A DNA stretch of 64,000 nucleotides from Candidatus Poribacteria bacterium (GTDB taxonomy: Bacteria; Poribacteria; WGA-4E; PCPOR2b). The first letter of the stretch is position 1; each line of letters begins with the position of its first letter. The stretch lies in the NCBI GenBank assembly GCA_965116925.1, contig OZ220744.1:6208955-6272954 (forward strand), given 5' to 3'. The notes beneath the pieces are model-generated. The model ran no database searches. It was not told the DNA's origin and saw nothing but the letters and a program-made list of their open reading frames with translations. This document shows, one piece after another, positions 1-64,000 of this stretch. Both the position numbers and the translations under genes were made by a program.

Positions 1-1
1 C

Positions 2-814
2 AGAGTAATCCGGGAACTGGATCCTAATGGAGAGAACGTTTTAACGGGCGTCTCTTTTGGCAAAGGCCTGCCGAGAGCACTCGCTCTTTCTGGTGTACCG
101 GCCACCTCTGTTGATAATCTTGACACCTACGGATTGATGACCGATATCGAGGCGGATCCACAGCGTCTCCAAGCCCTTGAGATATTCAAGGAGATGTACA
201 GTCCTGCTATCGGCACCGGTGTTGTAATGGATTATCTGTCGCAAACGGGGCTTGATGTCATCAAAGGTTCCGACGAGTTAAAGAGAGCCCCCGCGATGTA
301 CACCTCTGAGGTTGAGTACGAAAGTAACCCGATCGCCAAGAGTTTGCGGGATGTTGCGCGCGTTCACCTTGCCGACCTCGGAACGAGGGTATTTTACACG
401 CAGCACGGCGGCTACGATCACCATGCAAATGAGGTCCCGTCGCATCCGAAACTGCTCGCAGAGCTATCGGGAGCAATTCGCGATTTCTTCAAGGACTTGC
501 GTGACCACAACGCCTCTGACGAGGTGGTTATGCTCGTCTTTTCAGAGTTTGGACGACGCATCAGGGACAACGCCAGCGGCACTGACCACGGCACCGGCGG
601 TGGTGCCTTCATCATCGGCGACCATGTCGAAGGGGGACTATACGCAGAGTATCCATCCCTTGACCCCGCTCGATGGGCAAACGGCGAAGACCTTGAGCAT
701 ACAATAGACTTCCGTGGCATATACGGAACAGTCCTTGAGCAGTGGATGGGGCTCGACCCTGTTCCAATAGTGGATGGAACATTTGAACAGATCTATCCTT
801 TTGCCAGCAGATAA
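2..814 (+). CDS. DUF1501-family protein, 5'-partial
   Basis: Frame is open from position 2 (RVIRELDPNG...). DUF1501 motifs GGYDHHA, FSEFGRR...NASGTDHG and IDFRGIY are present. Confidence 0.85.
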   Translation, partial: RVIRELDPNGENVLTGVSFGKGLPRALALSGVPATSVDNLDTYGLMTDIEADPQRLQALEIFKEMYSPAIGTGVVMDYLSQTGLDVIKGSDELKRAPAMYTSEVEYESNPIAKSLRDVARVHLADLGTRVFYTQHGGYDHHANEVPSHPKLLAELSGAIRDFFKDLRDHNASDEVVMLVFSEFGRRIRDNASGTDHGTGGGAFIIGDHVEGGLYAEYPSLDPARWANGEDLEHTIDFRGIYGTVLEQWMGLDPVPIVDGTFEQIYPFASR

Positions 815-969
815 AATTTGAGGGGGCGAGTATATGAGTGTATGAGAGAACGTGGGAGAATGGAATAACGGAAAAACCTGAAAGCGGGACTCGTTTTCTC
901 GTCTGCTCGTTTTCTTGATTCCCCTCACACACTCGCTCACCCGCTCACACAGATTCCAGGAGGTGAATC

Positions 970-1965
970 ATGGGTAGACCATATGGACTGCTACGTGCAG
1001 GTTTCCCATTTTTCAAGACTGTAGGTATGCGACGACACACCAACTTTCCCGTTGATGTTGCACTTGGAAAGGAAAACCGCCTGTACATATTGTGTCGAAG
1101 CGGCGATGCTTCAATGATTAGAAAGTACAGCGTGGATGAAGATAACTTAGGCGAAATTGGTGGTGTAGCGACGTGGGGGGTTGCAATTATTGCCGATAGT
1201 GAGGAAAATCTTTACATCTCCGACGAAGCGAAGCATTGTATCGCATCATTCAACACAGATGGTGAGTCCCTCGGCAGTTGGGGGGAGCATGGCGATGGAG
1301 ATGGACAACTCAACGCTCCCGCAGGAATCGCCTTCGACGCGGAAGAAAATATCTACGTTGCCGATGCCTTGAATCACAGAGTTCAGAAGTTCACTAAGGA
1401 CGGCGAGTTTATCTCGAAGTGGGGCAGCCACGGCGATGGAGAGGGCGAATTCGATATGCCTTGGGGCATAACCGTCGATGAGCTGGGAGATGTTTACGTC
1501 GTAGACTGGCGCAACGATAGGGTGCAAAAGTTCAATTCCGAGGGCGAGTTTATTTTCGCATTCGGTAAGTCGGGCTCTGGAGATGGTGAATTCAACAGAC
1601 CCACTGACGTTGCGGTAGACGAGCACGGCGATATTTACGTGGCTGACTGTGGAAATGACCGCGTACAACTGTTCAATTCCGAACCGAGGTATGTGGAAAA
1701 ATTCCTAGGAGACGCATCGCTGTCACAAGCTGCGATCGATTATATGATGACAAACGCCAACCCTAATCGTCTGAGGGATATGGCGAATCTTGAGCCACAG
1801 AAATTGTTGAGGCGTCCGACATCGGTGACGATCAATGGAGATGGGCTGCTGTTTATATCAGACAATTGCTCCTATCGGGTGCAGGTCTACAAGAAGCACG
1901 CCATTCCGCTGACCGAGCTAGAGCTTGCTCCCCCAAGACGGTCACCGACGCTTCACCAAGAGTAA
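970..1965 (+). CDS. NHL-repeat beta-propeller protein
   Basis: Repeated P.GIA.D..GNIYVAD..N.RVQKF units; GGAGG RBS upstream. Confidence 0.9.
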   Translation: MGRPYGLLRAGFPFFKTVGMRRHTNFPVDVALGKENRLYILCRSGDASMIRKYSVDEDNLGEIGGVATWGVAIIADSEENLYISDEAKHCIASFNTDGESLGSWGEHGDGDGQLNAPAGIAFDAEENIYVADALNHRVQKFTKDGEFISKWGSHGDGEGEFDMPWGITVDELGDVYVVDWRNDRVQKFNSEGEFIFAFGKSGSGDGEFNRPTDVAVDEHGDIYVADCGNDRVQLFNSEPRYVEKFLGDASLSQAAIDYMMTNANPNRLRDMANLEPQKLLRRPTSVTINGDGLLFISDNCSYRVQVYKKHAIPLTELELAPPRRSPTLHQE

Positions 1966-1987
1966 TTTAAGCTTATAGGTATTGTTC

Positions 1988-2025
1988 AGCCCTCGGTCTT
2001 AAATTTGACTGAGGGCTTTTTTTTT
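1988..2025 (+). terminator. Rho-independent terminator
   Basis: AGCCCTCGGTC/GACTGAGGGCT stem followed by a T-run, just after the NHL stop. Confidence 0.8.
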
Positions 2026-2082
2026 AGCGATGGGGCTGCATCATCGCACCGTTCCGCAGCAACGCTGGTTAGCGAGAATAAT

Positions 2083-3996
2083 ATGTCTTTAAGAGCGATT
2101 ATCATCGGCATCGCCTTGGTCATCATACAGACAGCGATCACACCGTATAATGACTATTACCTCCAAGGGACAGATATTTCCGGGAGTCATTTCCCTCTGG
2201 GAGCGCTATTTGCGCTGATTGTCCTCACCCTAGGCATTAATCCTATCCTCAAAAAGATAACACCGAAGGCGGAGTTGAATCCCGGTGAATTGATGATCGT
2301 ATGGGTGATGCTAGTTGTCACTTCCGCTATTCCCTCCAAAGGGATGATGGGGTATCTGCTTCCCTATATAGTCGCGACACGCTACTTCGCTACGCCAGAA
2401 AACGAATGGGCTGAGGCGCTCTACCCTCACCTTCCAGATTGGCTTGTGGTATGGGATAGACAAGCGGTCTCAGATTTCTACACCGGCGAAGCGTTCGTTC
2501 CATGGGCGGTGTGGGCAAAGCCGCTTTTCGCTTGGACGATATTTATTATCGTACTCTACTTTGTCACAATCTGTTTGTCGGTTGTTCTGCGGAAGCAGTG
2601 GGTTGAACACGAACGGTTCATATTCCCGCTTGTTGCCGTGCCCGCCGAGATGGTTCAGCGTACGCAACCCAACGCCCTACTCAGCGGCTTTTTCAAGAGC
2701 AGAGCGATGTGGATAGGCTTCACAATTGCCGCCGCATTTCATCTGCTCAACGGCTTCCACGAATACTTTCCCGCACTCCCTCGCATTCCGAACCGCTACG
2801 ACCTTTACGGTCCATTCACCGAGCGACCGTGGATCGTGATGCGCTGGTGGCCCCAACTCCGCTTGTTCCTCTATTTCTCAGTTATCGGTATCACATATCT
2901 TCTCAGTATGGAGGTCTCCTTTAGTTGCTGGTTCTTCTTTCTTTTCTTCAAAGTTCAGTATCTGATCATCAACGGTTTTTCCATTCCGATCAATCCCTGG
3001 ATCTGTGCACGGGGACAAACGATGGCGGTCTACGTAGTGCTTGTATTGGCTTTCATATACAACAGCCGCTACCATCTCAGGGATATACTGAAAAAGACAT
3101 TCGCTGAAAGGCACGCAGCCAAAGCAATTGACGATTCCAACGAACCGCTCCCTTACAGATGGGCATTGCTGGGATTGATTTTTGGATTTCTTTTGCTGGG
3201 CCTCCTCTGTGCCTACGCAGGGATGACCCTCTGGGTGGCACTGAGCATTATCGCATTTTTTCTAATCGTCTCTACCGCCTTGACATGGATGGTCGTCAAC
3301 GGCGGACTCCTGCTCATCCAAGCCCCAATGTATCCCTCCGAATATTTCGAGACTACAGTTGGGACAAGAATCATCGGCGCGAACAGTTGGAGCCTCTTGG
3401 GATTCCAACGGGTCATGATGCGCGATTGGGGTGGGATTTTGATGCCGAGTATTCTACACGGATTCAAAGCTGCCGACCCTGTGAAACTCAATCGAAGGAG
3501 TCTATCTTGGGCGATAACTCTCGCCATTCTCTTTTCAATAGCCGTTTCCTATGTTGCATCGTTATCGCTGATTTATGACAAAGGCGCGTTAAACTTACAA
3601 CAGGGTCCCTTCATCAGGTCACCCAGATATTTTAACCATATAGCCTCGGTGATTCAGTACCCAAAGGGCCCAAAATGGGCTGAGATTTACAGTATGCTTG
3701 TCGGCACCGGAATTATCTCGTTTCTCCTTGTTATGCGCCATCAATTTATTTGGTGGAAATTGCATCCAATCGGCTATGTGATGGGAGCTGTCTATTCATC
3801 CTATTTTCTTTGGGCGTCGATATTTATCGGTTGGCTTTTGAAGTATTTGATTATGAAGACCGGAGGGGTTGGGAGTTACCGTAAACTCAGACCGTTGTTC
3901 ATGGGGTTGATTCTCGGTGAGTACGGCGTTGTCGGGTTGTGGATGGTCATTGGCATTTTTACAGGGGTGGACTATCGTGGGGCGCTGCCCGGGTAA
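2083..3996 (+). CDS. DUF6785/DUF6784-like polytopic membrane protein (putative transporter)
   Basis: Many TM segments; motifs KQWVEHERFIFPL and WWKLHPIGY, GLILGE near the C-terminus. Start moved to ATG 2083 because the upstream extension runs through the terminator. Confidence 0.75.
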   Translation: MSLRAIIIGIALVIIQTAITPYNDYYLQGTDISGSHFPLGALFALIVLTLGINPILKKITPKAELNPGELMIVWVMLVVTSAIPSKGMMGYLLPYIVATRYFATPENEWAEALYPHLPDWLVVWDRQAVSDFYTGEAFVPWAVWAKPLFAWTIFIIVLYFVTICLSVVLRKQWVEHERFIFPLVAVPAEMVQRTQPNALLSGFFKSRAMWIGFTIAAAFHLLNGFHEYFPALPRIPNRYDLYGPFTERPWIVMRWWPQLRLFLYFSVIGITYLLSMEVSFSCWFFFLFFKVQYLIINGFSIPINPWICARGQTMAVYVVLVLAFIYNSRYHLRDILKKTFAERHAAKAIDDSNEPLPYRWALLGLIFGFLLLGLLCAYAGMTLWVALSIIAFFLIVSTALTWMVVNGGLLLIQAPMYPSEYFETTVGTRIIGANSWSLLGFQRVMMRDWGGILMPSILHGFKAADPVKLNRRSLSWAITLAILFSIAVSYVASLSLIYDKGALNLQQGPFIRSPRYFNHIASVIQYPKGPKWAEIYSMLVGTGIISFLLVMRHQFIWWKLHPIGYVMGAVYSSYFLWASIFIGWLLKYLIMKTGGVGSYRKLRPLFMGLILGEYGVVGLWMVIGIFTGVDYRGALPG

Positions 3997-4041
3997 TATT
4001 TTTAGCTTTTCTGTTTGGTTCATGTCAAGAAATCGTGCAGT

Positions 4042-4074
4042 AGAAACCGAGCTCTTGACAAAAACTCGACTTCT
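4042..4074. repeat. Palindromic element AGAAACCGAG..GACAAAAACTCG, degenerate copy
   Basis: Near-identical to the cleaner palindrome at 38170-38202. Confidence 0.6.
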
Positions 4075-4111
4075 CTTCCCACTCCCGCAAACTGGGAGCC
4101 AATAAACCTCT

Positions 4112-4135
4112 TCACGTTTCACGCATCACGTTTCA
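4112..4135 (+). repeat. Heptamer array (TCACGTT/TCACGCA)
   Basis: TCACGTT TCACGCA TCACGTT TCA; the same unit occurs at 19534, 41123 and 51014. Confidence 0.7.
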
Positions 4136-4160
4136 GTTTCTTTAAGTTTCATCGGGTTTT

Positions 4161-6155
4161 TCACACCCATACCGTATACATGGGGCGATCTAAGATGATC
4201 CCAAGCAGCGACCAACCGCACGCGAAGATATAATCCCCCACAATCAATCCAAGAAAAAACGGCAGCGATCGGCGATACGCCCGGGCACCGCCACTCCGCA
4301 GAATTATCCACTTCAGTGTCGAGGCAAAAACTATCGTAAACCAGTAATCATCGACGCAGCGGCTCGTTGCTAGCGCATAGCCCGCTGGGTGAAATGGCCA
4401 CCAGAGTAAGGTGCGACGTAAGAAGGTCAAGACAAATGTCAGTGACAGTCCAAAAAGCAAAAAGCCGTTACCAATCCAATCCGGTGAGCGAGGGTGCTGC
4501 AGCCAATCGGACAATCGGTTGAAGGCATCCCACCCAACCGCTCTCATCCCACCGGCGCGCGCTTCGGCACCGTAGCGATAGAGAGCATGCGGAAAAATGA
4601 TGAACGCCGAAAGGAGTCCCACTACCGTTGCAAGAATCAGAAACCAAAAGACAGGACGACTTGAAAAACCTGTCTGTTCGGCGATTTTGAAGCCTTCGAG
4701 TTGGTGCGGCATAAGGTAGTTTCGCTTGCGATAGCTGAACCAGACGAAAAGGGATAAGCCCGAAAGGTTACGGGGACCGAAGCTGCGAGTTCCCAACAAA
4801 CTCACTAGCGAATCTTGCGGGGAAACCACGTGCATGATATGCTCCGGTACGCCGGATTCAGCGCGGATGCGTGCCATAGCAATACACATCATCAGGAAAA
4901 GGAGAAAGAAGGTTACCACGACCCAAAGCGATAATCCCATCTGTTGAGCGAAAATGCCAAGTAGTACGCTGCAAATCACAATGCCAAGAACCGCACCACG
5001 ATACCGCAACGGTTCGCGAGAATCGTCTATCCCTGTGCCCAAGCAGACTTTTCTGATCACATCCCGCAGATGACGGTTGATCGAGACGAGGGCAATTATG
5101 CAGATGCCTAGCACAGCCCCCATTGATTGTTGCCCCAAAAAAGGGTATCCCGGAATATTTGACCACCCGGTTATAGCACCGGCAATCCGTTCGATTTTGC
5201 GAAGTATGTAGAAGAACCAGCAAGAGATGGACAGATCCAACGGCAGCAGATAGGTCATGCCGATCATGAAGAAGCGGAAACGGATGGGTGTCCACCCGAT
5301 AGCGTTCCACGGTTTTTCTGTGAAATAGTGGTCGAGTCGGATACCCCGCACCGGTATGTAGGGGACGCTGGGATAGAGGTAGTTTAGTCCGTTGATGATG
5401 TCGACAACCGCCGCTACTGTAAAGCCAATCCAGAACAACCGGCTGTGAAATAGTCGGGTTTTGGGGTTACTCATCGAAAGCGGCAGCTGTATGATCGGAT
5501 AGGTCAGTTTCTCCTGTTCCGTCCAAGGGCGACGCAGGATGACCGTGATACAGAGCAGCAGAATGGTCATAACTAACACAAGAAATGTCCAACTGATCGC
5601 CGGGATTAACCAGTATCGCCAATAATTCGCCCCGTAAAAATCGACCTCTCCAACGTAAAAATCATGCACGGCTTCTCTGTTGGTAATGATTAGCCATGAC
5701 GGCAGATGTCCTGCAAACAGATTTCCCCAATCGTTTTCGACAGTTGCATACCATGTCGTATGTGGCAAAACGCCTATCAACCCAACGAGGCTATCGTAGC
5801 CCGCAACCGCGCTCGATGTTGCCAGGATGATGTAAATCACTAGGAGATCCTGCTGTGAGAACGCTAGCCAAGGGGAGATTCGACGCGCAACCGCGTTATA
5901 ACCGATGAGCCAAAACAGGATAAAGATGACATTCAACGGGAGCGATACAGCGGTGAAATGCAATCCGGTCCACACCATTTCTGCCACAGCGATCCAATAG
6001 ATATTGAGCGGGATGAGCGCGATAGCAAAGACGACAGCCTTCCATGAAATCCCTTGGGTTTGAGTGGGACCCAAAGCGTTTGGTTTCTCCTCCCGTGCTC
6101 CGGTTTGGGATCGAGAATCAGAGGGTTTTCCCGCGTTCCAAGCTTCCATTGGCAC
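4161..6155 (-). CDS. DUF6785/DUF6784-like polytopic membrane protein, paralogue
   Basis: Same motifs as 2083-3996 (RPWTEQEKLTYP, WWPFHPAGY, GLIVGD). Confidence 0.75.
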   Translation of the reverse strand: MPMEAWNAGKPSDSRSQTGAREEKPNALGPTQTQGISWKAVVFAIALIPLNIYWIAVAEMVWTGLHFTAVSLPLNVIFILFWLIGYNAVARRISPWLAFSQQDLLVIYIILATSSAVAGYDSLVGLIGVLPHTTWYATVENDWGNLFAGHLPSWLIITNREAVHDFYVGEVDFYGANYWRYWLIPAISWTFLVLVMTILLLCITVILRRPWTEQEKLTYPIIQLPLSMSNPKTRLFHSRLFWIGFTVAAVVDIINGLNYLYPSVPYIPVRGIRLDHYFTEKPWNAIGWTPIRFRFFMIGMTYLLPLDLSISCWFFYILRKIERIAGAITGWSNIPGYPFLGQQSMGAVLGICIIALVSINRHLRDVIRKVCLGTGIDDSREPLRYRGAVLGIVICSVLLGIFAQQMGLSLWVVVTFFLLFLMMCIAMARIRAESGVPEHIMHVVSPQDSLVSLLGTRSFGPRNLSGLSLFVWFSYRKRNYLMPHQLEGFKIAEQTGFSSRPVFWFLILATVVGLLSAFIIFPHALYRYGAEARAGGMRAVGWDAFNRLSDWLQHPRSPDWIGNGFLLFGLSLTFVLTFLRRTLLWWPFHPAGYALATSRCVDDYWFTIVFASTLKWIILRSGGARAYRRSLPFFLGLIVGDYIFACGWSLLGIILDRPMYTVWV

Positions 6156-6451
6156 TTCCCTTTTTGCTTGGTCAGTTTGGAGTAACTGTTCAACCGTCGA
6201 TGCTGCTCTCTAGGATTTACGCTGCTGAAATCAGTGATACGGCGGGTTGCTTGTGCCGTGCGAATTGATCGTTTGACGAGCTCTCACGGACGAAGTTCTT
6301 ACGTCCGGCTTACCTTGCGCCGTTTTCGGAAGATCTCGTTGCTTGTACACCGCTTGACATTCTAACATAGTGTTTCAGTAATCAACATCAAAAATGGTTC
6401 GCTCAACCTGAAACCGTTTCTTGGGGAACGAAATTCGCTTCTCCTTTCAGG

Positions 6452-6480
6452 TTTACAGGTTCGGTTGAATTTGATATAAT
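6452..6480 (+). promoter_or_regulatory. sigma70-type promoter
   Basis: TTTACA-17 nt-TATAAT, about 100 nt upstream of the PhyH gene at 6582. Confidence 0.6.
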
Positions 6481-6581
6481 ATGCTGCATGTATAAGTGTG
6501 CCGTAGGCTGATGGATTGTCTGCTGCCTTGTCGCAGTTAAGACTTGCACAGAAAAATGAGCGATAAATCAAGGAGGCATGT

Positions 6582-7487
6582 ATGGATACATCGTGTTTTG
6601 ATTATTGCTTGACCGAAGATGAACACCGCGAATTTGAGAAGAACGGTTTTTTTATAGTGGAGGACGTTTTACCATCGGAGATGGTCAAAGACCTCACGAC
6701 TGTCGTAGACCGGCTCGATGCCCAATACCGGAGCACGGAGATATCGCCGGATCAAAAAGTTCATGGCACTATAGACCCGAACCGACCTCCAGCAGAGTTA
6801 GTCGGTCCTTATGATCGGCTGAATCTGATGGACTTTGTGGGGAAAGACGAAATTTTTCTGGAGCTGCTCGATTGGTATAAGACGTTCCCAAAAGTATGGG
6901 GGCTCTTGGGTTGGAACATCCAGCTCTATCACTCCCATATGACGGTCACTCCGCCGGGGCCACGCGACGCAGCTGAGGTGAAAAAGCGTTTGGGATGGCA
7001 TCAGGATAGTGCGCGTTTGAATCACGAATTGGAAACGACTCCCCAACCGCGCATCTCCCTCAAAGTGGCTTTCTTTCTGACTGACACCACAGAAGAGGGA
7101 CGGGGCAATTTCTATGTCCTTCCCGGCAGCCAGCTACGGAAAACACCCGACTTTCCCTCAGATGGCGTTTCGGATCCTGAAGAGGCGTTAGCTGTGAAGG
7201 TGCCGTCCGGCTCAGCGGTATTTTTCGATCGCCGCCTCTGGCATTCCGCCAGTCCAAATTACTCGGATATCCCGCGAAAGGTGCTTTTCTACGGTTACAG
7301 CTACCGGTGGTTAAGACCTAGGGACGACATGACTGTGGATCACTTTATGGATCGCTGCGATCCGATTCGACAGCAGCTGCTCGGTGCTAGCACAGGCGGG
7401 CACGGCTATACGTCCCCGACCGATGAAGACGTGCCGTTGAAGCTTTGGTTGGCGGAGCACCTCGGTGAGGAGGCGGTGGCGGCTTAA
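6582..7487 (+). CDS. Phytanoyl-CoA dioxygenase (PhyH) family Fe(II)/2OG oxygenase
   Basis: WHQD...WHSA facial triad, VLPGS motif, distal Arg (PRKV). Confidence 0.9.
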   Translation: MDTSCFDYCLTEDEHREFEKNGFFIVEDVLPSEMVKDLTTVVDRLDAQYRSTEISPDQKVHGTIDPNRPPAELVGPYDRLNLMDFVGKDEIFLELLDWYKTFPKVWGLLGWNIQLYHSHMTVTPPGPRDAAEVKKRLGWHQDSARLNHELETTPQPRISLKVAFFLTDTTEEGRGNFYVLPGSQLRKTPDFPSDGVSDPEEALAVKVPSGSAVFFDRRLWHSASPNYSDIPRKVLFYGYSYRWLRPRDDMTVDHFMDRCDPIRQQLLGASTGGHGYTSPTDEDVPLKLWLAEHLGEEAVAA

Positions 7488-7535
7488 ACGTTTATCGCTT
7501 TATCTCGACTTTCGGAAGAAGATCCATCCGTTTTT

Positions 7536-7997
7536 TCACGCCTCGTCCTCCAGATCTTCTTCCGTCATAATTTCTATCCCGTGCCGGCGAAATAGTGCTG
7601 CGGTGACCCCATCACTATCGGTGAGGTTGCCGGTGAAAGAGCCGTCGTATATCTTGCCACAGCCGCAGGATGGGCTTTTCGACTTGAGGATGGCGTGGGT
7701 CGCACGATGTGCCTGAGCGATTTCTAATGCACGATAAGCACCCGCTATAAACGCCTCGGTTTTGTCTTCACCATCTGCGGTGACGACTCGCGCCCTCCCG
7801 TCGAGGACCTCCTCACCATCTCCGCCGACAATCTCGGCAGCCGGTCGAGGAGTTGAAAGCCCGCCCATCTGCTCTGGACAGATCTGAATCAATGAATCTG
7901 CTTCAACTTTGCTCATGACCGCTTCGCTCTTGCTATCGAGACCGTTATAACGGCATTTCTCACCGACGAGACACGCGCTGATGACAATTTTTTTCAT
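7536..7997 (-). CDS. DUF523 / 2-thiouracil desulfurase (TudS-like) family protein
   Basis: SACLVGEKCRY, CPEQ and KSPSCG motifs. Confidence 0.85.
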   Translation of the reverse strand: MKKIVISACLVGEKCRYNGLDSKSEAVMSKVEADSLIQICPEQMGGLSTPRPAAEIVGGDGEEVLDGRARVVTADGEDKTEAFIAGAYRALEIAQAHRATHAILKSKSPSCGCGKIYDGSFTGNLTDSDGVTAALFRRHGIEIMTEEDLEDEA

Positions 7998-8043
7998 GGC
8001 AATTTACCGGTTGAAACCTTGCACAGCTTCTAACCTTTTCGAT

Positions 8044-8071
8044 GTAGGGAACGCAGATCTGCGTTCCCTAC
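8044..8071. repeat. GTAG-type REP palindrome
   Basis: Perfect 28-bp palindrome GTAGGGAACGCAGATCTGCGTTCCCTAC; variant at 29361-29388. Confidence 0.85.
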
Positions 8072-8075
8072 TTTT

Positions 8076-8183
8076 TATAGTGAATTCAAAAGATAAATAG
8101 ACACTTTCGCTCCCCATGTTTGGTAGGCGCTGTTTCCAACTGCGCCGATTTGGAGTGTTTCATTAATTCTGAGATCTACTATA
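8076..8183 (-). mobile_element. 108-bp MITE-like element, copy A
   Basis: TATAGT...ACTATA termini; reverse complement of the copies at 18210, 19586 and 54340. Confidence 0.85.
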
Positions 8184-8198
8184 AATTCAAGTTCACAA

Positions 8199-10037
8199 AT
8201 GTCAACCCAATTCTCGCAACTGAGCGAACACATTTTTATTCATCATGGCTCTATCAACGTCGGCATTTTGCGTGACGGAAATCGCGCCCTGTTAATTGAG
8301 TGTGGTGATGGCAGCGTTCGTTCAACTCTTGATACGCTCGGAATCACGACAGTTGATACGGTGTTGTTCACGCATCATCACCGCGATCAAGCATCGGGGG
8401 TTCGGATCGTAGCCTCAAGTGACACGCGCATTGGAGTTCCAGCACAGGAGTGCCAATGGTTCGAGTCGGTCGAAACGTTCTGGAACGATCCACAGATGCG
8501 TTGGCATCTCTACAACTATCACCCTCACAACCTGATGCTCGCCGAATCCATCCCTGTGACCGAGGCTTATGCCGAGGGTGATTCCCTCCAATGGGGAAAC
8601 GCAAAAATCCGCGTAATAGATACACCCGGGCACACAGATGGAAGTGTCTCTTACACGGTTGAAGTTGATGGACTCTGTTTTGCCTTTTGCGGCGATCTGA
8701 TTTACGATACAGGACAGATCTGGGAACTATACAGTCTCCAAAAAGGGGGAGAGACAACGGATTATCACGGTTTTCTCGGTGATAGGGGACGATTGACCCA
8801 TAGCCTCAAAAAAGTACGGCAACGGTATCCCGAAGTCCTGATCCCTTCACATGGAAAGATTATGCACGATCCGAGCGGGGCTATAGAGACACTCCTACAG
8901 CGACTCGATGCCTGCTACGATAAGTATATTGCCATATCCGCACTCCGATACCACTTTCCGAAACTGTTCACCGCGTTTGAGGGCAGTGCCGGGCATATGC
9001 CCATCCGCGATGGTATAGAGGTGCCCGAATTCCTGCGCCATTATGGAACAACATGGATGATTATCTCAGAGAACGGGGAGGCGTTCGTTATGGATTGCGG
9101 CAGCCCCGGTATACTGAAACAGATTCAGCGTCTCAAAGCCAAAGGGGAGATCTCAGATGTGACAGAGTTTTGGATTACCCACTACCACGATGATCATGTG
9201 GATGCCATCCCTGAATTTCAGGAAAGTTTTCCCTGCACAACCCGAACCGATTCAATTGTGGCTGACGTTGTAGAAAACCCACACGGCTTCCGTCTCCCCT
9301 GCATTTCACCCGCTATCGCCCAGATCGATCATCGTACCCAAGATGGTGATTCGTGGCGGTGGAACGAGTTCAAGATGACCGCTTACCACTTCCCCGGTCA
9401 GACCTACTATCACGGTGGATTGCTCGTCGAAGGACGCGGTGTCCGTATGTTCTTCGCAGGCGATTCTTTCACAATGGCAGGCATTGATGATTACTGCTCT
9501 GGAAATCGTAATCTGCTCGGTGAAGGTGTAGGATATGATCGATGCCTCGCTTGGATCGCTGAACTCAAACCGACCCATATCTTCAACTGCCACGTACCGT
9601 GTGCGTTTACTTTTACGGACGAAGAGATTCGGCAGATGCGTATGAATCTTGCTGAAAGAGAGCGTCTCTATGCAGATCTTTTTCCGTGGGACCATCCCAA
9701 CTACGGGATGGACGAGCACTGGGTACGTCCCTACCCTTACGAGCAAAACGTCACCGCCGGCGAGACAGTGACCTTGGATCTGGTTGTTACCAATCACTCC
9801 GCACAAGCGCGAATTGCAAGTTGCCGCCCAATTCTTCCTGAATCATGGAGCATGGACATTCCCGAACAGACGGTGACCATTCCACCAAGGCAGGAGGGAC
9901 ATATCACCTTTTCGATTCCAATTCCAACACACGCCAACGGCGTGCAACGCACCGTTATTCCTCTATATATAACTTATGATGGACGACCGCTCGGACAGTT
10001 CCGTGAAGCGATTTTTGTTTTTCCCTCCGATGCCTAA
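8199..10037 (+). CDS. Tandem MBL-fold metallo-hydrolase with C-terminal beta-sandwich
   Basis: Two MBL motif sets: THHHRDQ/TPGHT/GD and THYHDDH/FPGQT/GD/CH. Confidence 0.8.
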   Translation: MSTQFSQLSEHIFIHHGSINVGILRDGNRALLIECGDGSVRSTLDTLGITTVDTVLFTHHHRDQASGVRIVASSDTRIGVPAQECQWFESVETFWNDPQMRWHLYNYHPHNLMLAESIPVTEAYAEGDSLQWGNAKIRVIDTPGHTDGSVSYTVEVDGLCFAFCGDLIYDTGQIWELYSLQKGGETTDYHGFLGDRGRLTHSLKKVRQRYPEVLIPSHGKIMHDPSGAIETLLQRLDACYDKYIAISALRYHFPKLFTAFEGSAGHMPIRDGIEVPEFLRHYGTTWMIISENGEAFVMDCGSPGILKQIQRLKAKGEISDVTEFWITHYHDDHVDAIPEFQESFPCTTRTDSIVADVVENPHGFRLPCISPAIAQIDHRTQDGDSWRWNEFKMTAYHFPGQTYYHGGLLVEGRGVRMFFAGDSFTMAGIDDYCSGNRNLLGEGVGYDRCLAWIAELKPTHIFNCHVPCAFTFTDEEIRQMRMNLAERERLYADLFPWDHPNYGMDEHWVRPYPYEQNVTAGETVTLDLVVTNHSAQARIASCRPILPESWSMDIPEQTVTIPPRQEGHITFSIPIPTHANGVQRTVIPLYITYDGRPLGQFREAIFVFPSDA

Positions 10038-10057
10038 TACACCATGAAATTTGCCTT

Positions 10058-10864
10058 TCAAAATTGTCCTCGACGGAATCCGTAGCGGATCTCGCCCGTT
10101 AAAAACTGCTGTTGCTCCGGTGTGACTCGTTCAAGCAGATCTGCCGGCGGATCGTAGCGACGCCACGTTTGCATGAATGGTGGCGTGTATCCATAGACTA
10201 GTGAGTAACGCGGAGACGAACTGGCATTAAGTTGGGGCCCGGCATGGATCAGTGTTTCGCTCAAGATGAGGACATCCCCGGCTTGGGATTGCAGTTGCTT
10301 CGCTAAGGTCTTATCTATGAACTCGCGCAGCGTTTTCGTGGGGGTGTTCATCCGATGACTGCCCGGCACCACCCAAGTGCCCTCGCCCGGACCGTTGTCG
10401 GTTAGGTAAATGAAGGCTTTGCTAAACATGCAGTGATAATGTCCATCCGCCTCAAAACTGCCGAAATTCGGAGCAGTGCCACGGTGCCAACCTTCGTCCT
10501 TGACATGGGACACTTGGCTGGCGTTTCCGTTTCCCGCTTCGTTTGGATAGTTAATCAGATACTGATGCTCCTCAAGGCGCACGTCACCGCCGACTACATC
10601 CTGAATAATCGGAAGCAGGATCGGGTGCATCGCCGTTTCTAGCAGATGCGGATGATACCAAGCACACCGTGAGAGAACGGTAAGCGTCGGAGTTTTCGGA
10701 TAGCCATCGTGCTTATAGGTGCACCCGTCATCGGCGTCCATCTGGTCTGCCAGATCGATGAGACGCTGAGTTTCCTCCGGACTGAAGATCCCCTTGAGCA
10801 GCACGTAGCCGTTTACGTCGTAGAAATAGCGTTGTGCTGGCGTCAGTTTTGCGTTGGTTTCCAT
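10058..10864 (-). CDS. PhyH-family Fe(II)/2OG enzyme with HxG motif (halogenase-like)
   Basis: PhyH fold motifs (VVPGSH, LIHAG, PRYS); WHRG in place of WHxD. Confidence 0.8.
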   Translation of the reverse strand: METNAKLTPAQRYFYDVNGYVLLKGIFSPEETQRLIDLADQMDADDGCTYKHDGYPKTPTLTVLSRCAWYHPHLLETAMHPILLPIIQDVVGGDVRLEEHQYLINYPNEAGNGNASQVSHVKDEGWHRGTAPNFGSFEADGHYHCMFSKAFIYLTDNGPGEGTWVVPGSHRMNTPTKTLREFIDKTLAKQLQSQAGDVLILSETLIHAGPQLNASSSPRYSLVYGYTPPFMQTWRRYDPPADLLERVTPEQQQFLTGEIRYGFRRGQF

Positions 10865-10901
10865 TTCGATCTACCTCTCTTTAATTCGGTTAATCTCTCC
10901 C

Positions 10902-11825
10902 TTATTGGATTGGGGCTGCGTTTTCGGCGATATACCGCTCAACCTCATCTTGTTCCACGCAACCCACAAAGGTCCCTCCCGGACCGACATAGTAGAAATT
11001 CTCCGCGTACTCGAGCCCGTACTCCCGACCGATTTCTCTATACGCCTTTAAACCAAACAGTCTGATGTACGCGCGGTCTGCCATCTCATCATCGCCATCG
11101 AGTGCCGGTAGATGCAGTCCCTGTTTTGCGAGTCGCGCCTTGAGTTTGGATCCGCTTGAGCCTGCCGGTCCCTGCGATTTGTTGACACTCATGGAAGCCA
11201 CCTTCTCCCCCATATAATCGCTGATGTCCACTACCCGATTGTACGGCTGTCCCTCACGTGCAACCCAATAATACTGCTCTGTCACCGTATGAGGTGCGAT
11301 TCCGAGTGCCACCTGTTCGGGATAATCCTTGCCCATGCCAGCCATCCAGCGTGCAGCTTCGACCGCTTGTGCGGTTACATAGTGATCTGGGTTCTCCTCG
11401 TTGTGTCCCCAAGGGTTGAAGGTGAACACAGTGTCAACCTTCAGGGCACGAAAAAGGAAAACCAATCGCGCCCTCAATTCTAACGGTGACGCTTCATCGA
11501 GACGGTGGTTCCGGTATCCAAGATTGAAAACCCCCTTGAGTTCCAACACCTTCGCCAATTCGTCAACCTCACGTTCGTTGCTCAAGATAGTTTCACCGAT
11601 GCTTGAGGTCGGTCCGCACTTCTCATCGTTGGTGGTCTGGATGATATAGCCGGTGTAACCTTCTGCGATGAATTTGGCGATTGTACCGCCACAGAAGAGC
11701 GGGATGTCGTCCGCATGTGGTTGAACTGCGGCAAGCACCTTGCCCTTATGGGGTTGACCCGCTACGGGGCGTTCGATAATGACATTCCCGATTTCTGTTT
11801 CTTTATTCTCTGTGGCTGTGGACAT
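10902..11825 (-). CDS. PIG-L/LmbE family deacetylase
   Basis: PHADD and NPDH motifs; GAGGAG RBS before ATG 11825. Confidence 0.85.
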   Translation of the reverse strand: MSTATENKETEIGNVIIERPVAGQPHKGKVLAAVQPHADDIPLFCGGTIAKFIAEGYTGYIIQTTNDEKCGPTSSIGETILSNEREVDELAKVLELKGVFNLGYRNHRLDEASPLELRARLVFLFRALKVDTVFTFNPWGHNEENPDHYVTAQAVEAARWMAGMGKDYPEQVALGIAPHTVTEQYYWVAREGQPYNRVVDISDYMGEKVASMSVNKSQGPAGSSGSKLKARLAKQGLHLPALDGDDEMADRAYIRLFGLKAYREIGREYGLEYAENFYYVGPGGTFVGCVEQDEVERYIAENAAPIQ

Positions 11826-12072
11826 TGTTCTCTCCTCGATTGTGCCGTACAAGATCGGATAGAGGGTTTCTGAGATAGCACGAGATTTATTGATTATGGG
11901 GTAACATTATGATCTATTTTAACGCTAAACGCGGCTAGTATGGATACGTGATGTTCCTGAAGATTTTCTAATGTGGGAACGTACCGATTAGAAACGGTTC
12001 AGTTTTGTCCTCGCTGTCTGGAGTAGCCTTTGCTCCCTCCGTTGTAGAATATGTGTCAGGTGTTGAAGAGCG

Positions 12073-12936
12073 TTATGTATCCCTTAAATTTTTGTCGTAC
12101 CAAAATCTTTCAGGCTTCCATTTGTTGCCTATTAACTCAATCTCGATGCTGTCGTTTTCTGGTGGCCACTTCTTCAGTCTTAGAAACGGTACTGAAGGCA
12201 GAAGTTCAATTGGGAATTTGTACACAGGATCCGGGTGTAGGATACCAACTACGAATGCGTTAACAGGAGAAATACTAAGTAGCAGGATTGCTGAAATACT
12301 CCGTCTGCACGATTCCAATTTCCCATTTTTCAATCGAAAAAAGGTACACTTGTCCAGATCTATTACCAATCTACCACTCGGAATTGCAATTCGCGTTCCG
12401 CCTGTCAGTAAATTTTCTCCACCTTCCATGCCTAAAAGACCGAGAGCTTCGGCATGTTCACTGGTTATTACCAGAATTCTAGGACAGTTATATCTAGACA
12501 TCTGGAATGCTTTTTGGGATGCCTTAGCACGTAATAGGTTGGTTATCATGCTGTAATGATAACCAAAACTAGTTTCGGGGAGCTCATTTGGTACGCCCGA
12601 TTTACAAGTGACAGATTCTGGATCAAGACCGGTGACTTCAGTTACAAATTCAGCTTTACCTGTTTTACACCGAAAATCTACACCACCTTTACCTACATCT
12701 TCCTCCACCTGAACATCAAGGTGATTTGCTTCAAAAAAAGAGTATACGACTGCTTCAGCCCGTGCACTTTCGGGTTGATCTCGCAAACGCCTGCAGAAAG
12801 ATCTAACATGGTTAGGATAGTTGACCTCTAAAAAATTTTTATAGTTGTCAACCAAAGTTGGAACTTTTGTTTTAGCTGAAAAAAGTTTACAGATATCAAT
12901 TATGTCTTTATCAGCTATGTCTTCTGCTGAAAACAT
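12073..12936 (-). CDS. Hypothetical protein with PD-(D/E)XK nuclease-like motif
   Basis: E..(AEAVV)..GGVDFRC..EFVTEVT pattern. GGAGG RBS 8 nt before ATG 12936, coupled to the upstream stop at 12939. Confidence 0.55.
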   Translation of the reverse strand: MFSAEDIADKDIIDICKLFSAKTKVPTLVDNYKNFLEVNYPNHVRSFCRRLRDQPESARAEAVVYSFFEANHLDVQVEEDVGKGGVDFRCKTGKAEFVTEVTGLDPESVTCKSGVPNELPETSFGYHYSMITNLLRAKASQKAFQMSRYNCPRILVITSEHAEALGLLGMEGGENLLTGGTRIAIPSGRLVIDLDKCTFFRLKNGKLESCRRSISAILLLSISPVNAFVVGILHPDPVYKFPIELLPSVPFLRLKKWPPENDSIEIELIGNKWKPERFWYDKNLRDT

Positions 12937-12938
12937 GA

Positions 12939-13790
12939 TCATTTCCTCCGACGAACAGAATTTACAAACTCTGTGAGAGATTTTGCAATAACGATGATTA
13001 TTAGAGTAGGTATCGCTGCCATTAAAATAAAAGGGATTAAACCAACACATGGGATACCTAAGAAAAGGAGACTCACAACTACGACCGATAGTTGATCAGT
13101 CATCATAGATATAGTGCAAACAATCGCGTAGGTCGCATAGAGAGCAATAAACTGTTTTCCGTAGGTTTTCTTTCTACCAGTCCCGGATCTGGTGGGTTCT
13201 GTCGGGTAGTTTGTTGCTATATAATGGAATGCCAAGTAATGGAATGCGTAGTAGAATCCAAGTGAATTTATTGAAAAACCAATAAGGGCAAAGGGAAAGG
13301 TAAGATAGAGAGGATCGCTACCCTTTCTTAGGATGATTGTTCCATCGGACCAATCGACCATGGCTAATGAGGTTAGGACTAAGTTTATTGGAAAAAGTGC
13401 TATGCAAAAGTTGCGAATATTTTTCCGTTCTGCCTTTTTCTTGGCTTTTTGTGCGGCTTCTTCCTGTGCACGGCGATGGGTTTCTTCAGCGTATTTCCGT
13501 TGAGCTTCAGCTTCTGCGTGTCTGCGAGCAGATTCTTCCTCGGCACGTTTTCGGGCAGCTTCCGCTTCAGCCTGTTTTTGTCGTGTTGTGGCCTCTGTCT
13601 GTTGATACACATCATTATTCAAGATAAACTCGTAGGCATCGTGAATTATCCGAAACATCGCTGTAGCGTTTGGGGCGGAATTTTTATCCGGATGGTAAAT
13701 TCTTGCTAGCTTGCGATAAGCATTCCTAGCCTCATCCAGCGACGCATCCGAATCTAACCCTAATATTTCAAGTGCCTCTCTGCGTGTCAT
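12939..13790 (-). CDS. J-domain (DnaJ) membrane protein
   Basis: N-terminal J-domain with intact HPD, charged helical linker, about 4 hydrophobic segments. Confidence 0.85.
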   Translation of the reverse strand: MTRREALEILGLDSDASLDEARNAYRKLARIYHPDKNSAPNATAMFRIIHDAYEFILNNDVYQQTEATTRQKQAEAEAARKRAEEESARRHAEAEAQRKYAEETHRRAQEEAAQKAKKKAERKNIRNFCIALFPINLVLTSLAMVDWSDGTIILRKGSDPLYLTFPFALIGFSINSLGFYYAFHYLAFHYIATNYPTEPTRSGTGRKKTYGKQFIALYATYAIVCTISMMTDQLSVVVVSLLFLGIPCVGLIPFILMAAIPTLIIIVIAKSLTEFVNSVRRRK

Positions 13791-13851
13791 GTTGGAGTTC
13801 TCCGTTGGTTATGCTGTATCACATAACCCGAGGTTCCACCGTACGGACTGG

Positions 13852-13947
13852 CTGTAGTTGCCCGATTTATCGGGCGTTGAAAACGGTGCCTTACGGCGAT
13901 AAATCGCCGAACTACAGGGCTTTGAAAGCTTAACTGCGTAAACCCTA
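13852..13947. repeat. Inverted REP doublet plus conserved 3' end
   Basis: CTGTAGTTGCCCGATTTATCGGGC...GGCGATAAATCGCCGAACTACAG; the last 33 nt match 22456-22488 at 25/33. Confidence 0.7.
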
Positions 13948-14049
13948 TAGTTATAGATATTCGGTAATTCCTGTTTGAAAATCCATGGGAATTCTTTTGT
14001 AAGGTTAAGAGGTCTTATTATGATTGAAAATGAACACGAACTAAAAATA

Positions 14050-14168
14050 TCGCAGCTCGGTTGGTTTCGCCGATTGACTTTGGACTATGAACGCTCCGCT
14101 GAGACCGCTGAGGCTATGGTGTACATTGCTTCCAAAACCGTATCAAATGACTTTTAAAACAGGTTCTA
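14050..14168 (+). pseudogene. IS5-family transposase C-terminal remnant with probable right IR
   Basis: LGWFRRLTLDYERSAETAEAMVYIA matches the IS5-type W..RRL..DYE..E..EAM.Y.A tail; followed by TTTTAAAACAGGTTCT. Confidence 0.65.
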
Positions 14169-14480
14169 GGTAAAAGGGGACGCCCCTTCAGGGTAAGCAG
14201 ATGTAAATCGAAGATCTACCAAGTTGCTTTGAATCCCGATCGCAACATCGGAGGAACCCCTTCTTCCACGATATAGAAAGACTTTCTCTACCTCCACGAA
14301 AAAAAGAAAGAGAGAAAAACAACGGTTACACACCTTTGTCTTTGCTCGTTTTCTCACTTTCTCAACTGCATGCTTACTGCTTTTACGCTTACTCTTGTTA
14401 CTCTGCTAGGTGGCGGAGCATACGGATACATTCATCAACCATCCGCTCACCGGTACCTTCCTCCGCGTAACTGTGTAGTC

Positions 14481-15689
14481 CTATCCAAGTTGATAGCCGC
14501 CGAGTGTGTGTGCCTCCCGATCGGGTAGGTAGCCCATCCAGTCATTGGCGAGTGAGACGACGTAAGTGTGCTTAAAAGGTGAGCGTTCCTTGAGTTCGAC
14601 ACCTAAGCCTGTGAATAGCTCGCCCGGCACACCGACAATGGCGACTTCACCGATAACCATCGCTATGAGTGTGGTTTCACGCAGCTGTCCTTGTTGGGGT
14701 GCAAGTACTTGACGCATGTTTCGGAAGACATTGATAGTGCCGTCTGCGCCGTCCGGCACACGCTTACGGCAGTAGGAGGACACCTTTTCGTCCTCCACAG
14801 TTTCGTCAAACGTCCGAACTTTGAAGGTAAAGGGACGTTGGAGAGACGCCAATTTATCAACGGGCATCGGCTTTGCCTGCTCCATAGCGTCAGAGATCGT
14901 CCCTTTGAGCCGCTTAACCGCTTCGGGAGGTGGCACCTCGGTGACGTTGTGCGTCGAGCCGAACGCGCCCGGCAGAAAACACACGCTCCCACCTAACTCA
15001 GCTTCCAATTCCTGCGCTGTCAAACCGTAGAAACTGGATGAGCGGACATCCCCGTTGCAGGTGCCAATCGTGTGGGTGGAATGGTTGTACATCAACGCCT
15101 GAAGTTGATCATCAGCGTCGCGAAAAGTGAAAATCGGCAGTTGTGGATCAAAAGGGCCAGTAGGTCGCACCGCGTCTGTACGCGGTCCCACCCACCAGAT
15201 TGTGCCGTCGGCAAGCAACAAACGGCTGTTCCCACCGATGGTATTTTCTTCGCCCTGATGAAAATAGAAATGGGATTCTTCGTCCCCTAAGTTCCCATCT
15301 GCTTCTTGCACCGCCCGGATAATTCCTTCGCGTAGACGTTGGCAAAACATTTCGTCGCGACCATAGCCGTGCACGACGATGGTACTCGGTGCGTGATGGG
15401 TGTGCGTGGCACTGATCAGGATGTTGGCTGGCAAAATGCCGGTGGTCTTTTCAATTTCAGCAAGAGCTACCTGAACGTCCTCACGAGTTACAACGATAAC
15501 ATCACAAACGACAATGGCAAGTTTGGGGGCCGGCGGCTTTTCAATCACAATGGCGACTGCCCTCAGTTCACCTTCTTGGCCCTTGACATACTTCGGCAGG
15601 ATGCTGCCGGCCACGACCATTGAATCATCAGCCTGAAGGTTCACACTGCCCGTGCCCACACGCAATCTAGCAACCGTCGGTGATTCCAT
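14481..15689 (-). CDS. Neutral/alkaline ceramidase-like amidohydrolase; C-terminus frameshifted
   Basis: ISATHTHHAP, NHSTH, GVPGELF and SLANDWMGYLP..GGYQ motifs. The natural tail continues in another frame to 14398. Confidence 0.75.
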   Translation of the reverse strand: MESPTVARLRVGTGSVNLQADDSMVVAGSILPKYVKGQEGELRAVAIVIEKPPAPKLAIVVCDVIVVTREDVQVALAEIEKTTGILPANILISATHTHHAPSTIVVHGYGRDEMFCQRLREGIIRAVQEADGNLGDEESHFYFHQGEENTIGGNSRLLLADGTIWWVGPRTDAVRPTGPFDPQLPIFTFRDADDQLQALMYNHSTHTIGTCNGDVRSSSFYGLTAQELEAELGGSVCFLPGAFGSTHNVTEVPPPEAVKRLKGTISDAMEQAKPMPVDKLASLQRPFTFKVRTFDETVEDEKVSSYCRKRVPDGADGTINVFRNMRQVLAPQQGQLRETTLIAMVIGEVAIVGVPGELFTGLGVELKERSPFKHTYVVSLANDWMGYLPDREAHTLGGYQLG

Positions 15690-15721
15690 CGGGGTGCCTC
15701 CAAGAGTTGTTGGTTAAGGTG

Positions 15722-17332
15722 TTAATAGTCAATCGGTTCTCGCCCAAAGTGGCGGTGGAGGCGATATCGGATGTCGCAATCGACATCGTAAACCTCAAAG
15801 GGATTTTGGATATTCGGATCTCGCTTCGTCAGCGTGATGTGCACCGTGTTATGTCCCGGCTTTGGGTAATATGCAGGGGGCAGTTGGTATTTGTACACCT
15901 GTCCATAGGGTCCTACGGCCCCGGTACTTATCAGACGGTAGTTCAGATCTTCTATATCCAGAATCGAATCCGGTAAGGGTTGACCGTTAAGTTCAATTCG
16001 GACCTCGTTCAGGGAGGGCTCAATCCCTATTATCCGTATTCGTAGTTGAACCGATTCAACCCTTCCTAGTGCACCCCATTTTCCCAACTCATCGCTTATC
16101 CGCAGTCGGACCTCGACCGGCTCTCCCTCAACCAATGTCTGTGGGAGAGAAGGTGCTACACCGGGTGCCCAACCTACACCTTTGGTCACGCCCTGTGTCT
16201 CGGAGCGGACACGGTAGAGTTTATCGGTTGTCGCTAACATTTCGGGGTGACCTAGCAGTCGCAGGGTCTGATACTCATCGTGCGTCCAGGGCCAACCGTT
16301 AGGCGTCCAATGGGCGTCCCCTATCCCGAAACCGTCCGCGCCTTGGACATACGCATTCGCAGCGGCAGCCCAGATCATCGGCGGGGTGGCATACTGTTTC
16401 AGTTGCCTGCCGAGCACATTTTGGAAGGAAGCAAGCACCCGGCACTGAGTCCCACTAACCAGAGCCACTGCACCTGAGAGATCGGGATCTTGATCCACAG
16501 GTCCCTGCGTGAGCCCGGGTTGACAGATAAGACCATCTACCAATCCCTCCGACACCCAAAGCGGAACATCGTACCCAAGGGCACGCCAAGCGTCTGGATG
16601 CGCGGGGATACGGACATAAATGCGTTTACGACGTCCCTGATCCGCTTCGGTGTTCCGAGCAACTGCACGTAAATCGCGTATCCATTGGGTCATAATCGGC
16701 GTGAGTTCTTCGACCTCATCGAACCTGCAAAACGGAACGAAATCGGTCATGTTCAGTTCGATCCCATCGGTTTGGTAGCGGGTGAGTAGTTCTTCGGAGA
16801 CCTGAAAGCGTTCCTCACGCACCTCCGGATGCAGAAAACTGAACCGTGTTGCGTCCGATGCCCGCGGGTCATCCTCCTCACCCACCTGAAACTCTGGATG
16901 CTCGTACACAAAGTCGGACTTACGACCCAATCCACCATCGGTTGCTCTATCACCTCCAGAGAGAGTGACCGGGTTGCTGGGAATGAACCAGATCCCTTTT
17001 TCATGGCAGCGATCGCAGAGCAGTTTCAGCGGGTCGTAGCCATCGGCGATCAGTTGATGGATGTTTCGTCCCGCTCGATACCAGACCGTATGCGTCCATT
17101 TGACGACGTTATCGCCCCACTTCTGTGCGACGCGGCTGTCATACATGGTCACGCCTCCCTCAAGCACGGCGAAGTATATCAGGGTATCTACACCGCTGTC
17201 TGCGAGTTGATCTACGTTGAAGGTGAAGTCTGATGGTTCGAGGGGTGGTTCAAATTGATAGAGGCTCGCAGCGTGCCGTCCGTCATCGAACATGAAGACG
17301 CGGGGTTCGTCCAAGGAGTGTCTACGCTTCAT
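15722..17332 (-). CDS. Uncharacterised TIM-barrel protein, glycosyl-hydrolase-like (GHL10/DUF187-like)
   Basis: Pattern of F..PEVRE.R...EELL.RY..DGIEL plus a C-terminal beta-domain. Confidence 0.55.
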   Translation of the reverse strand: MKRRHSLDEPRVFMFDDGRHAASLYQFEPPLEPSDFTFNVDQLADSGVDTLIYFAVLEGGVTMYDSRVAQKWGDNVVKWTHTVWYRAGRNIHQLIADGYDPLKLLCDRCHEKGIWFIPSNPVTLSGGDRATDGGLGRKSDFVYEHPEFQVGEEDDPRASDATRFSFLHPEVREERFQVSEELLTRYQTDGIELNMTDFVPFCRFDEVEELTPIMTQWIRDLRAVARNTEADQGRRKRIYVRIPAHPDAWRALGYDVPLWVSEGLVDGLICQPGLTQGPVDQDPDLSGAVALVSGTQCRVLASFQNVLGRQLKQYATPPMIWAAAANAYVQGADGFGIGDAHWTPNGWPWTHDEYQTLRLLGHPEMLATTDKLYRVRSETQGVTKGVGWAPGVAPSLPQTLVEGEPVEVRLRISDELGKWGALGRVESVQLRIRIIGIEPSLNEVRIELNGQPLPDSILDIEDLNYRLISTGAVGPYGQVYKYQLPPAYYPKPGHNTVHITLTKRDPNIQNPFEVYDVDCDIRYRLHRHFGREPIDY

Positions 17333-17366
17333 AGCGGTTTGCCTTTCCGGTAGAAGGATTCAAGAT

Positions 17367-18143
17367 TCACGCGGATGGAGGATCAAAGGCTGCCAAGTAA
17401 GTTCGCGTTGTCTTGTTGAGGTTGCCGTAAAACGCTCGTACTTCTGGATCAGGATCGTGACGCGAGAATCGAGGGGGTATTACAGAGCAGTCGCTCAAGT
17501 ACGGGCGAGAACGGTGCCCGTAATAGGCTTGAACCGTTTTCCGTTCTCGTTGTGTGACGCGAACCGTTGCCGTATGCGGAACAGCGATGTTGAAAAGGGC
17601 GACAGTGCCTGCGGGTCCGTGAAGATCAACCGTGCCGTTACGCTCGACATTCTCTGCGACCTCCAAGATCGGCTCATCCACGGATTCGGGCGAAATAGAA
17701 AAGCAGTGTGTCCCCTCATCGACATCGGTGAGGTAAACCATTAGTTGTATGTAGTCCATCCGAAGCGGATGCTCCTCCCAATGCGGCTTGTCACGATGGA
17801 AGCCTTGGTGAGGATCGCCATTATAAGCTCCCATGTGGCGCAGACAGATTTCGCCGAAGCAGACGGGACCGCCCATGAAAAATTCAATCGCCGGCAAAAT
17901 CTTGGGATGGCGGAGGAGTTGGTCAAATTCCGGCGAGGTGACTAACGCATTGCAGTTTCGCGTCTGGTTGGCAAAAGGATGCCAGCAATTCGGATGGCCA
18001 AACTCCTTACGATCGCGGTCGTAAATTTCACGGAAGTATATTACTTCATCGGAGGTGAGGGGATCCTTGAGAATAACATAACCGTTCTCCCGGAAATGTG
18101 GAAGGAGCCCTTGGAAGTCATCTGTCGTTTGGGTGTTGGTCAT
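17367..18143 (-). CDS. PhyH-family Fe(II)/2OG oxygenase
   Basis: FHRD...PHTA triad. Start at ATG 18143 (MTNTQTT); the longer ORF runs into the MITE. Confidence 0.85.
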   Translation of the reverse strand: MTNTQTTDDFQGLLPHFRENGYVILKDPLTSDEVIYFREIYDRDRKEFGHPNCWHPFANQTRNCNALVTSPEFDQLLRHPKILPAIEFFMGGPVCFGEICLRHMGAYNGDPHQGFHRDKPHWEEHPLRMDYIQLMVYLTDVDEGTHCFSISPESVDEPILEVAENVERNGTVDLHGPAGTVALFNIAVPHTATVRVTQRERKTVQAYYGHRSRPYLSDCSVIPPRFSRHDPDPEVRAFYGNLNKTTRTYLAAFDPPSA

Positions 18144-18209
18144 TCGTCTTTTCTCTCTAAAAATGTGTGTGAAGAGCTGTCTTTTGCAAATTATGGTGGA
18201 TTTTAGAAT

Positions 18210-18314
18210 TACAGTAGATTTTAGAATTAATGAGACACTCCAAATCGGCGCAGTTGGAAACAGCACCTACCAGATGAGGAGCAAAAGTGTCTGTTTATTT
18301 TTTTATTCACTATA
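18210..18314 (+). mobile_element. 108-bp-family MITE, copy B (diverged, 105 bp)
   Basis: TACAGTAGATTTTAGAATTAATG...TTCACTATA, preceded by a second degenerate left end at 18192-18209. Confidence 0.8.
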
Positions 18315-18362
18315 ATTGGACACTATGAACGAGCCCTGATAGATTGGGGTTCGTGGAGTTAC

Positions 18363-18382
18363 GGCACACGGAGTGTGCCTAC
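18363..18382 (-). repeat. GTAG-type REP
   Basis: Minus strand reads GTAGGCACACTCCGTGTGCC (GTAG plus hairpin). Confidence 0.65.
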
Positions 18383-18421
18383 TACTATTAATGTCTACTT
18401 ATTTTTTTAGTTCACTATAAA

Positions 18422-19510
18422 TCACTCGTGCATCATTACCTGTGCAGGGTTGATCGCACCGTACTTGCCTTTGTTTGCGGTTATCTCGAAGGCTTTGGGG
18501 ACAGATTCGATGCCGGATAAAACGTGCTTGATGGTCGGTTTCAACCGAATCCGTCCGGAGGCGACCAACCGCACCGTATGTTCTAGGTGTGCTAAGGTGC
18601 TGATATCTGGGAACAGACATCGGAGGCTCCGTTCCCGTAGTGAGTCTACATCAAGCTCCATCGGATGACCGAACCACGAAACGATGTTTAATTTCCCGCC
18701 CGATCGGACGGCTGCGATGGCTTGTGTAAGTGTTTTCGTTCCCGACAAACCCTGCTTGGGGCTGCCACCCGCGCATTCAAAAACAACATCGGCACCGTTG
18801 CCGTCCGTCAACCCCTGAATCACCTCAATTGGATTATCCTGACTCGCATTGATGCTGTGGTCAGCACCCAACTCCACAGAGACTTGGCACGCTTCTTCTC
18901 GGACATCTACGGTGATCAACCGTCCTGCGCCGCTCGCACGAGCGACCTGCATACATTCAAGTCCCATACTGCCCTGACCGAAGATGGCGACGGTGTCCCC
19001 AATACCTATCTCTGCTGTATCCACCGCGGCGAGGCTGTCGGAGAGCGACTGTAGACATGCCGCCTCGCTGTCAGAGATTCGGTCGTCCACTTTTGTCAAA
19101 GCGATTTCGGGCAGGAGGGCGAATTCGGAGAAGCAACCGGGTAACTGAAAGCCGATAATCGGACCGCGCCGGCAGCCGTTCCCGCGTTCTGATAGACAAA
19201 GGGAGCATTCGCCACAGGGCAACTTGGCGCGGGCTGCCACACGGTCTCCGGGTTGGAATTGGGAGTCTTCGTCGGATTCCACGATTCGGGCGCAGAACTC
19301 GTGCCCGAATAACCGTATCGGTGCCTCGGTCTCCAATCGATGTTTAATCTGCTCGTAGGCGAGGGTTGGGATACCGTAAGCCAGTTGTGCTTCGGTGACG
19401 GAGGGTTGCACACAGAGAATCTCTGCGATTACATACCCCTCACGCCGAACTGGGGCGGGGACCTCGTCCAGTCGCATATCGTTAAATCCGTAAAAACGCC
19501 ACGCTTTCAT
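18422..19510 (-). CDS. Zn-binding medium-chain dehydrogenase (MDR family)
   Basis: GHE motif, CGECSLC...C structural Zn site, GQGSMG NAD-binding motif. Confidence 0.88.
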   Translation of the reverse strand: MKAWRFYGFNDMRLDEVPAPVRREGYVIAEILCVQPSVTEAQLAYGIPTLAYEQIKHRLETEAPIRLFGHEFCARIVESDEDSQFQPGDRVAARAKLPCGECSLCLSERGNGCRRGPIIGFQLPGCFSEFALLPEIALTKVDDRISDSEAACLQSLSDSLAAVDTAEIGIGDTVAIFGQGSMGLECMQVARASGAGRLITVDVREEACQVSVELGADHSINASQDNPIEVIQGLTDGNGADVVFECAGGSPKQGLSGTKTLTQAIAAVRSGGKLNIVSWFGHPMELDVDSLRERSLRCLFPDISTLAHLEHTVRLVASGRIRLKPTIKHVLSGIESVPKAFEITANKGKYGAINPAQVMMHE

Positions 19511-19533
19511 CTGAGATTTCTCCGATCATATTA

Positions 19534-19561
19534 AACGTGATGCGTGAAACGTAAAACGTGA
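19534..19561 (-). repeat. Heptamer array
   Basis: Minus strand reads TCACGTT TTACGTT TCACGCA TCACGTT. Confidence 0.7.
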
Positions 19562-19585
19562 AAAACAATTTGTTCGTGGGTTTAC

Positions 19586-19693
19586 TATAGTAGATTTTAG
19601 AATTAATGAGACACTCCAAATCGGCGCAGTTGGAAACAGCGCCTACCAAACATGGGGAGCGAAAGTGTCCCTTTATTTTTAGAATTCACTATA
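19586..19693 (+). mobile_element. 108-bp MITE, copy C
   Basis: TATAGTAGATTTTAGAA...TTTTAGAATTCACTATA with an internal GGCGCAGTTGGAAACAGCGCCTAC. Confidence 0.85.
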
Positions 19694-20236
19694 AACAATT
19701 CGCCAAGTGCGGAGTTTACGATGCTCTTCCGGCGGTGCACCGTTTTGGAGCCAAACAAGCGGTTCCTCTTCTGCTGTACGTTCAGGATTCACCCAAACGA
19801 TGTCTCGGATTGCACCAACACGTTGAGCAGCTTGAGCGAAATACCCCCGGATAGTTTCATCAAGGGAAACAATGTTTTGATCCGTTGCCAGTGCTGCGTC
19901 GAGGAGATGAAGATCTTTTTGCATATCTTCGCTTTCTTCTAGGTTGGTCCCTGTCTGTTTGATTTTGTCGTGAAGTTCTTCATCTGCCAAAGCATTGACA
20001 CGATACACTTTTTTGCGTGCATCCATTGACACCCTCCACCGACGTGCAAATCCGGATCGATGTCTTTTCCATTCGTCCCTAATTTTCGGTGTCATTACAA
20101 CGCTATGACCGAGCGACAACACCTCCTGTAGAAAATCACGACAATTTTTGGCTCGTGGATGGGTTGCTGTCTCACTACCGGCGGCTTGGGCAACATCGGT
20201 ATCAATAACCAATCGTTTTGAATCTGCCTCCCTCAC
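19679..20236 (-). CDS. PIN-domain-like protein
   Basis: Acidic tetrad pattern VIDTDV / DEW / DLHLLDAAL / IVSLDE; ATGA overlap with the ATPase stop. Confidence 0.6.
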   Translation of the reverse strand: MREADSKRLVIDTDVAQAAGSETATHPRAKNCRDFLQEVLSLGHSVVMTPKIRDEWKRHRSGFARRWRVSMDARKKVYRVNALADEELHDKIKQTGTNLEESEDMQKDLHLLDAALATDQNIVSLDETIRGYFAQAAQRVGAIRDIVWVNPERTAEEEPLVWLQNGAPPEEHRKLRTWRIVYSEF

Positions 20237-21543
20237 GATGCCTCCGTCTTCCCAAATGCAATTCTGTCTACGGCGTTAAGATAACGGCTCTGCGCCTTCA
20301 GGTCAACATCGTCAAAGTCCTCGGGCCAATCCCCGTAAGCACCCACCTCGTCCAGATCAGCGGTGTCGATTTTGGTGGCACCATTTTCGCCGCGTGTGAA
20401 CCAGTGCAGCTTCACCAACGCCGGCGAGAGATCTCCTTCGGCAACAAGCGTTTGCACTGCCAGAAGCAGGAGCGAACTATGCGTTTCCGCAACTACACGG
20501 ACTCCCCGTTTCGCGGCATCTGCTAAGACTTGCGCCAACGCTACCTGTGCGCGTGGATGGAGGTGCATCTCCGGCTGTTCCAGATAGACCAACTGCCCCG
20601 GCTTTGCGACAATCAGGGCGACTAAAACGGGCAAAACTTGGGACACACCGAATCCCACATCGGCGATGCTGACCATATTGGTTTCACCAGCTTTGTCACG
20701 GGGGAGACGCCCGACCTGAAGTTCGATGCGGGTATCGTCAATTTTTTTTGTGCCAACCTGCCCTGTCAGTCCAAGTGCATGGAGGGTTTCGGCTAACGTT
20801 TCTAGACGTTTATCCCCCGTCTCTTGCCACTCGTGAATGATACTGGCAGCGTAATGTTCAAATGTGCCGGGATACCGTGGTCCGGTACTGGTCGGTTTGT
20901 AGGTACGTTCTGGGTTGCCGCGTAATCCGGGAAGGTGAATAATGTTGAAAATATGGGACTCAAGATTACTAGTAACGTTTAAGGACGTATGAGCATCTTG
21001 AGATTCAAAACGTAAAAAACATCGTGAACGTCTTACAGTCTCAGTCGTAGGACCCTTGGGAATCACATATTGCTCAACCAATGACTGGATGTCTTCAGGC
21101 GACATCTCAGGATACAGGGTGAAATGATTGGGCTGCCATAATGGAGCCTGCTCTGATTTGTTTTCTCTCGTCATTTCAACAAGCTCAATCCCGCTTTGTC
21201 TCTTTTTGAAAGTTACTGTTGTTAAAAAATAAGAATCAAATCCACGAGTCTCAATCCGAATCTGAAAACGATCTGTCCTCTCCTCGTTGACCAACTTGGA
21301 CAAAAATTGTTCTGCCAACGTAAACTGAACGTTAGGTCCCTCAATCAACAACGGTCCCGGATCGTACGGTGCTTCCAGCGTCTGTTTCAGCATCAATAGC
21401 GGTTGCATGATACTCGATTTCCCGGAGCTATTTGCACCAGCAAGGATTGTCAGCGGACGGATGTCGATTGCACACTCTTCCGCGAGCGACTTGAAACCGC
21501 TCACTGCTATCTTGGTGATGCCATCGACCGTTTCTTTTGACAT
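20233..21543 (-). CDS. ABC-type ATPase (AAA_15/AAA_21-like) with DUF3696-like C-terminus
   Basis: Walker A GANSSGKS, VGFGVSQ signature, Walker B LEQPEMHLHP, ETHS H-loop, C-terminal G.YGDWPEDF. Confidence 0.85.
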   Translation of the reverse strand: MSKETVDGITKIAVSGFKSLAEECAIDIRPLTILAGANSSGKSSIMQPLLMLKQTLEAPYDPGPLLIEGPNVQFTLAEQFLSKLVNEERTDRFQIRIETRGFDSYFLTTVTFKKRQSGIELVEMTRENKSEQAPLWQPNHFTLYPEMSPEDIQSLVEQYVIPKGPTTETVRRSRCFLRFESQDAHTSLNVTSNLESHIFNIIHLPGLRGNPERTYKPTSTGPRYPGTFEHYAASIIHEWQETGDKRLETLAETLHALGLTGQVGTKKIDDTRIELQVGRLPRDKAGETNMVSIADVGFGVSQVLPVLVALIVAKPGQLVYLEQPEMHLHPRAQVALAQVLADAAKRGVRVVAETHSSLLLLAVQTLVAEGDLSPALVKLHWFTRGENGATKIDTADLDEVGAYGDWPEDFDDVDLKAQSRYLNAVDRIAFGKTEAS

Positions 21544-21624
21544 GCGTGGGGTACTCCCTTAAACATTCATGCCTGCGGAGGTATCAATATTGTGGTGATT
21601 TCTGCTGGCAGATTCACATTAGTG

Positions 21625-22143
21625 TTATTGCTTTGGCATAGTCTGCGATGGTGTGGTCAACCTCTCCTTTGACCTTGTAAGCAATCGTCGAATTGATTCG
21701 GTAATGTCTTCTTTAGGGTGAGAAGCTGAGGCACGACCGGTATTATTAGGATCAAGTTGTATTACTTTGGTAAGGTCTTCAATAGCGCGATCATGCTCAC
21801 CTTTGTGGTAGCAAGCTATGCCACGACGAATATAGGCTTCAACATTATTTGGATCCGCTTCTATCACTGTATTAGTCAATTTTATCACAGTGTCATAGTC
21901 TTCAATTGCTAAGTCATACTCCTCCCGTGAACGATGAACGTCGCCGCTCAATAAATAGACTTGGGAAAGGAGTTCGTTGTTCCCCACTTGCGCTTCGGCG
22001 ATGCTTTGGAGTGCTAACAAAAATGCGACAGTATCACCGTCTTTTTGATATTCTTCTTGAGAGGTTTCGAGATAGGCGACCGCCTCCTCGTAATCAGCAA
22101 GTCTTCCGATTAGGTAATCGCGGTATTTTCTCATTTCTCTCAT
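21625..22143 (-). CDS. TPR protein with addiction-module-antidote-like N-terminus
   Basis: Two TPR motifs (AIEDYD..., AYIRRGIA..KGEHDRAIEDLTKVIQLDPNN). N-terminus YL..RLAD.EEAVAYL....D...FLLAL..IAEAQ. Confidence 0.65.
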   Translation of the reverse strand: MREMRKYRDYLIGRLADYEEAVAYLETSQEEYQKDGDTVAFLLALQSIAEAQVGNNELLSQVYLLSGDVHRSREEYDLAIEDYDTVIKLTNTVIEADPNNVEAYIRRGIACYHKGEHDRAIEDLTKVIQLDPNNTGRASASHPKEDITESIRRLLTRSKERLTTPSQTMPKQ

Positions 22144-22202
22144 TTTGCGGCCCCTTTGTATTCCGCCAGTAGGGTTTCGGCCGTCCAATTTCACTCACTT
22201 CC

Positions 22203-22307
22203 CTATCCCATCCGGTATTTGATGTCGTAGTTGATGATAAAGTCTAATTCATCAGCCGTGAAGTCGTGGTATTGGACGAGCACACGGTCTATCATGTCAA
22301 TAATGGA
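22203..22307 (-). pseudogene. 34-codon C-terminal remnant of a type IIG-like RM/methyltransferase gene
   Basis: SIIDMIDRVLVQYHDFTADELDFIINYDIKYRMG*, preceded by an in-frame TAA. Confidence 0.6.
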
Positions 22308-22334
22308 TTAAGAGAGTAGGGAAACTATTTCTTT

Positions 22335-22488
22335 TAGGAGTTGTGCACTTCGGTAGGGAACAACGATTGTTGTTCCCTACCGAATCCTTGATGGTGCCCC
22401 CGCTGTAGTTGCCCGATTCATCGGGGGTATCGGGGCAGGGCTGCCCCTCCCACGACAGGGTTTTGAGCGTTCAACCGCGTAAGTCCTA
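22335..22488. repeat. REP cluster bounded by imperfect inverted ends
   Basis: Contains GTAGGGAACAACGATTGTTGTTCCCTAC (22353-22380), CTGTAGTTGCCCGATTCATCGGG and GGGGCAGGGCTGCCCCTCCCAC; ends TAGGAGTTGTGC / GCGTAAGTCCTA. Confidence 0.6.
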
Positions 22489-22520
22489 AAGAAGTTACTC
22501 GGTGTCTTTTGTGCCATACA

Positions 22521-23348
22521 CTATTCCTTCAATACTTTTTCCATTTCGGCTATCAGTGCATCCACTTCAGCCGTGTTCACCCCGTCTGTTTTCTGTGGTA
22601 ACGTCGGCTGCTCGACTGAGCCCGTGTTACTGCCCTCCCTCACCCTGTGCCGCCATTCAAACCACTGTCGCATCTCTGGGGGAATGACCGTTTGTCGCCA
22701 CACACGCCGTGTGCCGACTGTGTCGTAACTACCTGAATGCTTGGTGGGGAGTCCTTCGTTGTACGCTATCTTGCTGTGGGCATAACAGTAGCGATATTCA
22801 CCTTCAACCACGGTGTCGCAATATTCGCACGGGTGCCAATTATCTCTCACGTCGCAAAATAGGCAATATCCTTTGTACGCGTGAACGTAATAGCCGTTGC
22901 AATGGTCACACTGTGTGCGCTGATACACAAGACGCCGGTGTTTCACCCGCAAATCCCAACCGGCAAAATCTGCGGTGCGGACAACCCATTCCTTGCCCTG
23001 CGTCCGTGTATGCAGAATCCGCTTGATTTCGGTCAACGTGGCAGTTTCTGGAATGCACACCTTCAACGCTGCTACATCTTGTTCTGCCTTGACCGATTCC
23101 ACTTCCAGATCGGTGGGGTTTATCAGTAAACGCAACGGGCTCGGCTCGCCTTGGGTGTGACCTTTGTTGATACCCGGTATCGGCTTACCCGTTCGCTTTG
23201 ACCGGCAGGACGGTTGCAGGGTCAGAACAAAATCGTCCACTGCCACCGTTTTGTACACTACGTGCGGTGTCCCCATGTTTGGCAGCTTTTGTGCCTTTCC
23301 GACGCTGCCTTTTAACACTTCCTCAATCATAGCGTCAATTGTGCTCAA
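22521..23348 (-). CDS. Hypothetical protein with multiple CxxC motifs
   Basis: TTG start with GGAGG RBS; CDHC, CLFC, CEYC and CYAH motifs. Confidence 0.6.
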   Translation of the reverse strand: MSTIDAMIEEVLKGSVGKAQKLPNMGTPHVVYKTVAVDDFVLTLQPSCRSKRTGKPIPGINKGHTQGEPSPLRLLINPTDLEVESVKAEQDVAALKVCIPETATLTEIKRILHTRTQGKEWVVRTADFAGWDLRVKHRRLVYQRTQCDHCNGYYVHAYKGYCLFCDVRDNWHPCEYCDTVVEGEYRYCYAHSKIAYNEGLPTKHSGSYDTVGTRRVWRQTVIPPEMRQWFEWRHRVREGSNTGSVEQPTLPQKTDGVNTAEVDALIAEMEKVLKE

Positions 23349-23379
23349 GTTGTGCCTCCAATGCTTTGATACAAAAAGA

Positions 23380-23404
23380 GGGCACCCACAAGGGGTGCCC
23401 CTAC
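23380..23404 (-). repeat. GTAG-type REP (GGGCACCCACAAGGGGTGCCCCTAC family)
   Basis: Same sequence at 27552-27576 and 27822-27846; variants at 36634-36658 and 50124-50148. Confidence 0.85.
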
Positions 23405-23464
23405 GCTATCTAGTTTCCTCTCACTTCCCCTTATCTAGTCCTTTTTATAGGGGACCTGATTGAA

Positions 23465-23704
23465 TTATGCAATAGGGGTGCCTCCAATCGGCTTAAAGCA
23501 GGCGCGAGACCGGTTGCAGTTCTCTGGCGAAACAAACCGATCATCTGGTCCAACCACTGTCATCGTGCAGTTGCACCAGTAGTTCGAGAACGGATTGGTC
23601 TCGACAAGGTTTTGCAGGTTCCCGCCGTGGGTGTAGAGTGCCTTGGTACATAGGTTTTGACATATCGGTTTATTTAAGAGGGACGATCCTTTTTCTAATT
23701 GCAT
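23465..23704 (-). CDS. Small Cys-rich protein, last gene of the molybdoenzyme operon
   Basis: AAGGAG RBS; C..LCTK..Y...YWC.CTM...GPDD..V.P..C...R.CF. Confidence 0.65.
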   Translation of the reverse strand: MQLEKGSSLLNKPICQNLCTKALYTHGGNLQNLVETNPFSNYWCNCTMTVVGPDDRFVSPENCNRSRACFKPIGGTPIA

Positions 23705-23740
23705 GTTCGTTCTCCTTTTCCAAAATTGATGCAGCTGTAT

Positions 23741-24715
23741 TTAAGCGAGGTCCATTGCGGTGCGGCTGACAACGTTCCGAGTCAATGGGACCTTATAGCC
23801 GTTGTCAGTCATCGGTTCTGCGTTCGCCACCGCTGCCTCGCCAGCCTGCTTTGCCACCGCGTCTGTGATGCGTTTGCCATTCAATGCCGCTTCGGCTTCC
23901 TTGGAACGCCAAGGGATAGGAGCGACGCCACCGAGGACAACATTCGCTTTGCTGCAGATTCCGCCATTCATCTCGAAGAAAGCGGCAACGCTCACCAACG
24001 CAAAATCGAAAGAGCCGCGTTCACGGACTTTGAGGTAAGTGCTCTTTGTGCCTGCCTTCGGTTGAGGGACGTGCACCTCTGTGACGACCTCGTTCGGTTC
24101 AAGGACGTTTTCACGTTGCGGGTTGACATCGGGCAGGACGAAGAAATCCTCTAGCGGCATTGTTCTCTCTCCGTTGGGTCCCACAATTTTTACTGTTGCG
24201 CCGAGGGCGATGAGTGCCGGTGCCGTATCAGAGGGGTGGACAATGTAGACGGGACCCCCACCAAAGATTGCGTGGTACTTGTTCAATCCATCGACCGCGT
24301 AGCAGGTATCACCGCCCTTTTTGAGGCAGATAATGTCGGGATGGCGATAGTACCAGCAGCGGGGACGCTGACACAGGTTTCCGCCAAGCGTACCAACATT
24401 CCGAATCTGTGGCGATGCGACAGATTCAGCAGCCTCTGCCAGAACGGTGTAATGGTGCTGAATAGTTGGGTGTGCAGCGATGTCGGTGAGTGTTACGAGC
24501 GCACCGATGGTCAAGCCAGACCCATCCGCCTTGATCTCATCCAGACCGGGGATAGATTTGAGGTTGACCACCTTCTTAGGCGTTTCGATGTATTCCTTCA
24601 GTTCGCCGAGGAGATCCGTTCCTCCCGCGATCATTTTTGTCTCGCTCCAGTCGTCGCTCAATAACGAAGAGGCTTGCTCGACATCTGCTGCGTTGACGTA
24701 GGCAAAATTTTCCAT
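23741..24715 (-). CDS. Xanthine dehydrogenase-family FAD subunit, PaoB/YagS-like with 4Fe-4S insert
   Basis: AGGTDL, QIRNVGTLGGNLCQRPRCWYYR..C.K.GG..C, HPSD; GAAGGAG RBS before ATG 24715. Confidence 0.9.
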   Translation of the reverse strand: MENFAYVNAADVEQASSLLSDDWSETKMIAGGTDLLGELKEYIETPKKVVNLKSIPGLDEIKADGSGLTIGALVTLTDIAAHPTIQHHYTVLAEAAESVASPQIRNVGTLGGNLCQRPRCWYYRHPDIICLKKGGDTCYAVDGLNKYHAIFGGGPVYIVHPSDTAPALIALGATVKIVGPNGERTMPLEDFFVLPDVNPQRENVLEPNEVVTEVHVPQPKAGTKSTYLKVRERGSFDFALVSVAAFFEMNGGICSKANVVLGGVAPIPWRSKEAEAALNGKRITDAVAKQAGEAAVANAEPMTDNGYKVPLTRNVVSRTAMDLA

Positions 24716-24738
24716 CTTTTCATCTCCTTCCTTTTCCA

Positions 24739-26859
24739 CTAACCGAGAGCGTTGAGGACTCTGTCCGGTGTAATCGGGATTTCCCGGATGCGGACACCGA
24801 TTGCGTTGTAGACAGCGTTTGCAATTGCGCCTGCTGTCGGGATTGTCGGCGGTTCACCGATTCCCGTTATTTTCCGGTCGGTATCGTATGCGATGGATAC
24901 AATCTCAGGGATCTCCATCGTGCCGGGGATTTTGTAATCCTCAAGGTTCGGGTTAATCATCACGCCGGTCTGGTCGTCCATGATGCGCTCCTCAAGCAAC
25001 GCATAGCCCAATCCCATGATGACCGCGCCATTGATCTGGCTCTCAGTCGTCAGACGGTTGACTACCAAACCACAGTCTTGGATGGCGACAATTTTGATGA
25101 CATTGACAATGCCAGTTTCCGTGTCAACTTCGACCTCGGCAAACTGGACGCCGGCGGTATCACCGACGCGGAGGTTTTCGTCCCATTCGCCACCTTCGGA
25201 GATGGTCTCCATGCCGAGATACCCCGTCGCCTCTTTCCACGGGAGGTGCATCCTTAGATCTGATTCGGTGTAAATCCTGCCACCGGCGGCGCGTAAATCT
25301 CCCGGCACTGCTTCTACCAGCGGTGCAATATGCTCAAAGAGCTTACGCTTGGCTGCCATCGCTGCGGTCTTTATCACCGGTGCGACAGAGCCGATTGTCT
25401 GGCTACCCCCACTTCCGCGAGAAGGTAGTCCCGGTTCTGTATCGCCAATTTTGACCGTGATGTCTTCGGGACGCAGCCCAAGTTCTTCCGCAACGATAAT
25501 GGCGATAACCGTCCGGATAGCTGTGCCGATATCTTGCGTGCCGGTGACCGCTTCGACAGCACCGCTTGCGTGGATGGTCACACGGGCTTCTGTTCCTGCA
25601 CTACCGCCGCCACCCCACAATCCGCAGCCCATACCAATACCGCGTTTCTTGACACCTGTACTGGATCCGGGGATTCTGTTGCGTCGGTGCCAGCCGATCT
25701 CCTGCGCGCCGAGCGTATACTCGCCTTGACGGATTCTGTTTCGTCTTGCGTCGCTATCGCTGTTTATCCTGCGGAACTCTAACGGATCCATATTCAGCTG
25801 TTCAGCGAGTTCGTCCATCAACGAATCCATGGCGAAGGCACCCTGTGGATGACCCGGTGCGCGCATGGCACGGGCACTGCCCGCGTTGATCGCGACAGCA
25901 GATTTTTCAGTCCGGTAATTCGGCACATGATAGACGTAGGGACCGGTGAAACCTGCCCCACTACCGATGCCGCCTGTGCCGTAGCCACTCATATCGTAAG
26001 CGATGAAGCGACCATCTTGTGTTGCACCGGCACGGACCTGCTGTGTCATTGACGGACGGTTGCCGGCAACGAGGTGCTCATCCTTACGCGTCAACATCAG
26101 CTTAACAGGTGCGCCCGCCTTTCGTGCTAGCTTCGCAGCGGTGATCCCTTCCACTCCGGGACCGAACTTACTGCCAAAGCCACCGCCCATGTGTTCGGTG
26201 ATGACACGTACCTGATTTTCGGGCAGCTCAAAATGCCGTGCGAGGTTTTGGCGTGTACCAAAGACCGCCTGCGTCGAAGCCCAAACGGTCAGGTTATCCC
26301 CTTCCCATTCGGCAACATGCCCATGTGTCTCCAGACAGACATGGGTTTGAACCGCCGCGTGGTAGGTTGTCTCAACCTCGACTGCGGCTTCAGCGAAACC
26401 CGCCTCAAGATCACCACGTTCGTCGACTCGTGGTTCACTTTGGTTGCCCATCCAGTCATCACGAATTTGGGGGGCACCTTCCGCTTTCGCCCCCTCAACA
26501 TCGACGACATAGTCCAATTCATCATAGTCATATTGAATCAATCGAGCCGCATCTTCCGCGATGTCAGGAGTGATAGCGGCGACCGCAGCAATCTCTTGCC
26601 CTTCAAAGCGCACCTTTTTCCCCGGTTCAATCAGCGGGAGGACAGCTTTGACACCGGGCAATGCCTCCGCTGCGCTGAGGTCAATGTCAGTGATGGTCGC
26701 ATGTGCAACCGGTGATCGCAGAATATGACCGTAAAGCATTCCGGGACGATTGATATCAAATGTATACTTTGCCTTTCCAGTAACTTTATCAGCACCTGAC
26801 AAACGCGCGATCCGTTTCCCAATCAAGCGCGAATCCCTTGCTTTTCCCCATGATGCCAT
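24739..26859 (-). CDS. Xanthine dehydrogenase-family molybdopterin subunit, PaoC/YagR-like
   Basis: GGGFGSK, MRAPGHPQG, QDIGT, GIGEPP with the catalytic Glu. Confidence 0.92.
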   Translation of the reverse strand: MASWGKARDSRLIGKRIARLSGADKVTGKAKYTFDINRPGMLYGHILRSPVAHATITDIDLSAAEALPGVKAVLPLIEPGKKVRFEGQEIAAVAAITPDIAEDAARLIQYDYDELDYVVDVEGAKAEGAPQIRDDWMGNQSEPRVDERGDLEAGFAEAAVEVETTYHAAVQTHVCLETHGHVAEWEGDNLTVWASTQAVFGTRQNLARHFELPENQVRVITEHMGGGFGSKFGPGVEGITAAKLARKAGAPVKLMLTRKDEHLVAGNRPSMTQQVRAGATQDGRFIAYDMSGYGTGGIGSGAGFTGPYVYHVPNYRTEKSAVAINAGSARAMRAPGHPQGAFAMDSLMDELAEQLNMDPLEFRRINSDSDARRNRIRQGEYTLGAQEIGWHRRNRIPGSSTGVKKRGIGMGCGLWGGGGSAGTEARVTIHASGAVEAVTGTQDIGTAIRTVIAIIVAEELGLRPEDITVKIGDTEPGLPSRGSGGSQTIGSVAPVIKTAAMAAKRKLFEHIAPLVEAVPGDLRAAGGRIYTESDLRMHLPWKEATGYLGMETISEGGEWDENLRVGDTAGVQFAEVEVDTETGIVNVIKIVAIQDCGLVVNRLTTESQINGAVIMGLGYALLEERIMDDQTGVMINPNLEDYKIPGTMEIPEIVSIAYDTDRKITGIGEPPTIPTAGAIANAVYNAIGVRIREIPITPDRVLNALG

Positions 26860-26862
26860 TTT

Positions 26863-27507
26863 CTAGCCTCCCATCTTACTCGAAGCCGTTTTGACCGCCT
26901 CAAAGATAAAGGGATAAGTCCCACAGCGGCAGATGTTACCCGCCAACCCTTCCTTAATCTCTTCATGGCTTGGGCTCGGATTCTGATCTAAAAACGATTT
27001 CGCAGCTACGACAAAACCGGGTGTGCAGAAACCGCACATCAAGGCGTCGTGCTGGACAAATGCCTCTTGGACTGGATGTAATTGGTCGCCGTTGGCAAGT
27101 CCTTCGACGGTGGTGATCTGCTTCCCTTGTGCGTCAAGAGCTAGCATCATACAAGCGTAAACTGCCTTTCCGTCAACCTGCACTGTGCAGCCACCGCACT
27201 CGCCACGTTCGCAGATGGACTTTGCACCGGTCAAATCCACGCGGTTTCCACTGGTATCGAAACTGTCTCGCAAAACGCTCAACAATGTCGTGCGTGGTTC
27301 TACCTCAACTTCATAGGTCTTGGCGTTGATATTGAGTTTGATTTTAGCGCGGGTAATCTCTTCACCCATCTGAGCTTCCGCCGCTGTCTCCGCACTGATG
27401 AGAACAGTCGGTGCAACGCTTGCGGCGACCGCGCCCGTGCCCACGCCTTTCAGGAAACTCCGCCGCGATATGGTCGTTTCCTGAGTTTGCTCTTTCTCTT
27501 TTGACAT
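26863..27507 (-). CDS. 2Fe-2S subunit with Tat signal, PaoA/YagT-like
   Basis: SRRSFLK twin-arginine motif; CERGECGGC, CGFCTPG and CRC ligands. Confidence 0.92.
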   Translation of the reverse strand: MSKEKEQTQETTISRRSFLKGVGTGAVAASVAPTVLISAETAAEAQMGEEITRAKIKLNINAKTYEVEVEPRTTLLSVLRDSFDTSGNRVDLTGAKSICERGECGGCTVQVDGKAVYACMMLALDAQGKQITTVEGLANGDQLHPVQEAFVQHDALMCGFCTPGFVVAAKSFLDQNPSPSHEEIKEGLAGNICRCGTYPFIFEAVKTASSKMGG

Positions 27508-27551
27508 GTCGTCCTCCTATCTTAAGCGATCAAGAGTCAAAAAAGTTTCGA

Positions 27552-27576
27552 GGGCACCCACAAGGGGTGCCCCTAT
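27552..27576 (-). repeat. GTAG-type REP
   Basis: GGGCACCCACAAGGGGTGCCCCTAT, directly followed by a degenerate MITE-like left end (TATAAAAATAGATTAATGAGGCACTCC). Confidence 0.75.
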
Positions 27577-27648
27577 AAAAATAGATTAATGAGGCACTCC
27601 AGAATTTTTCCGTTGTAACCACTCAATGATGTTGAAAATCCTGAACAC

Positions 27649-27677
27649 AATCTATCATATTTCGGGGGTTCCGTCAA
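27649..27677 (-). promoter_or_regulatory. sigma70-type promoter for the molybdoenzyme operon
   Basis: Minus strand TTGACG-17-TAGATT with TG extension. Confidence 0.5.
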
Positions 27678-27763
27678 GCGAAAATACTATTTCAGGCTTT
27701 GCCCCCAATGCTGCGATTGATAATGTTCAGTTGTGTGCTTTTTGTTGAGGGTTTTCTTTTCAC

Positions 27764-27792
27764 TTGACGCCAAAACTTGGGTATGATAAACT
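27764..27792 (+). promoter_or_regulatory. sigma70-type promoter for the DUF1326-like gene
   Basis: TTGACG-17-TAAACT with TG extension. Confidence 0.55.
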
Positions 27793-27821
27793 GCCTTGAA
27801 ACTTGCACATACATGGGAGAA

Positions 27822-27846
27822 GGGCACCCACAAGGGGTGCCCCTAC
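27822..27846 (-). repeat. GTAG-type REP
   Basis: Identical to 23380-23404. Confidence 0.8.
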
Positions 27847-27877
27847 TTTCGTTAGATCTTTAGAAGGGAGTCCAGAG

Positions 27878-28534
27878 ATGAAGACCAAGATTTTCATATT
27901 AATGGCAATCGCGCTGTTATTGACCGTTGCCGGTGCGTTAGCTACACAGCCTGAAACTGTACAGGGTGAGTATTTGGAAGCCCGATCCGTCAGTGTCTAT
28001 GTCGGGGCATGTCACTACGGTGCTGAATATGTCGAAGGGGGCAGGGAGGCGACCCTCGTTTGGAATATTCGCCAAGGGACCTGGAAGGGTGTTTCGTTAG
28101 ACGGGTTGACCGTTGTTGCAGTGGTGACAGCGCAGAACAACCTTGCGATTGATACCAACACACGCCGCAGCGTCCTGTATATCGACGAGAATGCGACATC
28201 GGAACAACAGTCTGCCTTAACCGATCTGATAACTGCGAAACGCAGTGCAGTTCTCGGCGAAGTTGTTAGCACAGAGAGCACGCCAATTGCCTTCGCTAAG
28301 GAAGGTGTGAAATACGATCTGCGGGTTGGGGAAGTGCTAACGTTATCGGTTTCGCGCTATCCTTGCCAAAACTGCACACAGCCTCACCAGATTTGGTACA
28401 AGCCGCTGGAGCAGCTTGATGCCCCTATCGTCGGTAAATCGACCACCTATTGCTATCAAGACAAAATTCTCTCCGTCACTTGGAATTGTGGCGAAGACAC
28501 CAACAACGTTTTCGTTGGAGATTTTGCAATGTAG
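27878..28534 (+). CDS. DUF1326-like exported protein
   Basis: Signal peptide (MKTKIFIL...ALA); GEYLEAR..VY.GAC, W.I.QG.WKGVSLDGL and LYIDENA motifs. Confidence 0.7.
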   Translation: MKTKIFILMAIALLLTVAGALATQPETVQGEYLEARSVSVYVGACHYGAEYVEGGREATLVWNIRQGTWKGVSLDGLTVVAVVTAQNNLAIDTNTRRSVLYIDENATSEQQSALTDLITAKRSAVLGEVVSTESTPIAFAKEGVKYDLRVGEVLTLSVSRYPCQNCTQPHQIWYKPLEQLDAPIVGKSTTYCYQDKILSVTWNCGEDTNNVFVGDFAM

Positions 28535-28665
28535 ATTATCTGGGTGGAGGGTTGTGTCTTCCCACCTTCCACCCTTCCTTCCCGCCCAACCAACTCCTAT
28601 CCCCGATATGCACTATTTCTTTATCCTTATATAACCGTTGCTTTAACAGATCAGAGGAAATATCA

Positions 28666-29346
28666 ATGCTAGACAATAACGTGTTTTTAGGCGAACTTAC
28701 ACGGAAAGAACTTGGGGAAGCCATCTCCAGCGGCACTATAAAAGGGGCGATTGTCCCAACGGGTGCCACCGAACAGCATCAGGACCATCTGGCGATGATT
28801 CACGATACCGTCAGCGTCACGGAAATCGCCAAACGGGCTGCGACGAACTTTTATCCCCATGTGCTAGTCACACCCACCGTTCCTATGTCGGTGTCGGAAC
28901 ACCACATGGCTCGGGGCGGTGCGTTGACGATACGGCCGGAGATCCATCTTGAGTATGTCCACGATGTGTGTCGCAGCCTGAAGCGGCTGGGTGTTCCAAA
29001 AGTCATGGTGCTCAACGGTCATGGCGGCAACAAGCGCGAGAATCTTGAACCTGTTGCTCCCGATGTCATGAAACGGATTGATGATCTGGGTGTCACGTAT
29101 GTGACCTATTGGGAAACTGCCCCACAGTCCTTTTATGAGGCGAATCTGGAGTTAGAGCGAAGCGCGGGTCACGCCGGGGAGTTTGAGACCTCATTTGCGA
29201 TGGTCGTTTTTCCTGAGCGCATCCGCACAGGCGAGGTCAATTACGACAACGCAAAATTGGCAACCATCCCCAAGGGTGGCGAGATTCTCAACGCCGTTGT
29301 CGCAGGCGTTACTGAACGGGTTCAACAGATGCTTGATGGAGCGTAG
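28666..29346 (+). CDS. Creatininase (creatinine amidohydrolase) family protein
   Basis: GATEQH..HL..D, SEHH, NGHGGN and HAGEFETS motifs; GAGG RBS before ATG 28666. Confidence 0.9.
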   Translation: MLDNNVFLGELTRKELGEAISSGTIKGAIVPTGATEQHQDHLAMIHDTVSVTEIAKRAATNFYPHVLVTPTVPMSVSEHHMARGGALTIRPEIHLEYVHDVCRSLKRLGVPKVMVLNGHGGNKRENLEPVAPDVMKRIDDLGVTYVTYWETAPQSFYEANLELERSAGHAGEFETSFAMVVFPERIRTGEVNYDNAKLATIPKGGEILNAVVAGVTERVQQMLDGA

Positions 29347-29360
29347 GATACGATCAAATC

Positions 29361-29388
29361 GTAGGGAACGCAGATCTGCGTTCCGCAC
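29361..29388. repeat. GTAG-type REP palindrome
   Basis: Two differences from 8044-8071. Confidence 0.75.
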
Positions 29389-29400
29389 AAGGAGGTTATA

Positions 29401-30282
29401 GTGGCTACATATAGTTTAGCTTTGGGGCTTTTCTTTCTGGATGCAGAGGACAAGGCAAGGCATAATCTCGTCGCGGCACTTGAGTCAATCGCTGCCGCAG
29501 GTTTCAGCGAGACTGAGTTGATGGCAGAAGGCGACGAGTGGCAGGAACCGGGGGCACACGACGCGGGACCGTGTCGTGAGGCACTGGAGCGATTTAAGAT
29601 TTTTCCGCACACGATACACACACCCATGTCGGGCGTGAACTTGGCAAGTTCAATCGAGGAGATTCGGCGTGATAGTGTCACGCGTATTGGGGATGCGATG
29701 CGATATCTCGGAGAGCTTGGTGGACGGACTGCAATCGTCCACCCAACGGGTGCTACCACCTCTGAAGAACCACCTTATGCGCTAGAAAACGTCGGTGCAG
29801 CAGCGGAGCGTATCCACCGTTCTGTCAGTGAACTGGTTGCGGTTGCAGAGGCAACTGGGGTTCGTATTGCGTTAGAGAATCTCCCGAATACAAGCATACC
29901 GTGCCGTCCGCTGAAGTCTATGGAGGAGTTACGCGCATTCATCGCTGGCTTTCCGCCTGAACATGTCGGACTCTGTCTAGACACAGGTCACGCTTGTATC
30001 AGTGGGCTTGATGCGGCGGAGCAGGCGCGGGTCGCATCGGAAAGGCTTTGCGCGCTGCATATACAGGATGTGGATGGCAAAGACGACTGCCACTGGGTTC
30101 CGGGACACGGCATCATTGACTGGTCAGCCCTAGGAACGGCACTTGCAGATATCAGCTTCGATGGTGCATGGACGATAGAGGCACTAGCAGGACGCACGGA
30201 CGCAACCGCAGAACAGGTGGCTGCCGAATGCACGGCGTTGTCCAAAGATTGGGAAGCAGGGGGGATGTCGAATCCAGGGTAG
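29401..30282 (+). CDS. Sugar phosphate isomerase/epimerase (xylose-isomerase-like TIM barrel)
   Basis: ALENL, CLDTGH, LHIQD..G.DD.H..PG.G.IDW and TIE motifs. Confidence 0.88.
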   Translation: MATYSLALGLFFLDAEDKARHNLVAALESIAAAGFSETELMAEGDEWQEPGAHDAGPCREALERFKIFPHTIHTPMSGVNLASSIEEIRRDSVTRIGDAMRYLGELGGRTAIVHPTGATTSEEPPYALENVGAAAERIHRSVSELVAVAEATGVRIALENLPNTSIPCRPLKSMEELRAFIAGFPPEHVGLCLDTGHACISGLDAAEQARVASERLCALHIQDVDGKDDCHWVPGHGIIDWSALGTALADISFDGAWTIEALAGRTDATAEQVAAECTALSKDWEAGGMSNPG

Positions 30283-30443
30283 GGGTAACTTCTGTTGTAA
30301 GGTAACATTTATGTTAAATTCATCCACGAATCTACGCGAATTAGGGCGAATTTATTGGCGTGATTCGTGGATGGGTTTTTGCTCATCCCGCCTGTGGAAA
30401 AGATTCATTCCTTTTTATCAGGAACCAAAGACGATAGTAGGCT

Positions 30444-30872
30444 ATGAGAGCTTATATCTCTATTAAATATCGTGAAGACAATAGTAATAGAAATTGTATT
30501 GAGAAAATTGCATCGGCACTTGAGCAAAACGGCTTTGAAACAGTATGTATCACTCGGGATATTGAGAAATGGGGACAGATTGAATTAAGTCCCGAAGAAT
30601 TGATGCAAAGGACATTTTCGGAAATTGATTTAAGTCATCTAATCGTGATTGATTTAACAGAAAAAGGGGTGGGATTGGGTATCGAAGCGGGTTACGCATA
30701 CGCTAAGGGAATCCCTATTGCAGTAATCGCGAAGAAGGGCTCCGATATTTCCGCAACATTACAGGGCATTTCGCAGCAACTGTTTTTGTATGATGAAGTC
30801 GATGATCTTACACACTTTTTCAAAGATACAATCTTGTTCGGCAATCAAATGAAGGATTCGGACCTACATTGA
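30444..30872 (+). CDS. Nucleoside 2-deoxyribosyltransferase-like protein
   Basis: YIS, D..GVGLGIEAGYAYAKG motif; AT-rich relative to neighbours. Confidence 0.7.
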   Translation: MRAYISIKYREDNSNRNCIEKIASALEQNGFETVCITRDIEKWGQIELSPEELMQRTFSEIDLSHLIVIDLTEKGVGLGIEAGYAYAKGIPIAVIAKKGSDISATLQGISQQLFLYDEVDDLTHFFKDTILFGNQMKDSDLH

Positions 30873-30935
30873 GGTTGTCGAAGGACTGACAGAGGCGTTC
30901 AAAAACGCAATTTTACCCGATACTGTGGAGCATAT

Positions 30936-32843
30936 ATGATTACGATCACGGCGACGACACCGCTCACCGGACCGCCAGCATGGGCGGTGTTAGAGCGGCA
31001 GCTGTTTGATCTCATGAGCCAATCGGTGTATCCATTCTTGGAAAAATACACCCATCCTGATGGAAGCCTGATCTGGGAAGGAAATATCGGCGGCAGCGAA
31101 GACGATTTCTACGAAAGCTTTTATAATTGGCCCCTGCTTTATCTTTTGGGCGGTGGGGATCATCTTTTGGAGTTGGGGGTGCGGCAGTGGAACGCTGTCA
31201 CCCGCCAGTTGACCCAAGCGGGACAGGTTCACAAGGAATACGCTCGACGGGATGATCAATTCCATCAAGCCGAGAGCGACATCTATTTCTATCTGCTCTG
31301 TACCGCTGATCCAAATCGCCCGGAACACCTTGAACGGGCACGACGGTTTGCCGGGCTATACATGAACGAGGATCCTGAAGCCCTCAACTACGATCCTGTG
31401 CATAAAATCATCCGCTCCCCTTACAACGGCAGCGACGGTCCGGATATGTCGATGGCTGAAGGACGTTCCTATAACTATTCCCCCGGAATGGCGCGATACG
31501 GCTTACCCCACTACGACATTCCCGGCATTACCCAAATTGAAGACCTGAAAGATCCAACCCTTGCACGGCGCATGGGCGAAGCGATGAATCAACGCATGAG
31601 TCGCGGGGATGTGGTCGCTAACCTCGCAGTCACTAGTTTGGTGACCAATGCTTATCTCATGACCGGCGAAGAAAAATATCGCGCTTGGGTGCTAGAGTAC
31701 ACGGACGCTTGGATAGAACGCGCCCAACAGAACGATGGACTGCTTCCAGACAATGTTGGGTTGTCTGGTCAGGTCGGTGAATATATTGAGGGAAATTGGT
31801 ATGGTGGGCTTTACGGCTGGACCTGGCCCCACGGATTTTACAATGTCCAGATGGCAGCGTTGGTTGCGGCATCTAACGCCTACCTCCTAACCCAAGACGC
31901 TAGCTACTTGGATCTGCCGCGTATTCAGATGGATCGTATTGTGGAGCGCGGCGAAATTCGTGATGTTCGTGAAGAGTACATGAGCCTCGGTGAACACTGG
32001 ATTGGTCAATTTTCAGCGTTGGGGGAACAGCACGAGACCTGCCTCGTTCCGTACCGCTACGGGGATGCAGGTTGGTTCGACTATCAGCCGATGTCGCCAA
32101 TCTACCCGGTGTCGCTCTGGAATCTTTCTATGGAATCAGAAGATTGGGAACGGATTGAGGCAATCCGCCAAGCCAGTGGATACGACTGGAATAAAGTGTT
32201 TTCCTTCCACACCAAAGAAGATGCGGGACATGAACAACCTTGGATCCGCTTTCTAGCGGGTGATAACCCGACCTATCCCGAAGAAATTTTACGCGCCAGT
32301 TACCGTCAGGTCTGCCGCCGATTGGATCTTGTTCGCGGAGATGAAGAGGCGACCACCCATCAAGACCCTCACCGCTGGCAGCAGACCAACCCGGTGACAA
32401 CCGAGGCGTTGATTCAACTGACGTTGGGTGCACCACAGCTGATTTACAACGGAGGTCTCCTGATGTCTCGCCTCCGTTACTTTGACTTCAACCGGAAACG
32501 CCCCGGTCTGCCCGAAGATACCGCCGCCCTCGTCGAAACGCTTGAAGCGAATCGGACGGTGGTGCGGTTGGTCAACCTCAGTCCCTTTGAGACAAGAGAT
32601 ATGGTAGTCCAAGGAGGGGCATTTGGCGAACACCAATTTACGGAGGTTCGGTATACCCATCGCACAAGTGAATATCCGGGAGCAACTGTAGACTATGCTG
32701 CACCGCCTGTAACCGAAAACACCCGGACCGCGTCCATAGGGGCGAGTCGCTTCCGGGTTGTTCTGCCCCCTGCGACCGAAATCAGGCTTGACTTGGGAAC
32801 CGCGTGTTTCGTTAATCAACCCTCCGCTGCCCTTCCTTGGTAG
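30936..32843 (+). CDS. Conserved hypothetical protein, 635 aa
   Basis: Long ORF with plausible codon usage and GGAG RBS; Trp/Tyr/Asp-rich; no family confidently recognised. Confidence 0.7.
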   Translation: MITITATTPLTGPPAWAVLERQLFDLMSQSVYPFLEKYTHPDGSLIWEGNIGGSEDDFYESFYNWPLLYLLGGGDHLLELGVRQWNAVTRQLTQAGQVHKEYARRDDQFHQAESDIYFYLLCTADPNRPEHLERARRFAGLYMNEDPEALNYDPVHKIIRSPYNGSDGPDMSMAEGRSYNYSPGMARYGLPHYDIPGITQIEDLKDPTLARRMGEAMNQRMSRGDVVANLAVTSLVTNAYLMTGEEKYRAWVLEYTDAWIERAQQNDGLLPDNVGLSGQVGEYIEGNWYGGLYGWTWPHGFYNVQMAALVAASNAYLLTQDASYLDLPRIQMDRIVERGEIRDVREEYMSLGEHWIGQFSALGEQHETCLVPYRYGDAGWFDYQPMSPIYPVSLWNLSMESEDWERIEAIRQASGYDWNKVFSFHTKEDAGHEQPWIRFLAGDNPTYPEEILRASYRQVCRRLDLVRGDEEATTHQDPHRWQQTNPVTTEALIQLTLGAPQLIYNGGLLMSRLRYFDFNRKRPGLPEDTAALVETLEANRTVVRLVNLSPFETRDMVVQGGAFGEHQFTEVRYTHRTSEYPGATVDYAAPPVTENTRTASIGASRFRVVLPPATEIRLDLGTACFVNQPSAALPW

Positions 32844-32929
32844 GCTAGGAAATACCGCATAGGCGGAAGTTTTGTAGATACGACTATCACGCTGTCCAGT
32901 ATAAACTATAAATATGGAGATGTATCGCT

Positions 32930-33799
32930 ATGCTAACACCATCGCAAATCGACGAGTTTCATCGCGACGGCTTCCTCAACGGTGGTCGCATTCTCACCGA
33001 TGAAGAGTTGGAGGCACTGAGGACGGATTTAGACGGTATCTTAGAAAGAGGCCCCGACAGCTTTTCCAGTGAAGAACCGCAACCGGTGTCGTTCCGCAAC
33101 ATGTCTCGGCGAGGAGATGAATCCACCGAACTCGCTGTTTGGCAGATTGTCAATATCTGGGAGGCGTCCTCAGCCTTTGAGAAGCTAATCTACCACCCCT
33201 CCATCGTTAAGGGGATAAGTCAGTTGACGGATGCCCCCAATCTGATGGTCTGGCACGACCAGATTCAGTACAAGCCACCCAACTACGGTGGAGCAACCCG
33301 ATGGCACCAAGATGCTCCGCTATGGCCCATCATCCTTCCGATGACCCCTGTATCGGCGTGGATCGCTTTGGACGATGCCGATGAGGAGAATGGCTGTATG
33401 TGGATGGTGCCCGGAAGCTACAAATGGGGCGATCAGATGGAGTTCCTTCGCACCCAACATCACCTTGAACAACGCGAAGAATTTATGAACATTGAAGGGT
33501 TTTCTCCACCCGCTGATTCGGAAGTCAAAGCTGTAGCACCGCAGCCCCGACCAGTCAAAAGTGGTGAGGTGTCATTCCATCATTCGCTGACGTGGCACGG
33601 CTCACCTTTCAACCGGTCTGACCGACCACGGCGAGCTATCGCCATTCACTACATGACCGGGGAATCACGTTTTGTGGCAAACGGTCAACATTTAATGAAG
33701 CAGTTTGTAACGTTGGAAGATGGTGAACCGATGGCTGAAGCCGGCGAACATTTCCCTGCTGTCTGCCGAGATGGTGAACCCCTTGGTGCCCCCGCATAG
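32930..33799 (+). CDS. PhyH-family Fe(II)/2OG oxygenase
   Basis: WHQD...WHGS..N.S...RRA. Confidence 0.92.
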   Translation: MLTPSQIDEFHRDGFLNGGRILTDEELEALRTDLDGILERGPDSFSSEEPQPVSFRNMSRRGDESTELAVWQIVNIWEASSAFEKLIYHPSIVKGISQLTDAPNLMVWHDQIQYKPPNYGGATRWHQDAPLWPIILPMTPVSAWIALDDADEENGCMWMVPGSYKWGDQMEFLRTQHHLEQREEFMNIEGFSPPADSEVKAVAPQPRPVKSGEVSFHHSLTWHGSPFNRSDRPRRAIAIHYMTGESRFVANGQHLMKQFVTLEDGEPMAEAGEHFPAVCRDGEPLGAPA

Positions 33800-33847
33800 T
33801 TGGGAGCGTTGTTGGGAACCGGTTAAAGATATAACGGAAAAACAGCT

Positions 33848-35350
33848 ATGAAAAGTAGGTCGCGTATTGCACTCGGATCGATTCTCACCGAGTGCAACGA
33901 ATTTGGCGGAGTGCCCATTGATATAGGGTGGTTTGAACGTTATGAGCTATGTCGAGATGAGGAAGTCTTGCGGGTTGACGCCGGCGTAGTAGGTGGGATG
34001 CTGCAGGTGATGCGCGAATGCGGAGCGGAGGTCGTTCCCCTGATTTATGCGAGCACCTGCCCCGGAGGTCCCCTGACCGCCGAGTGTTATAATCAACTCA
34101 AGACAGAACTCCTAGATCGCTTACGCGCTGCCACTCCTGTTGATGGGGTGCTGTTGCCGCTACACGGTGCTGCGACGGTCGAAAACATCGGTGATCCAGA
34201 GGGCGATCTCATCAAAGCGGCACGTGCAATCGTCGGGGAGGCGATACCGATTGTCGTCACGCTCGACCTACACGCGCATGTCACAGCCGACATGGTTCGT
34301 TTCGCCGATGGGCTAATTGCGTGGGAGACCTATCCTCACCGCGATGCCTTTACCACCGGTGAGCGTGGTGCTCGGCTGCTCTGGAATATGCTACAGGGAC
34401 GCTGCCGTCCAACTATGGCGATGGCAAAAGTGCCGGTGATTACTAGCGCGATTCATGGTTCAACCGAAGACAACGATCCTTTTGCCAAAATTATGCGCGC
34501 TGCTAAGGCACTTGAAGGGCGTGATGATGTCCTATCCACTAGTGTTTTCTTGGTTCATCCCTACTTGGATCAGCCGGACATGGGCAGCGGTGCATTGGTA
34601 ATCACAGATAACGATATGGAGATGGCAGTATCGCTTGCAAATCAGCTTGCGGAACAGTATTGGACGCGACGGTTTGACCTTGAACCCAACATCCACACTC
34701 CAAGCGAAGCCATTGCCAAGGGATTAGAGGTAGAGGGCGGTCCGGTGCTCTTGATTGAAGCAGCGGATTGTTGTGGTGGCGGTGCAGCGGGCGATAGTGT
34801 TGCCACATTAACGGCACTACTTGATGCAAAGGTAACTGTACCTTCACTCGTGCCTGTAGCGGATCCAGAAGCTGCGGCTGCCTGCCATCGTGCCGGTCTC
34901 GGTCAGGAGGTCACCGTTGCCTTGGGACATAGACTCGATCCACGCTGGGGGAAACCGTTGACTGTGACGGGCACAGTTAACCGTCTGAGTGATGGTCGTT
35001 TCCGCTATATCGGTGGGATTTGGGACGATGTTGAGGGTAACATGGGTCCATCGGCGGTGTTGACCATCGGTGCAATTCAGGTGCTCATTGCTACACACGG
35101 GACCTATGACTGGGCGGATGAGCAGTTTCGTTCTATGGGGATGCAGCCACCCGATACCAAGTTCATTGTTGTCAAAAACCCGATGAACTACCGCCTTGCT
35201 TACGGTGAAATTGCCAAGGCAGCTTTTATCCTTGACACACCCGGGGCAACACCGGCGACATGCCGACATCTTCCCTACAGACATCTCAAGCGACCCTATT
35301 TTCCGCTCGACACGGAGATCCCTAGACTTACACCAACCATCCTTCAATAG
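33848..35350 (+). CDS. M81 family metallopeptidase (MlrC-like)
   Basis: LPLHGA, DPEGD, LDLHAH, YPHRD and D..GGG..GD motifs. Confidence 0.9.
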   Translation: MKSRSRIALGSILTECNEFGGVPIDIGWFERYELCRDEEVLRVDAGVVGGMLQVMRECGAEVVPLIYASTCPGGPLTAECYNQLKTELLDRLRAATPVDGVLLPLHGAATVENIGDPEGDLIKAARAIVGEAIPIVVTLDLHAHVTADMVRFADGLIAWETYPHRDAFTTGERGARLLWNMLQGRCRPTMAMAKVPVITSAIHGSTEDNDPFAKIMRAAKALEGRDDVLSTSVFLVHPYLDQPDMGSGALVITDNDMEMAVSLANQLAEQYWTRRFDLEPNIHTPSEAIAKGLEVEGGPVLLIEAADCCGGGAAGDSVATLTALLDAKVTVPSLVPVADPEAAAACHRAGLGQEVTVALGHRLDPRWGKPLTVTGTVNRLSDGRFRYIGGIWDDVEGNMGPSAVLTIGAIQVLIATHGTYDWADEQFRSMGMQPPDTKFIVVKNPMNYRLAYGEIAKAAFILDTPGATPATCRHLPYRHLKRPYFPLDTEIPRLTPTILQ

Positions 35351-35375
35351 ACAACACACCACACAGGAGAACGAT

Positions 35376-36578
35376 ATGAATGACAGACGTTATCGAGCAG
35401 CTCTCATCGGTTTAGGGCGTATTGCCGATACTATTGACGATGAAGTGATAGGCGATGGCTGGCTCGTGCCATTCAGCCACATGGGCAGCTATATGGACGT
35501 GCCAGAGGTGCAGGTGGTCGGTGCCGCCGATCTATACGCCGAACAGCGAGAGGCATTTGGTGAACGGTGGACCATTCCAGACGCGCATCTTTATGAGAAC
35601 TACGAGGAGATGCTTGAGCGCGAGAAGCCCGACATCGTGAGCATTTGCACGTCCGCCGCGCCACGCGCAAAAATTACGATGGACATCGTGCGTCTAGTAC
35701 GTGAAGGGCGGACGGGTGTGAAGTGCATTTGGGTGGAAAAGCCGATGGCGACTTCTCTGGAGGAAGCCGATGCGATGGTCGAGGGCTGCCGCGAGGCGGG
35801 TATCATCCTCATGATGAACGCGATGCGCGCCTCCGATGTATACTACCGCAGGGCACGGGCACTCATCGACGAAGGTGTGCTGGGCAAGATGCTGCAAATA
35901 ACAGCGCACGGTTCAGGCAATCTGTCGCACATGGGTGTCCACTGGCTGGGGGCGATGTGCGTTCTGGCAGGCGAGAATGAACGTGTCTCTTGGGTTGTAG
36001 GAGAGGTGGAGAGCGACGAAAAAGCCGCAGCCGATGCAGACCTTGCCGGTAACGCCTATATGGCATTTGAAAACGGTGCCCGCGGATTCTGCCGTATGCT
36101 GCCGAGTGCCGCATCAACATGGACGCTCGACGCAATCGGTGAGCACGGCACGATTCATCTCCGCAACGCCAACGATGGCTATGAGTTCGAGTTGTGGAAA
36201 ATGGGAAAGGTCACTGACGACGCGCCAGCCACGCCGGTGCGGCATATCTTCCCGCGTCCCCAACGGATCTGGAGCGCGGGTGTGGGACAGGTCAAGGATG
36301 CCATCAACTGTATTGAAACGGGCAAAACACCCAACTGTTCTGGCGATATGGGACGGCATCTGTTGGAACTTGCCATCGCCATCCGTGAATCGCACCGCCG
36401 GGGCAATGTGCGTGTAGACCTTCCGCTCCCCGATCGTAGTCTATATATCCGTTCAGCAGAAACGCTGCGCGGGGAGATGCCGCGAGCACTCGTCAATCCC
36501 ATGCGTCGTCGACCAGCGCATCTCATTTCTGATATAGCGAGGCGTGAAGGTATAGGGAAGCGTCGACCTGTTTCGTAG
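35376..36578 (+). CDS. Gfo/Idh/MocA family oxidoreductase
   Basis: IGLGRI, VEKPMA; AGGAG RBS before ATG 35376. Confidence 0.88.
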   Translation: MNDRRYRAALIGLGRIADTIDDEVIGDGWLVPFSHMGSYMDVPEVQVVGAADLYAEQREAFGERWTIPDAHLYENYEEMLEREKPDIVSICTSAAPRAKITMDIVRLVREGRTGVKCIWVEKPMATSLEEADAMVEGCREAGIILMMNAMRASDVYYRRARALIDEGVLGKMLQITAHGSGNLSHMGVHWLGAMCVLAGENERVSWVVGEVESDEKAAADADLAGNAYMAFENGARGFCRMLPSAASTWTLDAIGEHGTIHLRNANDGYEFELWKMGKVTDDAPATPVRHIFPRPQRIWSAGVGQVKDAINCIETGKTPNCSGDMGRHLLELAIAIRESHRRGNVRVDLPLPDRSLYIRSAETLRGEMPRALVNPMRRRPAHLISDIARREGIGKRRPVS

Positions 36579-36633
36579 TATTGGCAGATCCCCGATAGAA
36601 TCGGGTTCAAAGCAACTTGTGCCTACCCAAAGT

Positions 36634-36658
36634 GGGCAACCACAAGGGTTGCCCCTAC
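36634..36658 (-). repeat. GTAG-type REP
   Basis: GGGCAACCACAAGGGTTGCCCCTAC, with compensatory stem changes relative to 23380. Confidence 0.8.
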
Positions 36659-36670
36659 AGGAGAAATTAA

Positions 36671-38146
36671 ATGTCCGAACCCCAAACGGCGAAGCAGCCG
36701 AATCTTTTATTTATCATGCCCGATCAGCTGCGGGCGGATTTCCTGAGCTGCTACGGTGCCACTTTCATTGATACGCCGCATATTGACAGCATTGCAGAGG
36801 AGGGTGTGCGTTATGAGCGTGCCTATTCTGCCTCGCCGATATGTGTGCCGGCTAGAGCGTCGCTCCTAACAGGGCTCAACGCAATCAAAAACGGTGTGAC
36901 CGATAACGGTCAATGGTTAAACCCTGATCTCGCTGCGTCCGGCATAGAAACCTGGCCCCAAACCCTTTCCAAGCAGGGTTATTATACCGCTGCTATCGGC
37001 AAGATGCACTTCTATCCGTGGGACATCAATCTGGGATTTCAGTACCGAGTCGCCGCCGAAGACAAACGGTGGTTAGAGATCCGCGATGACTACTATCACT
37101 TCTTGAAGGAAGGTGGCTACCGAAAGCTCCACGGAAACGAGCACCCCGGCTATCACGAAAACAAGGGCGCGATCATCAACAAAATTCCTTGGGGCTATTC
37201 GGTCGATCGCTTCGTGGGACAGGAGGCGTGTCGTTTTATCCGCAACTACGGTGATGAGAGCCCCTTTGCGATGATGGTCGGTTTTCCGGGACCTCACTGC
37301 CCTTACGACCCCAATGCTGAATTTTTAGAGGGCTTCGATCCAGCCGACATGCCCGATTCCATTCCGGCGGTAGAGGGGGATACCCCAAGACTTCGTCGGC
37401 AAAATATCGAGGGCAACCGTGGACCATGGAACGGTGTTGATTACACCGAATTTACGGAGGTGCACAAGAAGAAGATTCGAGCACACTATGCGGGGTTGGT
37501 CAAACAGATCGACTACGAGATAGGACAGATCCTTGATTCTCTGCGCGAAAAAGAGCTGTTGGACAACACGATTATCATTTTCTCCAGCGATCACGGCGAT
37601 TATCTCGGCGACCACGATTTCATCGGCAAGGGCACGTTCTTTGAATCCAGCATCCATGTGCCGCTGATGGTTCGCCTGCCGTGGGCCAGCGAATCGAAGA
37701 CGTGCACAGATATAGTCGAATTGGGCGATGTGACCGCAACGATGCTACATTTCGGTGGGTGCGAAATCCCTGACTACATGGACTCTATACCGTTGCCCGA
37801 ACTCGACATCCCACGCAAAAACCGGAGGGAGCGCGTCGTCGGGATGGTCAGGGGTGGCTGGATGATTTATGATGGTCAGTGGAAGCTATGTAAATACGGG
37901 AGTGGTGAGGTGTTGCTGTTTAATCTGTCGGAAGATCCGAATGAACAACATAACCTGATGAAAGACAACCGTTATCAGGAAGAGTATACCAGATTGGATG
38001 CCGAACTGACGCGAGAGATTATGAATTCAATGGCTCTTTCTCATGAGAGTAAACGGGTATATTCTAAGGATCTTGCCGGTAATCCAGTGTTCGGTAAGGA
38101 AGATTGGCAGCGCCCCTATCCGAGAAATATCAACGATGTTGACTAA
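36671..38146 (+). CDS. Sulfatase (Cys-type, formylglycine-dependent)
   Basis: PDQLR, CVPARASLLTG, GKMH and SDHGD..G.H...GK motifs. Confidence 0.92.
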   Translation: MSEPQTAKQPNLLFIMPDQLRADFLSCYGATFIDTPHIDSIAEEGVRYERAYSASPICVPARASLLTGLNAIKNGVTDNGQWLNPDLAASGIETWPQTLSKQGYYTAAIGKMHFYPWDINLGFQYRVAAEDKRWLEIRDDYYHFLKEGGYRKLHGNEHPGYHENKGAIINKIPWGYSVDRFVGQEACRFIRNYGDESPFAMMVGFPGPHCPYDPNAEFLEGFDPADMPDSIPAVEGDTPRLRRQNIEGNRGPWNGVDYTEFTEVHKKKIRAHYAGLVKQIDYEIGQILDSLREKELLDNTIIIFSSDHGDYLGDHDFIGKGTFFESSIHVPLMVRLPWASESKTCTDIVELGDVTATMLHFGGCEIPDYMDSIPLPELDIPRKNRRERVVGMVRGGWMIYDGQWKLCKYGSGEVLLFNLSEDPNEQHNLMKDNRYQEEYTRLDAELTREIMNSMALSHESKRVYSKDLAGNPVFGKEDWQRPYPRNINDVD

Positions 38147-38169
38147 GCAGTTTGGCTAGGGAAGGATGG

Positions 38170-38202
38170 AGAAACCGAGTTTTTGACAAAAACTCGGTTT
38201 CT
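38170..38202. repeat. Palindrome, possible bidirectional terminator
   Basis: AGAAACCGAGTTTTTGACAAAAACTCGGTTTCT. Confidence 0.7.
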
Positions 38203-38255
38203 GGTGCCTTATCAATTTTGAAAATTTAATCTACGCATACATAAGGAGATTTTCT

Positions 38256-38696
38256 ATGAAACAGAATGTTTTGTTTTATGCACTCACTTTGATGGTCGGG
38301 ACGATGTTCTGGCTAGGTTGCGGTGGTAAGACAGCTACCGACGAGGGTATGGCAAAAGCCGAAAAGGTAGCCCACCAAGAAATTATGGGACAAATCACGG
38401 CGATTGATAACCATGCCAACGTCGTGACTGATATTAAACCCGCTGCATTCACTGCGCTCGGTTGGAAGCTGAAAGACACTATCACAGTCGAATTTGAGGA
38501 TGGGCGGGAGATCACCTGTCGCTACGTTGAAAACTATGGCGATGTGCCGGTCGGAGATTATTTGGTACGTTTCAGCGTAGAGCAGAGTGTGCTTAAGATT
38601 GCCATTAACGAAGGCTATCTGGCAGAGACATTGAAGATTAAAAGCTCCGGCAAAGTCGTTCTCCGCAAAATGCAAACTCAGGGTAGTGACCAATAG
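38256..38696 (+). CDS. Lipoprotein comprising only a SAM hydroxide adenosyltransferase/chlorinase-like C-terminal domain
   Basis: Lipobox-like WLGC; GQITAID..ANV.TDI...YGDVPVG..L...S....KIAINEG..A..L. Confidence 0.6.
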   Translation: MKQNVLFYALTLMVGTMFWLGCGGKTATDEGMAKAEKVAHQEIMGQITAIDNHANVVTDIKPAAFTALGWKLKDTITVEFEDGREITCRYVENYGDVPVGDYLVRFSVEQSVLKIAINEGYLAETLKIKSSGKVVLRKMQTQGSDQ

Positions 38697-38724
38697 GCGA
38701 CCAATAACTGAAGGCGACAAATTC

Positions 38725-39114
38725 ATGGATACGAATCGACCATTCGCTGCCGCGCCCGCTGCAGAGCCAGCGGGGGAATTTCGGACCCCCGAAGACATTC
38801 CTCCCGAAGGGATACGATGCATCCCGGCTAATGCCTATGAGCCAGATCCGTGGATTGAACTGGCTTGGAATCTAAATCAGGGATGGGCATGGTTGACGCT
38901 TTACGTGACACCGGGCGATCTACCGATTCAACAGTGGCATCAAAAATTCTCTATCCCCGATATGTCCTACGCGGGAGGCGTTTCCGTGATTCGGGGCTTA
39001 ACTCATTTGGCGAATCTACTCCATTCCATGTATACTGCGAATCCTGATACGGTTGGGTTCACCCCGCAGATAGCAGCGGCACTGGAGAATTTCCGTACCT
39101 TCCTAACTAGATGA
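38725..39114 (+). CDS. Hypothetical protein
   Basis: ORF fills the gap between co-oriented genes; no family recognised. Confidence 0.5.
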   Translation: MDTNRPFAAAPAAEPAGEFRTPEDIPPEGIRCIPANAYEPDPWIELAWNLNQGWAWLTLYVTPGDLPIQQWHQKFSIPDMSYAGGVSVIRGLTHLANLLHSMYTANPDTVGFTPQIAAALENFRTFLTR

Positions 39115-39153
39115 AGGCGGTTTCTGGGAAACTATTATTCACGCCCAAAGGGC

Positions 39154-40194
39154 ATGGCTGAATCAATACGAGTGCAAACAATGGAAATCAAAACACGCAT
39201 ACTGGGTAAAACAGGACTCAACGTCAGCGAACTTGGGCTTGGCTCTGCTTTTATGGCAGGTCAAGGGCAGGCTGGCGTAGATCGTTGCGTAGACTATGCG
39301 GTTGATCACGGCGTGAACTATTTCGATACAGCCGCGAACTACGGGGATGGTAGGGATGAGACCATGCTAGGTGCCGCCCTAAAGGGAAAACGGGAGAAGG
39401 TTATCCTTGCTACCAAAGTGGGATTTACAAACCGTGAGCACTACCGCTTAGAAGGACATCGCAGTGCTGACCAGCTCATGGAGCAGTTCGAGAGTTCCCT
39501 CAACCGACTTCAGACCGATTACGTGGACATCATTCAGATTCACGAGGCGGATTACCTGAAGTGGTGGACTGACGATAGCTCCGATGATGAAACGTCAGCG
39601 GATTGGGGTGCACTCATTGAGGATGACATAGACTACGACTTCTCTAATGCTCCAGCGGTCGAATTTCTCGCCAACGCAAGGCGTAGCGGCAAAGCGCGTT
39701 TTATCGGATTGACGGCGAAGAATGCCCGCCTGTTGGAGCGAATACTGAAAGTGGTTGAGGTTGATTCTGTTATGGCAGCGCATCAATTCAACCCGGTCTT
39801 TAGGAATGCTGTCGAATTCCTGTTCCCCACCGCTCAAGACTTGGGGGTGGGCGTTGTGATTGGTGCACCGCTGATGAAAGGTTGGCTCGCTGTCCCCCAA
39901 AACGCGTGGCAAGAAAACCCTCCCGGTTGGATGGACGAAACCTTCAAGGCGTCCTATTTCAGGTTCCTCGATATCCATGTGGACGCTGGGATTCCCATGG
40001 CAGAACTCTGCATCCGGTGGATGCTCTCAGAGCAAAGGCAACAGTCCATCGTCGTGGGTTTCAGTAATCTCCAGGAAGTCGAATTCAATATGTCTGCTGC
40101 GCTCCATGGAGCACTTCCAGACGACCTCAACGCTGCGATAGAGGAGATTGGAATTGTCCATCCCCTCACCTATCAGGGGCGGACAAAGATCTGA
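39154..40194 (+). CDS. Aldo/keto reductase
   Basis: GKTGLNVSELGLG, DTAANYG, LATK and SLNRLQTDYVDIIQIH motifs. Confidence 0.92.
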   Translation: MAESIRVQTMEIKTRILGKTGLNVSELGLGSAFMAGQGQAGVDRCVDYAVDHGVNYFDTAANYGDGRDETMLGAALKGKREKVILATKVGFTNREHYRLEGHRSADQLMEQFESSLNRLQTDYVDIIQIHEADYLKWWTDDSSDDETSADWGALIEDDIDYDFSNAPAVEFLANARRSGKARFIGLTAKNARLLERILKVVEVDSVMAAHQFNPVFRNAVEFLFPTAQDLGVGVVIGAPLMKGWLAVPQNAWQENPPGWMDETFKASYFRFLDIHVDAGIPMAELCIRWMLSEQRQQSIVVGFSNLQEVEFNMSAALHGALPDDLNAAIEEIGIVHPLTYQGRTKI

Positions 40195-40224
40195 CGACCC
40201 GAAAAGAGCGAGGAGAATCATACG

Positions 40225-40968
40225 ATGTCAGTGGACATTCAGAAAATGGCGGAACAAATTCTGGTTGAGGGTTTCTGCATTCTACGAGACCAGTTTCCTA
40301 TCCCCACTATTGAGGCTTGCAACGAAGCCTTTGCACCGATCCTACGCGATTATGTCACCGAGCACGCAGAGAACCCAAACCGCGGACCATGTAGGCACTA
40401 CATCACACTGCCTTTCGAGCCGCCGTTGTATAATCCCTGCTTCTTCGACGACGATGCGGTTATTGCCATTGCAAGCCAAATACTAGGGGAGGATTTCGCG
40501 ATCGATCAGTACGCTAGCGACACCCCGCTCAAGGGTTCGGTGTATCAGGAAATTCACGGCGACGTCGGGCCCCTCTTCCGTGAGAACCCCGACTTCCAAC
40601 ATCCGCCTGCGATTCTTGCGGTGAATTTTCCTTTTATTGATGTCACGCCGGCACACGGACCGTTTGAGGTTGCACGTGGAACGCATCTGTTGCCAAAAGC
40701 GGAGGCGTTGCGTCGGATTGAAGATGGCGAAATTCCGCTTGAACCGCTGCTGATGAATGCCGGTGATGTCCTCGTCCGAGATCCCCGTTGTCTGCACCGA
40801 GGGACGCCCAACCGTACGAACACTCCGCGTCCTGTTGCAGTATTTGCATGTCTCCGTGGCTGGATGCAGCGAGAACACCGGGAACGGAACCCAATTCCTG
40901 AATATGTCTGGACGGGGTTTTCGGAACGCGAAAAACAGTTGATGCGAAAGCTGCCAAGGACACTGTAA
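40225..40968 (+). CDS. PhyH-family Fe(II)/2OG oxygenase
   Basis: IHGD...LHRGTPN....RP. Confidence 0.88.
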   Translation: MSVDIQKMAEQILVEGFCILRDQFPIPTIEACNEAFAPILRDYVTEHAENPNRGPCRHYITLPFEPPLYNPCFFDDDAVIAIASQILGEDFAIDQYASDTPLKGSVYQEIHGDVGPLFRENPDFQHPPAILAVNFPFIDVTPAHGPFEVARGTHLLPKAEALRRIEDGEIPLEPLLMNAGDVLVRDPRCLHRGTPNRTNTPRPVAVFACLRGWMQREHRERNPIPEYVWTGFSEREKQLMRKLPRTL

Positions 40969-40981
40969 ACCTTACAATAAC

Positions 40982-41120
40982 AGGGCTTACGCAAATTTAG
41001 CATACAAGGGGTAGATTTTTGATTTTTAACCCCCTAAATCCCCCTTATCAGGGGGACTTTGGAAACTTCGCACAGGTCGGAGTTATTGGTAAATGTCCAC
41101 TTATTTTTAGAATTTACTAT
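40982..41120 (+). repeat. Composite intergenic element
   Basis: AGGGCTTACGCA end, CCCCCTAAATCCCCCTTATCAGGGGGACT hairpin, and a MITE-type right end TTTTAGAATTTACTATA. Confidence 0.5.
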
Positions 41121-41122
41121 AA

Positions 41123-41150
41123 TCACGTTTTACGCATCACGTTTCACGCG
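41123..41150 (+). repeat. Heptamer array
   Basis: TCACGTT TTACGCA TCACGTT TCACGCG. Confidence 0.7.
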
Positions 41151-41229
41151 CTTAACGTATTGCATTTTCTTTTTCCATGAGCCAATAAGGATTCATATAT
41201 ACCTATCCCAAACGGAAAGGGAACACTAT

Positions 41230-42399
41230 ATGGCAAATAAATATACCGCGGCGATTATCGGCTGCGGATCTATCGGCAATGCCCACATGGACGGCTACAG
41301 TTTGAATGACAATGTGGAAGTGGTCGCAGTCGCCGATCCACTATTGGTCGCCCGTGAAGAATATATGGAGAAGTACAACATTCCGCAGGGCTACGCCACC
41401 GTTGAAGAGATGCTGGAGAAAGCGAAGCCGGATATCGTCAGCGTATGCACATGGCATCCGCTGCATCCAGCACCGACCATCGCGGCGGCGCAAGCGGGGG
41501 TCAAAGCTGTCATCTGCGAAAAACCGATGGCGACCAGTTTAGGTGCAGCGAACAGCATGGTCGATGCCTGCGAAGCGAGCGGCACGAAGCTGATAATCAG
41601 CCATCAGCGACGCTTTACGCCCGGTTGGGAGAAAGCGCGTGAGTTGATTCAGGAGAAAGCAATCGGCGATCCGGTCTTGGTAAACTGCAAAATCGTGCAG
41701 GGGTTACTCAATTGTGGTACACATGCGATCGACGGTTCGCGCTTCGTTTTGGGTGACCCGCAAGCACTCTGGGTGATGGGAGCGGTAGAGCGGGATACAG
41801 ATCGCTATGAGAGGGATACGCCAATCGAAGATAGCTGCATGGCACTGGTACAGATGGAAGGTGGGCTGCAACTCTTTATACAGTCAGACCTGTGCATGGA
41901 GGGCGCAGCGGCGGGCGGTTTTCACATCCGAGGCACCGAGGGCATGTTGGATGTCAGCGAAGCCGGAGTCAGGTTGTTTAACGCCGAATCCAATGGTTGG
42001 GAACAGGTGCCCTTACGCGTGGCAGCAGACGAAATTCGACCCATCGGCGGGCAGACCAACGCCGCGCAGGTGCGTGAACTTATCGCTTGGATCGAAGGCG
42101 GTCCCGAACACCGGGGGGCCGGCAGAAAAGCGCGTGCGACTGTAGAGATTATGATGGCGCTCTATGAATCCGCCCGACAGCACCGGGTGATTCATCTTCC
42201 GCTGCAGGAGGAGGGCTATCCGTTGGAATTGATGGTGGATGAGGGCAAGCTGCCGGTAGAAAAACCGGGCAGATACGATATCCGTGGTTTTCTCAAACGC
42301 GATGCTATTGACGAAAAAGCCTATGCCGAGCTGAAAAGTCAGGGTATGGGGCACCATCAAGTTATGAAAATACTACATGAGAAAGAGCAAAAGGAATAG
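41230..42399 (+). CDS. Gfo/Idh/MocA family oxidoreductase
   Basis: IGCGSIG, CEKPMA, HQRRF; start at ATG 41230. Confidence 0.9.
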   Translation: MANKYTAAIIGCGSIGNAHMDGYSLNDNVEVVAVADPLLVAREEYMEKYNIPQGYATVEEMLEKAKPDIVSVCTWHPLHPAPTIAAAQAGVKAVICEKPMATSLGAANSMVDACEASGTKLIISHQRRFTPGWEKARELIQEKAIGDPVLVNCKIVQGLLNCGTHAIDGSRFVLGDPQALWVMGAVERDTDRYERDTPIEDSCMALVQMEGGLQLFIQSDLCMEGAAAGGFHIRGTEGMLDVSEAGVRLFNAESNGWEQVPLRVAADEIRPIGGQTNAAQVRELIAWIEGGPEHRGAGRKARATVEIMMALYESARQHRVIHLPLQEEGYPLELMVDEGKLPVEKPGRYDIRGFLKRDAIDEKAYAELKSQGMGHHQVMKILHEKEQKE

Positions 42400-42410
42400 G
42401 AGGATATGTA

Positions 42411-43418
42411 ATGAACCGTCCACCCCAAGAATCCAAACGTATTTCGGAAACTCAGCTGCGTGATTTTGCTGGAGCCTGTTTCAAAGCCGCAGGCTTACGC
42501 GGGGATCACGCAGAGCAACTCGCCCAACTGTTGACCAATGGCGATCTGCGGGGCGTGCACTCCCACGGTCTTCGGCAGGTTCCCGGTTATTGCGAGAGTT
42601 TGCGAGACGGATTGATTAACCCCAATCCCAACTGCCAAGTCCTCAAAGAAACACCCACTGCTGTCTTGGTTGATGGCGATGGTGGTTTAGGATATGCACC
42701 GATGATGATGGCAACGGAAAGTGCTATTGACAAAGCAAAGGCAAACGGCGTGAGTGTTGGTGCAACCTGTCATATTGGACACTACGGCTCGGCGGGGCAT
42801 TATGTCCGTCGGGCAATGGAAGAGGGGTGTACTGCCTTTTCTGTTCAGGGCGGTTCAAGTGAATTTGGTCCAGCAGACCCCAACAATCGACCGCCTGCCG
42901 CCTATTGGGGCAATCCTCCACTCTGCTTCGGCCTGCCCGGTGGGGACGAACCGCCGCTTATCCCGGATATGGCAACCTGTATCCTCGCAGACTATCAGCG
43001 CGGTGAAGAGTTTGATGCCTTACAGGAAATGATTCCAGCCGCGTTCTTCAAGTCTATGGGCTATACCGGTGTCGCTAGGGGGCTCGGTGGACCCTTTGTT
43101 GGTACAGACAGCGCACGGGCAAAAGCGGTAAAAGAGAAATGGCCCCGTGGACAAGCCGGTGGCATGATTGTGATTATGGATATAGGACTGTTCGCTGATC
43201 CGGAAGAATTTCGGACGGGAGTCGATAACTTGGTACGTGGGGTACGAGAAACAATGGCACCGCTACGCGGTTATGATGAGGCGACGCTTCCCGGAACACC
43301 GGAGGCTCGGAGGGAACAGGAATATAGACGTGATGGTGCACCTATCAGCTTCGCAGATATCGAACGACTCAATCAAACCGCCGAGGAATTTGGCTTGCCA
43401 CCGACAATGCGGCTGTAA
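42411..43418 (+). CDS. Type 2 malate/L-lactate dehydrogenase (Ldh_2) family oxidoreductase
   Basis: DLRGVHSHG, DGDGGLG, HIGHYG, GNPPL and LPG.PE motifs. Confidence 0.88.
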   Translation: MNRPPQESKRISETQLRDFAGACFKAAGLRGDHAEQLAQLLTNGDLRGVHSHGLRQVPGYCESLRDGLINPNPNCQVLKETPTAVLVDGDGGLGYAPMMMATESAIDKAKANGVSVGATCHIGHYGSAGHYVRRAMEEGCTAFSVQGGSSEFGPADPNNRPPAAYWGNPPLCFGLPGGDEPPLIPDMATCILADYQRGEEFDALQEMIPAAFFKSMGYTGVARGLGGPFVGTDSARAKAVKEKWPRGQAGGMIVIMDIGLFADPEEFRTGVDNLVRGVRETMAPLRGYDEATLPGTPEARREQEYRRDGAPISFADIERLNQTAEEFGLPPTMRL

Positions 43419-43426
43419 CAAGAATA

Positions 43427-43454
43427 GTAGGGAACAACGATCGTTGTTCCCTAC
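43427..43454. repeat. GTAG-type REP palindrome
   Basis: Perfect palindrome GTAGGGAACAACGATCGTTGTTCCCTAC. Confidence 0.85.
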
Positions 43455-43569
43455 CCAAAATGTGCTTCATTAGCGGTTAATCCAATTGAGTATTTTTTTA
43501 ACAGACAATCGTTGGATAGGAATCAATTTTTAATCGTCAACAGTCAATGATGTGAGGAGGGTTAGAACC

Positions 43570-44091
43570 ATGTGGAAAAGCTTCAAAGTCAAAGTTGAAC
43601 CGCTGACCCCCGAAGCCTTCGCGCCATTCGGGGAGGTCATTGAAACGTTTGAGGAAGCCAAACCGGAGATAGCAAAAGGGGGACTCCGTTCCGCTGCATA
43701 TCCCGTGACCGCGGATCTTGCTGAGGCAACTGCGGACGCCGAACTCGAAAAAACACCGCTCTCCGAAGGGCTGCAGCGGGCGCACTTCGCCTTTCACACC
43801 GACGCAGGTCAGGCGTTCTATCCGAGCTTGCACCGTCCAACAGTGTTTCTAGTCGGTCCTGTGAAGGACACCCTAGAGGCTGAAGATGTCCGCGCCTTCT
43901 ATTCGGATGGGAGCACGGGGGTCTGTTTGGGACTCAAGGTGTGGCATACCATGCCTATCTGCGTGGAGGGGGACGATGTCTACCAAACGGTTCGTGGAGA
44001 TCAGGACTATCACGCCCACTCGGTCGAAGTCGATTTCGATCTCGAGCAGGGACTGGCTATCGAACCGGATATGGAAAACTATACCCCGTAG
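43570..44091 (+). CDS. Ureidoglycolate lyase (AllA)-like cupin
   Basis: VEPLTPEAFAPFGEVI, Q.F.P, AF...G..GV....VWH. Confidence 0.7.
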   Translation: MWKSFKVKVEPLTPEAFAPFGEVIETFEEAKPEIAKGGLRSAAYPVTADLAEATADAELEKTPLSEGLQRAHFAFHTDAGQAFYPSLHRPTVFLVGPVKDTLEAEDVRAFYSDGSTGVCLGLKVWHTMPICVEGDDVYQTVRGDQDYHAHSVEVDFDLEQGLAIEPDMENYTP

Positions 44092-44105
44092 ATAGCGGAG
44101 GCGAT

Positions 44106-45344
44106 ATGGACAAAATCAGACTTGGGTTGGTCGGCTGCGGTGGGATGGGGACGCGGCACCTCTACGGTTTGCGGGAGTTGGTGCAAAGTCCTTTCTCCAA
44201 CGTCGAACTCTGTGCTGTGTGCGACATTCGCCGCGAGAATGCTGAGCTCGCCGCCTTAGAAGCGGAGAAACTGATGGGCGTCCGCCCAGAGATTTTCACC
44301 GGCTTGGAGGAGATGGTACGCGCTGTGCCTGACCTCACCGCCGTGGACGTGGTAACAGATCCGTCGGTACACCATGACGTTGTATGCCAAGCATTAGACT
44401 TGGGACTCCATGTGATGGTGGAAAAGCCGATGGCTATCACGGTAAAGGCGTGCCGACAGATGATCGAAGCTGCAGAACGAAACAACCGTCATCTGTCGGT
44501 GGCAGAGAACTTTCGACGAGATCCCTCCGCTCGGCTAGTTCGCTATCTGTTGGAGACTGGTGCAATTGGGACGCCTTATCTGGCGTTGTTCCATGCGCTG
44601 AGTCCGGGGAACGGAATCTTCATTACCCCTTGGCGCCATCTCAAGGAACGCGGTGGCGCCCTCCTCGACATGGCGGTTCACTTCACCCACATGATCCGGT
44701 ATCAACTCGGCGATATAGCAGAGGTCTACGGAGATGTGCGGTTGATCGAACCGGTGAGAAGAAAGCCCGACAGCATCGGTGATACCTACACCTTCTACCA
44801 GAATCGGCATCGGGCGATGGAGGCAGAAATTCCGGCGACCGCAGAGGACACGTCGCTGGCGATGTTCAGGATGGAGAATGGAGCGACTGTGAACTGGTTG
44901 GTCGGTCTTAGCGGGCACGGCGGTTGCGGCGGTGAGATTATCTTCGGTGATAAGGGGAGTATCAACGGCTTTGGAACACGCGGTGGCAAGATCAGCATTC
45001 AGCAGAGGGGGCAGGAAGGGATAAGCCAAGAGGAGATTCTCGCGTCCATAGATGAATTCACCTTAGAACCGTTGGCAAAACATCTCTTTCCATCAGGCGT
45101 TTCTGCTGGAGATCCCGCGGTGGATTGGAAACTCATCGCGCTTGAATACTACGAGCTGGCAGAGTCAATTCTCAATGGACGGGAGATTGAGGTCGATGGA
45201 GTCTGCGGATTGAAGGATGTGGCAGCCCTCTACGGGATATTTGAATCCTCCAGAGTTGGACGGGCGTTACGAATGAGCGAGGTGGAGAACTGCGAAGTTT
45301 ACGGGTATCAAGCAGAAATTGATGAGGCACTCTCCCTGAGATAG
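44106..45344 (+). CDS. Gfo/Idh/MocA family oxidoreductase
   Basis: VGCGGMG, VEKPMA, AENFRR; GGAGG RBS before ATG 44106. Confidence 0.9.
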   Translation: MDKIRLGLVGCGGMGTRHLYGLRELVQSPFSNVELCAVCDIRRENAELAALEAEKLMGVRPEIFTGLEEMVRAVPDLTAVDVVTDPSVHHDVVCQALDLGLHVMVEKPMAITVKACRQMIEAAERNNRHLSVAENFRRDPSARLVRYLLETGAIGTPYLALFHALSPGNGIFITPWRHLKERGGALLDMAVHFTHMIRYQLGDIAEVYGDVRLIEPVRRKPDSIGDTYTFYQNRHRAMEAEIPATAEDTSLAMFRMENGATVNWLVGLSGHGGCGGEIIFGDKGSINGFGTRGGKISIQQRGQEGISQEEILASIDEFTLEPLAKHLFPSGVSAGDPAVDWKLIALEYYELAESILNGREIEVDGVCGLKDVAALYGIFESSRVGRALRMSEVENCEVYGYQAEIDEALSLR

Positions 45345-45380
45345 CGATTGTGTCTGATCTTAACGGATATTTGACGCGAT

Positions 45381-46316
45381 ATGATTGAATATATTCTCGA
45401 AGCAACAGTTCGCTACGCAACGCCACTTTTGCTTGTTGCCCTCGGAGAAATTATCGCTGAACGCGCCGGGGTCATCAATATCGGACTGGAAGGCATGATG
45501 ATTTTAGGAGCGTTTACCGGCTGGCTCGGTTCATTCTACATCCAAGGTATGAACCCTGGGCTGGCACCGTGGCTCGGTATCCTATGCGGTGGATTGAGCG
45601 GGGTGGTCTTGGCCAGTATCTTTGGGGGCTTAGTTCTGTGGCTAAAAACCGATCAGGTAGTGACGGGCACTGGCATTAACCTCTTGGCGTTCGGACTTGT
45701 TGAAGTGTTGTACCGCCGCATCTTTGGCGCAACTGGGGACGCACTGAAGGTCGCAATCTTCCAACCGCTTCATATTCCGCTGTTATCTAGCATCCCCTTT
45801 ATCGGTCCTATCCTATTTCAGCAAAATCTCTTGGTCTACATAACATTTCTCGCTGTTCCCGCTGTCTATTTTTATCTGTTTCACACCCATCACGGTCTCG
45901 CCATCCAAGCCTGCGGCGAACACCCCAAGGCAGCGGATACGGTGGGTGTCAGCGTGCTCTGGTTGCAAGCGAAGTGTGTTCTTTTCGGTGGGTTCATGGC
46001 GGGACTTGCCGGCGGGTATCTCTCGTTGGTGGACGTGCCGTTCTTCAGCACGGAGATGACTGCAGGGCGTGGCTTTATCGCACTCTCAATTGTCATCTTC
46101 GGGAAGTGGCATCCGGTCAAGGCGTGCGGTGCAGCGTTACTGTTTGGGCTTGCCAACGCGCTGCCCGACCGTTTACAGGCTATCGCAGATCTCGGATTTA
46201 TCCCCTACCAATTCTTCTTGATGCTGCCGTATGTTTTGACGCTGCTTGTGTTGGCTGGATTTGTCGGACACGCTAGACCACCCGCTGCGCTCGCCCTACC
46301 TTATCGCCGGGAATGA
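45381..46316 (+). CDS. Nucleoside/simple-sugar ABC transporter permease
   Basis: ERAGVINIGLEG, GEHPKAADTVG, AGRGFIAL..VIFGKWHP and LPYVLT motifs. Confidence 0.92.
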   Translation: MIEYILEATVRYATPLLLVALGEIIAERAGVINIGLEGMMILGAFTGWLGSFYIQGMNPGLAPWLGILCGGLSGVVLASIFGGLVLWLKTDQVVTGTGINLLAFGLVEVLYRRIFGATGDALKVAIFQPLHIPLLSSIPFIGPILFQQNLLVYITFLAVPAVYFYLFHTHHGLAIQACGEHPKAADTVGVSVLWLQAKCVLFGGFMAGLAGGYLSLVDVPFFSTEMTAGRGFIALSIVIFGKWHPVKACGAALLFGLANALPDRLQAIADLGFIPYQFFLMLPYVLTLLVLAGFVGHARPPAALALPYRRE

Positions 46317-46340
46317 TGCGATTGGTTCCGGGTAAGAAGG

Positions 46341-47117
46341 TCACCGTGTACGACGCTGTAATTCAGCTTCAAGTTGACGGATCCGTTCCTCCGCCGCGGC
46401 AAGGGCTTCCGCTTCCGCACGAGCATTTGTCATTTCCACATAATCGAGGATGGCTTCGCCGCTTTCATCATAGCAAACTAAATTTTCCCCATCCAAGCCG
46501 ATCCAAAGATTGACAGGTTCAAGCCATAGCCAGCCATCCGCATTGGGGCTCAACTCTTCATAGCCATCCGGTGTCAGTCGGTATCCCACCAACGCTCGCA
46601 CCATTACCCCCTGTCGCACGAAGCGATCTACGATGATGTAGTTTGGTACGCCGACCCGTGCATAGTGGTCAACCTTCGTGACAACATCAGTTGAACGGGT
46701 CGAAGGCGAGACGATTTCGATAATCAGGCTTGGCTTGGTTCCCTCCTCTGCCTCCGAAAAGGTACTCCAATTAATGCGCCGCCGGAGGTTGAAAATCACC
46801 GCAATGTCGGGCCCGTGTGCCCTGAAATCAGGGTGTGCCCACGCCACACGGAGGTCGTGTAACACGATAGCGTCCGGCTGATCTGCGAGTCGGGCGGATA
46901 GCACGTTGTAGAGATAGTTACAAAATCGCTCATGCTCATCGGAGTGCATTCGGTAATCTCCCACCTGTGGGTGAAGGATGTCCTCAAGTGTCAGCGGCGT
47001 CCGTTCCAGGACCTCGGTCCCGTCTGGCAAAGTACGCATGACTTCACGCCACCCGTAGGGATAGGGATCTTTCTTATCAAGGATTTCTCCATTGGTTGGA
47101 GTGGTTGCAATTTTCAT
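46341..47117 (-). CDS. Uma2 (DUF820) family endonuclease-like protein
   Basis: GPDIAV, PSLIIEIVSPST..D...K...Y..VGVPNY; coiled-coil tail. Confidence 0.88.
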   Translation of the reverse strand: MKIATTPTNGEILDKKDPYPYGWREVMRTLPDGTEVLERTPLTLEDILHPQVGDYRMHSDEHERFCNYLYNVLSARLADQPDAIVLHDLRVAWAHPDFRAHGPDIAVIFNLRRRINWSTFSEAEEGTKPSLIIEIVSPSTRSTDVVTKVDHYARVGVPNYIIVDRFVRQGVMVRALVGYRLTPDGYEELSPNADGWLWLEPVNLWIGLDGENLVCYDESGEAILDYVEMTNARAEAEALAAAEERIRQLEAELQRRTR

Positions 47118-47177
47118 GGTGATGTCCTTTTCTCAAAGGATAAGCCCGTATCTCAATCCTTTGGAGTCTGCGCTGAA

Positions 47178-48593
47178 TTAGTATATATCCGTTTTGACTG
47201 CACACGGTACGATGATCGAATCGACCATTCCGTGCAGCACTTTTTTGTCTTCAGGACAGACGGTCGCTTGAATCCCAGCGAGGCGCACCTTTTCACCCAT
47301 GGTAAAATAGTAAGGACGAAGCAGTGCACGCCCCGGCATCCTTTGAACTTCACCCTGCTCAAAATCGTAATAGGTCATGGTGAGACGTTCTGCTCTGTGA
47401 AATTTTTGCAGGATATGAGGGGTTTGGTGAAAACCTGTTAGAGCGTTCTCTACTGCGTCTTCCCAATCTTCGGTGGGAAGGTCATGCCCGATTGAAACCC
47501 CACGACTGCCCCATGCCAATTCAGAGAATCCCGATGGCTTAAGGACAAGTTCCCGTTGACGTTGCGAGACAGGGATGATTTGCCGCCAGTCTGTGACAGG
47601 CAATCCATCGATCTCAAGATCTGGGATAACAGCGTGTGGTGGCAGTTCACGCGGATCGAGCAGCCATGTCTGTGGAATGACGCTCGGTAGGAATTGGTAG
47701 GTCTTCTTGCCAAGTTCTCGTTGCCAGAAGGGTTGGAGGGATGGGTGATGGAACAGGGCAAACATTAGTTTTTCCTCAAGGTATGTCTTGGGCGGTGGGG
47801 TCATGACTACTGTTCGCCTTTTGGCACCGTAGAGCATCAAATCCACCTTGGGGATATTTTTCAGATCAAATAGCTCAAAGAAGCGGTAAAGGACGTCAAT
47901 TTGGACCTTTCCCTCATCCGATTCAAGGAACAACGCATCTTCCGTAAAGATCACGTCGCGGGGTTTGACGGTATAGGCAGCCAAACCGACCTCTCGCAGT
48001 GCCGATTCTAACCACTTCATCTCGTCCCAATAATCCGCGGATTCATCGGACACGACGATTGCTAGCGTGGGGTGTTCAACCTTTGCTAGCGACCTGACCA
48101 TCTCTGCAAAAGCGAGTTGCATCCCATTGCTACCGCCAATGATGTCGTAGTCTAGTTTGGCATATTGTGCCGATAGGCTGCCCGTGAATCCCATACCGCC
48201 GGGGACAGAATCTAATTCAGTGATGGCGAAACCGTCGGGAGTCGGCAAGATGTCAGGACGAATCACTTGCGGCAGTTGACTCTTAAACCGATTCATCCGT
48301 CCGAGTTCTATCACAGACTCAGGTTTTCCCTGATCAAGGTATGCTGCGACCCAATCCGGCTGAATACCACGTACACTCTGCGAGTAGAGCAGATTACAGG
48401 CTTTGTAGAACCGCAAGAGATGTGGCCCAAGTTCCTCAAGCCAATCCAAGTGTTCTTGAAGAATCCAAAATGGCTCCGGCGAAATCCGCCACGTTACATT
48501 GCTATCGGGGTGAACGGCCTTCTGCTCACCGGTGAAGAGCCCCCCTTTGGGAATCTGACTGTTAATAAATAGACACTTTTCTTCAGTGTTCAA
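47178..48593 (-). CDS. Glutathionylspermidine-synthase-like / circularly permuted ATP-grasp protein
   Basis: IRPDIL...F.ITELDSVPGG, LYRFFE, VLKPSG....GSRGV.IG and ILQKF motifs. Confidence 0.6.
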   Translation of the reverse strand: MNTEEKCLFINSQIPKGGLFTGEQKAVHPDSNVTWRISPEPFWILQEHLDWLEELGPHLLRFYKACNLLYSQSVRGIQPDWVAAYLDQGKPESVIELGRMNRFKSQLPQVIRPDILPTPDGFAITELDSVPGGMGFTGSLSAQYAKLDYDIIGGSNGMQLAFAEMVRSLAKVEHPTLAIVVSDESADYWDEMKWLESALREVGLAAYTVKPRDVIFTEDALFLESDEGKVQIDVLYRFFELFDLKNIPKVDLMLYGAKRRTVVMTPPPKTYLEEKLMFALFHHPSLQPFWQRELGKKTYQFLPSVIPQTWLLDPRELPPHAVIPDLEIDGLPVTDWRQIIPVSQRQRELVLKPSGFSELAWGSRGVSIGHDLPTEDWEDAVENALTGFHQTPHILQKFHRAERLTMTYYDFEQGEVQRMPGRALLRPYYFTMGEKVRLAGIQATVCPEDKKVLHGMVDSIIVPCAVKTDIY

Positions 48594-48684
48594 CGAAAAC
48601 TCCTTTATCAGGATTGTCGGATTATCTCAATTCTTTAATCTTTGAATCCCAGTTAAATCTGTTTCATCAACGCTCCAAAATATA

Positions 48685-48713
48685 ACTATAACACTCAGAA
48701 AAAGGGTTGTCAA
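48685..48713 (-). promoter_or_regulatory. sigma70-type promoter for the ATP-grasp gene
   Basis: Minus strand TTGACA-17-TATAGT with TG extension. Confidence 0.6.
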
Positions 48714-48725
48714 ACGAAAATTACC

Positions 48726-48755
48726 TTGACATCTTATCGGTGGGTTTGTTAAAAT
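48726..48755 (+). promoter_or_regulatory. sigma70-type promoter for the aro leader
   Basis: TTGACA-18-TAAAAT with TG extension. Confidence 0.6.
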
Positions 48756-48843
48756 TAAGCGTCTTTGCAAAAAAAAGATTTGCAGACATCTCTAGCAGTT
48801 GATGGAGTTAGGTATCAAATAAAATAGGTACTATAAGAGGCTA

Positions 48844-48969
48844 ATGAAGAATTTCTGCCCACATACCCACATTGCACATCAAACAACGCTGTACTTCCTT
48901 TATCTCTATCTCTTTTTGTTGTATTTGTGCTGCGATGGTGGGCGGGTAGACTTCGCATCGGAGATGTAG
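48844..48969 (+). CDS. Putative Tyr/Phe-rich leader peptide, 41 aa
   Basis: MKNFCPHTHIAHQTTLYFLYLYLFLLYLCCDGGRVDFASEM*, directly upstream of a terminator and DAHP synthase. Confidence 0.55.
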   Translation: MKNFCPHTHIAHQTTLYFLYLYLFLLYLCCDGGRVDFASEM

Positions 48970-48999
48970 AGATTATCCCACATTCAATTGTTCATTGAT

Positions 49000-49040
49000 G
49001 CCCATTATCGAAAACAGGTTCGATGGTGGGCGTTTTTTTT
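49000..49040 (+). terminator. Attenuator terminator
   Basis: 13-bp stem GCCCATTATCGAA/TTCGATGGTGGGC plus 8 T, 23 nt before the aro start codon. Confidence 0.8.
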
Positions 49041-49062
49041 GTCCATAGGAGGCAGTAAAATA

Positions 49063-50127
49063 ATGCAGACCAACGGTACAATTGACAGAAATGTCAAAGA
49101 CTATCAGACCTTGATGAGCCCAAGGCAGCTGCTGACGGATCTTCCAAGAACGGATGCGATGACGCAGACCGTCCAACATGGCAGAACAAGCATCAGAAAC
49201 ATCTTGGATGGCACCGATTCGCGAAAATTCGTTATTGTTGGACCTTGTTCCATTCACGATGCAGAGGTCGCCCACGATTATGCGGCAAGATTGAAAGAGG
49301 TTTCGGACGCCGTTTCGGATCGCGTAGTCGTTATAGTTAGATCCTATTTTGAAAAACCCCGTACCAACTTAGGCTGGAAAGGCTTGATCTACGATCCACA
49401 TCTAAACGGAGCCGGGGATATCAAGGATGGCTTATATATCTCAAGAAGAATATTGATGGATAATCTTGAAATAGGATTGCCGTGCGCCACTGAATATCTC
49501 GAAACCTTCACGCCTCAATATAATTCTGATCTGGTTTCATGGGCGGCTATCGGTGCGCGAACAACTGAATCACCGCAACATAGACAGCTCGCTTCGGGGC
49601 TCTCAATGCCGGTTGGCTTCAAAAACAGCACTCAGGGCGACATCTCCGTCGCGGTCAATGCGATTCTATCTGCAAACGGCGAACACTCTTTTCTGGGAAT
49701 TGATGGATATGGTGCTCCCTCTGTTGTACGAACAACGGGCAATCCATATACCCATATTGTGATACGGGGGAGCAATACGGGTGTAAATTATGATTCACAA
49801 AGCGTTCAGGATATCCAAGAGATGCTGACGGAAGAAGATCTGCCTCCAAATGTGGTGATAGATTGTAGTCACGGAAATTCAGAGAAAGATTACAGCAAGC
49901 AGCCCGCTGTTTTTGAGGAAATATTAAAACAGATTCGTGATGGAAATGATGGGATTGTAGGGATTATGCTGGAATCAAATATTAACGCTGGGAGTCAGAA
50001 AATACCTTCTGACTTAACAGGGTTTGATCGATCCACGCTTGAATACGGCGTTTCCGTCACCGATAGTTGTATTGATTTGGAGACGACCGCTTCACTGCTT
50101 AAGGCTGCACATAAAAGCCTAGCGTAG
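49063..50127 (+). CDS. aroG: 3-deoxy-7-phosphoheptulonate (DAHP) synthase, class I-alpha
   Basis: GPCSIHD, YFEKPRT, IGARTTES..HR, GFKN and DCSHGNS motifs; AGGAGG RBS. The aroG/F/H isoform cannot be resolved. Confidence 0.92.
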   Translation: MQTNGTIDRNVKDYQTLMSPRQLLTDLPRTDAMTQTVQHGRTSIRNILDGTDSRKFVIVGPCSIHDAEVAHDYAARLKEVSDAVSDRVVVIVRSYFEKPRTNLGWKGLIYDPHLNGAGDIKDGLYISRRILMDNLEIGLPCATEYLETFTPQYNSDLVSWAAIGARTTESPQHRQLASGLSMPVGFKNSTQGDISVAVNAILSANGEHSFLGIDGYGAPSVVRTTGNPYTHIVIRGSNTGVNYDSQSVQDIQEMLTEEDLPPNVVIDCSHGNSEKDYSKQPAVFEEILKQIRDGNDGIVGIMLESNINAGSQKIPSDLTGFDRSTLEYGVSVTDSCIDLETTASLLKAAHKSLA

Positions 50128-50192
50128 AGGCATCCCTTGTGGTGGTCCTATGGCTTAAAAAACCATTCGGAAGAGGTAAGGAGAAGCTCCCT

Positions 50193-50960
50193 ATGGCATG
50201 GTACGAAACCTTCTTTGATGAGAACTACCTCAAGGAGTATGAGAAAGGGCTTACGCCTGAGCGAGCCCAGAAAGAGGTAAACTTCATCAACAGTGCGCTG
50301 AATCTCCCGCCAGCTGCTCCTGATGCAACCGGGGGTGCGCGAATTCTGGATCTTTGTTGTGGGCACGGAAGGCACACGGTTGAGCTCGCAGCAGCAGGCT
50401 ATTCAATGGTCGGGCAGGACCTTTCAGCCACCTTCCTCGATCTTGCGAAAGATGCCGCTGCAGCGCGCAATCTTCAGATTCAGTTCGTCCATGCGGATAT
50501 GAGAAAGATTCCATTTGAAGATGAGTTTGATGCGATCATCAATATGTTCACGGCTTTCGGCTACTTCGACGACGATATGGAGGATCAGAAAGTCCTCAAC
50601 GCCGTTGGGAGAGCGTTAAAGTCGAGGGGTAAGTTCCTCATAGATCTCCTCAACACCCCGCGGATTATCCGCGACTTTCGCGCTCAAAGTTGGGAAGAAC
50701 TTTCAGATGGTACATTTGTCCTTACCCAACGGGATTATAATCTCCTGACAGGGAATAACGAAGAGCTTCGCGCCTACATTGCTCCTGACGGGAAGGTGCA
50801 CAAAGTTCACTTGACTTGTCGGCTGTATTTCTATACTGAGTTGGCAAAGATGCTCAACCGTGCAGACCTGACGCCGATTCAAGTGTTCGGCGATTATGAT
50901 GGCAGCGAGTACACATGGGATTCAAGGCGGATGATTGTTTTGGCTGAAAAAACAGTGTGA
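50193..50960 (+). CDS. Class I SAM-dependent methyltransferase
   Basis: ILDLCCGHGRH, GQDLS, ADMR, FTAFGYF; AAGGAG RBS. Confidence 0.92.
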   Translation: MAWYETFFDENYLKEYEKGLTPERAQKEVNFINSALNLPPAAPDATGGARILDLCCGHGRHTVELAAAGYSMVGQDLSATFLDLAKDAAAARNLQIQFVHADMRKIPFEDEFDAIINMFTAFGYFDDDMEDQKVLNAVGRALKSRGKFLIDLLNTPRIIRDFRAQSWEELSDGTFVLTQRDYNLLTGNNEELRAYIAPDGKVHKVHLTCRLYFYTELAKMLNRADLTPIQVFGDYDGSEYTWDSRRMIVLAEKTV

Positions 50961-51013
50961 AACATAAGGGCATCTAAAAGGAGTAGGTCAAAACATTAAA
51001 AGAAAATCCTCTA

Positions 51014-51051
51014 TCACGTTTTACGTTTCACGCATCACGACACGCATCACG
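51014..51051 (+). repeat. Heptamer array
   Basis: TCACGTT TTACGTT TCACGCA TCACGA CACGCA TCACG. Confidence 0.7.
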
Positions 51052-51178
51052 AAAGGAGGTGATGAAGGTGGGGTTGACGGCTACCGAAGAACCGGATTTA
51101 CGTGATACCGAAGACAATTTGACATCGTTAGAACAGCGGACGGAACATAGCATAATTACAAAAAAGGAGAATCACACA

Positions 51179-52713
51179 GTGTCTGAGAAAGTTTATATTT
51201 TTGATACAACCCTGCGAGATGCCGAGCAAACACCCGGTGCCGCACTGAATCTTGAGGAAAAGCTGGAAATAGCGAAACATCTCGCAAAGCTGCAAGTCGA
51301 TATTATCGAAGCCGGCTTCCCCGTCTCATCACCCGGCGATTTCGATGCAGTGACACGTATTTCCAATGAGGTTGAAGGACCAGAAATTTGTGCGCTTTCA
51401 CGCGTGGTCGAGAAAGACATTACCGCGGCGTGGGGGGCGATTAAAGACGCACGGAAACCTCGTATTCACACGTTTGTTGGTACATCACCCATTCACCGAG
51501 AACGCATCACACGGACCTCTCCGAAGAGACACTACAGATGGCAATTGATGCCGTCACCTACGCGAAAGATCTATCTGCCGGACACCCCGGTGCAGTTATC
51601 GAATTTTCGCCGATGGACGCCGGACGCACGGAGCCAAGCTATCTTTATGAAGTGGTCGAGGCGACAATTGCGGCGGGGGCGACAGTTGTGAACATCCCTG
51701 AAACGGTGGGCTGGACTGTACCGGCTGAATTCGGAAAACTGATCGCGGACATCAAAGCGAATGTCCCGAACATCGATCAAGCGATTATCAGTGTCCACTG
51801 CCATAACGACCTCGGATTCGCTGTTGCGAACAGTATCGCGGCGATTGAAAACGGGGCAAGGCAGGTTGAGTGCACGATCAACGGACTCGGCGAACGCGCC
51901 GGCAACACCTCGCTTGAAGAGGTTGTGATGGCAATCCGAACCCGTCGAGACTATTACGGCGACTACTATACCGACATCAATACGAAAGAGATCGTTCCGA
52001 TTAGCCGTCGCGTCAGCCGGACGATGGGCATACCTGTCCAACCGAACAAAGCCATCGTCGGTGAGAATGCGTTTGCACACAGTTCTGGCATCCATCAAGA
52101 TGGTGTTATTAAGCAGCGAGATACCTTCGAGATTATTGATCCGGCAGATGTCGGCTGGCAAGAGAGTCAGATCATCCTCAGCCCGCGGTCCGGGCGCAAC
52201 GCACTCAGGCACCGTCTGAATGCACTCGGTTATGAAGTGACGCAAAAGCAACTCGAAAAAGTCTATGAACGATTCCTCAGCGTCGCCGATAAGAAAAAAG
52301 AGGTTCACGATGCCGATCTTGAAGCGATCATGAGAGACGAGGTTCGCTCGATTCCTGAAACCTTCCAATTGGAATACATTCAGGTGGTCAGCGGGACCAA
52401 AATCTCTTCAACAACGACGGTGGGCGTCCGTACCGAAACGGGCATCGTTGAGGAAGCCTCCACCGGCGATGGTCCCGTTGATGCAGCCTACAAGGCAATT
52501 GATCGGGTCGCCAAGATTCCCCTACTGCTCACAGACTACAACATCAGAGCTGTGACCGAGGGAAAGGATGCCATCGGTGAGGTCACAATCAGGGTGCAGG
52601 ACAACGGGCATGTAATTATTGGGCATGGTGCTAGCACGGACATTATTGAAGCGAGCGCGAAAGCCTACATTGATGCCATCAACAAGGTTGTCCACCTGCG
52701 CTACGAAGAATAA
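51179..52713 (+). pseudogene. leuA: 2-isopropylmalate synthase, split by a 1-nt deletion near 51513 (possibly an assembly error)
   Basis: [38 protein letters not shown] and C-terminal GDGPVDA motifs. Adding one G gives a contiguous [14 protein letters not shown]. Confidence 0.85.
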
Positions 52714-52734
52714 GATCAGAAATCCATAAACAAG

Positions 52735-52777
52735 AAAGCCGTAGGGGCACGATATACTGTGTCTCTACGGCTTTTTT
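52735..52777 (+). terminator. REP-derived intrinsic terminator after leuA
   Basis: AAAGCCGTAG(GGGCAC..GTGTCT)CTACGGCTTTTTT. Confidence 0.75.
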
Positions 52778-52943
52778 ATTTTATCGGTTGATAACCCAAG
52801 TTGCTTAGACATTAACCACCTATCTGCTATTCGTGAATTTACTTGTCCCTTCCGCTCACTCTTGTTCCGTTATCGCTCTCCATAGAAACCTCTCAGCAAG
52901 TAGTCCGACTGTATAGGATTCAGACAATTTTTAGAAAAAAGTC

Positions 52944-52970
52944 GAACTTTTTATCCTACCGTTTGCCTAA
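52944..52970 (+). promoter_or_regulatory. Possible ECF (sigmaE-like) promoter
   Basis: GAACTT-16 nt-CCTAA, 70 nt before the exported-protein cluster. Confidence 0.4.
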
Positions 52971-53039
52971 CCATGACGAAAATCGATTTTCATAAGCCAG
53001 CAGTAAACTCATTCTACTTTTCTTATGGAGGAAAATATC

Positions 53040-53654
53040 ATGTTTTTCGCTTTGCAGAAGCCCAACCTATCAAGCCCCAAATTGAATCGTTCACTCGTAG
53101 CCATATTTATCATCGGTTTTGTACTATCAAGTGCATATTTCATTTCAGCACAAGAGGACACACGTCCCGATCGTTCCGATCTCCAACAGCAGAGGCGTGG
53201 GGAACGAGGCGAAGGGCGCAGGGGGCAATTTGATCCTGCACAGATGGCAGAACGACAAACCGAACGCGCTATTGAGGGTTTGAACTTGTCTGATGAAGAA
53301 GCCACTATTCTCGTGCCGAAAATCAAAGCCATTGCACAGCATCGCCTGCAACAACGTCAAGATTTGCGCCCATTTACACAAACCCTGCGCACATCGGTTG
53401 ATGATGGGGATAGCACACAAATCAAAGCCGCACTGAAATCTTTCAAAGCGCATCAGGCTGCACAGAAGGAAAAAGCCGAAGCACTAGAGAAAGATCTCGT
53501 TGAACTGCTAACTGTGCGCCAAGAAGCGCAGTTGACCATCGCTGGTATTGTCAACAATGAGAGTGGATTCGGCGGATTTGGCGGTCGTCGGGGACGACTC
53601 GGTGACGGAGAGAGACGTCGTGGTAACCGACCGGATAGACCACGGGGTAATTAA
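53040..53654 (+). CDS. Exported helical protein with Gly/Arg-rich segments
   Basis: GGAGG RBS, signal/TM segment, helical core, GFGGFGGRRG tail. Confidence 0.7.
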   Translation: MFFALQKPNLSSPKLNRSLVAIFIIGFVLSSAYFISAQEDTRPDRSDLQQQRRGERGEGRRGQFDPAQMAERQTERAIEGLNLSDEEATILVPKIKAIAQHRLQQRQDLRPFTQTLRTSVDDGDSTQIKAALKSFKAHQAAQKEKAEALEKDLVELLTVRQEAQLTIAGIVNNESGFGGFGGRRGRLGDGERRRGNRPDRPRGN

Positions 53655-53758
53655 TAGTATGGCAATTTGAGGAAGCGGCTAAGGGGACAATAGAGATGTA
53701 CCTTCCCTTTAGCCGCTTCTCCTTGAACATAACACATCTAAGGTTGAGGGAGATACCA

Positions 53759-54274
53759 ATGAACCTTCAAACACTGTTCAGCGGATTTATCTTTGTCATC
53801 ATGATATTCGTCATATCTGCGTGTGGAGGCACAAAGTTGCTTGATATTGAAAAAACTTCAAGCGTCTTAAATCTCTCAGACACTCAACGCAGGATAGTAC
53901 AATCCAAGGTGCAACAGATTGATGAGATTGTTGAGGATTATGAATTAGAGAAGGAAACATTGGAAGCCGGGTTCGCGGAAAGGCAAAATCAGATGCGTGC
54001 CGGTAGTGGCTTTGGTGGTCGTGGGAGCGGCGGGAGGCGTGGTGGTTCTCAGAATCAAATGCAGGTATTCTATCAGCAGCGTGCAGCTTTCCAAAAACAG
54101 ATTGAAGCCTTAGTCGCAGAAATTCACGAAGTCCTCAACGAAGAACAAAAAGAAAAATTCTTGGACATCAAACTGCCCGAACTAAAATTGCCGGAAATGG
54201 GACGTAGGGGCGGATTTGGTGGTGGTCGCAGACGGGGTGGAGGTCAAGGTGGATTTGGCGGTCTGGGCGGATAA
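53759..54274 (+). CDS. Putative lipoprotein, helical, Gly/Arg-rich
   Basis: Lipobox-like ISAC; L.LSDTQ and LNEEQKEKF helical repeats; RGG-rich tail. Confidence 0.7.
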   Translation: MNLQTLFSGFIFVIMIFVISACGGTKLLDIEKTSSVLNLSDTQRRIVQSKVQQIDEIVEDYELEKETLEAGFAERQNQMRAGSGFGGRGSGGRRGGSQNQMQVFYQQRAAFQKQIEALVAEIHEVLNEEQKEKFLDIKLPELKLPEMGRRGGFGGGRRRGGGQGGFGGLGG

Positions 54275-54339
54275 CCGGCGAACCGATGCTATGCACCAAA
54301 TGTCTGAAATCCGCAATTTGTATTCAAAGCTGTACCACT

Positions 54340-54447
54340 TATAGTAGATTTTAGAATTAATGGGACACTCCAAATCGGCGCAGTTAGAAACAGCGCCTAC
54401 CAAACATGGGGAGCGAAAGTGTTTATTTATTTTTTGAATTCACTATA
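54340..54447 (+). mobile_element. 108-bp MITE, copy D
   Basis: Near-identical to 19586-19693. Confidence 0.85.
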
Positions 54448-54477
54448 AATATCCTAAACTCACATTGGGGAGATAAC

Positions 54478-55740
54478 ATGATACGAAGATTTAACCGTTC
54501 AGCAAACATATTTTTTTATATTATGATTGTGCTTATGAGCAGCAGTATAGTCGGGGCGGAAGAGCACGAATCAATAACTCAAATGGAATGGCATCAATGG
54601 CGAGGAGCGAATCGGGATGGGGTATCTCTCGAAACGGGGATCCTCAAGGCGTGGTCAGAAGCGGGGCCAAAAGAGTTGTGGCGGCTCCCACTTGGCGAGG
54701 GCTTTTCAGGAATCTCAGTTGCAAACGGACGTGCCTATACCATGTTCGCCAAAGGAGAGGACGAGGTTGTCGTATGCCTTGATGCGGAAACCGGAAAGGA
54801 GCTTTGGCGCTATCTTGATGACTGGTTTTACGCGGAACGTCAGGGTGGAAACGGACCGCGCTCCACACCAACGATTGATGGCGATACGGTTTACGTCCTG
54901 AGTGCTTTTGGTCGGCTTGTTGCACTCAACGCAAATACAGGAGAAGAACTCTGGGGCCACGATTTCACAAAAGCATTTTCGAGCTCAATGCCGCGCTGGG
55001 GTTTCTCGACATCACCCATTATTGAGGATAATCGGCTGCTCATTGAGGCCGGCGGCGCAAGCGACAACGCTATTGTTGCTTTTAACAAAGAGAGTGGAGA
55101 GCGTATTTGGGGGATGGCGACTTCGCCTTCCAGCTACTCCTCCCCGATTCTTGTGACCGTCAACGGTGTCCGGCAGGCACTCTTTTTCGCGCGGGATGAA
55201 CTCCTCGCTGTTTCACCTGAAGATGGAAGCGTGTATTGGCGTTATCCGTGGTATGGTGGGCGAAATAGCGATAATCGTGTAACACCCGTATTCATCTCAC
55301 CTGATAAGGTCTTTATCTCCTCTCGTAGTGGTGATGCCGGGGTTGTCCTACGGATTGCCGGGACAGATGACGATATGCGCGTCGAAGAGGTGTGGCGAAG
55401 CCATACGATGATTAATGGCTTTTCCACAACCGTACTTCATGAAGGTTACATCTACGGTTTCTCAAACACCATCTTTAAGTGTGTCAATGCTGATACAGGC
55501 GAGGAAAAGTGGAAGACCCGCGGCTTCGGTCAAGGCACGGTTATCTATGCGGATCATCATCTTATCGTCCTCGGTGAACATGGGAACCTCGCGCTCGTTG
55601 AAGCGACTCCGGAAGCGTACCGTGAAATTGCACAGACGCAAGTCCTTTCCGGACGGTGCTGGACTGCTCCCACACTATCTGGCGGTAAACTTTACCTGCG
55701 AAACCATCAAGAGATAGTCTGTCTGGATCTAAGAGACTAG
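54478..55740 (+). CDS. PQQ-binding-like beta-propeller protein
   Basis: W.QWRG.NRDG, repeated LDA.TG.ELW, WTAP...G.LYLR; signal peptide from ATG 54478. Confidence 0.88.
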   Translation: MIRRFNRSANIFFYIMIVLMSSSIVGAEEHESITQMEWHQWRGANRDGVSLETGILKAWSEAGPKELWRLPLGEGFSGISVANGRAYTMFAKGEDEVVVCLDAETGKELWRYLDDWFYAERQGGNGPRSTPTIDGDTVYVLSAFGRLVALNANTGEELWGHDFTKAFSSSMPRWGFSTSPIIEDNRLLIEAGGASDNAIVAFNKESGERIWGMATSPSSYSSPILVTVNGVRQALFFARDELLAVSPEDGSVYWRYPWYGGRNSDNRVTPVFISPDKVFISSRSGDAGVVLRIAGTDDDMRVEEVWRSHTMINGFSTTVLHEGYIYGFSNTIFKCVNADTGEEKWKTRGFGQGTVIYADHHLIVLGEHGNLALVEATPEAYREIAQTQVLSGRCWTAPTLSGGKLYLRNHQEIVCLDLRD

Positions 55741-55752
55741 GGAGAATAGTCG

Positions 55753-56445
55753 GTGAAAAATATTATCGCCTTATTAATTGTGAGTGTTACCATTTTGGGA
55801 TTCATCATATATTTCATTATGTCCAAGATGGTACAGAGCGATACAATCCTCAAATCGTTTCAACTTCCACAAAAAGTACATCCATCTAAGCCCGCTTTCT
55901 CCGAATCAGAGCGGGCTTTTCCACTTTCCCCGGAACTAAAGGATTACGAGGTTATTGCTGAAAACGACCTATTTCGACCGCTCGGTTGGAAAAAGGAGAT
56001 CCAATCGCTGGAGGAACCCACCCCTACAGTTATCCCTGAACCGATTGTTGAAATACTGCCACCGCCGCCGACCTATACACTGGTCCTGACTGGAATCGCC
56101 AAAAGTGGTTCGGATTGGATTGCCGTTGTCGAAGACCTGAAGCGAGACGAAGGCGCATTTCTCCGACGCGGTGAGATGCTAAAGGATGTGCGCGTACAAA
56201 ATATTATGTCCGAACATATCACGCTAACTCGCGGCGAGATGACCGTTCAACTCGCTCTAGGAGAAAGTATTGAATATGGAATAGATGAACGGCTGCGCTT
56301 CGATACCGCTGGGGCAGTGAAAATGCCAGAGCTTCCCAACAAAACGGACGCGCTTTCGCAAACACAAGCGTATAGTGGGGATGACGGTGAACAAAGTCTT
56401 ATTGAACGGATGCGAGCAAGGAGAAGAGAGGAGTTAAATCAATGA
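55753..56445 (+). CDS. Type II secretion GspC-like (HR-domain) membrane protein
   Basis: N-terminal TM, NDLF.P, Pro-rich linker, L.LTGI......AVVE.......LRRGE; ATGA overlap with the secretin. Confidence 0.55.
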   Translation: MKNIIALLIVSVTILGFIIYFIMSKMVQSDTILKSFQLPQKVHPSKPAFSESERAFPLSPELKDYEVIAENDLFRPLGWKKEIQSLEEPTPTVIPEPIVEILPPPPTYTLVLTGIAKSGSDWIAVVEDLKRDEGAFLRRGEMLKDVRVQNIMSEHITLTRGEMTVQLALGESIEYGIDERLRFDTAGAVKMPELPNKTDALSQTQAYSGDDGEQSLIERMRARRREELNQ

Positions 56446-58862
56446 TAAAATCTCTGAGATGGGAATTTAGCCTCATTTGTTTACTGCTTCTTCTCCTCAC
56501 GATGCCTATTTTGGTGTTTGGTCAAGATGGTATCACTCAAGAAGAAACCGAATCGAAACGCATCTCTATGCGATTCAAAGATGCTTCGCTCGAACATATT
56601 TTGGAATTTATCTCCGATGCAACAGGTTATACCATCGTCAAATCGGCGGATCTGGATATGCGCGTCACCATCATCAGTCCTGACGACATGCCGTTGGATG
56701 AGGCGTTTTCAGTGTTGAACACAACCCTAGCAATCAAAGGATATACCAGCATCCTTAATGGGCGCAGCCTAAAAATCGTTCCGCTAGCGGAGGCAAAGCT
56801 TGAAGCGACACCGATACGGATTGGAAGCGATCCGGAGGAGATTAAATCCGAGGATACCATTACCACGCAGGTGATGCCGCTCTCTGCGGCGGATGCCACA
56901 CAGCTTGTCAAAGATCTCAAGGATTTCGTGCCACAATACGGTGTAATGACCGCCTATGGTCGGAGCAATACGTTAATCATCACAGCATCTTCAGCGAATA
57001 TCAAAAGGTTAGCGGAAATTGTCCAGGAACTCGATATTTCAATGATAGATCGGATCAAGATTGAGGTGTTTTCGTTGCAATATGCGGACGCTACCAAGTT
57101 AGCCGAAGTTATTACCAAACTGTATGAGAAGCCGCAGGACGCCGAAGCCGCAGCAGAACAAACACGACAGCAGCGGGGACGGCGCGGCGGGTTCGGTGGA
57201 GGGCGCTTTGGTGGAGGTGGTGGGGAAGCTGAAACCACAACTGAGGAAAGTAGTCCTACAGAGGGCGGTGCGTTGCAGCTGCTCGGCGAAGTCAAAGCGG
57301 TCGCCGATGAAAACACCAACTCGCTAATCGTATCCGCTAGCCAACCAAACCTCATAGCGATTCGCAGGCTGGTTGCAGAGCTAGACACACAACGTTTTTC
57401 TCAGCCGGAGACACGCGTGTTTTCGCTGAAATACGGTGATGCGACGGAGATTGCCAATGAGCTTAACCAAGCCTTCTCCAGTGCTGCGCGAAATGTCTTC
57501 ACTGGTGGTGGGTTTGGCGGATTTGGTGGATTCGGTGGTAGAGGCAGAGATAGACGTTTTTTTGAAGAGCAACAGCAACGGCAACAGCAGAGTGGCCAAA
57601 GTGGTGAAGGTGTACTTGGCTTACCAGAGTTAGTTGCGGTCCCGGATGCACGAACCAATTCCGTGATGGTAACAACGACCGCAGAGCAGATGGATGCTGT
57701 TGGTAAGCTCATCAAACAACTCGACCGGGACATCGCGGACTTTGCTGAGGACACCCGGATTTTTACCCTTGAACACGCGGATGCGGCAAACGTATCAGGT
57801 GTGCTCAACGAACTCCTTTCTACCGAACTCTTTGAGCGTCAAGCAGCAACCCGCACAAATTTCATAGGGGGTGGATTTGGTGGGTTCGGGGGTGGATTCG
57901 GAGGAGGCTTTGGCGGCAGAACATCAGGCGCCGGTGCGTTAGGTTCAGGTGCACAGACCGCCGATGCTGCACGCGGGCTCACAGGCAATGTGAAGATCGT
58001 TGCCGATGAGGAGACAAACGCCCTGCTCATTACTACATTTGTCCGAAACTTTCCCGCCGTTGAAAAACTGGTCAAACAGCTCGATGTGTTACTCCCTCAA
58101 GTTCTCATTGAGGCACAGATTATTGAGGTGACGCTAGATGATGATAGTGCGTTTGGAGTCGAGTGGATGTGGGAACAGGGGACAAGCCTCAACGATAAAA
58201 CCTATCAGCAGGGCGGAACGACCGATTTTGGGCTGACCGATGAGATTTTCGGTCTGAAATACGGCATCCTCTCCAGCAAATTGGACACAATGCTCCACGC
58301 CCTGACGAAGGATACAAAAGTCAATATCCTCTCTACGCCGCGGGTCATGACCAAAAACAATCAAGAAGCAGTTATCAACGTCGGTCAAGCGGTGCCGTTC
58401 CTCGTCAGTACACAGGAGACAGCGACGGGGGGCATCTTAACCAGCACAGATTTTCGGGATGTCGGTGTCATCCTAACGGTTACGCCGCGCATCAACCGAT
58501 CTGGAACCGTTTCCCTCGATGTCAATCAACAGATCAACAGTTTGGTTGAGTTTACCCTGTTCGATGCTCCAATCATCTCCACACGCGAGGCGTCGGCGTT
58601 CGTGACAATCAAGGACAAACAGACGATGGTTATCGGTGGGATGATTAAGGACGACAAAACGGAGACCGTTCACAAGATACCGGTGTTGGGAGATATTCCG
58701 CTGCTGGGCAAGCTGTTTCGGCGAACAGACACGCGGGTTGAAAAAACGGAGTTGATGGTGTTCATCACGCCGCATGTGGTCTATACCGATGCGGACGCAG
58801 ATCGGGTGACAGCGGAGCAGAGAGAGAAATTACATCTCCAGAATGGCAGAACAGGCAACTAG
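56442..58862 (+). CDS. gspD: Type II secretion secretin GspD-like
   Basis: N0 plus repeated N domains; QVLIEAQIIEV, LSTPRV.T.NNQEA.INVGQ, GVILTVTPRI, PVLGDIPLLG.LF and ELMVFITPHV motifs. Confidence 0.88.
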   Translation: MIKSLRWEFSLICLLLLLLTMPILVFGQDGITQEETESKRISMRFKDASLEHILEFISDATGYTIVKSADLDMRVTIISPDDMPLDEAFSVLNTTLAIKGYTSILNGRSLKIVPLAEAKLEATPIRIGSDPEEIKSEDTITTQVMPLSAADATQLVKDLKDFVPQYGVMTAYGRSNTLIITASSANIKRLAEIVQELDISMIDRIKIEVFSLQYADATKLAEVITKLYEKPQDAEAAAEQTRQQRGRRGGFGGGRFGGGGGEAETTTEESSPTEGGALQLLGEVKAVADENTNSLIVSASQPNLIAIRRLVAELDTQRFSQPETRVFSLKYGDATEIANELNQAFSSAARNVFTGGGFGGFGGFGGRGRDRRFFEEQQQRQQQSGQSGEGVLGLPELVAVPDARTNSVMVTTTAEQMDAVGKLIKQLDRDIADFAEDTRIFTLEHADAANVSGVLNELLSTELFERQAATRTNFIGGGFGGFGGGFGGGFGGRTSGAGALGSGAQTADAARGLTGNVKIVADEETNALLITTFVRNFPAVEKLVKQLDVLLPQVLIEAQIIEVTLDDDSAFGVEWMWEQGTSLNDKTYQQGGTTDFGLTDEIFGLKYGILSSKLDTMLHALTKDTKVNILSTPRVMTKNNQEAVINVGQAVPFLVSTQETATGGILTSTDFRDVGVILTVTPRINRSGTVSLDVNQQINSLVEFTLFDAPIISTREASAFVTIKDKQTMVIGGMIKDDKTETVHKIPVLGDIPLLGKLFRRTDTRVEKTELMVFITPHVVYTDADADRVTAEQREKLHLQNGRTGN

Positions 58863-58984
58863 GGTTAGAGCGAAACAGTTCCCGTTGTCTGGCGATATGG
58901 GTAATGATCTATTTTTTGTCAGGCCGAATGCGTAAATTTTACAATCCTTATAGAAACTACATCCTTATCGACTAGCACGAAAAG

Positions 58985-61900
58985 TTAATAGGTACTCTGC
59001 ATCTGGACCCCACTTAGCGCACTCCGACGCAGTCGGTCAAACGTCGTAACATTTGTGGATTGAATCGCCCGGTTCTTACGTTCAAGGTGCCGACGATAAT
59101 CTGTCACCTCGCGTGGACGGGAGTCCTGTCGTGTCGGTTGTGCTCCTCCGTGTGGTGTGCCAAGCCACGATGTCCCACGATGAAACGCATAACGGTTCTC
59201 AGCATCGCGGGCGATGACCGTCGCCGTGCCCCGTAAGTCATCGGCGATGAAAATGCCGCGGAGATCGGTTTCACCGGAGACGAAACGCGCAGCTGCAGAG
59301 CCAACCACTTTGACGTGGACTTTCGATTGGTACTTCTCCGCGACTGCGTTTCGCACATTGACACGCACCCGCCCGCTCACCGTGCCCTCCTGCACTTCAA
59401 TTTCCAACGGCGTAATCAGGACTAAACCGCTTGTAAACAGATTATCCCCTCGACAGATGACGAGATATGCCCCCTCCTCCGTGAGTGGCAGAGTGATTTC
59501 GCGGCTTTTGTCGATATAATCTTTCCCGTCACCGAGTGGAACAGTTTGGCTGACCGCTGGCTCAATTCCGACGAGATGTGCTTGAGTCACTTGGCTTAAG
59601 TTTTTCTCCCTCAGATAGAGTTTCATCAGGTCGACCCGGTACACCTGAACCACAGCTGTTTTGATATTGCGATATTTGAGCGTCAACACCACATCCGTAT
59701 CCGGTCGCTTGATAGTGACTTCAGGAAGGGCGATCTGCTGCGCTTCAAAGTGAGCGATGGACTCGTCGGCGTCGGGATAAATTTTCCTGACCTTGTTGTA
59801 CCATACTATTGCCTGTTCTGGTTTCTCTTGAACGTGATAAATCTGTCCAAGGATGTATCGCGCAAAATCGCGATCTTCGCTCTCGCTTGATGCGACGGTG
59901 GTCGCTGCTCCGATGGCTTGCTCATGGGCGTGTAGCGAGAAGAATCCGAGTGCCTCCATGTACTGAAAACTACTCAGTAAATCGCTCTCCGGGTAGCGCA
60001 CCTGATTCAGCTGACACAGTTGTACCATACCCTCGAAATCTTCCACATCCATCAAGACGTTCGCTAGTGAAAATCCTGCATCATCGGCGAGCGGGTTCAT
60101 CGGATACAAGGTTAAGAATTGGTAGAGCGTCTTTGCTGTCCACGCTAGTATTTCCCGTTTCGTTACCGTTTGTGATTTCCCATCCCTGTTTTCCTGTATT
60201 TTCTCATCTTTCCTTGCGTAAAGGGCTTGAGAGAGCGTGAAGTAAGCAGGGATGGTTGTGGCGGTGTCAGGGTACTCGCGCCATAACTCCTCCATGAATC
60301 TAAGCGAACGCAGGAATTTCCCCTCGTCCTGAAGTGTGGCACTGACATTGGCATCATTCACAAAGCTGGATTCAATCGTTGAACGGTGGACAAACGTCGC
60401 TCGCTCAAACTCTCCAATATCCCGATATGCAGTACCAACTGCCCGAATCTTGTCAAACGGGATGTACACCTCGGGATAACGCTCGCGTGACAACTCGAAC
60501 GTCTCGACCACTTTTCTAGCGTCGTAGTGTGCTTTTGTGGTGTACATCCACAACAGCATCTGCATAGTTTCTTTCTTGATGTAATAGGAGCTATCCGCGT
60601 GAAGTTTTTCAAGCAGCGGGAGCGCGTCGCTATACCTGCCATCGTCAAAATACGCTTTTCCGAGCGTGTACGCCTCGTTATCGTTCATGTGGTATTGGTC
60701 AGGGGATTTTTCACCGGGTCCTAACACGGTCAATGAAGCCACCATTCCGAGCCGCATGTCACCGGGGTGTTGTGCATCACGGATGACCGTCGGGAGGACG
60801 CGGTACTCGCCGGGGATGTAGCTGATTAACTGATAGGTGTAGTGGCGCACGTTCCCTCCGGGTTTATAGTAGAGGTGAATCACTCCGTCTCCCAGTTCGT
60901 AATAATGAAAATCACCTTTAACACTTCCGTCGACAACCGTCGTCCCAGCGGGAAAATACTCATCAACGACGAGGTGCCGATCTTTATCCTGACGATGGGA
61001 CAGAATGCTGTCTCTTCCGTGACTAATATTGATGGCGACATCCGTTCTCATCCCGGCTTCCAGCTGTGTAATTTGCGTCGTGCTCCGCGCCTCAATTGGT
61101 CGTCCCTCATACTCTAGCGGCGTGTGATGGTAACGACGCGTTATCTGTGTTTTTTTCCAGTTCTCTGCTGTCTCCAGTTTAGTTCCGACCCAACTTGGAA
61201 TCAGTGGCGAAAACCCGTTGAGTGTGACAAGGTAGGTATACGTCCCCCGCCCATCCATTCGCATCTCGACGCTGTTCTGTCCGTCGATAATGTGGCTGAT
61301 CGGCACCTCGATTAAGTGATTTGCTGAGTCTTGACGCACCACAATCGTTTCGAGCGCCTTACCGTTCACGAGTACACTCAGTTTGTAGTCATTTGTGGTG
61401 TGTTGCGTCTCCTGATAGTAGGTTGCCAGCGCGGCGACAACAGGACCCTTGGCGGTGTATGGCGAATAACCGTCGTAACGGCGCTGCCCGGTCAAATATT
61501 CGACCGCCTGCTTGATCCATGGCGAATTTGGGCGGACCGCTTCCAGTCCTAGCAACGCCAATGCGATGGTTTCCACTTGACTTGACCCTGGGGACGACGG
61601 GAAAATTTTCTCCCCGCTCTTGCGCGGTGAAGGTGTGGATAATAGGTCGCGACGCTCCAACACATTGAGTATTTCTCCTGCAATTTCCAATCGCTCTAGA
61701 TTCACAAAGATCAGTGCGGTGTATGCCAACGCAGTGTCGGTCATCTGATTTCGCCTCCGATACAGTCGGTTCGCGTATGCAAAATCCGCTTCACCGAGCG
61801 TTGAGAGGGCGTGGAGGATAACTGCCTTTGTGTCGTTGTCCTGCTGATCGATTTGAGCGAACGCCGTTTTGAGATAGGTTGTGGTTCTTGCAATCGTTGG

Positions 61901-64000
61901 GGCGTCCACAGCGACGCCCGCCTGACGTGCGGCATCCATCGCCCAGAGATTGCGCGAAGTCACACGGGGATGGCTCTCTAATCCCCTGCCGATCCAACTC
62001 CATCCGCCGTCCGAATTTTGCGTTGTCACAAGCCTGCCAACATGCGTTCGTGCCCTCGCAAGCAATTCACGATTATCGGTGGCGCGCCCGCCCACCTTTT
62101 TCACGTAGTCGAGTGCGTGGGCAAGGGCAAGCAGGTCGCTTCCGCTGTCGCCGGGCATCTGCACCGTCGATCCGATAGCGATGTTTCGGCCCCATTGAGG
62201 ATGGTGGTTCATAGCAAGGTCAAAAATCAACCGCGAGACGTTTGGTCCAATGCTAACGGTGAGCCCCTTCCGCGTGTAGCGTTGATCGGCTGGGAGTTCA
62301 ACGTAAACGGTCCTGTCTCCACTCGCCGTGCCGCTCTGCGTATCGGCGTATTCTACCCCCCATGGACGAATGGGGACTTCACGCTGTATTCCATCGCGCA
62401 TTGTTCCCGCTGTCGCGGTCGCTTCGATGATGAGCCGGTCTCCGGCAGGGACGGTGGTCGCATCAAAGATAAGCTCGGTTGTGTCCTGTCCCTTTATTGT
62501 GAGTTGTTCATGGTGGCGCAGTGAATGACGCGCCCCATCAATGGTGAGAGTGAGTTGAACTTCGGCAGCTCCCTCAAAATCGGTCAGATTGTGAAGACGG
62601 ACATGTGCTCGAATCTTATCCCCTTCGGTGACAATCGAAGGAGCTTGAATATCTAGGAAAAAGTCCTTTCGGGTCACAGTCTGCACACGAACCTCGCCTA
62701 CTAGTGTATCGACGGTAGCACCCCGTCCTGTCAGCCGCCACTTCGTGGTCTTCTCCGGCATCGGGATGGTCACGGTTGCCATACCCGCATCGTCCGTGAT
62801 GACCGCGCCAGTCCAATGTCCAGCGGCTGTAATCTCTTCGCGCGCACGCCCCGGATCGGGTTCAAGCGAGTCATTAACTGCACCTATACGAGCTGCCTCC
62901 ACAGCCTCAACTCTTATTGATCTTCTGACAGTAGTTTTCCCAGCATCCGCATGTACCGCGGCGCTTAATTGGATGACATCTACTCCTACCATAGCTTTTG
63001 CTGCAAGTCGCGCTTCCTCCGCCAATATCTCTTGAATCACGCGTCGCGTCGGCGGTTCGTAGCGGAAGGTGCAGCTTGAAGCGGTCCACATCGCCGATTT
63101 GCGTTGGCTGCCTTTTTGGAAAAAATCGTTGATCGGCGTGAGTGTGTCCGGATAAATGGCGAACAGTGCTTCGTCCACGAGTGCCAACGAAAATTCCGCT
63201 TTAACGGGCTTCCCAAGTTGGTCGATAGCGCGAACCTCAATTTCAGCTGTCGCTCCCGGTTCATAAATCGGGAACGGTTCAAAGTTGTAGTCGGGGCGGG
63301 ATTGCTCCTCCTTCCAACTCACCTGCAAGTTTAGTTTCCTTTCGACAACGAAGTGTTTCTGCGTCGTGCGGAGTTGCTGACCGTCTATCGCCGCCACCGC
63401 AAGATAGAAGTTTGGAAAATGTGCATGTCCAACCGTGAACTGAAGTGGATTCATGCCCGATTTCAGTGCGAGCACTTCATAAGCGATGACCCCTTCGCCT
63501 TCAAACGTGAGTAGCGCATGGGCTTGCATCAGACGCGAGTGGATGCGAAGCGTTTCGGCAGCACCCACTTCCGTTTTCGTGCGTTCTGCGAAGATACGCA
63601 GTTTGGTTTCGTCACTCTCGTCAGAGATGCGGACGTGACCGGCACTGACGACGGATTGACCAAACCGATCCATCCCACTCGCGCGGACGATGTATGTGCC
63701 CCCTTTGGTAAGTGTCAACTGAATTGTACCGACCCCCGATGCGTTGTCCGTTTGGAGGTGGTGTTCCTGAATAGTTACTTCCGCAGGTTCTGCTGTGCCT
63801 TCACCTTCAAGCCAAGGAATCTGCGACAAGACAGGATGCGTGAGAACGTCTCCCCGCTGTTGAACCACCTTGATCGCCAATTTCACCCCAAGCGGTTTCC
63901 CATCGGCACCGGTTGTCCGGACGGTCACGTCGAAAGGCTCGCCGGAAAGGACCAGATCGGCATCAGGTTTGACATCGATCGAAAATTCGAGGTGTGCCAG
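58985..64000 (-). CDS. Alpha-2-macroglobulin-like giant protein with C-terminal TPR/MG extension, 5'-partial
   Basis: Frame open to the window end; MG/A2M motifs (LALVDEA, W.G..ITD..G.A.V..P.P...T.WR, QN.DGGW, V.DE.FPAG, PGEYRVLP), then TPR-like helices. Confidence 0.8.
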   Translation of the reverse strand: MAHLEFSIDVKPDADLVLSGEPFDVTVRTTGADGKPLGVKLAIKVVQQRGDVLTHPVLSQIPWLEGEGTAEPAEVTIQEHHLQTDNASGVGTIQLTLTKGGTYIVRASGMDRFGQSVVSAGHVRISDESDETKLRIFAERTKTEVGAAETLRIHSRLMQAHALLTFEGEGVIAYEVLALKSGMNPLQFTVGHAHFPNFYLAVAAIDGQQLRTTQKHFVVERKLNLQVSWKEEQSRPDYNFEPFPIYEPGATAEIEVRAIDQLGKPVKAEFSLALVDEALFAIYPDTLTPINDFFQKGSQRKSAMWTASSCTFRYEPPTRRVIQEILAEEARLAAKAMVGVDVIQLSAAVHADAGKTTVRRSIRVEAVEAARIGAVNDSLEPDPGRAREEITAAGHWTGAVITDDAGMATVTIPMPEKTTKWRLTGRGATVDTLVGEVRVQTVTRKDFFLDIQAPSIVTEGDKIRAHVRLHNLTDFEGAAEVQLTLTIDGARHSLRHHEQLTIKGQDTTELIFDATTVPAGDRLIIEATATAGTMRDGIQREVPIRPWGVEYADTQSGTASGDRTVYVELPADQRYTRKGLTVSIGPNVSRLIFDLAMNHHPQWGRNIAIGSTVQMPGDSGSDLLALAHALDYVKKVGGRATDNRELLARARTHVGRLVTTQNSDGGWSWIGRGLESHPRVTSRNLWAMDAARQAGVAVDAPTIARTTTYLKTAFAQIDQQDNDTKAVILHALSTLGEADFAYANRLYRRRNQMTDTALAYTALIFVNLERLEIAGEILNVLERRDLLSTPSPRKSGEKIFPSSPGSSQVETIALALLGLEAVRPNSPWIKQAVEYLTGQRRYDGYSPYTAKGPVVAALATYYQETQHTTNDYKLSVLVNGKALETIVVRQDSANHLIEVPISHIIDGQNSVEMRMDGRGTYTYLVTLNGFSPLIPSWVGTKLETAENWKKTQITRRYHHTPLEYEGRPIEARSTTQITQLEAGMRTDVAINISHGRDSILSHRQDKDRHLVVDEYFPAGTTVVDGSVKGDFHYYELGDGVIHLYYKPGGNVRHYTYQLISYIPGEYRVLPTVIRDAQHPGDMRLGMVASLTVLGPGEKSPDQYHMNDNEAYTLGKAYFDDGRYSDALPLLEKLHADSSYYIKKETMQMLLWMYTTKAHYDARKVVETFELSRERYPEVYIPFDKIRAVGTAYRDIGEFERATFVHRSTIESSFVNDANVSATLQDEGKFLRSLRFMEELWREYPDTATTIPAYFTLSQALYARKDEKIQENRDGKSQTVTKREILAWTAKTLYQFLTLYPMNPLADDAGFSLANVLMDVEDFEGMVQLCQLNQVRYPESDLLSSFQYMEALGFFSLHAHEQAIGAATTVASSESEDRDFARYILGQIYHVQEKPEQAIVWYNKVRKIYPDADESIAHFEAQQIALPEVTIKRPDTDVVLTLKYRNIKTAVVQVYRVDLMKLYLREKNLSQVTQAHLVGIEPAVSQTVPLGDGKDYIDKSREITLPLTEEGAYLVICRGDNLFTSGLVLITPLEIEVQEGTVSGRVRVNVRNAVAEKYQSKVHVKVVGSAAARFVSGETDLRGIFIADDLRGTATVIARDAENRYAFHRGTSWLGTPHGGAQPTRQDSRPREVTDYRRHLERKNRAIQSTNVTTFDRLRRSALSGVQMQSTY

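Follow-up and report, generated by a model that had tools for sequence, protein, structure and literature searches.

A 108-bp sequence at positions 8076-8183 of a 64-kb stretch of DNA, here called the window, raises the question of whether one small repeat can belong to two kinds of mobile system at once. A first-pass annotation, made from the letters alone, had read it as a hybrid in which a shell mobilised by a DDE transposase spreads a REP sequence lodged inside it. The window corresponds to C1:6208955-6272954 in a single-contig Candidatus Poribacteria chromosome (C1) of 6.47 Mb and 49% G+C. The host organism is a sponge symbiont. The members of the family in the window, and a neighbouring repeat, are the following.

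8044-8072, no strand assigned: separate palindromic REP of another family (GTAGGGAACGCAGATCTGCGTTCCCTAC), which adjoins the MITE and is not part of it
8076-8183, minus strand: full MITE copy with A-type REP cargo, a 104-bp body plus TA on each side
8122-8146, minus strand: REP hairpin GGCGCAGTT-GGA-AACAGCGCC, then TACC (GGTAG-hairpin on the plus strand), by exact match and fold
18192-18209, plus strand: left part of an older member with E-type cargo, split at the TA in AGAAT-TA-ATTGG
18210-18314, plus strand: nested MITE copy of 105 bp with A-type REP cargo, in the left end of another copy; REP hairpin at 18247-18271
18315-18419, plus strand: right part of the split older member; cargo hairpin and TAC, GGCACACGGAGTGTGCC-TAC, at 18363-18382
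19586-19693, plus strand: full MITE copy with A-type cargo; REP hairpin at 19623-19647
27574-27600, plus strand: weak remnant resembling the left end (…AATAGATTAATGAGGCACTCC), missed by the end searches
41010-41120, plus strand: member of ~111 bp whose left end is degraded; its cargo, CCCCCTTATCAGGGGG, is a palindrome but not a REP
54340-54447, plus strand: full MITE copy with A-type cargo, its insertion polymorphic between species; REP hairpin at 54377-54401

The four full copies had been placed correctly by the first-pass annotation, at 8076-8183 on the minus strand and at 18210-18314, 19586-19693 and 54340-54447 on the plus strand, and their mean column identity is 89%. Its list of partial ends had to be amended. 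The two at 18192 and 18390-18419 are indeed family sequence, but they are not independent fragments: they belong to the halves (18192-18209 and 18315-18419) of one older member that was split by the copy at 18210-18314. The end at 41093-41120 is a true right end, and belongs to the ~111-bp member whose different core, CCCCCTTATCAGGGGG, also lies within intact shells elsewhere in the genome. At 27574 only the weak remnant was found. The adjoining GTAGGGAACGCAGATCTGCGTTCCCTAC hairpin has 167 copies in the genome and is kept at the orthologous site of a related genome, G010, that lacks the MITE. Within the window the 25-nt core and the 19-nt end occur four to five times each, against an expectation of 0 from 100 shuffles.

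A genome-wide BLAST search had been suggested as a check on copy number. It returned 517 pieces, including 176 full-length copies divided evenly between the strands (87 plus, 89 minus), and 685 recognisable terminal repeats were counted, corresponding to ~340 elements. Sizes range from 75 to 330 bp; most elements measure 101-108 bp, a further class lies at 200-300 bp, and none has an ORF. Nearly all copies are intergenic; predicted genes contain just 2 of 267 elements.

The ends are ~29-nt imperfect inverted repeats, TATAGTAGATTTTAGAATTAATGAGACAC versus TATAGTGAATTCAAAAAATAAATAGACAC, which both start with TA. Their consensus sequences agree at 21/32 positions, with the first 6 nt identical and an inner GACAC/GTGTC pair, bearing out the description of the termini as imperfect inverted repeats bounded by TA. 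The general layout is TA, a left end of ~27 nt (TAGTAGATTTTAGAATTAATGAGACAC), the cargo, a right end (GTGTCTATTTATTTTTTGAATTCACTA) and TA. In the A subfamily (108 bp) the cargo is TCCAAATC-GGCGCAGTT-GGA-AACAGCGCC-TACC-AAACATGGGGAGCGAAA; in the B subfamily (102/103 bp) it is GCCAAACC-GGTGCGGTT-ACA-AACCGCACC-TACC-GGGGGGCGCAA. Read on the other strand, the core is GGTAG followed by a 9-bp stem and a 3-nt loop, and the earlier account of it as a GTAG tetranucleotide plus hairpin is confirmed by the fold: as DNA, the A hairpin, whose 9-bp stem contains an A·A mismatch, reaches -8.4 kcal/mol (z -4.3) and the B hairpin -10.7 kcal/mol (z -5.9). The whole element folds as a long imperfect hairpin, with z from -2.6 to -3.7.

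The cargo varies. A single forward REP is present in 179/267 elements, and the 101-108-bp MITEs hold one REP each. Others, ~175 bp in length, contain clusters of REPs (B, inverted A, B'). E-type members have a different hairpin+TAC cargo, a hairpin with 39 occurrences in the genome, and P-type members carry the palindrome CCCCCTTGTCAGGGGG, a motif with 79 copies in the genome. Shell forms of 75-78 bp have no REP at all.

Comparison of occupied sites with their orthologs in related genomes bears directly on mobility. The 8076-8183 element is absent from the orthologous site in 12/12 sister species examined. The empty site of G010 reads …CTTACTTTT-TA-AATTCAGG (TTTT-TA-AATTCAGG), with a single TA, and the occupied site in the source genome reads …CCTACTTTT-TA-[104 bp]-TA-AATTCAAG. 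This copy is identical to another at C1:6366520-6366627 and is a recent insertion. The site of the 54340-54447 copy is empty in G008 and G004, as CCACT-TA-AA with a single TA. In G019 the same TA is occupied by a different member, which has a B-type REP and one additional hairpin and points the other way; this is an independent insertion at this target. Uninterrupted paralogs of the target of the nested insertion, for example C1:5402290-5402401, have one TA in AGAAT-TA-ATTGG, and the agattttagaat flank of the nested copy is common to at least six other copies. An IS200-like Y1 transposase gene is interrupted by a further copy, at C1:6296223-6296330, and deleting 106 bp of this copy gives a continuous 157-aa frame with one TA. 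For the 19586 copy a clean empty site was not obtained, as in relatives the two flanks are separated by 0.8-1.4 kb of different sequence.

The flanks of 267 elements yield a target consensus of A(0.61) W Y(0.95) TA R(0.94) W T(0.65), which is symmetric and palindromic. A symmetric target is expected for a dimeric DDE enzyme. The TA duplication that the first-pass annotation had proposed is thus shown by two inter-species empty sites, by the paralogs of the nested target, by the restored Y1 frame and by the palindromic target; the opposite outcome, a family with neither empty alleles nor target duplication, did not occur, since both were seen. Recent activity of the family is shown by 11 identical pairs, at unrelated loci, among the 72 copies of 108 bp.

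These observations also bear on an alternative in which the sequence is not mobile and is retained at fixed sites as a conserved structured RNA or as a regulatory motif, for instance a terminator or an mRNA stabiliser. Its stable fold (z -2.6 to -3.7), its almost exclusively intergenic placement, with 2/267 in predicted genes, and its biased orientation against co-oriented neighbours in 142/198 cases are all compatible with such a function. Fixed sites, however, are contradicted by presence and absence between species at exact TA boundaries, by copies nested in each other, by the one inside a gene and by identical copies at unrelated loci. Nor does any part of the window match an Rfam family at the gathering threshold, and when two copies were put through a simple scan, nothing resembling a terminator or a promoter turned up. 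The first-pass annotation had named this as an outcome that would overturn it; given the empty sites, the nesting, the gene disruption and the lack of an Rfam match, we regard it as very unlikely. A secondary effect on transcription, which may explain the orientation bias, may nonetheless accompany a mobile element.

That bias is pronounced. Between co-oriented genes the MITE lies antisense in 142/198 cases (p = 8e-10), and this holds for all subfamilies, whereas free REPs have a weak orientation bias only. Random DDE insertion alone does not predict such a pattern, which implies either selection or a link with transcription or replication. One reasonable guess is that the hairpin and T-run have a polar effect when they lie in sense. 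In two copies, a simple scan flagged no intrinsic terminator at the T-run after the long hairpin and no sigma-70-like promoter, with the proviso that Poribacteria promoters may differ. Local GC skew was separately considered as the cause of the block-wise orientation of copies and was rejected, as there was no association (88/87 vs 47/45); the direction of the neighbouring genes associates with it instead.

Elements with ends similar to those of the shell exist in the same genome. IS-a was found by pairing family-like ends 0.9 kb apart, and IS-b by blastn with IS-a. IS-a has three copies of 909-910 bp (C1:5137264, 5512151, 5839297) that are 97-99% identical and flanked by TA. IS-b has four identical TA-flanked copies of 910 bp that encode an intact 277-aa transposase with HTH_Tnp_IS630 and DDE_3 domains; this protein matches PF13358 and PF01710, and scores 130 bits against NF033545, the NCBIfam IS630 equivalog, for which the cut-off is 100. 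IS-a end1 (TATAGTAGATTTAACAATTAACGATACAT) agrees with the MITE left end at 24/32 positions and end2 (TATAGTAAACCCAAGAAATAAAGGGACAT) with the right end at 24/32, and IS-b end1 agrees with the left end, again at 24/32. Both MITE ends therefore resemble the respective ends of resident 910-bp IS630-family elements (24/32 each), in agreement with the notion of a DDE shell. Elements of 1.4-1.5 kb bounded by family ends were considered as parents and set aside, being MITEs with unrelated insertions or pairs of neighbouring MITEs.

The transposase gene of IS-a is split into two frames at an A-run (…RKKK…), which could be due to programmed frameshifting, decay or a homopolymer error. Relatives of ~909 bp are present in 15/20 genomes of the genus, most of them also in two frames, in many near-identical copies; the same layout in so many near-identical relatives suggests that the split is native. 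An IS with ends identical to those of the MITE was found neither in the source genome nor among 30 IS loci from the genus, where the best combined score of IS ends against both MITE ends was 43-46 of 64, or ~70-75% identity. Across the 20 genus genomes, MITE number does not track IS copy number: G002 and G015 have many IS-b-like copies and 1-2 shell ends, and G007 and G008 have ~45 shell ends and no detectable IS. Because the two numbers are discordant, the true mobiliser may be a lost or undetected relative. We put it at about even that transposases like those of IS-a or IS-b are the present helpers of the MITE. The first-pass annotation had noted that no transposase is present in the window. 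This is consistent with our searches, limited to two families, in which no located IS630-family or Y1 locus falls inside it; the cognate loci of both families lie elsewhere on the same chromosome.

The Y1 loci connect the core of the element to a second system. A search of the genome with Pfam Y1_Tnp found five loci, two of which are ~90%-identical genes for 157-aa proteins, one of them at C1:701212-701685, that match NF047646 ('REP-associated tyrosine transposase') at 121.5 bits, above a cut-off of 80. These RAYT proteins match IS200/IS605 TnpA structures and PDB 4ER8 (E. coli TnpA-REP). Upstream of both genes lies GGTAGGTGCGGTTT(C/T)…AACCGCACC, and downstream are arrays of GGCGCAGTTGAAAACAGCGCCTACC. 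Apart from the loop, these flanking hairpins are identical to the B and A hairpins found in the MITE. In 9/10 other Poribacteria, hairpins of these types flank the RAYT gene at distances of no more than a few hundred bases, with compensatory stem variants (GGCACAGTT/AACAGTGCC, GATGCGGTT/AACCGCATC, GGTTCGGTT/AACCGAACC) that keep the TACC tag; a RAYT of 66% identity is accompanied by the co-varied GGTTCGGTT/AACCGAACC stem. A search for tnpA-REP genes had been suggested as a check, and the same hairpins around the two RAYT genes here and around those of nine of ten related genomes bear out the reading of the core as a GTAG REP.

In the genome as a whole there are ~450 hairpin+TACC units; on one strand of the first 2 Mb, 73 were counted, versus ~6 once that sequence was shuffled. 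The GGTAG tag is retained over stem types A, B and C, and solo units lie mostly between predicted genes. Shells hold 111/131 A-type REPs (~85%) and 78/128 B-type REPs, and none of the C type (GGCGCGGTT) directly; ~235 REP units lie outside shells. MITE-borne and free REPs have their subtype 3' flanks in common (TACC-AAACA for A, TACC-GGG for B). Doublets of B and inverted A, a minority, are found both free and in the ~175-bp MITE forms, and the free ones look like REPINs. Could the core resemble a REP by chance, as MITE filler with no link to RAYT? The hairpin is short, with a stem of 9 bp, and the A type has its A·A mismatch. Even so, coincidence does not account for hairpins that recur, the loop alone differing, beside both RAYT genes and those of nine other genomes, for ~235 copies outside shells, for compensatory stem changes that preserve hairpin and TACC tag, or for 3' flanks specific to each subtype and common to MITE-borne and free units. 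We find this explanation barely conceivable. By every feature examined, the core is a genuine GTAG REP.

The distribution of the two parts differs. Matches to a strict REP pattern are numerous in the genus. Two further families of the order have genomes with 30-110 of them, and in those same genomes no copy of the shell left end was found. The shell is confined to the genus, in which two species lack both shell and REP. The REP system is therefore older and more widely distributed than the shell, which would have acquired REPs from it.

With a bona fide RAYT-associated REP as core, RAYT genes present that look intact, and a whole element that folds into a long hairpin, it might be argued that the entire 108-bp unit is REPIN-like and moved by RAYT, an HUH enzyme acting on single strands, with the inverted ends as accessories. 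TA duplication and a symmetric target are hallmarks of DDE, not HUH, insertion. Furthermore, the ends match those of IS630 elements end for end, the same shell carries non-REP cargo, each unit has one REP and no inverted pair, and in other families of the order REPs flourish where there is no shell. RAYT mobilisation of the whole unit is thus extremely unlikely. The claim that the shell spreads the REP, on the other hand, is supported by the data: whole units including their REP are present or absent at empty sites, and ~85% of A-type REPs are in shells.

Taken together, our results make it highly probable that the repeat is an IS630-type, TA-duplicating MITE with a genuine REP as its cargo, and the hybrid reading of the first-pass annotation is supported. 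In the mechanism that we propose, the unit is a non-autonomous transposon derived from an IS630-family insertion sequence, with ~29-bp ends that would be bound by an IS630-type DDE transposase supplied in trans, perhaps of the IS-a or IS-b kind. Insertion takes place at the TA of an A-W-Y-TA-R-W-T target, duplicating the TA. Almost all of the interior between the ends would have been replaced by one REP unit with its subtype-specific flank, drawn from the genome's own REP/RAYT system, presumably by capture or by cargo exchange; A, B, inverted A and cluster forms would imply at least two to three such events. Whenever the shell transposes, a REP would then be copied to another site without help from the RAYT tyrosine transposase. 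MITE-borne REPs may still be substrates for RAYT.

How often REPs entered the shell can be argued in more than one way. A single capture is conceivable, with A, B and cluster forms arising from it by mutation, deletion and gene conversion, at a MITE centre that has no special affinity for REPs. The A and B subfamilies do have the same left junction (GACACNCCAAAYC before the hairpin), the direct repeats of GGTGCGGTT in the cluster form could yield the B form by deletion, and slippage between ACCGG repeats would explain the REP-less 78-bp form. Yet A-type REPs lie in both orientations within shells, each subfamily holds the 3' flank of its own REP subtype, and unrelated E and P cargos occupy the same position. 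We think a single capture somewhat unlikely; because of those subtype-own flanks, the two orientations of A and the unrelated cargos at one position, more than one acquisition or exchange of cargo is favoured.

A broader possibility, which we put forward tentatively and would not expect to hold, is that REPs and DDE-type MITEs in Poribacteria form a coupled, nested system and not a one-off chimera. The MITE centre may be a preferred site of repeated REP acquisition and exchange, with the shell as a fast, RAYT-independent means of dispersal, and a second IS630-family element, itself a carrier of REPs, may in turn land in REP loops. If so, this would explain why one REP subtype is found almost only in shells and why shell and REP abundance covary within the genus. 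It would also mean that a DDE transposase sets the dynamics of the REP population, contrary to a slow, RAYT-only REPIN model.

Both parts of the element are of known kinds; what is new is their fusion, and that throughout a genus the shell is the chief vehicle of one REP subtype. In the open-access literature we found no description of REP cargo in a DDE-type MITE, nor of REPs or MITEs in Poribacteria. REPs and REPINs on the one side and MITEs on the other are treated in the literature as separate classes (HUH/RAYT versus DDE, with very different dynamics), and here they are physically fused. How many REPs these genomes have, where they lie and how they turn over can accordingly not be read as the output of RAYT alone. 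With an intact candidate transposase, recent identical copies and clean empty sites, the system is tractable, and suited to asking if REP cargo benefits the MITE or the host and if RAYTs act on MITE-borne REPs. The ~340 copies, along with several other repeat families, also have to be reckoned with when Poribacteria genomes are assembled and annotated.

Among known systems, the Correia elements of Neisseria (CREE/NEMIS) offer the nearest analogy in form. They too are non-coding sequences of ~100-150 bp in hundreds of copies, mostly intergenic, with imperfect inverted, non-identical ends that start TATAGTGGAT, and they insert at TA and duplicate it. The published Correia repeats are tatagtggattaacaaaaaccggtacgg and variants (PMC5039591). 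Beyond the first ~10 bases our ends are only marginally similar to four published repeats, and they share only TATAGTGGAT with the 26-28-nt Correia repeat: with TATAGT held fixed, shuffle p-values were ~0.01-0.1, and over all the ends the fraction of shuffles reaching the score was 0.008-0.84, depending on the end. The first-pass annotation's appeal to Correia elements stands for the TATAGTGGAT terminus and the TA duplication, and fails for the repeat sequence beyond them. The Poribacterial MITE also has an unrelated interior, a host in another phylum and a RAYT-type REP as cargo. Correia elements have built-in promoters and an IHF site; a simple scan of two copies of the MITE detected no sigma-70-like promoter, though promoters of this host may be of another form. 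It works like a Correia element and is not a member of the Correia family. We know of no cognate transposase for Correia elements in Neisseria, whereas the Poribacterial MITE has resident IS630-family elements with similar ends. The IS630 relatives that this Correia-like family has in the same genome, with an end resembling the Correia repeat, may hint at what sort of transposase mobilises such elements.

IS630-family insertion sequences and their MITEs are the second point of reference, and RUP of Streptococcus pneumoniae has been named as IS630-derived (PMC2817692). The shared features are TA duplication, MITEs that keep the ends of the IS alone, and a DDE transposase with HTH_Tnp_IS630 and DDE_3 domains; IS-a and IS-b are regular members of the family (NF033545 above cut-off). 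The Poribacterial MITE departs from this scheme in that its centre is a REP unit of an HUH-type system and not a leftover of the IS, and in that the ends of the best resident IS are ~75% identical to its own.

The core, in turn, belongs with the REP/REPIN-RAYT systems, such as E. coli TnpA-REP and the REPINs of Pseudomonas; GTAG repeats have been described by Di Nocera et al. 2013 (PMC3733652). Here as there, a short GTAG-tagged palindrome is present in hundreds of extragenic copies, the same units flank a RAYT gene of the single-copy type, the stems covary, and inverted doublets (B + inverted A) exist. Unlike in those systems, most copies of one Poribacterial REP subtype sit singly in a TA-duplicating shell with terminal inverted repeats, and because they are carried in this way, their spread needs no RAYT. 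A REPIN has an inverted REP doublet as its repeated unit, and the 101-108-bp MITEs hold a single REP. According to Bertels and Rainey, REPINs differ from MITEs in their dynamics (bioRxiv 10.1101/2021.07.10.451892); the Poribacterial element mixes the two.

Finally, insertion sequences that target REPs are known, including IS1397 and ISPpu9 (Tobes and Pareja 2006, PMC1525189). They have a counterpart in the second IS630-family element of this genome (ends …ATGAAGWTTAA…), which lies in REP hairpin loops, including those of REPs within the MITE. An IS inside a REP is, however, the reverse topology, and this element is a different one from the REP-carrying MITE.

The miniature elements (MITEs, about 108 bp, an IS630-type shell with a REP as cargo) are not randomly oriented along C1, the 6.47-Mb chromosome. 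In the genome-wide set of 267 elements, the flanking genes are co-oriented in 198 cases, and in 142 of these the MITE runs antisense to them (p = 8e-10). Copies therefore form long same-strand runs; at 3.0-3.4 Mb, for instance, the minus strand has 35 of 36. Orientation showed no association with local GC skew, and a simple scan of two MITE copies found no terminator or promoter. The copies in the window and an adjacent repeat are as follows.

8044-8072, perfectly palindromic REP with a tag at both ends, GTAGGGAACGCAGATCTGCGTTCCCTAC
8076-8183, minus strand, MITE
18210-18314, plus strand, MITE
19586-19693, plus strand, MITE
54340-54447, plus strand, MITE

The hairpin of the palindromic REP has 167 copies in the genome, and the REP itself is kept at the orthologous site in a sister species (G010). 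Within the shells, the REP cargo varies. Compared with the B subfamily, a 78-bp MITE at C1:717239-717316 lacks the 25 nt of the REP, hairpin and TACC together, and no more; the gap falls between two ACCGG repeats and is attributable to either slippage or precise REP excision. The REP-bearing core (~57 bp) forms short tandem arrays inside single shells in the C1:1325114 and 4565394 regions.

Tandem arrays of at least 3-4 units, ~100 bp each, also lie downstream of each gene for the REP-associated tyrosine transposase, RAYT (C1:701690-702080 and 329400-329950). Every unit of the former, 3' of the first RAYT gene, comprises the final ~25 nt of the RAYT ORF, an A-type REP and a B-like REP, suggesting repeated local duplication at the 3' end of the gene. 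Two other Y1 transposase genes are also flanked by repeats.

C1:6296113-6296563, ~23 kb past the window end, IS200-like Y1 gene into which a MITE copy (6296223-6296330) is inserted, splitting it; the gene's own hairpin+TACG repeats, CGGGTTGGGGGACCCAACCCC and TGGGCGAGGAAACCTCGCCCC, on its flanks
C1:6178057-6178692, Y1 gene; arrays of GCGTAATGAATTACGC-TACT and GGGCAATAAATTGCCC-TACT on its flanks

There are thus several distinct REPtron-like systems in this genome.

IS630-family elements were located outside the window.

C1:5137264-5138173, 5512151-5513060 and 5839297-5840205, copies of IS-a, whose ends are similar to those of the MITE; relatives in genomes G002, G004, G005 and G015
C1:1430326-1431774, second element; ends …ATGAAGWTTAA…, 384-aa transposase (NF033545 match, 161.8 bits)

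In most IS630 elements of the IS-a lineage, the transposase is divided between two reading frames, with an A-run (…YTRKKK…) at the junction. This layout recurs within each genome in many near-identical copies, up to ~18. Programmed frameshifting or slippage during transcription seems a better account of it than decay, though homopolymer errors in long-read assemblies may also have produced the split.

The second element and its miniature derivatives are located in REP hairpin loops. Its ends occur 164 times genome-wide, and in 80 of these a REP half-stem, such as GGTGCGGTT plus 1-3 nt, immediately precedes the end. The second element also occurs nested in REPs that are themselves part of the REP-carrying MITE, and C-type REPs are present within the element itself. 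In its association with REPs, the element resembles the REP-targeting insertion sequences IS1397 and ISPpu9, but unlike them it uses an IS630 enzyme.

Follow-up and report, generated by a model that had tools for sequence, protein, structure and literature searches.

What kind of system do two tightly coupled genes form in a poribacterial genome, when the first encodes an ABC-type ATPase and the second a small protein with the acidic residues of a PIN nuclease? The pair lies within a stretch of 64,000 nucleotides, the whole of which is called the window here; its host is a sponge symbiont of the phylum Poribacteria. The original prediction had proposed a candidate defense or abortive system in which the ATPase gates the nuclease. 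We consider it probable, arguing by analogy, that the two genes make up a self-contained conflict module of ABC ATPase and PIN protein, most likely anti-phage and of the abortive-infection type, and built like the HEC-03 system and the NsnB-NsnC core of Menshen. The locus consists of the following elements.

20233-21543, minus strand: ABC-type ATPase gene (AAA_15/AAA_21, NsnB/HEC-03-class), 436 aa, an open reading frame with an ATG start
19679-20236, minus strand: gene of a stand-alone PIN-fold protein, 185 aa, identified by AlphaFold2, Foldseek and residue conservation
20233-20245, minus strand: translational coupling site, with GGAGG at 20241-20245, the GTG start at 20234-20236 and the ATPase TGA stop at 20233-20235
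19586-19695, strand not given: MITE copy, identified by blastn copies that are 91-95% identical

Both reading frames lie where they had been predicted and overlap by 4 nt, but the overlap reads GTGA and not the ATGA initially described. The GTG of the PIN gene (20236-20234) is interlaced with the TGA stop of the ATPase gene (20235-20233), and a GGAGG sequence stands 4 nt upstream of it; the same -4 overlap is seen in most relatives. At the other end of the PIN gene, the last ~5 codons and the stop are contributed by the end of the MITE, further copies of which were found by blastn at 54340-54449, 8074-8183 and 18213-18302 (91-95% identity). The C-terminus so affected varies between family members and is modeled by AlphaFold with low confidence.

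Is the small protein indeed a PIN protein? Its AlphaFold2 model, built on an alignment of 143 diverse relatives, reaches a pLDDT of 95.3; an earlier model with 23 close homologues (pLDDT 57) was set aside in its favor. The top PDB matches of the model in Foldseek are all PIN nucleases, namely HARP RNase P, VapC, Nob1 and PRORP, with probabilities of 0.97-1.0, E-values of only about 0.01 and TM-scores of 0.4-0.6, the best target-length-normalized TM-score being 0.62, to the Mycobacterium tuberculosis VapC 7vwo. The residues of catalytic type are encoded as follows.

20201-20203, minus strand: D12
20072-20074, minus strand: E55
19913-19915, minus strand: D108
19865-19867, minus strand: S124
19859-19861, minus strand: D126

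The predicted acidic tetrad is thus D12, E55, D108 and D126, to which S124 is to be added. Across 211 sequences, conservation amounts to 93% for D12, 100% for E55 and D108, 96% for S124 and 92% for D126, and the full set is retained in 161. In the model, D12 follows strand 8-11, E55 sits in helix 50-59, D108 stands where helix 109-116 begins, and S124 and D126 come after strand 121-123, so that the parallel beta-sheet with flanking helices, the acidic residues and the S/T-x-D motif after strand 4 that define the PIN superfamily are all found. By its model, the small protein has the PIN fold; its active-site set D-E-D-(S)-D is conserved, and nuclease activity is predicted, as had been supposed. 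Such activity may not be universal in the family, given that Asn occupies the first catalytic position in one poribacterial subclade.

Sequence-based methods hardly detect this protein. Pfam and NCBIfam yield sub-threshold PIN_12 and VapC matches for the window protein, and members of its family match PIN_3 and PIN_12 weakly; sequence and profile searches against PDB chains returned chance matches only (ArsR repressors, E ~0.07), and a viral fold library yielded no significant match. A match to PDC-M11A (E 6e-5) was rejected, because the similarity is that of PIN proteins in general and concerns the N-domain of a protein of 508 aa beside which no ATPase is encoded. The family is nevertheless large: stand-alone PIN proteins of ~180 aa (family length 170-190 aa) form about 2200 clusters at 50% identity.

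The ATPase is recognized far more readily, by Pfam as AAA_21 (E 4e-24) and AAA_15 (E 2e-23) and by the PADLOC models of NsnB (2.3e-53), HEC-03B (3.4e-40), PDC-M55A (2e-36) and AriA (6e-26). Its motifs and segments are arranged in the order of the protein as follows.

21412-21438, minus strand: Walker A GANSSGKSS, residues 36-44, invariant or nearly so in 72 family members
20944-21363, minus strand: hypervariable insert, about residues 61-200, proposed sensor region, delimited by pairwise distances
20638-20661, minus strand: signature-like motif D-V-G-F-G-V-S-Q, residues 295-302, with G297, G299 and Q302 invariant
20569-20592, minus strand: non-canonical Walker B LVYLEQPE, residues 318-325, with E322, Q323, P324 and E325 invariant in 72/72 sequences
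20476-20487, minus strand: H-loop ETHS, residues 353-356, invariant in the family
20236-20343, minus strand: C-terminal tail, residues 401-436, proposed PIN docking site on the basis of covariation with the PIN protein

The motifs of this ATPase had been called complete, which holds for Walker A and the H-loop, both canonical, but not for the other two. Instead of the D-E of ABC ATPases, Walker B carries E322-Q323, which places Gln at the position of the catalytic Glu, and GxG replaces the SGG of the LSGGQ signature; both departures are invariant in 72 relatives. Among paralogues in the same genome, the HEC-03-type ATPase likewise has LEQPE and a third has LQQPE, and the substitution of GxG for SGG has also been described for NsnB (PMC12065111). 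The DUF3696 domain, to which the protein had been likened, is detectable in 15/35 relatives (best E 7e-5), whereas in the window ATPase itself it stays sub-threshold (E 0.045; 14.4 bits vs a cut-off of 22). Residues 401-436 form part of this divergent tail, of which Pfam aligns the stretch 373-410.

How widely are the two genes found together? ATPase and PIN protein are paired at 20/20 loci and, in a wider set, at ~74/79, which is far more than chance would give. Carriers comprise Poribacteria, Cyanobacteria (e.g. Anabaena), methanogenic archaea and four other phyla, so that the conservation of the pair across phyla and domains is established. All-against-all clustering of the neighbors of the 79 loci revealed no third conserved gene common across phyla, and the pair is self-contained, with no third partner. 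The absence of a DUF262 (NsnA) partner had been anticipated: there is none upstream of the window ATPase and none conserved in the 79 loci. Within Poribacteria the distribution is patchy, the pair being present in 61/101 genomes and 7/18 genera and missing from 40/101 genomes of the phylum and 4/13 of the same genus, and some copies have decayed into pseudogenes. On the ATPase tree, sequences from Cyanobacteria, archaea, KSB1, Planctomycetota and Latescibacterota interleave, which indicates horizontal transfer. Searches of plasmids, phages and IMG/VR contigs found no member of the family.

The surroundings of the pair in the window comprise a TPR protein and a 275-aa Cys-rich protein (no Pfam or PADLOC match), both upstream of the ATPase, together with an alcohol dehydrogenase, a PhyH dioxygenase and a xanthine-dehydrogenase-type operon. 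The restriction-modification and toxin-antitoxin debris that had been placed beside the pair was rejected, as neither assignment of the neighbors finds support in Pfam, PADLOC or the PDB. A sample of 17 loci, 16 from named phyla other than Poribacteria and one from an "uncultured bacterium", gave 117 neighbors, mostly housekeeping genes; these often serve translation (S2, EF-Ts, LeuRS), and a type IIG restriction-modification system adjoins only 3/17 loci. Neither here nor in most other phyla does the pair lie in a defense island.

Comparison of related loci points to rapid and uneven change. At syntenic sites the flanking alcohol dehydrogenase (ADH) is 95% identical, the ATPase 74-82% and the PIN protein 52-81%, and by this measure both members of the pair diverge far more rapidly than the genes beside them. 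Variation in the ATPase is concentrated in the insert, with a mean pairwise distance of 0.59 vs 0.17-0.20 in the cores; residues 121-180 retain 26-53% identity even between syntenic loci of one genus. The tail shows a different pattern: its distances co-vary with those of the PIN protein when the rest of the ATPase is controlled for (partial r 0.62), the values for other ATPase segments being -0.07 to 0.27. Such covariation could stem from linkage of adjacent DNA rather than from protein contact. On their own tree, the PIN proteins with Asn at the first catalytic site are united in a single clade, whereas the ATPase tree demands 6 changes for them, of which at least 4 are forced. This discrepancy indicates partner swapping; the Asp and Asn lineages of the PIN protein have thus been exchanged between ATPases at least four times.

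Which known system does the pair resemble most? HEC-03 (Hma-embedded candidate 03; Payne et al. 2024) combines an ABC ATPase with a VapC-like PIN protein and has been tested for phage defense, which needs both genes; the system is toxic on induction (bioRxiv 10.1101/2024.01.29.577857). The two share the layout of a two-gene operon, in which the gene of an ATPase of ~430 aa overlaps by 4 nt that of a downstream PIN protein of ~170-185 aa with D-E-D-D residues, and HEC-03-type pairs of Poribacteria have exactly this order and overlap. The ATPases are also of one class, marked by an LEQPE Walker B, GxG in the signature motif and a tail of DUF3696 type. The novelty implied by the original prediction therefore falls away, since HEC-03 is an earlier, experimentally tested example of the two-gene defense design of ABC ATPase and PIN protein. 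The sequences themselves are distant, however. The window ATPase has 28% identity (E 3e-32) to a true HEC-03-type ATPase that this genome also encodes, scores 136.5 bits on the HEC-03B model (E 3.4e-40, in two stretches) vs 353.6 full-length for that protein, and falls outside the HEC-03 clade, from which it is parted by long branches. In the PADLOC models of this system (PDLC04147 for the PIN protein, HEC-03A; PDLC04148 for the ATPase, HEC-03B), HEC-03A gives no match to the window PIN at E <= 1 and matches 1/143 family members (E 0.0047), and an hhalign comparison of the family with HEC-03-type PIN proteins is weak (E 0.009) and confined to the N-terminal 55 columns. Nor is the window pair embedded in an Hma system, and its role in defense is a predicted one. 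On these comparisons the pair appears to represent a separate family, homologous to HEC-03 but divergent. The suggested check with PADLOC accordingly gave a divided answer: the ATPase matches the NsnB and HEC-03B models, but the PIN protein is missed and no clean system call results, since with no HEC-03A match and an ATPase at 136 vs 354 bits PADLOC would not call the locus.

The toxicity of HEC-03 also lends itself to another explanation, which we regard as unlikely: the pair may be a selfish addiction module of the toxin-antitoxin kind, with the PIN protein as a VapC-like toxin and the ATPase as its antitoxin or chaperone, kept without any phage sensing because its loss is harmful. VapC toxins share the PIN fold and acidic active site and are among the closest fold matches; the tight coupling and co-inheritance of the two genes, their patchy distribution with decayed copies and their mostly non-defense context would fit as well. 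The window protein differs from VapC toxins, however, in its extra helices and its conserved C-terminal extension (W148-N150-P151, W162-L163, G166-A167). It has no VapB or other small DNA-binding antitoxin of that type, and the upstream gene is its 436-aa ATPase partner, a large protein coming first, unlike the order in VapBC. The hypervariable insert and rapid exchange of partners are more typical of arms-race immunity, and HEC-03, the nearest tested relative, defends against phages with both genes needed.

The NsnB-NsnC core of Menshen (Millman et al. 2022; Li et al. 2025, PMC12065111) offers a second comparison. Here, too, an NsnB-like ATPase comes first, its Walker B degenerate, its signature GxG and its helical tail DUF3696-like; directly after it comes a protein that starts with a PIN-fold domain, and the partners are polymorphic and exchangeable. 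In the published model (PMC12065111), the PIN-like domain of NsnC is clamped by the tails of NsnB, and a PIN protein held between two ATPase tails would fit the tail-PIN covariation seen here. The window pair differs in having no NsnA (ParB-DUF262 + ParBDB) sensor gene and in its PIN protein, which stands alone with no C-terminal effector domain and retains its catalytic residues. Could it be a degenerate or minimal Menshen, a non-functional remnant that lost NsnA and the effector domain and kept the PIN protein as an inactive, inPIN-like adaptor? The NsnB-like Walker B and signature and the Asn found in one subclade would be in keeping with this, as would the fact that NsnB is the best PADLOC match of the ATPase; yet that match was not taken as membership in Menshen, the NsnB model being so unspecific that it matches in 14/14 control genomes and gives a true HEC-03 ATPase a higher score than the window ATPase. 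Moreover, the catalytic set kept in 161/211 sequences is missing from all 35 inPIN families of Menshen (PMC12065111), the two-gene layout is intact at >70 loci in 7 phyla with NsnA at none of them, and the stand-alone PIN proteins fill the ~2200 clusters mentioned above. We hold such a remnant to be very improbable. Housekeeping RNA processing, for instance by a HARP-like protein-only RNase P or a Nob1-like rRNA maturase with the ATPase as cofactor, has hardly any likelihood in our view, for although HARP RNase P and Nob1 are among the top fold matches and translation genes often adjoin the pair in other phyla, those matches (E ~0.01, TM 0.4-0.6) reflect the generic PIN fold and no specific relationship to HARP, and the genes are missing from many genomes, pseudogenized in some copies, horizontally scattered across domains and far faster in their evolution than their flanks.

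An anti-phage module in which the ATPase gates the PIN nuclease is therefore, by analogy with HEC-03 and the modeled NsnB-NsnC complex, the best reading of the pair, in line with what had been predicted. PARIS (AriA-AriB) and Septu (PtuA-PtuB) follow the same plan, in which an oligomeric ABC ATPase of AAA_15/AAA_21 type holds and controls a small nuclease whose gene comes next; they differ in the effector, which is TOPRIM (AriB) or HNH (PtuB) in place of PIN, and the window ATPase has other inserts and another tail. How might such a module work? Dimers or tetramers of the ATPase would hold the PIN protein inactive through their C-terminal DUF3696-like tails, and the hypervariable insert would recognize a protein or nucleic acid of phage origin. 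Binding of ATP could then bring about a conformational change by which the PIN protein is activated or released, and turnover would be slow because Walker B is E-Q, an invariant feature that suggests an ATP-bound switch. Once active, the PIN protein would cut RNA (tRNA, rRNA or mRNA), and growth of the infected cell would stop.

A wider evolutionary reading may be put forward as a tentative and rather doubtful possibility. The family could be an NsnA-independent form of a single superfamily of DUF3696-tail ABC ATPases with PIN proteins, with the clamped PIN retained as an active effector, and could lie near the state from which the inactive-PIN adaptor of Menshen arose. The ATPase C-tail and PIN of Poribacteria would then be one exchangeable cassette, and the Asn-type PIN an attenuated or non-catalytic variant in the transition from effector to adaptor.

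Pairs of an ABC ATPase and a small nuclease are a major theme of prokaryotic immunity. For HEC-03 and Menshen it is still an open question by what means the ATPase perceives infection and controls the nuclease. The family described here extends this known design and introduces no new principle or kind; what is new are the hypervariable ATPase insert, the covariation of tail and PIN protein and the swapped Asp and Asn lineages. Together with the E-Q Walker B, the insert as candidate sensor, the co-varying tail/PIN cassettes and the two PIN lineages provide natural experiments on gating. The family is a widespread branch that escapes Pfam and PADLOC; it abounds in sponge symbionts and occurs also in Cyanobacteria and methanogenic archaea, and adding a model of it to detectors would improve counts of defense systems in environmental genomes.

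The ATPase and the small protein are encoded by adjacent minus-strand genes that overlap by 4 nt, with the GTG start of the second lying within the TGA stop of the first and GGAGG placed 4 nt 5' of that start. The original prediction spoke of an ATGA-coupled pair; the 4-nt overlap is there, but it reads GTGA. G+C content here is not unusual for the window.

Features of the window
20233-21543, minus strand: ATPase, 436 aa, ATG start
19679-20236, minus strand: small protein (PIN), 185 aa, GTG start
19586-19695: MITE copy supplying the last codons and stop of the PIN gene
8074-8183, 18213-18302, 54340-54449: other MITE copies
41101-41122: partial MITE copy
21625-22194, minus strand: TPR protein, 81 nt upstream of the pair on the same strand
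22521-23348, minus strand: 275-aa Cys-rich protein, farther upstream than the TPR protein

The MITE family is ~110 bp long, its copies being 91-95% identical to one another. Because the affected C-terminal tail of the PIN protein is variable in the family and of low confidence in the structure model, the insertion at the 3' end of the gene is probably harmless.

Sequence libraries return only weak matches for the small protein (PIN_12, E 0.12; VapC TIGR00028, 0.2; the N-terminus of PDC-M11A, 6e-5). It belongs to a big family of unannotated stand-alone proteins, with 596 matches among 90% clusters and, among 50% representatives, 2200 clusters at E <= 1e-3, of which 665 reach E <= 1e-30; in the best 150 of the 2200, almost all lengths fall within 170-190 aa. 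Weak matches to PIN_3, PIN_12, NYN, PIN_8 and PIN_10 are scattered among its members. The predicted PIN fold is supported by an AlphaFold model based on 143 diverse relatives (pLDDT 95.3, pTM 0.90; an earlier run on a shallow alignment was poor, at pLDDT 57), whose top Foldseek matches in the PDB are PIN nucleases: HARP RNase P 7og5, VapC 7vwo (TM 0.62 on target), Nob1 2lcq, PRORP and PAE2754, with probabilities of 0.9-1.0 and E-values of only ~0.01. The acidic residues are likewise borne out over 211 sequences (D12 93%, E55 100%, D108 100%, D126 92%, together with S124 at 96%), 161 of which carry the complete D12-E55-D108-S124-D126 set. In the model, D12 lies just past strand 1, E55 in the helix following strand 2, D108 at a helix start and S124-x-D126 past strand 4, the positions expected of a PIN active site. 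As modelled, the small protein is a divergent member of the PIN fold that carries additional helices. At another locus (G100:C138:7970-9397), a 508-aa PDC-M11A-type protein (E 8e-80) begins with a canonical PIN (LLDTNIL), followed by a long uncharacterised C-terminal part; its 1.5-kb flanks contain no ATPase.

The ATPase matches AAA_21 (4e-24) and AAA_15 (2e-23) in Pfam, with DUF3696 sub-threshold (E 0.045); the label 'DUF3696-like' is nevertheless fair, because 15 of 35 relatives have a recognisable tail of this kind (best E 7e-5). In PADLOC its leading matches are NsnB over the full length (2.3e-53), HEC-03B (3.4e-40) and PDC-M55A (2e-36), with AriA, GajA, Old and others further down, while NCBIfam, PHROGs and PDB sequences added nothing specific. 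The motifs had been called complete, which is true of Walker A (GANSSGKSS) and the H-loop (ETHS), both invariant in a 72-member family alignment, as are D-V-G-x-G-V-S-Q and, for Walker B, the string VY[LI]EQPE.HLHP. From the invariance of the latter it follows that E322-Q323 occupies the position of the ABC-ATPase D-E dyad; the signature is GxG, not SGG.

Are the two genes conserved as a unit? The ATPase gene lies directly 5' of the PIN gene in all 20 loci first fetched, and ~74 of the 79 loci of a wider scan hold an intact pair, the remainder being decayed or cut at contig ends, as the prediction of a two-gene module would have it. These loci come from Poribacteria, Nostocales and Oscillatoriales Cyanobacteria, the archaea Methanothrix and Methanocella, Latescibacterota, KSB1, Planctomycetota and Caldilinea, and all-against-all clustering of their neighbours revealed no third gene common across phyla. 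The family forms a single clade on the ATPase tree (100/93), and very long branches set it apart from two paralogous ATPases encoded in the same genome; Poribacteria make up one clade (100/100), and the intermixing of other phyla and archaea indicates transfer between phyla and domains. Searches of plasmid, phage and IMG/VR contigs found no copy of the family. The PIN protein occurs in 61 of 101 Poribacteria genomes and 7 of 18 genera, is absent from 4 of 13 same-genus genomes, and several copies are decayed. That the pair is a selfish module akin to toxin-antitoxin systems is a real possibility.

The closest tested counterpart is HEC-03, an ABC ATPase with a VapC-like PIN, in which defence needed both genes and induction was toxic (bioRxiv 10.1101/2024.01.29.577857, Payne et al.). 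HEC-03-type PINs are present in 76 of 101 Poribacteria genomes, sharing with the window pair the ATPase-then-PIN order and 4-nt overlap, with occasional tandem triplets. The genome of the window (G000) holds two paralogous ATPases.

ATPases elsewhere in the genome
G000:C1:2118737-2120056: true HEC-03-type ATPase (HEC-03B 1e-105, DUF3696 3.6e-10, NsnB 197 bits)
G000:C1:2708782-2710500: third ATPase-PIN pair (locus L109; ATPase L109:1495-2799 and PIN L109:2796-3230, both plus strand in locus coordinates)

The first has no adjacent PIN gene and may have lost its partner; the MITE-derived sequence downstream is the same as in the window. The second, an unrelated pair, consists of a 434-aa ATPase with a Q-Q Walker B (LLQQPE), whose gene shares 4 nt with that of a 144-aa PIN (Pfam PIN, E 4e-4). 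Identity of the window ATPase to the two is 28% and 27%, respectively, and BLAST could not align the PINs. In profile-profile comparison with HEC-03-type PINs only the N-terminal 55 columns match (E 0.009), and the HEC-03 PIN model picks up only 1 of 143 members of the window PIN family. The two-gene design and the HEC-03/NsnB class of the ATPase are thus shared, but the pair belongs to a family of its own, which present detection tools would overlook.

Three HEC-03-type pairs stand in direct tandem at G079:C1:5336500-5344500 (the ATPases 450, 442 and 435 aa long, the PINs ~170-180 aa), and a similar ~1.85-kb spacing of PIN matches recurs in several further Poribacteria genomes. A cluster at G000:C1:3532500-3538500, in which an ATPase of AAA_15/21 type (392 aa) lies with a 671-aa protein weakly similar to PDC-M11A and small PIN-like ORFs, may be another ATPase-linked conflict module of the same genome.

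At the syntenic site, identity between genomes is 95% for the flanking dehydrogenase, 74-82% for the ATPase and only 52-81% for the PIN. ATPase divergence is focused on an insert (residues about 61-200; mean distance 0.59 vs 0.17-0.20 in the cores). Controlled for the rest of the ATPase, its last 36 residues covary with the PIN (partial r 0.62; other segments -0.07 to 0.27), although sequence pairs are non-independent and linkage of adjacent DNA could yield part of this signal. In one Poribacteria PIN subclade, position 12 is Asn in place of Asp, while the other residues are all retained. On the PIN tree these Asn-type sequences group together as one clade (support 99), whereas their label requires six changes on the ATPase tree, at least four forced by well-supported branches; the PIN and ATPase tail have therefore been swapped repeatedly among ATPase lineages.

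Menshen comprises a ParB-DUF262 sensor (NsnA), an ABC ATPase with DUF3696 (NsnB) and NsnC, an inactive PIN-like N-domain plus nuclease; AlphaFold 3 models show the PIN-like domain clamped by two NsnB tails (Li et al., PMC12065111). NsnB is likewise degenerate, with an E-N Walker B and GxG (Li et al., PMC12065111), and the window ATPase resembles it in both respects, with E-Q. The NsnB HMM is unspecific, matching in 14 of 14 control genomes, and a degenerate Menshen remnant is an improbable origin of the pair. That survey was mined from DUF262 seeds only (Li et al., PMC12065111), so NsnA-less pairs lie beyond its scope.

The restriction-modification and toxin-antitoxin debris predicted beside the pair finds no support: the neighbours are the TPR and Cys-rich proteins, a zinc alcohol dehydrogenase, a PhyH dioxygenase and a xanthine-dehydrogenase-type operon. 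In same-genus loci the pair occupies a fixed site between TPR genes, whose genes or repeats vary in number, and the alcohol dehydrogenase. The Cys-rich protein, 86-87% conserved within the genus, has no match in Pfam, PADLOC or PDB; it and the TPR protein are lineage-specific and outside the cross-phylum module. Among 17 loci (one labelled only 'uncultured bacterium', the other 16 belonging to named phyla outside Poribacteria), three have a type IIG restriction-modification system beside the pair, and neighbours are mainly housekeeping genes (S2, EF-Ts, LeuRS, glycosyltransferases); a housekeeping RNA-processing enzyme is a scarcely credible reading of the pair itself. The defence reading therefore draws its support from homology and from the way the genes evolve; island context lends it none.

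How might such a defence work? By analogy, the PIN would be held by the C-terminal tails of ATPase oligomers, with the hypervariable insert as the proposed sensor of an infection cue. Binding of ATP would act as the switch, turnover would be slow because of Q323, and the PIN would then cleave RNA, arresting the infected cell. The original prediction thus retains its ATPase-PIN pair, PIN fold and co-conservation, and loses its debris context, ATGA overlap and complete motifs. The ABC ATPase-PIN defence design is already known from HEC-03, and the window pair adds a separate family to it.

Follow-up and report, generated by a model that had tools for sequence, protein, structure and literature searches.

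A predicted tyrosine/phenylalanine leader-peptide attenuator upstream of a Poribacteria DAHP synthase operon and its likely family of re-coded relatives

Gene organization around the leader

We analyzed the region upstream of an aroG-type DAHP synthase gene in a 64,000-nucleotide stretch of Poribacteria DNA (the window). The features of the locus are summarized in Table 1. The promoter agrees with the sigma-70 consensus at 11 of 12 positions, and transcription would start near 48762 as judged from its position. The sensor run LYFLYLYLFLLYL of the leader ORF is composed of four Tyr, two Phe, and seven Leu codons. The Tyr codons start at 48892, 48901, 48907, and 48922 and the Phe codons at 48895 and 48913, which places four Tyr and two Phe codons within 11 codons ahead of a DAHP synthase gene. 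The stop codon of the leader ORF is located at 48967. The 12-mer CGATGGTGGGCG occurs twice, at 48933–48944, where the leader is translated as C-D-G-G-R, and at 49021–49032 in the 3′ arm of the terminator. The 6.47-Mb genome contains no further copy on the same strand, and the sole other copy is on the complement, within a paralogous element. The terminator hairpin is followed by eight T at 49033–49040.

The promoter, the 41-residue leader ORF with LYFLYLYLFLLYL, and both copies of the 12-mer had been described in an initial annotation, and their positions were reproduced here. That annotation also described a 13-bp terminator with eight T in front of a DAHP synthase gene. The eight T were found, but the hairpin has 16 pairs including G-U. 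The gene, which the NF009395 match (462.6 bits) identifies as an AroF/G/H-type DAHP synthase gene, starts at 49063 and not at 49064.

Table 1. Positions of the features of the aroG leader and the downstream genes in the window.
Feature	Position	Strand	Description
Sigma-70-type promoter	48726–48755	+	TTGACA 48726–48731, 18-nt spacer, TAAAAT 48750–48755, upstream TG (extended)
Shine-Dalgarno-like AAGAGG	48835–48840	+	3 nt upstream of the leader ATG; spacing short
Leader ORF	48844–48969	+	MKNFCPHTHIAHQTTLYFLYLYLFLLYLCCDGGRVDFASEM; 41 codons, ATG start, TAG stop
Segment 1	48854–48888	+	5′ strand of the anti-antiterminator (protector) helix; from minimum-energy folds, RNAalifold, and pair counts
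CTGCCCAC	48855–48862	+	Within segment 1
Sensor run LYFLYLYLFLLYL	48889–48927	+	Leader codons 16–28
Segment 2	48917–48950	+	Core CGATGGTGGGCG at 48933–48944; partner is segment 1 or segment 3 (antiterminator)
Small hairpin GCATC-GGA-GATGT	48955–48967	+	Spans the last codons and the stop; fits both states
Segment 3	48997–49012	+	Terminator 5′ arm, common to the antiterminator
Terminator hairpin	48997–49012 with 49019–49034	+	16 pairs including G-U, loop of 6
Segment 4	49019–49040	+	Terminator 3′ arm 49019–49034 (holds the second 12-mer), then eight T
aroG-type (class I-alpha) DAHP synthase gene	49063–50127	+	354 aa; NF009395, 462.6 bits; TIGR00034, 430 bits
SAM-dependent methyltransferase gene	50193–50960	+	Weak class I methyltransferase matches
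leuA (2-isopropylmalate synthase)	51179–52713	+	NF002086, 560 bits for the 3′ part
Intrinsic terminator	52732–52777	+	20 pairs, T-run; first on the + strand past the leader terminator

Neither a terminator nor a strong promoter was detected on the + strand around the methyltransferase gene, before or after it. This gene is probably co-transcribed with aroG, as is leuA, probably the last gene of the operon, and the terminator at 52732–52777 likely marks the operon end. The leuA gene is broken in the assembly by a 1-nt deletion near 51522, as indicated by alignment with intact relatives. Families f1, f2, f3, and f4 all retain leuA downstream of a DAHP synthase gene.

Predicted alternative RNA structures

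The minimum-energy fold of the leader combines the 1:2 and 3:4 helices, and the whole-leader fold has a z-score of −2.3 against shuffled sequences. CTGCCCAC joins the first copy of the 12-mer in a long helix of this fold, a pairing that the initial annotation had proposed. The predicted energies were −25.7 kcal/mol for the 1:2 hairpin, −29.8 kcal/mol for the 2:3 region, and −23.2 kcal/mol for the 3:4 terminator hairpin. The core of the antiterminator pairs 48933–48944 with 49000–49011 (12 pairs). Within the 1:2 hairpin, the sensor run occupies the apical loop and the inner 3′ strand, and it ends three codons short of the segment 2 core. The leader ORF crosses segment 2, and its stop codon is 22 nt past the core of that segment.

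In folding of the full-length RNA, the terminated fold was favored in every case. Antitermination would then have to arise by kinetic trapping, as it does in classical attenuators. With one 28-nt ribosome footprint placed on the nascent RNA, 2:3 was the most stable fold for stalls at Leu16, Tyr17, and Tyr20 only, and for stalls at the remaining codons the outer part of 1:2 was ahead by a few kcal/mol. Because a single footprint switches the fold for only three stalls, the model has to invoke steric exclusion or a second, queued ribosome for the others.

We searched the leader for known RNA families. Rfam searches of positions 48500–49200 with E values up to 10 gave no T-box (RF00230) and no leader family, and nothing in the whole window reached the gathering scores. 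The sole match was a chance snoRNA of 14.8 bits. T-box was rejected, as were the leaders known to Rfam (Trp_leader RF00513, Phe_leader RF01859, and the His, Leu, and Thr leaders), on the grounds that none of their covariance models matched.

Folding also predicted a long-range helix between 48842–48853 and 48986–48997, which partly covaries (one pair with three double changes). This helix would suit a leader that works mainly on translation or mRNA stability, either by pairing of its start-codon region with 48986–48997 or by processing. Such a mode of action is very unlikely indeed, as the ribosome-binding site of aroG (GGAGG, 49048–49052) is free in every predicted fold and a canonical hairpin with eight U is present in all members of the family described below. 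TCCCACAT at 48976–48983 was also considered as an extra pairing partner and was dropped because the segment is poorly conserved (CCCTT, CCCTC, and CCAGC in relatives).

Conservation of the leader in relatives

The leader was found upstream of aroG in 18 of the 18 same-genus genomes having aroG and also in two further genera. The leader, its reading frame, and the three alternative helices are kept in each relative having the gene. The frame is open in all leader-bearing loci (21/21), and the four indels in the leader ORF (−6, +3, +3, and −39) are each a multiple of three. Identity within the genus was 83–97% for the leader, versus 59–78% at the fourfold-degenerate sites of the adjacent aroG. 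This difference, like the z-score of the fold, speaks against a chance arrangement. The sensor runs of the relatives contain 5–7 Tyr and Phe codons, among which synonymous swaps (TAC/TAT and TTC/TTT) occur. Moreover, the enrichment in Tyr and Phe survives rewriting of the rest of the peptide, for example in L021 (SYTVYLYSFVLFTFLLYL).

A similar promoter was found upstream in L002, L010, L012, L015, L016, and L017, and the other relatives have a different upstream region. AAGAGG is kept in approximately half of the relatives, and the rest have only AAAGAAA before the ATG; this, together with the 3-nt Shine-Dalgarno spacing, is a point against an attenuator.

RNAalifold and pair counts across the relatives gave 97% of cells paired for the terminated fold, with changes on both sides in 7 pairs versus 2.3 in shuffles. 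The 3:4 terminator was paired in 98.9% of cells among the relatives and the 2:3 antiterminator in 99% (19 leaders, genus). Within the genus, the variation in 2:3 and 3:4 is confined to one side of each helix, so their support at this level is conservation and not covariation. Compensatory changes recur only in the small hairpin at 48955–48967, where A-U is replaced by G-C in four sequences. Across 36 leaders from several families, 3:4 was 99% paired and 2:3 was 94% paired, which agrees with the antiterminator role originally assigned to the 12-mer. In three of these leaders (L196, L190, and L192), segments 2, 3, and 4 have all changed in concert. Covariation across families was scored on model-based matches from diverged families; the pattern-selected set (A2) was uninformative in this regard because the search pattern itself had fixed those columns.

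The freedom with which the peptide changes bears on a different reading of the locus, in which the small ORF would have a hydrophobic micro-protein as its functional product and the hairpin would simply insulate aroG from it or terminate transcription constitutively. LYFLYLYLFLLYLCC looks like a membrane helix, and the terminator is strong. However, the N-terminal half of the peptide varies freely and is wholly different in L021, with the RNA pairing retained, and the peptides of the paralogous leaders shift in composition with the downstream gene. Furthermore, a constitutive stop 23 nt ahead of aroG, the only intact DAHP synthase gene found in the genome, would leave this gene without expression, and a micro-protein gives no role to the exact repeat of the terminator 3′ arm within the ORF. 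We therefore regard the micro-protein as extremely improbable.

Related leaders upstream of other genes

We searched for relatives of the leader with a model of the family cassette, GGTGGGC ... GCCCAYCATCG ... CGRTGRTGGGC plus a U-run. The genome contains exactly three strong matches (97.2, 96.9, and 88.1 bits), and the next forward-strand match scored 22. The two paralogues precede ileS, with seven Ile codons in nine, and leuS, with a Leu-rich run. Among relatives, a Thr run is found before thrS and Tyr runs before tyrS. The class I-beta DAHP synthase gene, which is unrelated to aroG, is preceded in relatives by Tyr/Phe leaders homologous to the aroG leader, and Ile runs are retained ahead of both IleRS types. 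The exact cassette pattern was found in 28 of the 29 genomes of the family and the reversed-pattern control in none, and of the 71 genomes that were sampled class-wide, 55 had a match to the cassette model. A trpL-like layout, with the stop codon 4 nt before segment 2, occurs in the ileS leaders of a sister family.

The number of cognate codons was 314, compared with 158 ± 19 when the gene labels were shuffled (0 of 10,000 permutations), in a test where the orthologues are not independent. The frames were chosen by a "longest ORF" rule, which took the wrong frame in several leaders, and the test is conservative in this respect.

The cassette (GGTGGGC / GCCCATCATCG) hardly varies in sequence, as might be expected of a binding site, and the alternative helices are conserved. 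Both observations could also be explained by a genuine terminator/antiterminator switch that responds to a small ligand or a protein (in the manner of TRAP, PyrR, or a riboswitch) and not to a translating ribosome. On the other hand, one invariant cassette does not explain five specificities, the codon run is the only part that varies with the downstream gene, and no known RNA family was matched. Control by a protein or ligand is thus highly unlikely.

The set of downstream genes, ileS, leuS, thrS, and tyrS plus an amino-acid biosynthesis gene, is one that T-boxes control in Firmicutes, and GGUGG in segment 2 faintly resembles a T-box sequence. In a T-box-like or other tRNA-sensing riboswitch, uncharged tRNA would stabilize 2:3 directly and the ORF would be incidental. 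Against this, no Rfam family, T-box included, gave a match at E values of up to 10, and 2:3 runs without interruption and has no bulge of the kind that binds the tRNA 3′ end. Specificity is carried by runs of 4–7 cognate codons, in an ORF that has a start codon and a conserved frame, and not by one specifier codon, and the indels preserve that frame. Direct tRNA sensing is accordingly exceedingly improbable.

The strongest evidence for the predicted attenuator is the reuse of the cassette in the genome and the class with a codon run matched to the downstream gene. The aroG leader likely belongs to an ancient family of programmable attenuators that is found class-wide in Poribacteria and in which the cassette was duplicated and re-specified by rewriting the codon run. 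The resulting T-box-like regulon would comprise ileS, leuS, thrS, tyrS, and DAHP synthase genes and would have outlived non-homologous isozyme replacement (between class I-alpha and class I-beta for DAHP synthase and between types 1 and 2 for IleRS); the aroG copy may sense Leu in addition.

Two other scans of the genome were performed. A scan for terminators with an upstream repeat of their 3′ arm (up to one mismatch per 10 nt) gave just the aroG element and chance matches; the criterion was overly strict, and the ileS and leuS paralogues were detected only by the motif search. A genome-wide scan for codon-enriched small ORFs before terminators was very noisy and revealed a separate trp-type leader, HHWHWWWH, before hisI-trpE.

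Discussion

The leader is very probably a ribosome-mediated (leader-peptide) transcription attenuator of the operon aroG-methyltransferase gene-leuA. The initial annotation had read it as a Tyr/Phe attenuator of the trpL/pheL type, and the comparison strongly supports this reading: the features visible in the sequence are present and conserved. We infer translation of the ORF, stalling of the ribosome, and a read-through response to amino-acid supply. RNA synthesis would begin near 48762, and the leader would adopt one of two folds, 1:2 plus 3:4 (terminator with eight U) or 2:3 (antiterminator), while a ribosome reads the 41 codons. When Tyr-tRNA and Phe-tRNA are ample, the ribosome would pass the run and segment 2 and reach the stop codon at 48967. 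Segments 1 and 2 would re-pair behind it, segment 3 would be available to segment 4, and RNA polymerase would terminate at 49040 upon formation of 3:4. When charged tRNA is short, the ribosome would halt within the run at 48889–48927, hold 1:2 open, and leave segment 2 uncovered to capture the emerging segment 3. The 2:3 helix would then block the terminator and allow transcription of aroG. The formation of 1:2 may be prevented by the stalled ribosome alone or together with a queued second ribosome on segment 1.

In the trpL attenuator (RF00513), the position of the ribosome decides between the antiterminator and the terminator, and 1:2 causes super-attenuation if the leader is untranslated. 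The Poribacteria element would have this overall logic in common with trpL. The trpL stop codon lies directly before segment 2, so the terminating ribosome masks that segment, whereas in the aroG leader the ribosome would travel over it. The pheL-pheA and pheST attenuators of Escherichia coli (cited in PMC11802643 and PMC3082878) share with the aroG leader an aromatic codon run in a short ORF and alternative 1:2, 2:3, and 3:4 helices. As with the Poribacteria ileS, leuS, thrS, and tyrS paralogues, the pheST target is an aminoacyl-tRNA synthetase. In contrast, the Poribacteria leader does not match Rfam Phe_leader and is approximately three times longer than that of E. coli. Its codon run is located in the loop and inner 3′ strand of 1:2 and not in segment 1, and its ORF reads through segment 2 and ends 22 nt past the core, unlike pheL and pheST.

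A close functional counterpart is found in another phylum. In Corynebacterium glutamicum, the leader peptide aroR, with Phe and Tyr codons, precedes the aroF (DAHP synthase) operon, and ribosome stalling at those codons raises transcription (Neshat et al. 2014, as summarized in PMC11802643). Compared by functional description alone, the two systems have in common the Phe and Tyr codons in a leader peptide ahead of a DAHP synthase operon. The aroR sensor is short (Phe-Tyr-Phe), whereas the Poribacteria leader of 41 codons has four Tyr and two Phe among seven Leu, and it is a member of a multi-gene family built on one cassette. The initial annotation had presented aromatic attenuation as new in this lineage. 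This holds for the lineage, but Tyr/Phe leader-peptide control of a DAHP synthase was already described for C. glutamicum (cited in PMC11802643). Our literature search found no paper pairing Poribacteria with an attenuator. The new parts are the lineage and the RNA family, and the mechanism is the textbook one.

Synthetase genes under leader-peptide attenuation have been reported outside Proteobacteria, including classical attenuators predicted ahead of the leuS and trpS genes of Streptomyces (PMC1262725) and a His leader before the hisS paralogue/hisZ in bacilli (PMC2965389). These cases are isolated, whereas the Poribacteria cassette would serve at least four synthetase genes and DAHP synthase genes class-wide. 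The T-box regulons of Firmicutes include both synthetase and amino-acid biosynthesis genes (PMC2494555). They resemble the Poribacteria family in that a small coded element gives a new specificity to one conserved terminator/antiterminator scaffold. A T-box recognizes uncharged tRNA directly, by means of one specifier codon and an acceptor-binding bulge, and the Poribacteria leaders have codon runs in an ORF that is predicted to be translated.

These findings would extend leader-peptide attenuation to an uncultivated candidate phylum. Re-specification of one cassette through the codon run alone would offer a design for switches responsive to amino acids that is natural, compact, and apparently portable. 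The codon run also offers a handle for annotation, as it predicts the amino acid linked to the downstream gene; a Tyr/Phe leader marks the DAHP synthase at the entry of the aromatic pathway regardless of enzyme class.

The signal had been described as aromatic, but half of the run consists of Leu codons, which is a point against a clean Tyr/Phe specificity. With these codons in the run and leuA probably on the same transcript as aroG, aromatic amino acids may not be the only signal. The conserved DAHP synthase-leuA operon behind a leader rich in Tyr, Phe, and Leu hints that aromatic and leucine biosynthesis may be coupled, a link with no obvious textbook rationale. That the seven Leu codons also sense leucine on behalf of leuA is a tentative proposal that we slightly disfavor. 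The argument is weakened by a tyrS leader of a sister family, which has a nearly identical run, LYLLYLCC, with no leuA downstream. A bivalent Tyr/Phe and Leu run may nevertheless suit the class-wide DAHP synthase-leuA operon in the way that HHWHWWWH suits hisI-trpE.

Architecture of the aroG leader

We analyzed the leader of an AroF/G/H-type DAHP synthase gene (aroG), which the initial annotation had read as a Tyr/Phe ribosome-mediated attenuator. The kept leader ORF, the alternative helices and the re-coded paralogues support this reading, and, judged from sequence, the aroG leader is very probably a leader-peptide attenuator. The annotated promoter, 41-aa leader ORF, doubled 12-mer and downstream DAHP synthase are all present; the terminator is followed by the eight T described, but its stem comprises 16 pairs instead of 13. 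On the window strand of the 6.47-Mb source genome, the 12-mer is restricted to the two leader sites. No Rfam family matched the leader or the window. The leader promoter stands back to back with a second promoter (48685-48755), and the divergent 471-aa gene beyond the latter matched no NCBIfam family.

Features of the window and, where marked C1, of the source genome outside it
Feature	Position	Strand	Remarks
Promoter, TTGACA and TAAAAT	48726-48731, 18 nt, 48750-48755	+	upstream TG; near-consensus, 11/12 matches
Leader ORF, 41 codons	48844-48969	+	MKNFCPHTHIAHQTTLYFLYLYLFLLYLCCDGGRVDFASEM
12-mer, two copies	48933-48944 and 49021-49032	+	CGATGGTGGGCG
Terminator, 16 pairs	48997-49012 with 49019-49034	+	then eight T at 49033-49040
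aroG	start 49063	+	beyond terminator; NF009395, 462.6 bits
Second promoter, TTGACA ... TATAGT	TTGACA 48713-48708	-	11/12 matches; directed at divergent gene
Divergent gene, 471 aa	47178-48593
Methyltransferase	50193-50960	+	between aroG and leuA
leuA, 2-isopropylmalate synthase	51179-52713	+	downstream of methyltransferase
First terminator after leuA	52732-52777	+
ileS paralogue of leader (L163)	C1:822080-822335	+	VPYSLSIHESIRETESRNIRLSIEIISIIIIASCGGGLMETK, 7 Ile in 9 codons; 44 nt upstream of ileS
leuS paralogue of leader (L165)	C1:1126530-1126745	+	Leu-rich, ...VLNLSSLRLCLALALLRVVGG... (MYYPQPTNNRFSSQISGVLNLSSLRLCLALALLRVVGGSAPD); ~300 nt upstream of leuS (1127044-1129593)
trp-type attenuator	C1 ~4581450-4581990	-	leader MQTLNRQPQFQIASHHWHWWWHRVEGSSVPLLR
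Class I-beta DAHP synthase remnant	C1:4585709-4586300	-
Met-rich small ORF and terminator	C1:1533583-1533860	-	..NMTMYMPGMGIAVAVSM..; promoter upstream, threonine-synthase-like gene downstream

Alternative structures and proposed mechanism

In its minimum-energy fold the leader forms two elements, the protector hairpin, in which segment 1 (48854-48888) pairs with segment 2 (48917-48950) and the Tyr/Phe run lies in the apical loop, and the terminator (segments 3 and 4). The proposed partners CTGCCCAC, within segment 1, and the first 12-mer copy both lie in this 1:2 helix. The alternative structures envisaged earlier all fold in isolation, with energies of -25.7 (1:2 hairpin), -29.8 (2:3 antiterminator region) and -23.2 kcal/mol (terminator).

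In every case the regulatory run stops about three codons short of the segment 2 core, so that a ribosome stalled in the run would abut segment 2 without covering it. In ORFs of the window type, the frame runs on through segment 2, where it reads C/R-D/G-G-G, and the stop codon lies 22 nt past the core. An unstalled ribosome would cover segment 2 and then sit between segments 2 and 3; after its passage, segments 1 and 2 would pair anew, and segment 3 would pair with segment 4. We modelled the ribosome as a 28-nt footprint during folding. Without a ribosome, the nascent RNA preceding segment 4 adopts the 1:2 fold (-40.0 kcal/mol). Stalling at Leu16, Tyr17 or Tyr20 shifts it to 2:3; when the ribosome stalls elsewhere, the outer 1:2 pairing remains favoured by a few kcal/mol. 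For the full-length RNA the terminated fold is preferred in every case, and antitermination would therefore have to be kinetically trapped, as it is in known attenuators. It would also depend either on steric exclusion or on the queueing of a second ribosome over segment 1; the 15 codons upstream of the run would leave space for exactly one such ribosome.

Across relatives, the structures recovered by RNAalifold were the terminator, the 1:2 hairpin and a small hairpin spanning the stop codon; in the 19-sequence alignment, 97% of the cells were paired, with both sides changed at 7 pairs against 2.3 in shuffles. The covarying stems anticipated for the leader were found in part: within the genus the 2:3 antiterminator is 99% paired with one-sided variation only, whereas genuine covariation appears in diverged members found by the covariance model (36 leaders; 3:4 99% and 2:3 94% paired). 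Changes in segment 3 are compensated in both partners, the consensus C-G-C becoming G-C-G in locus L196 and T-A-T in L190; in L192, T-A-T becomes T-G-C with both partners matching. Such matched changes are the behaviour expected of a strand with two alternative partners. A long-range pairing was also predicted between the leader start-codon region (48842-48853) and the pre-terminator sequence (48986-48997), with three double changes at one pair; in the terminated RNA, this pairing might block translation of the leader.

Conservation in relatives

Of the 20 genomes of the genus, 18 carry the aroG-type gene, as do three other genera of the family; the leader is present at all 18 same-genus loci and in two of the other genera. 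Wherever it is present the reading frame is open, and the four indels (-6, +3, +3 and -39 nt) are each a multiple of three. The peptide varies over its N-terminal half, which is wholly different in L021, but the Tyr/Phe-rich run is retained (SYTVYLYSFVLFTFLLYL in L021), in line with the expected conservation of ORF and codons. Within the genus, the leader is 83-97% identical to that of the window, compared with 59-78% at fourfold-degenerate positions in the neighbouring aroG, which indicates purifying selection on the leader.

Three variant copies were observed. At L003 (fragmented MAG G019), a 39-nt in-frame deletion removes segment 2, the antiterminator strand; the terminator would become constitutive, and the deletion may reflect true variation or faulty assembly. 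L022 (G022:C1:2691121-2694741) is a partial duplication containing a second leader and only the first 207 aroG codons, with the full locus (L019) in the same genome. L182 (G007:C1:6118102-6118219; 68.8 bits), about 6 kb upstream of aroG, is a degenerate leader copy with equivalents in G009, G010 and G011; these copies lack the Tyr/Phe run, are mutated in segments 2-4, and precede a 185-aa protein and a Gfo/Idh/MocA-type oxidoreductase.

Re-coded copies of the cassette

A model of the antiterminator/terminator cassette gave exactly three strong matches in the source genome (97.2, 96.9 and 88.1 bits); the next scored 22 bits once the same hairpins read on the opposite strand (34 and 28 bits) are set aside. 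The ileS and leuS paralogues share the 1:2, 2:3 and 3:4 logic, and the stretch between the latter leader and leuS contains a REP-like hairpin and possibly a second promoter. In the family, 28 of 29 genomes contain the exact pattern TGGTGGGC-N45-75-GCCYAYYATCG-N4-14-CGRTGRTGGGC, and the reversed pattern gave zero matches; in a sample of 71 genomes drawn from across the class, the model found the cassette in 55.

Among fetched loci with an identified downstream gene, the run VTTSITTTIST precedes thrS, TYLYYYTSVLF..LYL and RYLYLLYLCCSGGL precede tyrS, Ile runs precede ileS of types 1 and 2 alike, and Leu-rich runs precede leuS. Tyr/Phe leaders (..HTHIANQT..LYYRYLYAWALFTLFLYLRRDGG..) precede a class I-beta DAHP synthase (NF006421, 492.9 bits); they are clearly homologous to the window leader, and the enzyme is unrelated to aroG. 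We counted 314 cognate codons against 158 ± 19 after permutation of gene labels (0/10000), a crude test in which orthologues are non-independent and some mis-picked frames bias against the result. Within the element, the codon run alone varies in step with the downstream gene, as a ribosome-read sensor would predict; control by a ligand or protein would leave this match unexplained.

In the ileS leaders of genus g10 in the sister family f3 (L154-L162), the ORF ends ..LIIIIP with its stop codon 4 nt upstream of segment 2. A stop codon shortly upstream of this segment is the classical trpL layout. The ORF of the window's family reads through segment 2, so that one homologous cassette occurs in two layouts.

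The kind of mechanism is already known and this instance is a further case, with added interest from a family of re-coded copies that spans the class and from a Tyr/Phe leader that outlasts replacement of the controlled enzyme. Functionally nearest is aroR-aroF of Corynebacterium glutamicum, likewise a leader peptide controlling DAHP synthase, in which a Phe-Tyr-Phe leader governs the operon (PMC11802643). For synthetase genes, leader-peptide control is known for pheST (cited in PMC11802643 and PMC3082878) and predicted for leuS and trpS of Streptomyces (PMC1262725) and a hisS paralogue in bacilli (PMC2965389). Our literature search found no paper joining Poribacteria with attenuators.

Downstream genes and leucine codons

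No plus-strand terminator or strong promoter was found among aroG, the methyltransferase gene and leuA, and the three probably make up one operon. DAHP synthase of either class followed by leuA occurs behind such a leader in families f1, f2, f3 and f4, and in f6 a Leu-rich cassette member lies upstream of leuA. Because Leu codons make up 7 of the 13 in the sensor run, leucine starvation should stall ribosomes there too. The nearly identical run of a tyrS leader, LYLLYLCC, argues against a selected role for them, and bivalent sensing of Tyr/Phe and Leu is a tentative reading, somewhat on the doubtful side. Mixed leaders for mixed operons do exist in the source genome, since the run HHWHWWWH (eight codons, four each for Trp and His) precedes hisI (126 aa) and then trpE; it belongs to the separate trp-type attenuator, which has another terminator.

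As assembled, leuA is split (51500-51700): compared with its intact counterparts in L011 and L018 it lacks 1 nt in a short C run near 51522, and two overlapping frames result (51059-51691 and 51538-52713). The missing base reflects either an error of sequencing or a frameshift of recent origin. The class I-beta remnant has lost its middle part and joins about 57 N-terminal residues out of frame to about 115 C-terminal ones, which leaves the aroG-type gene as the sole intact DAHP synthase among classes I-alpha and I-beta, the two covered by the search. The Met-rich ORF (19.9 bits with the cassette model) is a weak candidate for another attenuator.
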